Of a stretch of DNA of 64,000 nucleotides, positions 1-64,000 are shown one piece after another (within the stretch, counting starts at the first letter, position 1; each line of letters starts with the position of its first letter). The notes beneath the pieces are model-generated. The model was given only the letters and a program-made list of their open reading frames with translations. It searched no databases and had not been told where the DNA came from. The stretch covers positions 1-64,000 of the forward strand of contig NIVC01003561.1 of NCBI GenBank assembly GCA_002269645.1. Direction: 5' to 3'. This stretch comes from Macrostomum lignano. Taxonomy: Eukaryota. The position numbers and the translations under genes are program-made.

Positions 1-1480
1 GCCGGTGATGAACAGCAGTTTGCATTATAAAATAGAAATATTGGCTGGTAACCACCATCTTAATAGTAGTATATAGCTGCCATTGAATTCGGTACCGTCC
101 AATTCATTTTGCAACCGTAAAGTATTTTTCGAGTTCCAACTCGCTCACAGGCTTCGGTACACTCGTGTTTGGCAGCAGAATTAGTGAGACGCAAGGCTGT
201 TCAGTCAGCAGTCAGCAGGTGCTTTTATCATGAAGCGAAAGCGTGCGCATAATTAGACATTTCTGCTCTCTACATCGAATAGCGTCCGCTCAGGCGATGC
301 AGTTGGGGTGAACAGACCAGAATCTTAACGCCGACATGCACTTACACACTCCGATGGGTCTGTAGTTTGTGGTGTATCGGTTTACTGCGCGAATTCGATC
401 ATCTTTGTTTACTTTTATGGTAGGGTTAATGAAACTTAACTATAGGCAGTGGTGGAGCGTATCTATCAATTGATCTGCCCAGAGTTGTAGTGTTAAATTT
501 CTAAATTTTTATCTTCTCACTACAAATTCATTATTTATAGATAGTCTGCATTTCCCTTGAAATGTTCAAATAGTTAATTAGAGATGTAGTGCATCTTTTT
601 GGTACGTTTGAACGCAAGTGCAGTTGCCCACAGCTTCTTTTAACCATTGCTATGCACTTTTGGTGACAATAACACACGCAACGGCAATTTAAACAATAAC
701 AAAGGGTAAATTTATTTTTTTATGTTAGAAAAAAATCAAAAACTGTTCAACAAAGAAATCGTATGTTAATCAGTTAATACCATGCCTACACAGAAACGTC
801 ACTCAAAAAGAATATCGATCAGATTGCGACTGCCGCCAATGGTCACTTTCATCTTCTTTGACGGAGCAGCCTGCACACGTAGTGCGCCGTCGGTCTGGAC
901 AGGCTCTTGATAAATATCCGCACATTCGTCCATCATAGCCTCGCTTATTGTGATTGGATTTTGGACGAGCTAGCGCTGACTAGATAGTGTCTTGTGCAGT
1001 CTTTGAGAGTGAAATTTTTGAGAATGTTCTGTGTGCCATGGCTTACGGAGGGAATCGCTGAAATGCACAACAAGGCTTATGGGAGAAATTGCTGAGATTT
1101 TGTTTTCATGAGGTATTTCCGAGATGCCAAGGGTCCGGGCTAGCGTTGCCATGGCTAAAGGGAGGCTTTGGTGTCTTACGAGCGTAGGCCATGTTGAAAG
1201 CTACATATGCATATAGTTTATTTAATCAATTTTTTACTCCTTTCTCCTCAATGAAAGGCGAAGATTGTTACTAGTGTGTTCTGATTGTGAGCTACAGTAA
1301 CCGATCGTTAAAAAACATGCTGCCCATCGGCACAAAGCTTAACTGGTACTAACCTCTTAAAAACTGATGCTTGCTACTAAAAGTAAGGTTTTGCGCAAGC
1401 ATTATTAAATGTTCTTCTGCATTTGCTTTGCTTTGAAACCTTATGCACTGATTTCATTGTTACTGTCAGAAAATAGAAGC

Positions 1481-2490
1481 ATGATTCAATGCTGTGCTCA
1501 ATGCTACACTGATTGTTCAATGCTGTGCTCAATGCTACACTGATTGTTCAATGCTGTGCTCAATGCTACACTGATTGGTCAGTGCTGTGCTCAATGCTAC
1601 ACTGATTGTTCAATGCTGTGCTCAATGCTACACTGATTGTTCAATGCTGTGCTCAATGCTACACTGATTGGTCAGTGCTGTGCTCAATGCTACACTGATT
1701 GTTCAATGCTGTGCTCAATGCTACACTGATTGTTCAATGCTGTGCTCAATGCTACACTGATTATTCAATGCAGTGCTCAGTGCTACACTGATTGTTCAGT
1801 GCTGTGCTCATTGCTACACTGATTGTTCAATGCTGTGCTCAATGCTACACTGATTATTCAATCCTGTGCTCAATGCTACACTGATTGGTCAATGCTGTGC
1901 TCAATGCTACACTGATTGTTCAATGCTGTGCTCAATGCTACACTGATTGGTCAATGCTGTGCTCAATGCTTCACTTGTTAAATGCTGTGCTCAATGCTAC
2001 ACTGATTGGTCAATGCTGTGCTCAATGCTTCACTTGTTCAATGCTGTGCTCAGTGCTACACTGATTATTCAATGCTGTGCTCAATGCTACACTGATTGTT
2101 CAATGCTGTGCTCAATGCTAAACTGATTATTCAATGCTGTGCTCAATGCTACACTGATTGTTCAATGCTGTGCTCAATGCTAAACTGATTATTCAATGCT
2201 GTGCTCAATGCTACACTGATTATTCAATGCTGTGCTCAATGCTTCACTTGTTCAATGCTGTGCTCAGTGCTACACTGATTATTCAATGCTGTGCTCAATG
2301 CTACACTGATTGTTCAATGCTGTGCTCAATGCTACACTGATTGTTCAATGCTGTGCTCAATGCTACACTGATTGTTCAATGCTGTGCTCAATGCTACACT
2401 GATTGTTCAATGCTGTGCTCAATGCTACACTGATTGTTCAATGCTGTGCTCAATGCTACACTGATTGTTCAATGCTGTGCTCAATGCTAA
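1481..2490. repeat. 31-bp minisatellite (TGATTGTTCAATGCTGTGCTCAATGCTACAC)n, about 32 copies
   Basis: Direct head-to-tail units with no spacers; CAATGCT is duplicated inside the unit. Confidence 0.95.
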
Positions 2491-3012
2491 CTTTGAGCTC
2501 AATTAGCTGAGTTAAGAACAACGCTATCTTTATTAATGTTGATGCATTTATTCCTGGCAAGTCTCTCCATACTCGTACAAGGGCGTGACCTAGATCACAA
2601 GAAATAATTACAACAGTCACAGTGGCATGGCTTAAATTTACAAGATGTGTCTACTATTAGCAAGCTTAATTAAGTCATTTTAGTTTAGAATAGCACCGAA
2701 CTGGGCTTGCGGCTTGCAGCTTACCAAGCAGCTCTGGATTCAGAGATTATATAATTAAAACCTGAGCCTTTTAGCTACCCTAGCATCAGCAGGTGCAAAT
2801 ACTTTCTTCATTTGCAAAATATCTTTATGTAGCTAGCGGCTGATCGAGAGGACAAGCAGTTAAATTGAACTTATTGGCACCTGGCAAGTCATGATCTCCG
2901 TGGCTGCACAGTACGAGCTTTACTGGATTTTGCTTAATTTTCGGCGTTTCAAACTAGCTAGCCATGGTTTAACAGTAGAACTACGAGGGTATTTCGGATT
3001 CCACCGACAATT

Positions 3013-3567
3013 TTTGCTGCGCCGGAACGGAGCAACGCAGGGCGCACGAAATTCAAAAAACACACGGCTTTTTGTTGCGCTTCTTCTCAAACAACAACCA
3101 AGTTGCCAGCTCTCCGGACCGTCGAGATATTCGACGTCTCGGTGCCAACGATGGCTGAATGAATATTCGAATTCTAGTTGAAACTAGTTGAAGATACCTG
3201 GCAGTTGAGGTTTGCCCACTGTGGATGCTTGATCAGCGAAACTAGAGAAATCCGCATCATGGTGTTCATTGTCACCTGGTGCAACCGGTTGAAGGTCAAG
3301 AAGCTCTACCTGGGTGAAGGTCAGTGACCAACGAAGTCAGTGCTGATGCAGACACGTGTGGTCGACGTGCTGATGAAACTTGGAGGCTTGGCAAGGCTGC
3401 ACTGAGGCGCAGTGCTGATTGGCGCACAGGTGGGAAAAATCCGACCCTCTGGCAGAATCGTCGAATATCTCGACAGTCCGGAAGGGCTGGCGACTTGATT
3501 CTTGTTTGAGAAGGTGCGCAACGAAAAGTCAGCCCGTGTTCGCGTTGCTTCGTTCCGGCGCAGCAAA
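3013..3567. mobile_element. Two inverted, diverged copies of a dispersed repeat fragment (3013-3136 + and 3459-3567 -), probably retroelement 3' ends
   Basis: TTTGCTGCGCCGGAACG...TTCTCAAACAA...CCGGAC(C/T)GTCGAGATATTCGACG is present in opposite orientations; the same terminal motif recurs at 46867-46894. Confidence 0.7.
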
Positions 3568-4675
3568 TAAATTTCGGGGGGGGGGATTCTCCTCCCTTGG
3601 TTCGAGTATAGTTCGAAGGACAGCAAAATGGTTTCTTGTTCTTGGTATCCCTACTGTTAACGCGAAAAAAGCAATCGAAATGAAACAGTATAAAGCAAAT
3701 AAAAAATTGGAAACTTTGCCGTGTCAGCAGCGAGATGTACCAAATAAAGCTAATCTCAATATAAAAACAGCACCTTATTGGCCATATACTTAAAAAAACT
3801 AAGCAAGTCGTGAACAGCGAATGAATATGAAAAATATAAAGTTTGAAGAAAGTGCTGCTGTACTATTTGTTTTTAAAATCGAGGTTTGTTGCAGTATCAA
3901 TCACAGACAAAAATGAGTATCACGATGAGAAGTTCAGGAAGTTCACGGTCTCATAAACTGGTAACTCAAGGCATTAACCCTCGCTAATGATCTACCCAAA
4001 AAGTGAATACAAAATTAAAATATTAAGAATTGGGCCAGAGGATGCAAATCACGAATCAGGAAGCATTTTCAGTAAAAATACAAATAACTAAAAATAGAGT
4101 ATAAAAAATCGCAGAGACCGTCAATTAACAAACAAGGAAAGCATGCGACTATTAAAAGAATGAGATAACCATGGTTCTTATAAATAAATTATTTTTTAAA
4201 ACCTGGGCTGCAAAATAACTTGAATGAAAATTTTGAAACACCTACGTCAGAATGAAAGAATGTCAGTACAGCTATAACAATGTCAAAAATGTTCCAATAG
4301 GAAGTGGTGTTTATATAGAAGTATAAGGTATACAATTTCCAGGCAATGCATCATCAGTCATTTGATTCAGTCTGAATAGTTTTGGCATGGTGTCTATACC
4401 TACAGCATGGGGTAAACATAACCAATTACAAAAGAATGACGTTACATTCGATTGTCTTCGAAATGAGCCGGGAAGCTGGTAATGAACGTGCATGTTTCAT
4501 ATTGCTAATGCTTTCAGTATGCACTGGAGAACGGATAGCGGTTATGGGATTTTGCCATAGACAAAATCGGTGGATAAAAATTAGCGCTTGAAGATCCGAT
4601 TTCTCGTGAGCACGCCAAATGCACTGGCGACGGCCTCCCAGCTCATTCCTAAGAAATCTGAGTGTAGCGACCTTT

Positions 4676-7151
4676 TTAAGCATGCCGAATTAGCAGCGAC
4701 ATTTTTGGATTGACAGCCAATAGTTGACGCAATTGGGTATTAGTTGGTAGTCGGCGCTCTTTGATGTTGCCGCCAATTTCGTAGAGGTTGAAATCGTCCG
4801 GGTTGTTGCCGCTGCCGCAACGGCGATGCAACAAATCCCAGGCTGTTAGTTCGCGTGGTAGGCTGATGTTCTGACAACTGCCATCCGGCAACGTCAGGCT
4901 AATGGACTGTGGGAAGGGTGATTAGTGCTTCTTGAGTGCTACTTCTCCAACTGAATAACAATACTATATTATTCTCTGACTCAAGTAGGCCGTATTGCCT
5001 TCTATTCCAATTTCTGATTTCAATAGTTCAGCCCACGTCCGATGATAGTTAAGCCGTTGATTCTCTTTAGAATAAAAATAATTGAACTAAAACCACCGAC
5101 CGCTATTCTCACCTCTTCATCGGGATCCGGTTGTTGAACCTCCTCTACCAGATCATTCAACCTGTCCAGTCCGTGGAAAAAGCACTTATTAGAGCGCAGG
5201 TGCCGCACCAAGGTGGCCGGTACTCGCCAAGCAAACTGTCTGTAGTTAATCAGCAGCTCAACAATTGCCGCCGATCGTTCGCTGTCGCCGAGAGTGGATG
5301 TCAGCTCCTCCGGCAGGAGGCTGGGCGTCATCACTGTTGCCAAGGCTCGGAGAGACATTAGATTCTCGTTATGGTGGTCCAAGACGCTAAAAACAAGGCA
5401 AAAATGATGCTGTTATGCGTAGTTAATAGCGCTTTTTAAGGCGACAATCATGGCTGCTTCGACCCACCTTCCCAGAAGGTCAACTACAGCTTTAAGCGTG
5501 TGACAGGCGACCGACGGCAGCAGCATGACGAGCAGGTTCACCCCAATGAGGCGCTGATGCATGGTTGGCAGCTGGTCGAGACACCGGTAGTACTCTACGT
5601 AGGGCCCGCTCATCAGCGGCGTGGGCAGGTCGCGAAGGAAGCCCTTCAGCAAGCCGGCAGCGTCGTGGGGATCAGCCTTGGCAATTTTCGGCGCATTCGG
5701 TCCGTCGTTTCGATTTGGGAGCGCAGCTCGCGGATAGCGGCGACCGAGCCGCTGACGCGGAAGATGCCCTCCTCCTTGAGGCCGCAGCTTTGCAGGCGGT
5801 TGATCAGCGAGCTCACGAGATGGGGAACCTGAAGCACAAGTAACGTTAAATTGATGAGGCCACGCTGGCGCACCGCTTATAGCAACATTGTTCCAATTCA
5901 GTCCATTGAATTTATAAGATTAAAAATACCAGAGCTGAGGCAAATCTGTCTATTTCGCTGATTTCTGAGCGCATCACACATGGTGTACAGCGGCTCTGAC
6001 TTTCTAATCGTCAGACATGTACACTCTCTGTGCTCAGGACCAAGTCGACTTTAAACGATAACTTGTCGGATCCGTCGCCTAAAACGCTGTGACATCTCAT
6101 CCAAGTCCTTAAAAGTACTTAAAAGGCTATGTACGGAATGTATTGATTGTAGTTATTTTGAAGCTTTACTTTGGTCTCCCTTCTCAGATCCTTAGTGTAT
6201 GGGGTATCTAAATCGGTGTTGAAGTTGCTTAAATCGGTGTGTGAGGTGCAGTTATGAGGTGTTTAGCACGACACATTGCAGATTTCGCAAAATTGGGCGT
6301 TAAGAGCCGAGCTACGCTATGTTGAATGAGCTTGTCCTGTTCAGAACTTGGATAGTTCTGATTCTTCATACTTCACACTTCACACTTCACACTTCATACT
6401 TCTTGGATACTTCACAACTCTCTTGACTCACCTGCGTCTCGGGTAAACGCAGCTTCCGCTCCGCTTCCAACATGGATTCGAGCGACACTCCGAACCAGCT
6501 GCTGCCGCCGTTTCTCGACTTGCTGCTAGGCGATTTGTGTCTCCGCCAACCGAAGGTCGGCGAAGGCGGCGGCAACGGAGAGGCCGGCGCTGGTGTCAGC
6601 GGCGCCGTGTAGCGAAACGCCGGCCTATGACCGGCTTTTTCAAACTGCACGGCCAGCTCGATGTGCGCCAGCGTCCTCAACTGTTCCATGTCCTTCTCGG
6701 AGAAGTCGCCGACGAAGGCGTGTCCAAGTGGATCGTCTGGCAGACTGAATTCCTGTAAGCTTTTGCTTGGCTCGAGGGATTTTGCATCGATACGTAGGGA
6801 GTTCATCCGGCCCAGATCGTCTGCCAACGGCTCCTGGTTCAGCTGGGGGCTGCTGGCTTCAGGATCACCGCCGTCGGAAGGACATGCTCTTTCTTTGACG
6901 AGGTCGATGTGCCGCTTAACGATGACCCAGTGCAGCGGGCTGGGCATCTGGGATCGAACGGCATCCATGTCGAATTCTTGATTCTGCAGCAGCCGCTCAG
7001 CGATGTCAAACAGCAGTGCCGACTCACTTTTCTGCAGCCAGGCCACCGCGCCTTGACAGACGGGATCTTCGGCCAAGTCGACGGTCAGCGATGGAACCGA
7101 GACGCAGCCGCCGTCCTGCTTATCTTTGCTGCTTCTTCTGGATTTGGGCAT
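4676..7151 (-). CDS. ARHGAP18: Rho GTPase-activating protein, ARHGAP18/28/40 (Conundrum) family; 4 exons; 1-nt frameshift in exon 2
   Basis: Exons 7151-6432, 5828-5468, 5386-5113, 4906-4676, all GT-AG. Motifs: EGIFRVSG (arginine finger), DPHDAAGLLKGFLRDLP, NLMSLRALATVMTPSL, and C-terminal LYEIGGNIKER, which matches the family motif LYEIGGNIGER recalled from ARHGAP18. Exon 2 is 361 nt where its phases require 362. About 528 aa if repaired. Confidence 0.85.
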
Positions 7152-9020
7152 CTCAGTAGCCTTTTGGGTGCTCTGAAGTTAACAAGTAAATAATGAATAA
7201 ATTAATGTTTACAGTTTAGTTGAATTAAAATTTTATTCTAACAAAAAAATATAATAAAAGTTTAGTTATTTCACCTTAGCAGTTCCAAAAACTTCCAAAA
7301 GCAAAAAACATAGATCAGTATTTTTAAAAGCTAATAGCTAAAATACATTTTATTTTAATTTTTCGCAACTTTAATTTTTCGCAATAATAATTTGATCATT
7401 GACTTAATTGTTAATCGAACAAAATACAATTTCTAAACTAAAAGCTCGAATCGTTTTCTAAGCTGGACAATAGTCACTGCTTGTTTTGATTAAAAATAGC
7501 ATGATAGCTTATCTTTTAAAAAAGCAAAATAAAAAATGTAAGCATTTAAGCGAAGTATAGTGACTAGATCATCAAATCACTAGATTAGGCTAGTAAAATC
7601 ATCAAGCATAAATTTAGATACAAGGATTTGTATATTTAAGGATTTATGTCTAATAATTTTACCTAAAGTACGCGGTTAATAAATTTAACAAGCCTCGACG
7701 ATGTTCATTGTTCAATGTGGACGAAACGCATTGGCAATGAAAAACTTAATATGGTTCTTTTCTTTTATGCTGATTACTACTTTCATTTATTTACTTTAGG
7801 TATATGATTTTACATAATAAAATTAATTGCTAAAATTTTATAATGTCATAAAAATGAATGCATCCTCAATAAACATTTATCATTGATGTAATGCAAATAG
7901 AAAAGTTTCCGCCCATCATAAATTAAATCCAATGTTTGAAACATCTCCTTGGACTGTGAGACGCTTTTAACAAAGCGAAACATTTTATTTCTTTTTTTAA
8001 TCCAAAAGCCGGTTATTAAGCAAATAGATATTTCAAACTGATAAATAAACTTTGAATGGATAAGTATTAATAAAGTACAACTATCTATTACTAATAACCA
8101 CAAGTTTTGACTTCCAGATCTACTACTTTTATTTTTAAGTGAGCACGGCGTCGAAAGAAGTGAGTCGTTGTTTCAGTTTCAAGATGCATGGATATATTTA
8201 TTTATTAGCATTCTTTTGCATGTGCTGTTTTGTACCACCTCGCGACTCGCTCTTTTGATTTAGTAAGACTAAATTTTCTCAAATTTATATTATTAAAATT
8301 ATCATATTTGCTAGCCGCTAGCACAATGCGAAAGAGTATAAAAACGATCTTTGTTCGGAAATTACAACGATTAAAAGCTTCTTTCAAGCAGAATGTTTCT
8401 GGCTTCAACCTTTTCATGATTTGAAAATAAATTTAAAAAATACTCGATCGCTAGCTAACCCCGGCTTATGTTATACTATATCGGTATATTTTCTCAATTG
8501 TAGTAAATAACATCTTTTGCTTTCCATTTTTATATAACTTGGACTCAAAATGTGCTTATGAACACATAAATGCTTAAAAAATTCACTATCACAAATTTTT
8601 GCTGGCTATCTATGTGATTAGTTTTTAGCCCATGTTGAGCATGTTAAAAGGCATATATACCCACAGTGAAAAGTGTTCTTAATTTTATTGCATAGAAATT
8701 CAAGACAGTAACCAACTAGGAGAGTTTCAAAGCACAGTAATGTTTGTTTTGTTAAATATTTAGCTTTTACCTGTATCCACTAAGCATGCATACAAGTACA
8801 ATTTTAAGCATTTCGAAATATGGCATTCGATGTTGTCTATAAATTTGCAACTCTAGCTTTTTGAAATTAAATGATTTGGACTGTCCATGACCATGTTGCC
8901 TGATAAAAAGTGGTCTTTGGCTTGATATAACTACTCCCGCACAATTTGCAGACCGCAGAATCTCAAATGAATCAATAGCTACAATCTAAGCACTTTGCAA
9001 GAGATCAACAACGACGAGAG

Positions 9021-12000
9021 ATGAGTCATAACTGCACCGTGTTCGAGCGGCTGTACAGACGCTGCTTCCGGAAGGTTCTACCGGAAACGCGAAAAATTTC
9101 ACCTGGCTTTCTGTTCGAGGACCAGCTGCCAACCGAAAATCCAAATCGAGCCTATTCGAACAATGTCGTCCGAACTACAAAGTACACCATACTGACGTTC
9201 CTGCCGCTGAATCTGTGGGAACAGCTGCACCGCTATGCCAACCTCTATTTTATCTTCATTGTCATTCTGAACTTTATGCCCGACGTGTCCGCCTATGCCA
9301 AAGAGCTCGCCCCGTTCCCTGTCGTATTCGTGCTGAGTCTCACTGCGGTGAAAGACGCCGTGGAAGATTATCAACGTTACAAGGCCGATAAACGCGTTAA
9401 CAAGAAAAAGTGCATCGTGTACCGCAAAAACGAGGGCGGCTTTGTTGCCGACCAGTGCCAGAACCTGCTGCCAGGAGACATCGTCCGACTGACCGAGGAA
9501 GAAATCATTCCCGCGGACATCTTGCTGCTGCACAGCTCCGATCCAGCCGGGATCTGCTACATTGAGACGTCGAACTTGGACGGCGAGACAAATCTCAAAC
9601 AGCGCGGAGTTGCGCTTCCAACAGAAACGGTCAGTAGATAACATGGCGGCAGCTAAGTCAAGTCGAGGTGTTTCGTCCACCAAATGGACTTACTTTATAA
9701 TCCGCAATATGTTTTATCACCGAAACCAAAACCGTAACTATTTTATCGTGTGAACAGCACTCATTTTAGCGCCGCAGGCACTCATTTTAGCGCCGCTGGC
9801 ACTCATTTTAGCGCCGCAGGCACTCATATTGGCGCCACAGGCACTCATATTAGCGCCACAGGCACTCATTTTAGCGCCGCAGGCACTCATTTTAGCGCCG
9901 CAGGCACTCATTTTAGCGCCGCTGGCACTCATTTTAGCGCCGCAGGCACTCATATTGGCGCCACAGGCACTCATATTGGCGCCACAGGCACTCATTTTAG
10001 CGCCGCAGGCACTCATTTTAGCGCCGCAGGCACTCATATTGGCGCCACAGGCACTCATTTTGGCGCCACAGGCACTCATTTTAGCGCCGCAGGCACTCAT
10101 TTTAGCGCCGCAGGCACTCATATTGGCGCCACAGGCACTCATTTTGGCGCCGCAGGCACTCATATTAGCGCTACAGGCACTCATATTGGCGCCGCAGGCA
10201 CTCATTTTGGCGCCACAGGCACTCATTTTAGCGCCGCAGGCACTCATATTGGCGCTACAGGCACTCATATTGGCGCCGCAGGCACTCATTTTGGCGCCAC
10301 AGGCACTCATTTTAGCGCCGCAGGCACTCATTTTAGCGCCGCAGGCACTCATATTGGCGCCGCAGGCACTCATTTTAGCGCCGCAGGCACTCATATTAGC
10401 GCTACAGGCACTCATTTTAGCGCCGCAGGCACTCATTTTGGCGCCACAGGCACTCATTTTAGCGCCGCAGGCACTCATATTAGCGCTACAGGCACTCATA
10501 TTAGCGCCGCAGGCACTCATTTTGGCGCCACAGGCACTCATTTTAGCGCCGCAGGCACTCATATTGGCGCCACAGGCACTCATATTGGCGCCACAGGCAC
10601 TCATATTGGCGCCACAGGCACTCATTTTGGCGCCACAGGCACTCATTTTAGCGCCACAGGCACTCATTTTGGCGCCACAGGCACTCATTTTAGCGCTGCA
10701 GGCACTCATATTGGCGCCACAGGCACTCATTTTTAGCGTGCGTCGCAGGCATTCATGTTAGCGCCGCAGGCGCCCATTTTGACGCCGCAAGCGGTATATT
10801 TTGTCATCCTGAAGCAAAATTATTGATTTCCATAAAGGGGTCACAAGGTTGGGTAGGGGGATGCCCCCCATAGCATTTACTGGCCCCCACTCCTAAGCAT
10901 GACTCCTAAGAGAATAAAGCATCCTCAAAAACCGAATCACCCAGAATGCTTTATAGCTCGTAATACTCAAAGACCGGAGAGACACAGAGATAGAACGCAC
11001 TTTTGTGCTCATACCATTCTTGTTTAATCTCATAGTTATTCTTTCTTCAGTTCTCACCCCGAACTCAGCCTGCCTATCTGACTGTTCATTAGAAACATTT
11101 CTCGTTTTTATTTCTTTTTGTGCATAGGGTCGCTTGTTTGCAACAGGAGAGGCTATGGCTACCGAGCTGAGGCAACCCCAACCCCCTCTCCATTCTGTTT
11201 GCAGAGGGCCGGCCGCAGGGCTTCAAGAAGACGTCGCGGTCTGGAAGCAGAGGTGAGTGCGCGCTGCAGTTTCTCTAATTAGACCTGATAGCAACAAAAA
11301 ACCAGTGAAAGAATAGGACGGAATGCAGGTCGGACTGAAAACAGTAATAGAAACGAAACCAACAGACCAAGATATTCAAACTCGTATTCAGAAAAATCTA
11401 ATAATAGTCTCGTCCGATTTAGGACCCGCACGCAAAACCTCACTATGGTAACCAAGACTCAACGCCCTCACTGCTTGTACTCAAACTCGAACTTGGAGTG
11501 TGCTTGAAATTGTCTATTGAAGTGCTGCTGCTCAGCTCAATTCGGAGAGAATTACAGAAATAGACAAACAGCCGCGCTTACAAAAGTTCTTTTGTATCAA
11601 GCAATTCTTATTCATAGTTTGACTATCCGATCTATGAGCGTAATATAGCGACTGCTTTTATAAGGAAGCTGCTCGGGTACTGACACCCAGTCTTGATGCT
11701 TCTCACACCCAGTCTTGATGCTTCTGACACCCAGTCTTGATGCTTCTGACACCCAGTCTTGACGCTTCTGACACCCAGTCTTGATGCTTCTGACACCCCA
11801 GTCTTGATGCTTCTGACACCCCAGTTTTGATGCGTCTGACACTCAGTCTTGACGCTTCTGACACCCAGTCTTGATGCTTCTGACACCCAGTCTTGACGCT
11901 TCTGACATACAGTCTTGATGCTTCTGACACCCAGTCTTGATGCTTCTGACACCCAGTCTTGATGCTTCTGACACCCAGTCTTGACGCTTCTGACACCCAG

Positions 12001-15000
12001 TCTTGATGCTTCTGACACCCAGTCTTGATGCTTCTGACACCCAGTCTTGACGCTTCTGACACCCAGTCTTGATGCTTCTGACACCCAGTCTTGACGCTTC
12101 TGACACCCAGTCTTGATGCTTCTGACACCCAGTCTTGACGCTTCTGACACCCAGTCTTGATGCTTCTGACACCCAGTCTTGACGCTTCTGACACCCAGTC
12201 TTGATGCTTCTGACACCCAGTCTTGACGCTTCTGACACCCAGTCTTGATGCTTCTGACACCCCAGTCTTGATGCTTCTGAAACCCAGTCTTGACGCTTCT
12301 GACACCCAGTCTTGATGCTTCTGACACCCCAGTCTTGATGCTTCTGAAACCCAGTCTTGACGCTTCTGACACACAGTCTTTATGCTTCTGACACCCAGTC
12401 TTGACGCTTCTGACACCCAGTCTTGATGCTTCTGAAACCCAGTCTTGACGCTTCTGACACCCAGTCTTGAGTCTTCTGACATACAGTTTTGATGCTTCTG
12501 ACACCCAGTCTTGATGCTTCTGACACACAGTCTTGATGCTTCTGAAACCCAGTCTTGACGCTTCTGACACCCCAGTCTTGAGTCTTCTGACATACAGTTT
12601 TGATGCTTCTGACACCCAGTCTTGACGCTTCTGACACCCAGTCTTGATGCTTCTGACACCCAGTCTTGACGCTTCTGACACCCAGTCTTGATGCTTCTGA
12701 CACCCAGTCTTGACGCTTCTGACACCCAGTCTTGATGCTTCTGACACCCAGTCTTGACGCTTCTGACACCCAGTCTTGATGCTTCTGACACCCCAGTCTT
12801 GATGCTTCTGAAACCCAGTCTTGACGCTTCTGACACCCAGTCTTGATGCTTCTGACACCCCAGTCTTGATGCTTCTGAAACCCAGTCTTGACGCTTCTGA
12901 CACACAGTCTTTATGCTTCTGACACCCAGTCTTGACGCTTCTGACACCCAGTCTTGATGCTTCTGAAACCCAGTCTTGACGCTTCTGACACCCAGTCTTG
13001 AGTCTTCTGACATACAGTTTTGATGCTTCTGACACCCAGTCTTGATGCTTCTGACACACAGTCTTGATGCTTCTGAAACCCAGTCTTGACGCTTCTGACA
13101 CCCCAGTCTTGAGTCTTCTGACATACAGTTTTGATGCTTCTGACACCCAGTCTTGATGCTTCTGAAACCCAGTCTTGATGCTTCTGACACCCCAGTCTTG
13201 ATGCTTCTGACACCCCAGTCTTGATGCTTCTGAAACCCAGTCTTGACGCTTCTGACACACAGTCTTGATGCTTCTGAAACCCAGTCTTGACGCTTCTGAC
13301 ACCCCAGTCTTGAGTCTTCTGACATACAGTTTTGATGCTTCTGACACCCAGTCTTGATGCTTCTGACACCCAGTCTTGATGCTTCTGACACCCAGTCTTG
13401 ACGCTTCTGACAACCCAGTCTTGACGCTTCTGACACCCCAGTCTTGATACTTCTGACACCCAGTCTTGACGCTTCTGACAACCCAGTCTTGATGCTTCTG
13501 ACACCCCAGTCTTGAGTCTTCTGACATACAGTTTTGATGCTTCTGACACCCAGTCTTGATGCTTCTGACACCCAGTCTTGATGCTTCTGACACCCAGTCT
13601 TGACGCTTCTGACAACCCAGTCTTGACGCTTCTGACACCCCAGTCTTGATGCTTCTGACACCCAGTCTTGACGCTTCTGACAACCCAGTCTTGATGCTTC
13701 TGACACTCAGTCTCGACGCTTCTGACATACAGTTTTGATGCTTCTGACACCCAGTCTTGATGCTTCTGACACCCAGTCTTGATGCTTCTGACACCCCAGT
13801 TTTGACACTCCTGGGACCCAGTTTTGACGCTTGTTCTGACACTCAGTTTGGTGCCCCATCGATACCTGCTGCTAGTGAGCAAAAAAATGACCATTTTTAA
13901 CTTCAGGCTTTCAATCCGGCCAATTTCTGCTACAGCCTCGAGGTAGAGCAGCCCCACGCCGAGATTAACAGATTCGAAGGCAAAATGTGAGCGCCTTAGA
14001 AACCAGTTTTGTTTAGCGTAAGAGTATACCACCTTTGACGGTAGAAGATGCAGACTTAGAGACCTTTCACCTGCTAGCTCCAATAGAAACGGCCATTAAA
14101 GAATATTTTTTATGGTAAAGTTGTCTACTGTTTCATCTCCAGCCGGGTGGACGACAATGAAGATCACGACGTGTCCATACACGCCGAGAACCTCATGCTT
14201 CGTGGCTGCAAGCTGAAGAACACCGAGACAATCGTTGGGCTGGTTGTCTACGCCGGCCAAGAGACGAAAGCGTCGCTCAACAATCAGGGGGCCAGGTTCA
14301 AGAGAAGCAAGCTGGAGCAGCAGATCAATAATAGCGTCGTGTGGTGCATTGTTCTGCTGTTCATAATGTGCTTCTGTGGAGCGATTGGTGAGTATTTATG
14401 GTTAAAAAGCAACACTTAATTGTGTAAGAGGACCAAGAAAAATTTTAGTTTCTTGACCAGGATTTAATTACATGGACAGCTGAAGCAGAAAGGCTGGTCT
14501 TGCAACTCGTGCAATGTTTTGCAATTCTGTCCATTCATGGCTCCTGAGCACATCCAAGCAAGTACTGTACGCAGGAACGCACTCGTACACACGCTCACAC
14601 AGGGTGTAGAGTGGCCCTGACTTTGTAATCATCAGGCATGTACACTCTCTGCAGTGCCTTGGGGGCTGGTCCTCGTGGGTGTAAATCACACGACAACTCC
14701 CACAAGCAACAAATGAATGTCGTGGGTCACAGAAACACGGAAACGAAGAAACTTTGCCTGAAGCCTCCTATCTCGCCAACGCATTGTGCAGCGTTCTTCT
14801 GCTTCAGCTGACCATGCTTTCAAAACGAATTTGCACAGAGTTCCGTCTTTTGTCAAAATATCAAAACCAGACATGTAACGCAAATATATTTTTTAAACTC
14901 AGCCAACGGAATTTGGACTGCCTCATTTTCGGACCCATCGGCGGTGATTTTTCTGGCTTTGGTAGACGGCGACTCCTCGTCGTCACCTGCGATGCAGGCC

Positions 15001-18000
15001 TTCATAAACTTCTGGACCTACGTGATCATCTACCAGGTGAGACTTGAGAGAGGTCGCTATTCGAACGCAGTTGAACTTATTTATACCCAAATGACGTCAA
15101 TAACAACCCAAAAACTCATTTGCAGGCCATGATCCCTCTGGGTCTTTACCTGACCATTGAGTTTGTCAAAATGGGCCAAATCATGTACATTGAGCACGAC
15201 ATGCAGCTGTACGATCCGGTCCGCAAGACCATGGCCGAGTGCAAGGCGTGGAACATCACGGAGGACCTGGGCCAGATTCAATACGTGTTCTGCGACAAGA
15301 CGGGCACCCTCACCGAAAATGAGATGGTGCTCAAACGGTGCTCGATTAACGGCATGGACTACGCGGAAGGAAGTGAGTGTCTGTTTTTCTATGAAAATTC
15401 CACGCCTTTACCGAATCGGGAGGATCGCCAAAATACTGACAGATATGGCGCCTGCTCAGAGCAGTTTGCAGTGAGGTTGGCATCACAACTAAGATGAATT
15501 CGCAAAATAATACAAAACTGTCAACAGGGACGAGTAGAAAAATCATTCAGAACACACAAAGCACTTACTTACTACTAGCCTTAAATGGTACTACTCAGCC
15601 GAAAAGTATGTTCTAGAAATTTCCAATCCAGAATTCAAGCACATCTAGTCAGAGTTTAGATTAGCAAACCGTAAAATGGCCTGCAAAACAATGAGGACTG
15701 CGAGACCAAGGATCCTCAACGAGAACAGGACATGTCCAAAGTGCCGTGTGGGGGTCGTGTCGAGGCTCAATCAGCTGAAATTCCCCACTTGGTGCCAAAA
15801 AATAGTTTGGTATTCTTACTGTTAATTAGTTAAGATTCATCAAAAAATATTCTGAAATGTCCTTAATAGTAATAATATCACAAATACCTGCAGTGCCGTA
15901 AAAATAACGTCCTCATGTGACGAATGTCCGACAGTGAGATTTCCCGTGCTGATGGGCTGCTATGCCAGCTAGTGAGCGAACAGGCAGCGTCTGACTGATC
16001 ATATAAAGCAGATTTTTTTCGATTTGCGTATATTTGTGTTTTTTCCTGTCACGGATGCTAGTAGTAGTAATTGATGCTTGAGCAGACAGGAAAACGAAAT
16101 CAGGTGTCTAATGCTGCGGCTTCGGAGGTGATGACAACGGTGGGAAAAATTAATTGAATGCGTCCTGGAGTTTGGTGGGTAGAATTCTATCGCAAGTTGT
16201 CAACTTGTTAGCTTTATAGCTAGCAGCTGAGCTCTCAAAAATGCTCTTCTCCGAATGAAATTTTAACGTCACAATCAAATTTGAAAAATGTGCAAAGTCA
16301 CCTTGCTGTAACTTTTGAAACTAGACTGTGTTGTAACCCGGGTCGGTTTGGGTACCCAGTCCCGAGTACAATATATATTATACGTGATATAACAGGCGTT
16401 GTGACGCTCTGTCTGTACTTTTATGGATACGAGCAGGAGTGACGACGCTCTTCGATAATAGTTCGATCCCTCTGGTGTTGTGACACTCAGAGTTCACGCT
16501 GCGACTTGAGGTGTGGTGACACTCTCGAGTGTTTCTAGTCTCGATACTGTAGGTTGTACACACTATAGAGTAGACGGTACAGTACTACAAAAAGCTATAT
16601 GCTCTCCCGGCGTTATGACGCTCTGGCAAGAACTCAGCCTAACAAGCTCCCAGAAAAGAACGAACTCAAGCAGCAGTGGCTTACCAGTGGCCAAATCGCC
16701 GTTCGTACGTTTATTGATTCGCTCGTTGTACAGTGCAGGTTCTAACTTCCAAGATTCTTCTTAAGGCTCTTCTGTTTCTTTTCTCGTATTCAATAGCTAG
16801 AATTGCTGTTTAACCGTCTAGTCTCGCACTTGTAATCTCAGAGCACACCAATTCAAAAACACAAAACAGCACGAACAGAACAAACAGAACAAACAGCGCG
16901 AAGGGCGTGAGCAAGGCCCAGAGCCGCACTAAATAACAACCAAACCCTGGGGCCGATGGCCCCACCGGCTAAGCCCACCAAAACAAGCTACCCCAACAAA
17001 ATAGAGACTGGCCGCGCCGGCCAGCCAATCGAAACCCCGCCTAGGGGGGGGGAGGGGCTGCACCTGCGCCAAAGCTGGCCCGGCCGCAGCCAACGTACAG
17101 TAATTGTTACTGTACGATTACCCACCAAAACAAGTACGGTAGCCCACCAAAACAAGCTACCCCAACAAAATAGAGACTGGCCGCGCCGGCCAGCCAATCG
17201 AAACCCCGCCTAGGGGGGAGGGGCTGCACCTGCGCCAAAGCTGGCCCGGCCGCAGCCAACCAGCCCTGAGCACGGGGCAGGGGCACGGCTGGGGAGGGGC
17301 ACGCGCAAAGCCCGGCCGGCGGCCAGACCCTGCCACGCCCGCCAACCCCTCCCCCCCAAACAGCCCCAAAGTGCAACGCGCCCTGCCAACTGACAAGGGC
17401 GCATGCACTACAACTGTTTTGAATGCAAAAAGCCTAAATTAAAAGGTCCTCATGTACTCTAACCTCTGCAGAGTCTCCAATAACCAACGGCACGCTGAAC
17501 GCTGCTAACGCGCCAGTCAACGGCGCTGCCACCTTGCGAAGCGGCAAAAACCATCGCGACATGTCGCCCGTTGCGTTTAAATCCCGGGATTCTACAGTGC
17601 AGAAAATTCCGATGAAACGATTGCAAAGAAAAGTCGGCCAAGTGTTCAGCGAGCACGGGCAGCAGGAGCAGGCGAATCAGGACAACCGCCTGGTGGACTA
17701 TTTTCTGGTGCTGGCGCTCTGCAACTCGGTTCTGGTCTCAGTGCGCAAGGCGCAAGCGGCCGCCACAGCCAGCGACGATGTCACCTCGACGCCCCGTGCG
17801 CCGAGCGGCATTCAAATGTCCGATCTCATCGGGGACGACGATGAGGACAACAACGGCGGAGGCTTCGGCCGTCAGGATGATGGTCCGGAAGCTGCCACGT
17901 CGCTACGTCGGGAACGTCGCGAAGCCCGTCGGAGGCAGCGCCGAGCCAATCAGGAGCTGACTGACCAGGAGCTTCAGGCGGCGTACATCTCCGACAGTCC

Positions 18001-21000
18001 AGACGAGGCCGCGCTGGTGTCGGCGGCCTGCCGGCTCGGCGTGAAGCTGGTGCAGCGCGGTCCGCACCGGTGCGTGGTTTGGCTTCCAGGCCATGGCCCG
18101 GTTCGAGTCCGCCTGCTGCACACGCTGCCTTTCGACTCGGAGCGCAAACGGATGTCCGTGGTGGTCCGGCACCCGCTGACCAAGGAGCTGACGCTGCTGA
18201 CTAAGGGTGCCGACAGTGCCATTTTTAGTCTGCTGGAGGCGCCTCAGTCTAACGGTAATCATTCCAAATTGTAGTGACTCCGGCGCAACTCTAAATCTGT
18301 GCCTTGAGCTTGGCGATTACAGTCATAGATCACACATTTCGGGAAGTACGCTGGACGTTCTACAGATGTTCCACAGGGGCCAGAGTACGAGCGTAGCTTA
18401 ACGGAAAACGCGTCCGCCTTTCGCGCCACGCCACATTCATTTAGGGCATATTCACAGTCATGATGGCCAACCCCCAGGGCACAGAGTGCTTACATGTCTG
18501 AAAAATGAGAAAGTCAGGGTCGCTGTACGCCGTGGGAGTGTGACTGCGTGCGTATCCTTAAATAGATGCTCAATAGTCGGTGAAATGGGGGCATGAATTA
18601 TGTCTCTGAAAACTGAAAACCCTGAAAACTAGGTGTTATTGGCAAAATTCTAACCTAAAAATCCTGGCTTACAAGCGTACATGTTCCTTTTAGTACATTT
18701 ATGCAACGCTATAATCCGAATAACCACCCAATTAGATCCGAAAAGCGACGAGGCAAAGATTCGCTGCCACACCGAGCTGCACTTGAAGTCCTACGCCAAC
18801 CACGGCCTTCGAACCCTCTGCTTGGCCAGCAGGACTCTCGGTTCCGAGGAGTACGCTGACTGGCTCGCGCAGCACCGTCGAGCCGACCAGTCCATGTCCG
18901 CTGGTCGCGGCGCCGCGCTGAAGCGACTCGCTTGCCTGCTGGAACGCGACCTGCAGCTGCTTGGCGTTGCTGGTATCGAGGACCGGCTACAGGAGGGCGT
19001 GCAGGACACGATTGCCAGTCTTAGAGACGCCGGAATGAGCGTTTGGGTGCTCACAGGAGACAAACAGGTGAGCTTCTGTAGCTTGACAGCCAACATTTGT
19101 AGTTTTTTTAATACGAATTCTAACACGAGGCATTCCCTTCGGTCGTGATCTCAAGGTCAGAGACTTCTAACATAGGGCATTCCCTTTGGTCGTGATCTCA
19201 AGGACAGAGACTTCTAACATGGGGCATTCCCTTTGGTCGTGATCTCAAGGACAGAGACTTCTAACATGGGGCATTCCCTTCGGTCGTGATCTCAAGGACA
19301 GAGACTTCTAACATGGGGCATTCCCTTTGGTCGTGATCTCAAGGTCAGAGACTTCTAACACGAGGCATTCCCTTTGGTGATGATCTCAAGGTCAGACTTG
19401 AAGCTATAACCTTTCACATTTGTACTGATGTTTAAGGGTAACATTAAATGCTCCATGTCCTTTATAACAATTTCAATAGCTGTTGACTTGAAGCTTAAAT
19501 TTTAGGCTACGCTCGCAAAATAGAAAAGCTTTGTTCTTTGTTAAGTCTGTGAAATTTTACATAATCACCAAAGCTTCTCCAAAACAACCGTTAACAGGAG
19601 ACTGCACTCCAGGTGGCTCTGGAGGCAAAGCTACGCTCGTCCCGGCAGACCCTTCTGTGCCTGAATGCCAGCGAGTCGCGCGCCGATTGTCGCCGTCTGC
19701 TGAACCGGTTTCTGGACAAACTGCGCCGCTACCGGCCACCAGGAGCACCGGAAGTCTCGTCTGAGAACAAGAGCTCAAGCAGGATTCGCCCAGAGCTGGC
19801 TCTAGTGGTGGACGGCGACACTCTGAAGCACTGCCTTACTAAGCCAAAGTGGCGACGTGCAGCTGTTAATGCGGATGTCTCAAATACTGTCGGTGGCGGC
19901 GGTAAGTGCTGTTGCAGTAAAGGTCCATTCAAGGACATCCAGGGACCACTAGAAGTTACCATTGTTGTTACAACAAGCGCTAATGTAACATGACAGTCTA
20001 TCCTAATTGGGGCGAAGAAAAGTGCCACTTAAGCATCCCATACCACTTGTAAACTCGTGCATGAACTATACTGATGGCACCACAGTATATAATCTAATCT
20101 CAAGTCCTATGTTCCCTCAGCCCCTCAAGCAGTAGTATAACAAGGACCGGCTATAGGGAATATGTATGAGTTATTATGGTACGAGTTATTCCCCGCATTC
20201 CCCGTATTCCCCGCATCGCCTCGATTCCCACCTATTAGGACCAGTTGCCAAGGCACAGAAAGTGTACATGCCTGACGTTTGGAAACTCAGAGCCGCTGTA
20301 CACCGTGTGTCTGTGTACAGTATGTGCTCAGGAGCCATGAATGGGCAGTCCTACGAATATCTATTGATTTTACTCCCATGCTTGATAAATTTACAGAAGC
20401 TACGTTTCGAAGCGGCGCGGGCACCAGCAGAAGCAACGACACCACCGCCCCTGCTGTCAGTAGTGACGATCCAGAGCAGGACGACTTGCGCCCCGATTTC
20501 CTACGCCTCGCCGAGCAGTGCGGCTCCGTGATCTGCTGTCGGGCAGCGCCGCGCCAGAAGGCGGCCGTGGTGTCCCTAGTGAAGACCAAAGGCGTCCGAA
20601 CCCTTGCCATCGGCGACGGCGCCAACGACGTCAACATGATCCAGACTGCGGACGTCGGTGTCGGGATCTCCGGCCAGGAGGGCATGCAGGCCGTGATGGC
20701 GGCCGATTTTGCATTGGCCAGGTTTCGCTTCTTAAAACGTCTGCTGCTGGTGCACGGGCACTGGTGCTACGACCGGCTGGCTCGGTTGGGTAAGAACGAC
20801 GTTGGCTTAGTAGTCCTTGACTTGTTGGATAGTATCAGAATCAGAGCAGAAGCTGATAAATTAAAGGTGTGTTACCACTCGATGTTAGGCTCGATTCCAT
20901 GTGCAGTCAAATTAAGTTGGGGCTAAATTGGAATCTCGGCTTGGGTCTTTTTGTGAAATTAACCCCAAGGCACAGTGAAGTGTACATGCCTAATAATAAA

Positions 21001-22858
21001 TAAAGTTAGGGCTGCTGTACACTCCAGTGTGAGTGTGTGCCTGTGCATATGACTGCGTACGTATCCGCCTGCTCAGGGGAGTCGGCGAAATGGGCAGTAA
21101 CGCCTCTCGCCGGTTGTGCGACAATGTCGTTTAAAGAGCGCCAAGGTGCACACAGCCCCCTGCCTCTAAAGAAAGTAATAAAAGAGGCTGCTAGATACAG
21201 AGGGAGCGCTAGATGCAGATTGAGAAGCAGACTACAGACATCCCATCTACTATCTGCTCTTGCAGCCCTACTACTGTTCTACAAGAACACCCTGTACTGC
21301 TTCCTGCTGTTCTGGTATCAAGTGTTCAACGGATTCAGCGGCCAGGTCAACATAGGCCAGATCTACCAGCTGTTCTTCAACTTGGTCATGACGTCTCTGC
21401 CGCCTCTGGTGATGGGCATTCTTGACAAGCACATCCGCGCCGACGTCCTGATGGCTAATCCGGTTCTGTACCGCGACCCCATGGATTCCAAGGGCTATCA
21501 GGCCTCGCACTTCTGGTACAACATTTCCGACTCGGTGTGGCAGTCGCTGGTGATGTTCATGGTGCCCTACTTTGTCATCGCAGACTCCGATTGGGATATT
21601 TTCAGCTTCGGCGACATGGTGATCGGAGCTGCCGTCATAACTTCGGTGCTGCACAATGCCATTGAGGTCAAGGGCTGGATGCTGGTTCACTGGTTCTCCT
21701 TTGTTGGTATGTTTTAAAGCTCTCTGCTTATCTCTTATCATTTTCTCCTAATTAAATTTATCTTGGACTCTATTCCCGTTGGGTTTCAAACAAAATAGCC
21801 GCTTAGCAAGGACTTCTACGACCACGATTCAACACGGCTGCATCTGATGTTCCAAAATTACATCAGTTATTCTTACTTGAAATGTTCTCCCACCATTTCC
21901 AACGATAGCCAGTTTAGCAAACTATTGCAAAGCTTTGTCACTTGAGAAAGAAGCATTTTGTCTGTAAAAAGACCAGGCTGTACATTGAACTTATCATTGC
22001 GTATGAGCTAGGTTTGACCAGGTATAACAAAAACTGGATGAGTAGGTTTCACGTCCAAGTTTGGGCCATCGGCTATAGTTCTATTTACAAAAAGTCATAA
22101 ATATTATAGGTTTGAGTAATTTTCAAGCACTTCAGTCAGTGTGTTGTTCTTGCGGTTATTCTGTACCGGTAGAAAAGGCTTTGCAGAACTTACCATAACT
22201 TCGCCCTTCAGGCAGTCCTGTAGTCGGCTGGATTCTCATCGCGATGTGCTTCAGCGCCATTTGCACCAACTGCTTGCACCCGGAGAATCCGTACTATCAG
22301 ATCATTCGCAATCTGAGCAATCCGGTGTTCTGGCTCGCCCAAGCGGTGGTAATCCCGCTGGCCCTGGCGCCCAGAGCCATCTACCGGGCCATGGACAACA
22401 CTCTGAGCAGCAGCCTGACCGCTCAAGCCATGCGCCTGCAGAACGAGCCGCGATATCAAGCCAATGCCGACATGTCCAAGGAGCTTCGTCTGCCAAACGG
22501 AGGCTTCGGCATCGGGGAGCACGACATCAACAGGTCAATGAGGATGCGGAGCACACCTCTGCTGCCAAGGGGATCCGTACTGGATACCACTCTGCTTGAA
22601 CCGTCGGAGCAACAACAACAGCAACAGCAACAGCAGCAGCACCAGTCACGAAAGCAGGAGTCCTGGTGGGAGCAGAGAAAGACGAAAAACCAACAAAAGC
22701 AACAGCAACAACAACAGCAACAGCAGCAACAGCAGCAGCAGCAGCAGCAACAGCTTCAGGGATTTCCCGGCAACTCAATTCGACCAGGCCAGCATCGCAG
22801 GAGTCGAAGCGAAGTGAACGAGCAGGCAGCTGCGAGCGCTGCGGCCGTCATTGCGTAG
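9021..22858 (+). CDS. ATP10: P4-type ATPase phospholipid flippase, ATP10 (class V)-like, about 1404 aa
   Basis: Exons 9021-9629, 13907-13986, 14143-14387, 14903-15036, 15126-15372, 17472-18254, 18736-19067, 19598-19901, 20397-20789, 21266-21706, 22212-22858, all phase-compatible and GT-AG. Motifs: [63 protein letters not shown]1 NFMP is ATP10-like. C-terminal poly-Q tracts. Confidence 0.93.
9765..10740. repeat. 21-bp minisatellite (GGCACTCATTTTAGCGCCGCA)n in ATP10 intron 1, about 46 copies
   Basis: Direct tandem units; explains the 310-330 aa repetitive ORFs on both strands. Confidence 0.95.
11205..11252 (+). CDS. Probable 48-nt phase-0 exon of the ATP10 gene ([16 protein letters not shown])
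   Basis: CTCTCCATTCTGTTTGCAG acceptor and GAG|GTGAGT donor; 16 codons with no stop; lies in frame between phase-0 exons 1 and 2. Confidence 0.55.
11680..13850. repeat. 22/23-bp minisatellite (GACACCCAGTCTTGATGCTTCT)n, about 95 copies, with a 531-bp higher-order duplication
   Basis: Direct tandem units; the diagnostic variant TTTATGC occurs at 12379 and 12910. Confidence 0.95.
14520..14660 (-). mobile_element. Copy of a dispersed hairpin-core repeat family (SINE-like)
   Basis: Reverse complement reads GTGTACATGCCTGATGATTACAAAGTCAGGGCCACTCTACAC...GCTCAGGAGCCATGAATGG; homologous to about 5980-6040, 18470-18595, 20237-20350, 20965-21098 and 36718-36872. Confidence 0.7.
16329..17412 (-). mobile_element. 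Solo LTR (1084 bp), antisense within an ATP10 intron
   Basis: TG...CA termini flanked by the 4-bp TSD ACTG (16325-16328, 17413-17416). Internal direct repeat of about 120 bp (16974, 17143) carrying CCAAT and GC boxes. AATAAA on the - strand at 16710-16715. Confidence 0.8.
18470..18595 (+). mobile_element. Diverged copy of the hairpin-core repeat family
   Basis: CCAGGGCACAGAGTG...GAAAGTCAGGGTCGCTGTAC...GCTCAATAGTCGGTGAAATGGG. Confidence 0.6.
19115..19398. repeat. 47-bp tandem repeat, about 6 copies, in an ATP10 intron
   Basis: Unit GACTTCTAACATGGGGCATTCCCTTTGGTCGTGATCTCAAGGACAGA. Confidence 0.9.
20237..20350 (+). mobile_element. Copy of the hairpin-core repeat family
   Basis: CCAAGGCACAGAAAGTGTACATGCCTGACG...CTCAGAGCCGCTGTACAC...GCTCAGGAGCCATGAATGGG. 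Confidence 0.7.
20965..21098 (+). mobile_element. Copy of the hairpin-core repeat family
   Basis: CCAAGGCACAGTGAAGTGTACATGCCT...GGGCTGCTGTACAC...GCTCAGGGGAGTCGGCGAAATGGG. Confidence 0.65.
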
Positions 22859-23221
22859 AGAGAAGCTGGCACTGAGTTTTTGCATAGCAACTAGCTAACC
22901 CTACGTAAGACAACAAGCAAGCAGCCGTTACCGTTTCCCATTGACGCACCTTTTTACTGATTTTAAAACTGTGTTGAAATATTTCTGCTCTAAGAAGCAC
23001 CATTGGACAATATTTCTTGTTTTTTTGTCTTTTTAAGTTCAATAAAGCTGCTTTAACTTGCATAGAAGCATTGGCAACCAAATGCATTCGTAGGTAGCGA
23101 CCCTTCCTTTTTGAAAAAAAGTTTGTTTTACCAAATTTATTGTTTCGGCACGAGCCGTGCGCCATGATTTCGACTTTTCGACTTTTCCGAACTGCTTGTT
23201 GACATGTTTACGTTTTAAAGG

Positions 23222-23820
23222 ACTTTATCTGAAACCGGAACAACCCCATGACTGAACAACCCATGACTGGACAACCCCATGACTGGACAACCCATGACTG
23301 GACAACCCATGACTGAACAACCCCATGACTGGACAACCCCATGACTGGACAACCCCATGACTGGACAACCCCATGACTGGACAACCCCATGACTGGACAA
23401 CCCATGACTGAACAACCCCATGACTGGACAACCCCATGACTGGACAACCCCATGACTGGACAACCCCATGACTGGACAACCCCATGACTGGACAACCCCA
23501 TGACTGGACAACCCCATGACTGGACAACCCCATGACTGGACAACCCCATGACTGGACAACCCCATGACTGGACAACCCCATGACTGGACAACCCCATGAC
23601 TGGACAACCCCATGACTGGACAACCCCATGACTGGACAACCCCATGACTGGACAACCCCATGACTGGACAACCCCATGACTGGACAACCCCATGACTGGA
23701 CAACCCCATGACTGGACAACCCCATGACTGGACAACCCCATGACTGGACAACCCCATGACTGGACAACCCCATGACTGGACAACCCCATGACTGGACAAC
23801 CCCATGACTGGACAACAACA
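23222..23820. repeat. 16-bp minisatellite (CCCCATGACTGGACAA)n, about 37 nearly identical copies, intergenic
   Basis: Direct tandem units with no spacers. Confidence 0.95.
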
Positions 23821-25336
23821 TTGCATACAGGGGATGGCGACTCTCAGAGGATGGCAGACAGCCCCACTAGCTGCAGCAGGTACTGTTGAGCCTTTCAGCT
23901 CTTGCCAGCGCCAAAAATGTTAACAAAAATTTTTTAGGACACTCCAAATCGTGTTTTGTTACGAGACTTTTGTTATAGTAAATGTTAAGGTATTTTAAAC
24001 AGATTTAACTGAAAAAATATTTGCTCATGTTTTACAAAGTATTTGCTGTGAAAGTAAAATTTAAATTATTAATCTTTATTTCAGAGTATAAATTTGTCGA
24101 TCCGCAAGAACAGACAATAGTTTTAATTGCCTAAAGTTTTTTTCTGCAATTAACTCCCACAGCTAAAACTTCGAATTCGCGACCAATGTTTCATACAAAT
24201 AAACTTTTTATACGTTTTCTTTTTTACATCAGAGTGACAGCTGCTCAGCTCTGCTCTTCCGCAGCAATGGAGCAATAGAACTTAAATTGAACAATTAACG
24301 CACTGCTCTACTGTTAGTAGTTTTTCATGGTGTTTTTCTTTAGTTCAAAGTCATTCATAATGACTGGATGGAATCACAGATATAACGAGATGGGCCACTC
24401 AAGGCATTTATACTTAGCAAAACAGCTGTCTACTTTCAGTTCAGTAGCAATGAAGAATACATAAGCTATTTTTTACTTCATAAGAATAAAGGCAGCTGAG
24501 ATAACTTTGATTGGTTTAGAAGCCCAAGATTGCAGACGTAAACGGCTTGCTTATTGGTTCAGCAATAATGTACATTTGCCACCAAAATGTACATTGCAGA
24601 TTTAGGCTGGAACAACCAATGAAGGTAATAAAAATTGGGTGGCGGGGTAGGGGTAGAGGTTCAGTGTGGAGTTTAAGGGTTTAAGCTTCGTGGGGTGAGA
24701 GCCAATAAAATAGGCCTTGCCTTTAAAAATACATTAAAATTCTAAGTTTAACTTACTACCTTGGTAGATGTTCTGCAATCACGAGAGAAGATTTAGCAGC
24801 AAAATATTAAAAACTGCATCATTTACTGAAGACTCAAAGGCAACAAAAGCGTTTATTAACACACTCGTACAATGTTAATTTTAGCATTTAAAAAACCGCT
24901 ATATGTACACTTTGAAGCGACAAGTCCAACTTAAAATTATCAAGCATTATTTTATTCGCAAACGAAAACGAAATTGATGAACTGCATATGCATGACAGTT
25001 AATACGAATAGAATTTATGATTATTGAATGAACCTGTTCAGAGTTGCAAAGCATAAATAGAAAGCATGATGATCACTAGCTAGAGTCGGTTTCCGCACAG
25101 TAAGTAGCGCACACCGAATATTACCATCTAAATAATAAATTTTGACTGAAAAATATTATGTTATAGTTGGCTGTCACGTAATTATCGTTATAAAGGCCAC
25201 GTCAGCTGAAGCAAAGAATGAAATAATAAAAGTGCAATTTCTGAATAAGTTCAGAAAACACAGTTAAATTTCATTTAAAAAAATAGCTGTTACAAACTAC
25301 TTTTAGTACTCTATATCAGAGAATAGCATTAAAAAA

Positions 25337-28300
25337 TCAAGAGTCTCTCTCGTTGGCTTGAATAGTGTCCAATATTTTCTGTATGGTTCGAGTCTGCATA
25401 GTCAGCAGGCTCTTAGTGTCCTCGCGATAGCTGGCCACGCTGATGCTGCCCTCGCGGACCTGGCTCAACAGTTGGCGCTGGTTTGAGACAATTCGCTCCA
25501 TCATCTCCACCATGGTGCCGTGAACGTCGATTAGGGCGCTGGAAGGAGGATGAGAGTGAGCGAATGCGTGAATGAGTTGATGAAGTTCATGTGAGTATAA
25601 GTTCAATGAGTTCATGAGCTCGTGAATGAACTCTCAGTAAGAGACTAAGAGGTAAATTAATTAACGGACACTCACTTATCCCCCAGCTTTGACAGCTGAT
25701 TTCTCGAGCTCTGCCCCTGCCTGTGATGCGACTTTCTCGATGGCGCACCGTCGTAGGTGAGGATCTCATCGGTGGGGTTGAAGGAGACGGTCTTAGGCGG
25801 ACTGCTGCCGTACGGAGTGGCCTTGCACGGGCTGGCGTCGCGCGGATGCTGCGGCGCCGGGTTGGAGTCGGAAATCTTGCGGATCGCGCTGGGCTGCCTG
25901 ATTTTCGGGGCTGTCCTGGACTGGACGGCATCCTGCAAGGAGGTGGCGAGAGGATCCCGCTTTTTTCACTGCTAAATTCGTTGACTAGCTAAGAAGTTTT
26001 CGTTTATCGAGTTTTCAGTTTATTCATTCAGGCCCCGATTTGCTCAATTGCACTCTATGTACTGACGGGCTTTTGTGTTTATACGTAGGGCATGGTGACG
26101 TACTTGTGCGCGCGGTTTTAGCCATTGTTTTTCATTGAGTTCTTTAGCAGTCATAGTCCAGTCTCGGCCCTGCCTAGTTCCGACTAATTGGCTTCGCTAG
26201 CTGGTTAAGCTTCCCCTCGCGGCGACAGCCGATTGGCTGGGCCGGGGCAGTCCCTATTTCTCTCTCCCCCGCCTCGCTGTGACCCTAGCCTTCCCCTTCG
26301 CTCCAGCCTAGGTCTTGCGCCCGGCGGAGCCAGCCGATTGGCAGGGCCGAGGCAGCCCCCATTTCTCTATCCCCCTGCCTCGCTGTGACCCTAGCCTTCC
26401 CCTTCGCTCCAGCCTAGGTCTTGCGCCCGGCGGAGCCAGCCGATTGGCAGGGCCGGGGCAGCCCCCATTTCTCTATCCCCCTGCCTCGCTGTGACCCTAG
26501 CCTTCCCCTTCGCTCCAGCCTAGGTCTTGTGCCCGGCGGAGCCAGCCGATTGGCAGGGCCGGGGCAGCCCCCATTTCTCTATCCCCCTGCCTCGCTGTGA
26601 CCCTAGCCTTCCCCTTCGCTCCAGCCTAGGTCTTGTGCCCGGCGGAGCCAGCCGATTGGCAGGGCCGGGGCAGTCCCCATTTCTCTCTCCCCCCGCCTCG
26701 CTGTGACCTTGGCCTTCCCCTTCGCTCCAGCTTATTGGCTCTGCTCTGCACGGCCATGCCGATTAGTTCACCGATTAGCACTAAACTATGAAAATGAGAG
26801 AGTTTCTAATTTACTTATTACAATAGATAGCCTATTATGCTTGACTTAAAAACGTTTTTATGACTCTTTTTCGCGAAAAATAAAGATTTCAGAATATTCG
26901 CCGAAATTCTGAAAAAATATCAGGCTCCTTTCTATCTTGACAGTTTACTTTTCGAGTAAAGAAAGATTTAAAAGGTTTTCTTAGAAACAGATTTTTTAGT
27001 ACCTCTACCTCTACCTACGTGTTCAATTTCAAGCAAATGTTTTAAGATCTTTTTATTCCTTGTGCCAGCGAATTTAATTTATCACTGCCCTCGATCCCTT
27101 CTTAGCTGCCCTCGATCCCTTTCTAGCTGGCCTCCGTTACACCTCAGCTTAGACAGCCCCTGCTGCCAATCAATTAGGAATCTGGCTGAGTCTCAGTGTC
27201 TGTACTCTACTTTTGTGCTCATTAGCTAATTAATTTTCTCACGCTCCAGTGACAGTGTGAGCGCTGGGACTTGTATGCTCGAGAGTGCAGCACTTACAAG
27301 ATTGAAAAACTTTGAGCAATATAGCCTTGCTACGTAGATGGTGTTAAATAACTCGTCCATGATATCCATTAGAATCAGTCATATAAGTCGGCGTATTCTG
27401 CAAATTTCACTCAGAACGTCTTTCACTTAAACAATATTTTTTGTGCTCCGAGTATGTAGCGTCTCGGGGGCCACCGCGAGTGACACTATACTCGGAGCTT
27501 TAAGACGAGCACACAATAGAACTCTTTAAAAACTTGCTTGAACAACACCCATTAGAGCAGTGGAACAGAGTGAGAAGGCAGTGGTTCTCGGACAAAACCG
27601 CGCGACCCGTGGGGGTTCTGCATGCGAGTCCCAGCTACGGTTCAGTGTGTGCTGCAAGTCACATGACTGCGCAACTGACGATGGAGTGAATATTTAAAGC
27701 CTACCTACGCATCATAAAGTGCACTGAAGTTGCGAATTTCATGCAATGAATACCAATTTTATATTAATGCCTCAAGTGCGCGCTAAAATATGATTATTAC
27801 CTGAGTTTGAATCAGAGCAATGAAGTCAGGCTGGCAAAGTCTAAGCAATTAAACAAGAGAGAGCAAACTCACCCTAAACCCGATTTTATTGATGCTTTCA
27901 GGCACCTTTTTCTCACATTGTACATTTCTCAAGAAGCTCATAAAGCAATAACCGAAATGGAGTGCTCAACAGTCAACAACATTTGAGCATCACAGCAGCA
28001 GCTCTGTATGGGTCAAGTGGTCCACGACAGTTGACTGCCACAATTTGACTGCGGACAATTTGACTGCGGACAATTTGACTGCGGACAATTTGACTGCGGC
28101 AGTTTGACTGCCAACAAAATGACTGCCAAAAAACACTCCAGGCTCTGATCGTATTTACGCAAGGCTAGCAAGGCTTTTTACATGAGCAAAAATGCAAGCT
28201 ACAATTGGCTTTCAACAATACGTGCATGTATATCTACTAGTAAAAGAAGCGTCAAGTCAAAAAAGAGAAGCGAAGTCATGTCAAACATAAAAGGCGTCAA

Positions 28301-30324
28301 GTAAAACATAAAAGAAATTTCATCAAACATAAAAGCAGCGTAAGGTAACACATATAAGAAACGTAATCTAAAATATAAAGGAAGCGTCAGTTAAAAATTT
28401 TGACGTCTTGCGATGTTAAGGCTTACGGGGGCAATTGCTAAGATATCAAGGCTTGCGGGAATTGCTGAGATATCAAGGCTTGCGGGAATTGCTGAGATAT
28501 CAAGGCTTGAGGGAATTGCTGAGATATCAAGGCTTGCGGGAATTGCTGAGATATCAAGGCTTGAGGGAATTGCTGAGATGTCAAGACAAATAGGATACAC
28601 ATTAATAATTTTCGTCTCTTGCTTATTGGCCGCCCCGAAGGGGGGCGCAAGATTGCTCCTAATGTTCAGACAGATATTTTACATGCACATGTAACTGTGT
28701 TCAATGAATGCTGTTTCTGTTTATAGAGTTTTCTTTCTCCCATGTCATATTAATCTCATACTTGAATCTTATTGATTCTTTCAGATTTTGTCGGCAGTCA
28801 AATTGCCGCAGTCATTTTGTCGGCAGTCAAATTGCCGCAGTCATTTTGTCGGCAGTCATTTTGTCGGCAGTCATTTTGTCGGCAGTCAAATTGTGGCAGT
28901 CAAATTGAAGCAGTCAACTGTCGTGCACCCGGGTCAAGTTGATAAGTTCTGTTACTTATGCTCAAACTAAACAACAATGCAAAACAGTTATCTCACATTT
29001 AGATTCCCCACCAGTTTATAATGTACAGTAAAATTTTGAAAAAGGGAAGATGCTCTTTCTCTGGTAGCCCTGTGTTGAAATGTTTTCGTGGTAACCTTTT
29101 GTCGGGAGGACACAATGGCAAACGCATGACTACTGGCATTGATTAGCTGTCGAACACTTGCCTACAGCAGGTAAACTTCAAGCTCAACTTCGAGCCAGTA
29201 GTTTTTCTTACCTGCAGAAACTCGAAGCTGCTGGACCGGTGGTGCCCCAGAGCCGCGGCGCTTCCCTCGTCGACGGGCGAATCGCGGCTGCGGCTCTCCT
29301 CCGGCTCGGAGCTCTCCTCCGACGGCAGAGGGCGCGGCCTGCCGCTCGGCGGCTTCATCTTGCGAGCCGAGGCTACGGCGATGATCGACGCGTCGTCTGC
29401 GGCGGAGGCGGCGCCGTCCACGAAGGCGGCTGACGTCAGCGAGGCTGTCGATGTTGTTGAAGTAGGCGGCGGCGGCGGCGGCGCTGGGGCTTTGCGGACG
29501 CGAGCCGGGCGCCTTGGAGGACTGCCGCCGTTTGACGAATCGGCGCTGTCTTGCGAACGGTCCCGCTTTCTCAGGACCAGCGAAGTGAGGTTGTTGAGAT
29601 CTGACGCGGCCGCTGAGCTGCTGCCGGGGCCCAGGTTCTCGCTGCTGCTGGCCTTGCTGATGAGCTTCTTGTCTGGCAGCACTTTCACCACAACTGACGC
29701 TACGGAGGTTGTTGCACCATTTTCTGACTGCGCCGCTGCTGCGGTGGCGGAATTTCCGTTGCGAAGACTGCCTGGACGGCTGCGATTGATCTTCTGCTGC
29801 TGCTGCTGCTGTTGCTGCAGCTCAGAGCCGCCAGCGACACCGCCGGCCGTTCCGTTGGCAAACTTAGATCGAAACCGCTTGATGAGGTCGTCCTTCAGAC
29901 TGTGGGTTCGCTTAACCACAATCGGACACTCGGCTACAGCAGAATGTTGCTGCTGCGTTGAGGCGGCCGAGGCAGCGGCTGCGGCAGCGGCGGCTGTGGC
30001 GGACGAGGCGGAGTTGGCAGTCACGATGATCGGACCGGAGCTGGACTTGCCGCTGCCACCGTGATGCTGTTGCTGCTGCTTCTGCAGGGGCTGTTGTTGT
30101 TGCTGCTGCTGCTGCTGCGACTCGAACTCAACACTCTGACGCACCAGCGACTCGTTAGACGATCCCGTTGACGTTGTTCTCCGACGGTGCCGCGGCGACT
30201 GACCCGAACTGCTGGCCTGCGGCACGGCGGGATAAGCCGGCTCCGCTCCCGGGCTGGGCTGAGGCGGCATCGGATGGCTTGCCGCGGCGGCCACGCTGCC
30301 AGCGCTGCCGGAGTCCCAGGGCAT
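25337..30324 (-). CDS. Uncharacterised Q/A/S/G-rich protein (about 523 aa) with an RVxF-like motif and a helical C-terminus; 3 coding exons
   Basis: Exons 30324-29212 (CAG|GTAAGA), 25932-25676 (AA|GTGAGT) and 25538-25337 are phase-compatible with GC3-rich codons. Contains RKAPAPPPPPP and KTVSFNPTDEILTY. The start Met is assumed to be the first ATG; an upstream exon is not excluded. Confidence 0.72.
26205..26760. repeat. GC-rich 106-bp tandem repeat, about 5 copies, with a CCAAT box in each unit (- strand)
   Basis: GCCGATTGG recurs at 26228, 26333, 26439, 26545 and 26651. Confidence 0.9.
28019..28930. mobile_element. Non-autonomous Mutator/Foldback-like DNA transposon (912 bp)
   Basis: Terminal inverted repeats GGT(C/G)CACGACAGTTGACTG followed by inward arrays of 14-16-bp TTTGACTGC subrepeats. 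Flanked by the 9-bp direct repeat GGGTCAAGT (28010-28018, 28931-28939). Internal 27-bp tandem repeat at about 28433-28585; no transposase. Confidence 0.82.
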
Positions 30325-31669
30325 TTGGTGTGTCAAGCGACAATAACAAACGCTGACAACAATTTCCGGAGCAAGAAAATAACGGAGAGAACTTAGTCCA
30401 AAAACAGAAGCTGCAAAGAACGGTTATATATACGAGCTATGTTAGCCAATCTAGTTTCGAATGGCATGCCATAAGTTCGGCTAGGGTAGCGAAAACATAC
30501 AACCATACAAGCCTCAACTCAGGTGTACTCTGCTCCGAGGCCCATTCTGCATGTCGCCCCCCGGCCCCACCACTCCAGCAGTGGTCCGATGGGGTGTGTC
30601 GGTGCAAAACACGCGCACGGAGAGGCTTGCGCAGTTGAACCACTCGAGAGAACAGGCAGACATTAGGCAGGTATAAGGGGCATTTGTGTAAGGGGGCACA
30701 AATGGAGGGCGGCGGCAGAGGCAAAACTGCTTTTACAGACTTGTGCGTGCAGTGCAGGCAAGTGAACAACCCCTCCCCCGAGTGACTCGGTGCGCGACCT
30801 CAGGCAGTTGAGTCATATATATTATGGTCAATGCTAAATTTGCTTGAAACTCGTCTAGCTCTATAGCACATGTTGCCATGACAGTTAAAAAGCCAAACTT
30901 AGGCATTAGCACACAAGCTACCTACTAAACAGCCTGTTACCAGATTCTAGTAACGTAGAGTAGTTTAATAGAGCGGTGAGGCCTAGAGACCTATTGCTTC
31001 ACAATCTGAAATCAGGTACTATAGCTGGTCTACCTGTATCTACAAGAAATGAAAGGGCAGACAGCAAAAAAGATACAAAACTACAAAAGTGTTGCGCTGT
31101 TAAGAACTGTTTCTAAGAAAGCAACTTTTATGCTGACATTCGCTTCTTAACATACTTTGTAGCGACCATTGATATCAACAAACTATGTAGAAAACGAGAT
31201 TCCCAATTCAACGAAGCACCTGGGACAGTTCACCCTTAGCAGAACTTCATTTTCCATTTTAGGCATTCGCTAATAGCAAGCCGTTTAAACAAGTTTTATT
31301 GCCGACAATACAAGTTGAGCAACTCAACAAAAGTGAGCAAGCCAGCAAAGCAATGGTCTAATAACCCTCGCGTCCCCACACGCTGGAAGAAAAGTTGTAA
31401 AAAAATCTTAAAGAACGTCTTATTTAAAGTGAGCACGCAGCACTGCGAACAGCTCGAACTTAATGAGAAAGTAAAAAGACCTGCATCTATCGAGCACACT
31501 TCAAATTTACTGCACAGAAAAATGTGTTCGACTGTTGAGACACAGTGGAAGAAAGAAATGCTTATAAAGTGTAAGCTGTCAGGTCCGGCTAACATAATAA
31601 GCAAGTTACCTGGCTAAAGAAGAATAAAGACCATTTCATACATACTGAAATGGGGCTTGTGTGATGAAG

Positions 31670-31830
31670 TGAGGTTGGGTGTGATGGAGTGAAGTGGGTG
31701 TGACGGAGTGAGGTGGGTGCGACGGAGTGAGATGGGTGTTATGGAGTGAGGTGGGTGTGATGGAGTGAGGTGGGTGTGATGGAGTGAGGTGGGTGTGATG
31801 GAGTGAGGTGGGTGTGATGGAGTGAAGTGG
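31670..31830. repeat. 19-bp tandem repeat (GATGGAGTGAGGTGGGTGT)n
   Basis: About 8 direct units. Confidence 0.85.
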
Positions 31831-32479
31831 GCTAGCTAGAGTGCATTGACCAAATTGTGGAATGGCTGGGAGTCGTTAATGAAAGTAATAAACAATAAAT
31901 CAAGAAGCAAAGCACTAAAATATTCTGGCAATATTCCGTCAGTGTTCAGGAGCAGGTCGTGCAAGCATCAATAATGTTGGCACAGGCGATGAGGTTGATG
32001 ATTTATTTGTTAATTCAAACTGTCGCACGAATTTAAAGGTGTAACAAAAGTTAAATAAAGTCAGAATATTCATGTTTAAGATATAGATGAGCAATATTTA
32101 CTCAAATTACTGCCTGCAAGTTTGGAATACATTAAAACATAATAGCTTCAAAATACAATTAGACAAATTCGCAAAAATTCACAAGTAGCAATTCCATGCT
32201 AGCAGAGAAATCAATGGCGAGTTAGTGACACAGAAATGGAAGCAAAATATCTGCAAAAGAACCGGTTACAATAAAAGTACGAATGAAGAAGGCCAAAAAA
32301 GTGCACACAGCATTTTTGAGGGTGTTGAAATCAGTAGTGAAGGATTTATTGGCTCTGGGGCTGCTGCGACCTCTTGGAGATCAGAATTCTGCATGCGGCT
32401 GATGCGGCTAGGGAATGGTAATAAACTGATGAGAGCGAATGCCTAATGCAATATATAGATTATAGAGATTATAGAGACA

Positions 32480-33135
32480 GATGTAGGGGAGAGGGAGAGG
32501 GTAGATAGTAGAGTGGAGAGGGAGAGGGTAGAGTGTTGAGGGAGAGAGTAGAGTGTTGAAGGAGAGTGGAGAGTGGAGAAGGAGAGTGGAGAGTGGAGAG
32601 GGAGAGGGTAGAGTGGAGAGGGAGAGGGTAGAGTGTTGAGGGAGAGAGTAGAGTGTTGAGGGAGAGAGTAGAGTGGAGAGGGAGAGAGTAGAGTGGAGAG
32701 GGAGAGGGTAGAGTGGAGAGGGAGAGGGTAGAGTGGAGAGGGAGAGGGTAGAGTGGAGAGGGAGAGGGTAGAGTGGAGAGGGAGAGGGTAGAGTGGAGAG
32801 GGAGAGTGGAGAGTGGAGAGGGAGAGGGTAGAGTGGAGAGGGAGAGGGTAGAGTGGAGAGGGAGAGGGTAGAGTGGAGAGGGAGAGGGTAGAGTGGAGAG
32901 GGAGAGGGTAGAGTGGAGAGGGAGAGGGTAGAGTGGAGAGGGAGAGGGTAGAGTGGAGAGGGAGAGGGTAGAGTGGAGAGGGAGAGGGTAGAGTGGAGAG
33001 GGAGAGTGGAGAGTGGAGAGGGAGAGGGTAGAGTGGAGAGGGAGAGGGTAGAGTGGAGAGGGAGAGGGTAGAGTGGAGAGGGAGAGGGTAGAGTGGAGAG
33101 GGAGAGGCTAGAGTGGAGAGGGAGATGAAGGGGAA
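32480..33135. repeat. 20-bp purine-rich minisatellite (GAGAGGGTAGAGTGGAGAGG)n
   Basis: About 32 units; the + strand is about 90% purine. Confidence 0.95.
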
Positions 33136-33584
33136 GAGAGGGAAAGGCGATGAAAGATAAGAGGGATGGAGAAGACAAAAGCGTGAGGGTGGCAGAGCAG
33201 CTGGGTGAGCAAGCAGGGAGCTCAGAAGCGACACCAGCGTAGCGGTTACGCCGCCCACAAGACTCAATACTCGTAGAGTGAATTGGCTACAGGTAGAAAT
33301 GCGAGGGCAGGCAGATCGATGGACGATCATTTTTGGCAAATTTACAGAAACTGGTTAGGTAATAAAATCCTCAGTAAAATTGAGCGAAGCGGAAGTGGAA
33401 TGGTCACACAGCGTGGTTGGCTTGCAGAATGATGTTAAAAAATCCACTAAATCGGTTAAATAAGCACACATGTAACAGTAGTAAAATAAGTAAAATATTT
33501 TCTTGCGTTACCGTATTTAATAACAGCGATCGCGAAATGCAATAGACATAACAATACCTGGCTGCGAGAAATCTAAAAAGTATC

Positions 33585-33975
33585 GGGATTCCCCGATTCA
33601 AGAGTTGGTGTTCCCCAGTTCAAGAGTCGGGATTCCCCAATTTAAGGATGGGGATTCCCCAGTTCAAGGATGGGGATTCCCGGATTCCCCTATTCAAAGA
33701 TCGGGATTCTCCAATTCAAGGATGGGGATTCCCCTATTCAAGGATCGGGATTCCCCAAATCAATGGTAGGGAATCCCTAATACAATGGTAGGGATTTCCT
33801 AATTTAATGGTAGGGATTCCCTAATTTAATGGTAGGGATTCCCTAATTTAATGGTAGGGAATCCCTAATACAATGGTAGGGATTTCCTAATTTAATGGTA
33901 GGGATTCCCTAATTTAATGGTAGGGATTCCCTAATTTAATGGTAGGGATTACCTAATTTAATGGTAGGGATTCCC
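33585..33975. repeat. Two related 22-bp tandem sub-arrays (GGGGATTCCCCAATTCAAGGAT then GGTAGGGATTCCCTAATTTAAT) just 3' of the plexin stop
   Basis: Direct units, each with a GGGATTCCC near-palindromic core. Confidence 0.85.
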
Positions 33976-34150
33976 CCTTTCGAGGGTTGGGGTTTCCCTA
34001 TCCCGATTGCCAGCTTGTTTGCCAATGAAACCCTGTCGCAAAAGGCAAGCACTAGAATACAGATCGCAGGTGAGAATAGTGAGAAAGCAGAGAAACTCCA
34101 TAAAAGTTGTTTAGTCAATTTTTTCCAAGAAAGCTTCGCAATTATTGAGC

Positions 34151-58020
<23,870 letters not shown>

Positions 58021-58133
58021 CGTGAATTCAATAAAAAATTCCTCACGGCATGACTTGTTTCAGCGGGGGGTTCTCTCAGCACCAGGCCCTAGCAACAGCG
58101 GCCAGTCTGAAACAGCAAGATTCAATGTCGATC

Positions 58134-58407
58134 CTGGTTCTTAAAATTAATTAATACTGCGGTGTATTTGCTTCGGTTACAGAGATTTGCGAAGCAGGCT
58201 TACTAGAGAGCTTTTTGATGAAGCTGCTAAACAGTTAAATAGAAAAAAATGTGGAGGCTGCAATGCCTTGCAATTAACAGCAGTTCGACAAAGTCACAGC
58301 TAGATAAGAGAGAGAACAAAATAAGAAAAATAGGCGAAGACAGAGGAGAATAGAAAATTGGAATAATAGCCTGTTGAAGCACCTAAACCCCAGTTTCCAG
58401 GTCTTAC
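58134..58407 (-). other. Probable 5'UTR intron of the plexin gene
   Basis: Strong donor GCAG|GTAAGA at 58407 and acceptor AACCAG| at 58134; the spliced product has no upstream coding extension. Confidence 0.45.
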
Positions 58408-59439
58408 CTGCAAAGCCTCAGGCTCAGGGGTAATGTCAGTCAGTGTACACACGCGCACACAAAGACAGGGCTGCACAGAGACAAACACTGCTCTCACAAC
58501 TGAGTGGACCGAATAATGAGTACGCCAAGCCAGCTTAAATCTGATAGCCAGCTAGCGAAGGCCCCCACCGATATCAGGACGAGTGGAAAATTGCTTAGCC
58601 AATGAAACGGCGGCACCAGATCTTAGCTAGCTGAGAGAGAAGAGATCAAGAGACGAGTAACAGACCTTCGGCGTAAACCCCTATTAGCCAAAACCCGAAA
58701 TCTCTGATAAGAACAGGCTGCTTCTTTTGCATTACTCAAGACTAACCTAAGTGGAAGCGTGGTGGCAAAGTTGAATCAGCATCTAAGGCATATATTATTA
58801 ATTAAATAGTGACGATTCAGCTGGCACCAGAGGGTCCCGAACAACAAATATCAAATAGTTATAGTTCGCTAAACAACTATAAAGGCAAAAAAGAACAAGT
58901 CAGTAACAAGCGTACAAACAAACTTCATTTTCTTGAACCTGAAACTTTAAAACAGTAGCTTAATTGCTTTTTTATTACTTAAAGTCTTCTCAAAACTCGT
59001 TTATTAAAATTGTTAAGATTTGAGAAGCAAGGATTTTGACAGAGTTGTAATCTAACATTGATTTAGACCATCGTCAGGCATATTTACAGAAATATTTTTA
59101 TATTAAATATTTATTTCCTGTCAAGAAATTCCCACACGAGAATTGACAGACTATGCTCACTAAATAACACCGGATAGTTAATAACAATTATAACGCCATA
59201 CTAACCACACTACTAAGAGTAACAATAAGCAGTGGTTTGACTACCCAGAAAATTCGCAATAATTAGTAAAACAATTTCAATTCAAGCTGTTTGTAGAAAT
59301 TATACTTAATTGAATATTTTGAACGAGCTTTACTATTGATGGAATAATAAATGCCAGCGAATCCCACAGTCATCATCATTCCTATGACCATTCACTTCAT
59401 TCATAAAATCCTTCAGTCACTTACATGACCACTTACTCA

Positions 59440-59915
59440 TATTAATGATCATCCTGTCACTCATATGGCCGTTCAGTCACTCTAATGATTATTTAGTCAC
59501 TCCTATGACCATTCAGACACTCTTATGACCATTCGCATCCGGTCACACTTATGACCATTCAGTCACTCTTATGACTATTCAGTCACTCTTATGACTATTA
59601 AGTCACTCTTATGACTATTCAGTCACTCTTATGACTATTCAGTCACTCTTATGACTATTCAGTCACTCTTATGACTATTCAGTCACTCTTATGACTATTC
59701 AGTCAATCTTATGACTATTCTGTCTCTATAATGACTATACATTCACTTTTATGACCATTCACTCGCTCTTATGATTATTCGGTCATTATTATGACCATTC
59801 AGTCACTCTCATGACCATTCACTCGCTCTTACGAGTATGACCATTCAGTCACTCTCATGACAATTCAGTCACTCTTATGACTATTAAGTGCTCTTATGAC
59901 CATTCAGTCACCCCA
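59440..59915. repeat. 20-bp minisatellite (TATGACCATTCAGTCACTCT)n starting at the 3' end of the RRM gene
   Basis: Direct units, degenerate at the left. Confidence 0.9.
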
Positions 59916-59923
59916 CCAATCGC

Positions 59924-61243
59924 TCAGTCATTCTTATCGCTATCATCATCGTCCTCATCTTCGTCAGTGGCTTCATCGTCTTCCATCTCGCCGCGGCGCC
60001 GACTGCCGCCAGCGGGCTCAGGCTCAGTCTCCGAGGCCGCGGCTGAGGACAGTTCAGCGCCGGCGGCAGCACCAACAGGGCCGTCGCCGCCGCTGCCTTC
60101 AACCGTGGCCGCCGCGATTTCGCCGCTGGTGTTGGCACTGCCGCCGACAGATGAGGCAGCGGCGGCGGAGGCCGCGGTCTCGCCGCCGCCAATGCCGGCA
60201 GCGAAGACACAGTTGGTGTACACGCCAATCTCATGCTCAGCCTGGCAGTGGCGCAGCAGCTCCCAGCTGCTGAGAAACTGCTTGCCGCACTTGGCGCAGT
60301 CCAGCATCCTGGGTTCACCCTTCAGCTTGCACAGGCAGACAAACCGGCGTCGGCAGCCGTCCTGCTTGTGCGAACTGAGCCGGTCCAGGTTGTCGAAAAC
60401 GTCCTTGCAGTTGCCGCAGACCAAGTAGTCCCGGCCGCCGCTGATTCTATCGCGCGAGGCGCCAACTTGAGACAGCTTGCCGGAGTCGAAACCGCCGCTG
60501 TCGTCCTGACTGCCGAGCCGTCGGGGTCCCAGACGCTCCTTCACACTGAGGCCGCTGCTACCGCCACCGCCGCCGCCGCTGACAACGCTCGACGCCGACG
60601 AGCCGCTGCCGCCGCCGTGTCGGTCTCGCCGATTCTTGGGCTCAGACGCGATGTTCACGTCGATGGTCTGGCCGGCGTAGACGCGGCCGTCCTCGCGTTT
60701 GCAAGCGGACCGAGCTGCCGGCTCTTCGACAAACTGCACGAAAGCGAAGCCGTTATGGACGTTGACTTCCGTCAGGCTGCCGTATTTGCTGAATATTCGC
60801 TCCAGATCGGCTCGGCCCAGCTCGTTCGTGTTCAGATTGCCAATGAACACGCGACCCTTGGGATTCTGGCCGCTTCCACCTCCGCCGCCGCCGCCGCCGC
60901 CTCCGTGATGCTGGCGATGATTCTGGGGTCCATGCTGATGATGCAGCATTTGCGGAGGCTGCTGCTGTTGCTGCATCATGAACTGCATATCCATAGGGCC
61001 TGGGCCTTGCATTTGCATCTGGGGCGGCGGAGGCGGCGGCATCACGCCAGGCATGGGCGGCCCCGGCTGCGGGTAGGCCATAAACGGCTGCTGCTGCTGC
61101 TGCGGCGGCTGCTGGCCATAAGCCATCATTGGCATCTGGCCCGGATGCGTCATAGGCTGCTGCTGCACCATTGGCATGCTCTGCTGCATACTGCTAACTG
61201 GGGCCATTGGCATCATGCCAGGCATGTGCGGATTGACCTGCAT
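59924..61243 (-). CDS. Intronless 439-aa protein: Q/P/M-rich N-terminus, hnRNP C/RALY-type RRM, BCL11-like CCHC and C2H2 zinc fingers, acidic tail
   Basis: RRM at 60856-60635 (RVFIGNLNT...IFSKYG...VHNGFAFVQF...EDGRVYAGQTIDVNIASEPK). CCHC at 60430-60353 (DYLVCGNCKDVF...HKQDGC). C2H2 at 60316-60218 (EPRMLDCAKCGKQFLSSWELLRHCQAEH). Single open ATG-TGA frame with GC3-rich codons. Confidence 0.9.
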   Translation of the reverse strand: MQVNPHMPGMMPMAPVSSMQQSMPMVQQQPMTHPGQMPMMAYGQQPPQQQQQPFMAYPQPGPPMPGVMPPPPPPQMQMQGPGPMDMQFMMQQQQQPPQMLHHQHGPQNHRQHHGGGGGGGGGGSGQNPKGRVFIGNLNTNELGRADLERIFSKYGSLTEVNVHNGFAFVQFVEEPAARSACKREDGRVYAGQTIDVNIASEPKNRRDRHGGGSGSSASSVVSGGGGGGSSGLSVKERLGPRRLGSQDDSGGFDSGKLSQVGASRDRISGGRDYLVCGNCKDVFDNLDRLSSHKQDGCRRRFVCLCKLKGEPRMLDCAKCGKQFLSSWELLRHCQAEHEIGVYTNCVFAAGIGGGETAASAAAASSVGGSANTSGEIAAATVEGSGGDGPVGAAAGAELSSAAASETEPEPAGGSRRRGEMEDDEATDEDEDDDDSDKND

Positions 61244-61399
61244 TGTTTAATAACTTGTTTCTGCTGCCAACTTAGTTACAGATTGAATCAGGATTGAGTT
61301 GCACTAGGATCATGCATCAATAAGTTGTAAATAAGACGTGTTCGTCATTAAGACAGATTGTCTGATTAATGTCTAATTAATTAATATAAGCATGCTTGG

Positions 61400-61553
61400 G
61401 CGCAACCTAGGGATTCACCCGGCCGTTTCTATTGACAACACACACATTTAAGTCGCTATTGGACGGAATAGTAGTCACGTGACTGCTCTCAGCCAATAGC
61501 GACTTACGTGTGTGTTGCCAATAGAAACGGCCGAGTGATTCCCAAGGTTGCGC
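61400..61553. mobile_element. 154-bp near-perfect palindrome (MITE-like)
   Basis: Left arm GCGCAACCTAGGGATTCAC-CGGCCGTTTCTATTG-AACACACAC-TAAGTCGCTATTGG is mirrored on the right; centre AGTCACGTGACT. The 15-mer CCAATAGAAACGGCC also occurs at about 14080. Confidence 0.8.
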
Positions 61554-61600
61554 ATGTATGAATATAAGCCTTAAAATTGCATTTCAACAATAATATTTAA

Positions 61601-62600
61601 CCTCTATTTGACTGCAGTTTAGACACTTACACTTATATAACCATTCCCGACAGATAGGTCCAAAATAGTTTCCGAAGCTACGATCATGAATGCTGCTGCT
61701 ACCACCACCCTCCGTATAGTCTCACTTAAATTTAGTGTCTGTTTGCTAATGCTAATATACTTTATTTCTACTGATTGCTTTATACGAGCATCTTACTTCT
61801 GACAGCGACGACTAGTTATGGATCTAAACATCGGACTCTGAAAACAATTTGCTCACTGACAACGAGGATGGATCATTTATATTGTTATAAAAGGCCCAGT
61901 GAGTAGGATGGTGACAACGTCGAAAGCGCAAGCAGCTCAGATGAGGACATCGAAAAGGAGGAAGAGCACGTGTGGCACCAAGCTATCAAAGGGATGGACA
62001 CGACAAGCCACGGCTGCCCGAGAGTTCATGGGCTGGTACCACCACAAATCAGCGAATGGCAGTGAGTCAGCCTTTTTGCACCTAACCGACGAGCTATTTG
62101 AAAACATTGCCAGTTGGACGACCGAATGGGCTTGGAGTTTTGCTAAGGAAAGGTCAGTTGATGAGGTACCAAAGTTTGTGTCTACATGGAAGGATTACAG
62201 TGTTGACGAGATGAAAAAGCTGATTGGCATTGATGACTAGCCAGAGATCAGCTTGTACTGGGCAAAGGATCCTGTGTACCACTGCACATTTTTTGCTCAA
62301 CCGCATTCAATTTTGTGTAACTGTTTTAAAGCAGATTCTCTCCTGCTTCTACAGCAGCACTGGTCCACTCCTCAAAGCCATGTGGACAAAATCACTCCAT
62401 TCCTTGCTCTTGTGCAGCATGCCTGTTGGAACAATTACATACCAGATCAGTAACTATCAATTGACAAGACTCTGGTCATGTACAAAGGATGGGTACTGTT
62501 TAGACAGTACATTCCCTCCAAGAAAAGCAAGTTGAGTATCAAGCTGTACCAAGCTATACAGTCCACAGCACCTTGATCTTGTACAACTACCATGGCAGCA
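61601..62600 (+). mobile_element. Decayed piggyBac-family DNA transposon; possible left end TTAA|CCTCT at 61601, right end not identified
   Basis: Transposase remnants lie downstream; the TTAA target site preference fits piggyBac. Confidence 0.6.
62030..62560 (+). pseudogene. piggyBac (PGBD/DDE_Tnp_1_7-type) transposase pseudogene
   Basis: LTDELFENIASWT, WKDYSVDEMKKLIG, YWAKDPVY, and KITPFL...YIPDQ*LSIDKTLVMYKGWVLFRQYIPSKKSKLSIKL, which matches the family pattern LSIDESM..FKGR...KQYIP.KP.KYGIK. In-frame stops and frameshifts are present. Confidence 0.85.
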
Positions 62601-64000
62601 GCATGTCTTTTCTGCATTTCTTGTGCAAGGTGCTAGATATTCTAGTTGCAGAAACTGGTATTGCCAGATGCTGAGCTAATCCTCCAGCTGCAGCAGCAGT
62701 GCCAACTGGCTCAGGTGATGTGCCGCCTGCTGCTTCCCAACATTTGTCCACTAAGGCATCCAAGGAAGGGGCTCTGACCTGATCTTTGTTTGCATCATAT
62801 GTCTAAGGAGGCTAGCTCTGTGCCTTGGTGCATGCTTTAGTGCCAATTATACTTAAAACAATTGCTTGTATATTGGACATTTCTAATGTGTATATGTAAC
62901 TATCCCTACCTAGTTTATTAGTTTATATATTTCATTACTTTTGTTGCATTGCAGACTAACATAGTATCATACTATTATTGTCCAACTTATTTCATACACA
63001 TAATAACTCCATTCTTTTTCTTCATTAAATTCAATAAAAATATACATTTGTACTATTTAGCAACCATAGGAATTTTTCATTTAGAACAATCTCTTAGCAT
63101 ATGTTGCATAGTGGCTATAAATTGATTATAAACCATTTACTTTATATGTACTTCATTTTTCATTATGACAAAATATCCTAGCCTTATTAATGAGTTATAT
63201 AGTATACATCGATAAAAGAGAAGTTCTATATTATATACATATATATAGTTATATATAATAATCTATTCTCTAATAGACTTTCTATCTGAGATCTTGGCTT
63301 CTAGTTATTAGGAATAGCTATAGTAAGAGATAATAAATCTAGCTCATATAATAAAGATATATTTTATGCCATCTAGCTCAAATATAGACAGAGTGAAAAA
63401 ATACTATTTGTCTGCCTATGGTTAAATATGCATTTAAATAAATAGGCCCTTTAATAGGTAGATTAGACTTGAAGGCCTCATAACATATATATTAAAACAA
63501 ACATATGAAACTGCTGCTAACTTGGCTGATAAGGCCACTATAAATTGTGGTAGACTAGGGATAAATCACAAAAATGCCTATTCAAAAGAATAGACATATT
63601 ACTAGTTAGATTATAAGGCACTTAGCTATAATAAGACAGTCACAGTTATTCTTGCAATTTATCTAAAATTGGTCTATTTTTTGCATTGAGGGTTTCTTTC
63701 CTAGACAAATTTCATGGCTAGTATAAATCAAGGGGATTGTGCATATGTATATATAAAAACAATTAATATGCTTTTAATTTTGTCCTAACTAAAGACTATT
63801 AGTCCTATTACAACCAAAATTCTTCTATATCTATACCAATAAACATCAATTTCTTATATAATTTTTTATATCTATATGTTTATCTACAGCTAATTATTTT
63901 GTAGCTTCTTAGGCCTATAATAAATCCAATGAATCTAATGAATTTAATTTAAAGTTAAATATAATAGAAACATTTTTTTCTTATTTACCATGCTATAAAT

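Follow-up and report, generated by a model that had tools for sequence, protein, structure and literature searches.

An ORF on the minus strand of the window (the whole 64,000-nucleotide stretch of DNA analysed here, from contig NIVC01003561.1 of the Macrostomum lignano assembly GCA_002269645.1) raises the question of how one protein comes to combine an RRM of the hnRNP C type with zinc fingers of the BCL11 type. The preliminary description of this locus did not recognize the architecture and read it as an apparent chimera. The question divides into whether the gene is genuine, how widely the combination occurs, what the fingers are related to and what they might do.

The gene and its domains

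The coding sequence (CDS) is complete and occupies a single exon (59924..61243, minus strand), with 439 codons followed by a TGA stop at 59924-59926. The ORF listing of the window gives it as one unbroken ORF of 439 aa with an ATG start, an in-frame TAA can be read in the sequence two codons 5' of that ATG, and the NCBI annotation of the assembly makes the identical gene call (1320 bp for 439 aa, hence no intron in the CDS). The parts originally noticed in this uninterrupted ORF, namely an RRM, a C-x2-C...H-x4-C finger, a C2H2 finger and an acidic tail, were found again by the ORF listing, Pfam and regular expressions. We conclude that 59924-61243 is a real gene for a predicted RNA-binding protein in which an hnRNP C-type RRM is joined to a BCL11-type finger pair. 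The presence of two near-identical copies in the assembly might be taken as a sign of annotation or assembly error, or of an unexpressed pseudogene, but such an artefact has next to no chance of being the explanation: the ORF is intact over its 439 codons and keeps all family-invariant residues in both domains; the identical 439-aa protein is encoded on two contigs whose copies are one base apart within the CDS, this sole difference being synonymous; and the same genome contains a second paralog (PAA58332.1/PAA50351.1) that is more conserved than the window protein.

The RRM (60614..60859, minus strand; aa 129-210) has RVFIGNL as its RNP2, NGFAFVQF as its RNP1 and a C-terminal ASEPK. Pfam RRM_1 (PF00076) matches aa 132-194 (E 2.5e-11), and the PDB RRMs of hnRNP C (1wf2 and 2mxy; E 2e-24 and 1e-23) and RALY (1wf1; E 8e-22) align to aa 116-214. 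The next-closest RRM subtype, that of Nab3 and S. pombe C3H8.09c, scores about 40 bits below hnRNP C (yeast Nab3, PDB 2xnq, E 2e-12); some members of the family described below are auto-named 'C3H8.09c-like', and Nab3 is not known to carry a finger module. BLASTP aligned aa 131-210 to the human C protein with 56% identity over 80 residues, and nothing significant beyond that segment. These PDB matches and this identity uphold the initial assessment that the RRM closely follows hnRNP C/RALY.

Three compositionally biased regions surround the domains, all on the minus strand. The N-terminal low-complexity region (60869..61243; aa 1-125) begins MQVNPHMPGMM... and consists to 77% of Q, P, M and G; at 125 aa it is the longest such extension seen in the family, and the mollusc members P0132, P0147, P0149 and P0196 have similar stretches, rich in P, M and G, ahead of the RRM. 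A G/S-rich linker (60434..60613; aa 211-270) separates RRM and fingers, and its length varies across the family from 40 to 330 aa. An xLV[ST]L linker motif was dropped as a family feature because just 18 of 50 members have it; the window protein lacks it. The C-terminal tail (59927..60211; aa 345-439) is A/G/S-rich and then runs acidic, with 24% D/E over its 95 aa (family median 22%) and 15 D/E among the last 30 residues; many members of the family have an acidic tail.

The finger module (about aa 269-344) lies C-terminal of the RRM (about aa 126-212). Finger 1, of CCHC type and related to BCL11 ZF0 (60353..60430, minus strand; aa 272-297), includes D272, C276, G277, C279, H292 and C297, and finger 2, a C2H2 finger that with its flanks is related to BCL11 ZF1 (60218..60316, minus strand; aa 310-342), has an EP lead-in, C316, C319, W327, H332, H337 and a VY tail. 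Between them stands a CxC (60329..60337, minus strand; C303 and C305), to which no zinc partners are assigned. Regular expressions matched C-x2-C-x12-H-x4-C from aa 276 and C-x2-C-x12-H-x4-H from aa 316, the latter being the single C2H2 pattern in the whole window protein; Pfam reported RRM_1 and sub-threshold C2H2 matches only, with no further fingers. The AlphaFold2 monomer of the module is predicted as two beta-beta-alpha fingers (mean pLDDT 83.5), for which Foldseek against the PDB returned only generic DNA-bound C2H2 pairs, and these weakly (best E 0.019, TM about 0.3).

Family membership and taxonomic spread

An exhaustive phmmer search of 1.84 billion proteins with the finger region yielded 370 representatives at E<=1e-3 (41 at E<=1e-10), and the whole module was present in 101 of the 150 cluster representatives listed of these 370. 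At least 50 of the roughly 100 module-bearing representatives also have an hnRNP C-type RRM, which lies N-terminal of the module in 50 of 50 two-domain members. Owners of both domains span about ten phyla, among them flatworms, molluscs, a brachiopod, annelids, a bryozoan, a priapulid, arthropods including a scorpion, and amphioxus. Several already carry an hnRNP C name, among them Lingula XP_013382175.1 ('heterogeneous nuclear ribonucleoprotein C') and Mizuhopecten OWF53691.1 ('Heterogeneous nuclear ribonucleoproteins C1/C2'). Further members are Haliotis XP_067651460.1, Priapulus XP_014670523.1, Centruroides XP_023221948.1 and Branchiostoma XP_078579733.1, together with proteins of Littorina, Sinanodonta, Owenia, Ridgeia, Watersipora, Schistosoma, Mesocestoides and Cichlidogyrus, and module-bearing models also occur in a wasp, beetles, Anopheles, a springtail and brine shrimp. 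Among the listed representatives with the module, about half have no RRM; most of these are short and fragment-like (P0162 begins within the RRM), and some may be isoforms or paralogs. In a word-indexed search with RRM plus fingers, vertebrate hnRNP C dominated, covered over the RRM only; a word-indexed search with the module profile gave 149 candidates, mostly short fragments, which added beetle, mosquito and Artemia members and included no outgroups.

Within the family the module is tightly constrained. Its eight zinc ligands and a D, a G and a W are invariant across 38 aligned members, and the window protein has all 11 of these columns as well as the near-invariant L, K, C and L, matching the signature D-x3-C-G-x-C-x12-H-K-x3-C, CxC, C-x2-C-x7-W-x4-H-x4-H. 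Of 81 parsed modules, 72 have the inter-finger CxC, and its second Cys is found in 90% or more of the sequences. Against a full-module HMM of the family, members have a median of 102.5 bits, and the lowest of 83 module sequences reaches 58.4. The layout of the family is an optional P/M/Q-rich N-terminus, an RRM, a variable linker, a CCHC-CxC-C2H2 module and an acidic tail, and the window protein shares with the other invertebrate hnRNP C-like members the identical domain order, the 11 invariant module residues and the acidic tail. We are confident that it belongs to this bilaterian-wide hnRNP C-like family of RRM plus two fingers, as one of at least two M. lignano paralogs. It is the divergent one, its module being 46% identical to that of the other paralog, PAA58332.1/PAA50351.1; among the matches listed, the closest to its module is P0122, a 281-aa JGI metagenome protein (57% identity).

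The architecture that had seemed unfamiliar thus proved, in the exhaustive protein search, to be already common in databases, with the same layout in at least half of the roughly 100 representatives, some of them named hnRNP C in RefSeq or UniProt. The domain databases miss the finger pair, and dozens of RefSeq models are accordingly labelled 'uncharacterized' or plain 'hnRNP C'. In the literature on hnRNP C/RALY, BCL11 and Macrostomum we found no description of this RRM-plus-finger architecture. Drosophila CG42458 has been treated as the fly ortholog of hnRNP C, at 30% identity (PMC5570092); the papers on CG42458 do not discuss its domains.

A recent fusion in flatworms of an hnRNP C RRM to BCL11 fingers, whether as a lineage-specific chimera or as a retrogene, had been suggested by the intronless CDS, which adjoins an intron-rich plexin gene. 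The Lingula ortholog is multi-exon, which does imply that introns were lost at some point on the Macrostomum lineage, perhaps through retroposition. The single-exon state nevertheless says little about chimeric origin, because the second M. lignano paralog is single-exon too and so is the ribosomal protein gene that adjoins it, and no poly(A) remnant was seen in the sequence after the stop codon of the window gene. Since the same domain order and invariant residues recur across about ten phyla, amphioxus included, in no fewer than 50 representatives, the fusion long predates flatworms, and a recent chimera is very improbable. The RRM-plus-finger architecture is older than any retroposition; the locus holds an ordinary, conserved gene, and what looked like a chimera is the form that hnRNP C normally takes in invertebrates.

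Kinship of the finger pair to BCL11

The fingers had been likened at the outset to the BCL11A CCHC finger and the C2H2 finger that follows it, and profile comparisons support this reading of both. In hhalign the family module matched BCL11 with 98.9% probability (E 3e-17), collinearly over both fingers. Forward and reverse HMM comparisons were controlled with about 600 generic C2H2 fingers, the sets being defined by full-module score. The family profile of finger 1 scored a median of 18.9 bits on BCL11 ZF0 (generic C2H2 maximum 7.4), and that of finger 2 a median of 51 bits on BCL11 ZF1, where 610 generic fingers peaked at 25.6. In the reverse direction, the BCL11 ZF1 HMM gave the window protein 22.1 bits (generic-finger maximum 16.7), and the BCL11 ZF0 model gave it only 5.1 bits, under the generic maximum. 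Generic controls separated cleanly from the family and BCL11 fingers in both directions.

A multi-finger protein that carries the Pfam BCL11 domain PF25491 (CCHC_BCL-11A), P0217, was retrieved by the window module at E 9.2e-8 (phmmer, 1.84 billion proteins), with 38% identity over 79 residues covering both fingers. We take P0217 to resemble ZNF296. PF25491 scored 53.8 bits on BCL11A and 43.9 bits on P0217, and, even at E<=10, gave no match in P0127, P0153 or the fingers of the window protein; filing the window protein as a PF25491 member was rejected, the Pfam model missing finger 1. When the PDB was searched by sequence with the finger region and with the profile, most matches were generic multi-finger proteins; the one specific match was a 27-28-aa BCL11A ZF0 peptide (9bv0/9b4p) that the family profile matches exactly over finger 1. 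These sequence comparisons show the finger module to be homologous, in the same order, to the N-terminal ZF0-ZF1 pair of BCL11/PF25491-type transcription factors, and in the literature we found no paper linking these invertebrate hnRNP C-like proteins to BCL11.

Common to BCL11/P0217 and the window family are D-x3-C-G-x-C...H-K-x3-C in finger 1 and EP-x3-C-x2-C-x3-F-x-S-x-W-x-L-x2-H-x-Q-x2-H-x3-(I/V)-Y in finger 2. P0217 also resembles the window protein in having fingers about 25 residues apart followed by an acidic run, whereas in BCL11A/B the aligned fingers are 60 to 130 residues apart (97 in P0362). The likeness of finger 1 to the BCL11A CCHC finger stands as kinship but not in spacing, as 12 residues separate the second Cys from the His in the window protein, the canonical number, against 14 in BCL11 ZF0. 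The hydrophobic helix stretch ILIFI, the core of the BCL11A tetramer, is replaced in the window family by a mixed L/acidic NLDRLSS, and the F of BCL11 AWFLL by D or E in finger 2, so that ILIFI and AWFLL are kept only partly. The lack of the tetramer-core ILIFI and the spacing of finger 1 both speak against self-association. The window protein also lacks two other hallmarks of BCL11, the MSRRKQ-type N-terminal motif of the aligned sequences, which has a role in NuRD binding, and the DNA-binding C2H2 arrays (ZF2-3 and ZF4-6).

Predicted function and comparison with vertebrate hnRNP C

By analogy with vertebrate hnRNP C, the RRM would bind single-stranded U-rich RNA, as the retained RNP1 and RNP2 motifs suggest, and the protein would reside in the nucleus on U-tracts. 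The finger pair is probably no DNA-reading unit and would more likely serve in zinc-dependent self-association, as do ZF0 (a tetramer) and ZF1 (a dimer) in BCL11A; with such an oligomer on long stretches of pre-mRNA, the fingers would take the part that falls to the leucine zipper of vertebrate hnRNP C. ZF0 and ZF1 of BCL11A/B are described as self-association units (PMC12006351; preprint 10.1101/2024.12.10.627839), and a crystal structure of the ZF0 tetramer is attributed in PMC12006351 to Zheng et al. 2024. Self-association through the fingers of the hnRNP C-like family is, by this analogy, plausible, though we stop short of calling it probable. An intermolecular zinc site might be completed by the inter-finger CxC, which is near-invariant and has no partners within the molecule.

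Nucleic-acid binding is common among C2H2 and CCHC fingers, and the pair could instead be a second nucleic-acid-binding unit, for RNA or, as a bridge between chromatin and RNA, for DNA. The predicted canonical beta-beta-alpha geometry of both fingers fits such a role, as do the canonical spacing of finger 1, the non-conservation of the tetramer-core residues of BCL11A and the (weak) Foldseek matches to DNA-bound two-finger structures; yet the helix positions that usually read bases hold, in both fingers, an invariant Trp and hydrophobic and acidic residues, and an acidic tail follows the module. Moreover, the closest homologs of the pair, BCL11 ZF0 and ZF1, are described as atypical, set apart from the DNA-binding arrays ZF2-3 and ZF4-6, and as needed for the tetramer or the dimer to form (PMC12006351). 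We consider nucleic-acid binding by the fingers rather unlikely, and less likely still that they form a heterotypic docking module, coupling the RNA-binding protein to transcription regulators by engaging BCL11-type ZF0/ZF1 or another partner. Docking would find a precedent in the hetero-multimerization of BCL11A and BCL11B through ZF0 (PMC12006351), the two families have in common the three invariant residues outside the zinc ligands (D, G and W), and an N-terminal stretch similar to a C2HC finger is reported for C. elegans BCL-11 (PMC12865584), so that both families may coexist in protostomes; but the interface residues differ between the families, and the case for docking is purely inferential. 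If it occurs, the invertebrate module might let an hnRNP pair with BCL11-type factors and so link nascent RNA to chromatin regulators.

The preliminary description suggested that a BCL11 module may take the place of the hnRNP C zipper, a direction that is probably to be reversed. Because the finger module is present both in protostomes and in a cephalochordate, it looks ancestral in hnRNP C, and the zipper is probably derived, having replaced the fingers on the vertebrate stem. This reconstruction is drawn from the sequences of protostomes and one deuterostome lineage (amphioxus); our protein searches identified no cnidarian or sponge outgroup. A further step, that BCL11 and the hnRNP C-like proteins inherited one ancient module, through which the ancestral bilaterian hnRNP C oligomerized until vertebrates swapped in a zipper, is a tentative idea that we regard as somewhat doubtful; if true, the switch from fingers to zipper would be a functional substitution of one oligomerization device by another. 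Taken whole, the explanation that joins family identity, a putative finger-based oligomer and an ancestral module is the one we favor, with moderate confidence.

The kinship matters for BCL11A, whose ZF0 and ZF1 are of medical interest because tetramerization is required for the stability of the protein and for fetal-haemoglobin silencing. Homologous modules in RNA-binding proteins, old and independently evolving, offer natural variation by which residues for folding may be told from those for self-association, and the family hints at a testable exchange of oligomerization devices in vertebrate hnRNP C.

Vertebrate hnRNP C1/C2, RALY and RALYL have a single N-terminal RRM of the same subtype as the window protein, with RVFIGNLNT, GFAFVQ and ...AGQ..D.N.A.EPK in common, and vertebrate hnRNP C shares its acidic C-terminus as a compositional match only (E 1.1). 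Unlike vertebrate hnRNP C/RALY, the window protein has a long Q/P/M-rich N-terminal extension. Where vertebrate hnRNP C has its basic region and tetramerizing leucine zipper (bZLM/CLZ), the window protein, lacking both, has a G/S linker and a two-finger zinc module.

An hnRNP C-type RRM in an uninterrupted gene

The gene at 59924-61243 (minus strand) consists of one open reading frame (439 codons), preceded by an in-frame TAA two codons 5′ of its ATG. An identical protein is annotated on two contigs of GCA_002269645.1, an assembly whose proteins carry the label Macrostomum lignano, and since each gene call measures exactly 1320 bp for 439 aa, neither copy has an intron; the two differ by one synonymous CDS base, and a 3′ tandem array is not equally long in both. 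The ORF listing and a reading of motifs and composition confirmed the preliminary description of an ORF carrying an RRM, two fingers and an acidic tail: a low-complexity N-terminus (aa 1-125, 77% Q/P/M/G) is followed by the RRM (aa 129-210), a G/S-rich linker (aa 211-270), finger 1 (C-x2-C-x12-H-x4-C, from aa 276), an inter-finger CxC (aa 303 and 305), finger 2 (C-x2-C-x12-H-x4-H, from aa 316) and a C-terminal tail of 95 residues with an acidic run at its end.

The RRM (Pfam RRM_1 at aa 132-194, E 2.5e-11) had its best matches among all PDB sequences in human hnRNP C (1wf2, E 2.4e-24; 2mxy, E 1.2e-23), and also matched RALY (1wf1, E 8e-22), with the next family, yeast Nab3, ~40 bits weaker; BLASTP gave 56% identity to the human C protein over aa 131-210. 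By these matches the RRM is of hnRNP C type, as first proposed from its likeness to hnRNP C/RALY. Outside aa 131-210 there was no significant BLASTP alignment to the human C protein, the acidic ends aligning in composition only, and the window protein lacks the basic zipper through which vertebrate hnRNP C oligomerises.

Several features surround the gene. About 22 tandem copies of the 20-bp unit GTCACTCTTATGACTATTCA (59456-59911, 79% matches) begin 13 bp past the stop codon, which places them within the 3′ UTR or directly beyond it; this array is much shorter in the other gene copy (NIVC01000412.1) and is therefore either length-polymorphic or mis-assembled. A nested inverted repeat (61400-61553), which the second genomic copy shares without any difference, sits some 160-310 bp ahead of the start codon, with 46-nt arms (91% complementarity, 62-nt spacer), inner arms of 23 nt and a central CACGTG palindrome with mirrored CCAAT/ATTGG flanks; a palindromic promoter element and a MITE-like insertion are both conceivable. 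Also upstream, in AT-rich sequence, is a basic 113-aa ORF starting MSRMVTTSKAQAAQMRTSKRRKS (61899-62240, plus strand), perhaps a piece of a transposon, perhaps noise. The neighbouring plexin gene (~40100-55000, minus strand; Plexin_cytopl and Plexin_RBD matches on the 2181-aa product annotated by NCBI) is intron-rich, and its introns are full of long microsatellite-like arrays that give rise to spurious ORFs with SVSQ/CLSV/TDRQ repeats (e.g., 40120-41433, 44145-45161, 50112-50741 and 53850-54971).

Spread of the architecture

A query combining RRM and fingers was uninformative on the fingers, its matches being swamped by vertebrate hnRNP C with RRM coverage only. Exhaustive phmmer with aa 263-345, which hold the fingers without the RRM, against 1.84 billion cluster representatives gave 370 matches at E<=1e-3, of which 41 reached E<=1e-10. 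Many of the matched proteins were 250-650 aa long and had one alignment running through both fingers; when read, the matched sequences had the domain layout of the window protein. Local HMMER found the complete two-finger module in 101 of 150 representatives among the matches listed from these 370. An hnRNP C-type RRM accompanied it in 50 of the 101, always N-terminal to the module and separated from it by 40-330 residues. Module-bearing representatives without an RRM are mostly short, and one (P0162) starts inside the RRM, so that many are probably fragments.

Source names place members in flatworms (a second M. lignano paralog of ~300 aa, Mesocestoides, Schistosoma, Cichlidogyrus), a brachiopod (Lingula, titled ‘heterogeneous nuclear ribonucleoprotein C’), molluscs (scallops, Haliotis, Littorina, Sinanodonta; one scallop entry already titled ‘Heterogeneous nuclear ribonucleoproteins C1/C2’), annelids (Owenia, Ridgeia), a bryozoan (Watersipora), a priapulid (Priapulus, two paralogs), arthropods (scorpion, wasp, beetles, Anopheles, springtail, Artemia) and a cephalochordate (Branchiostoma). 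The idea of a novel chimera thus fails: the architecture is common in databases from flatworms to Branchiostoma, an outcome named beforehand as refuting it. Judged by the animals whose sequences carry it, the architecture is far older than flatworms, and the window gene is one ordinary member of a family that is widely distributed and auto-annotated as hnRNP C or uncharacterised. Our literature search returned no experimental description of the RRM-finger architecture and no paper tying its fingers to BCL11; genetic data exist for the fly hnRNP C ortholog, CG42458, in a study that does not discuss its domains (PMC5570092).

Relationship of the finger pair to BCL11

Invariant columns in an alignment of 38 family modules are the eight zinc ligands, an Asp that precedes the first Cys by four residues, the Gly of C-G-x-C and the Trp of the second helix, and nothing else; the inter-finger CxC occurs in 72 of 81 modules. 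The family profile matches peptides of the BCL11A N-terminal CCHC finger, ZF0 (PDB 9bv0, 9b4p), precisely over finger 1. A BCL11A stretch, used as bait only, retrieved named BCL11A/B proteins (up to 100% identity at partial coverage, 99% when the whole query was covered), and every one of them had Pfam PF25491 (‘CCHC_BCL-11A’). Twelve of these, aligned and compared with the family alignment by hhalign, gave a probability of 98.9% (E 3e-17) in a collinear match of finger 1 to ZF0 and finger 2 to the next finger, ZF1, EP lead-in and IY tail included.

Because zinc fingers readily align with one another, we used as controls ~610 fingers of 47 generic multi-finger proteins from the finger-region search. 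The family finger 2 HMM scored ZF1 at a median of 51.0 bits (minimum 26.6, all 45 ZF1-containing entries) against a generic maximum of 25.6 (95th percentile 12.9), and the finger 1 HMM scored ZF0 at a median of 18.9 bits, with 111 of 120 exceeding the generic maximum of 7.4. Conversely, the family scored a median of 27.1 bits with the ZF1 HMM (90 of 101 above the generic maximum of 16.7; window protein 22.1) and 10.9 with the ZF0 HMM (82 of 96 above 7.1; window protein 5.1). The window module also retrieved P0217, a 470-aa multi-finger protein (E 9.2e-8 among 1.84 billion representatives) with PF25491 at 43.9 bits (cutoff 27); the two align over 79 residues that take in both fingers, with 38% identity. 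In P0217 the ZF0-ZF1 gap of only ~25 residues and the acidic run that follows are like those of the hnRNP C-like family, whereas the BCL11A/B sequences aligned here have gaps of ~60 to 130 residues; P0217 may preserve an ancestral compact form of the module.

In view of hhalign, the controls and the direct P0217 alignment, the resemblance is, at the level of sequence, real and specific, which upholds the early assignment of the fingers to the BCL11 N-terminal CCHC and its next C2H2. There are differences: PF25491 itself fails to detect finger 1 in the family, the finger 1 Cys2-His spacing is 12 residues versus 14 in ZF0 (PMC12006351), and the hydrophobic helix stretches of ZF0/ZF1 are retained only in part. 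AlphaFold2 on the module alignment gave two confident beta-beta-alpha fingers (mean pLDDT 83.5), for which Foldseek against the PDB found generic C2H2 pairs only (best E 0.019), an outcome that is neutral towards the BCL11 relationship.

Possible function and origin

Conserved RNP motifs suggest that the RRM would bind U-rich single-stranded RNA like hnRNP C. The finger pair may self-associate in a zinc-dependent manner, yielding an oligomeric hnRNP comparable to the zipper-mediated hnRNP C tetramer. The closest characterised homologs, ZF0 and ZF1 of BCL11A/B, are described as atypical fingers that drive self-association, apart from the DNA-binding ZF2-3 and ZF4-6 (PMC12006351), and the usual base-reading helix positions hold an invariant Trp as well as hydrophobic and acidic residues in the family alignment. 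Together these points favour self-association over a second nucleic-acid-binding unit, which we consider rather unlikely, while heterotypic docking, perhaps to a BCL11-type factor, seems improbable. Since the family has not kept the residues of the BCL11A tetramer core, we hold self-association itself only tentatively, at somewhat under even chances.

Both M. lignano paralogs are single-exon (1320 bp for 439 aa; 909 bp for 302 aa), as is a 127-aa ribosomal protein gene near the shorter one, and the Lingula ortholog CDS is spread over several exons; this makes it likely that introns were lost on the Macrostomum lineage, which has no bearing on the origin of the domain combination. Ribosomal protein genes adjoin both paralogs, Ribosomal_L22 beside the other copy of the window gene (606-1847 of contig stretch L001) and Ribosomal_L29 beside the 302-aa paralog (2648-3031 of L003), probably by coincidence.

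That hnRNP C and the BCL11 self-association module are linked in evolution is a modest insight, though one that can be tested. The simplest reading, drawn from bilaterian sequences with a single deuterostome lineage bearing the fingers, makes the finger module the original state in Bilateria and puts its replacement on the vertebrate stem, since protostomes and amphioxus share the layout of RRM plus fingers, whereas vertebrate hnRNP C joins its RRM to a zipper.
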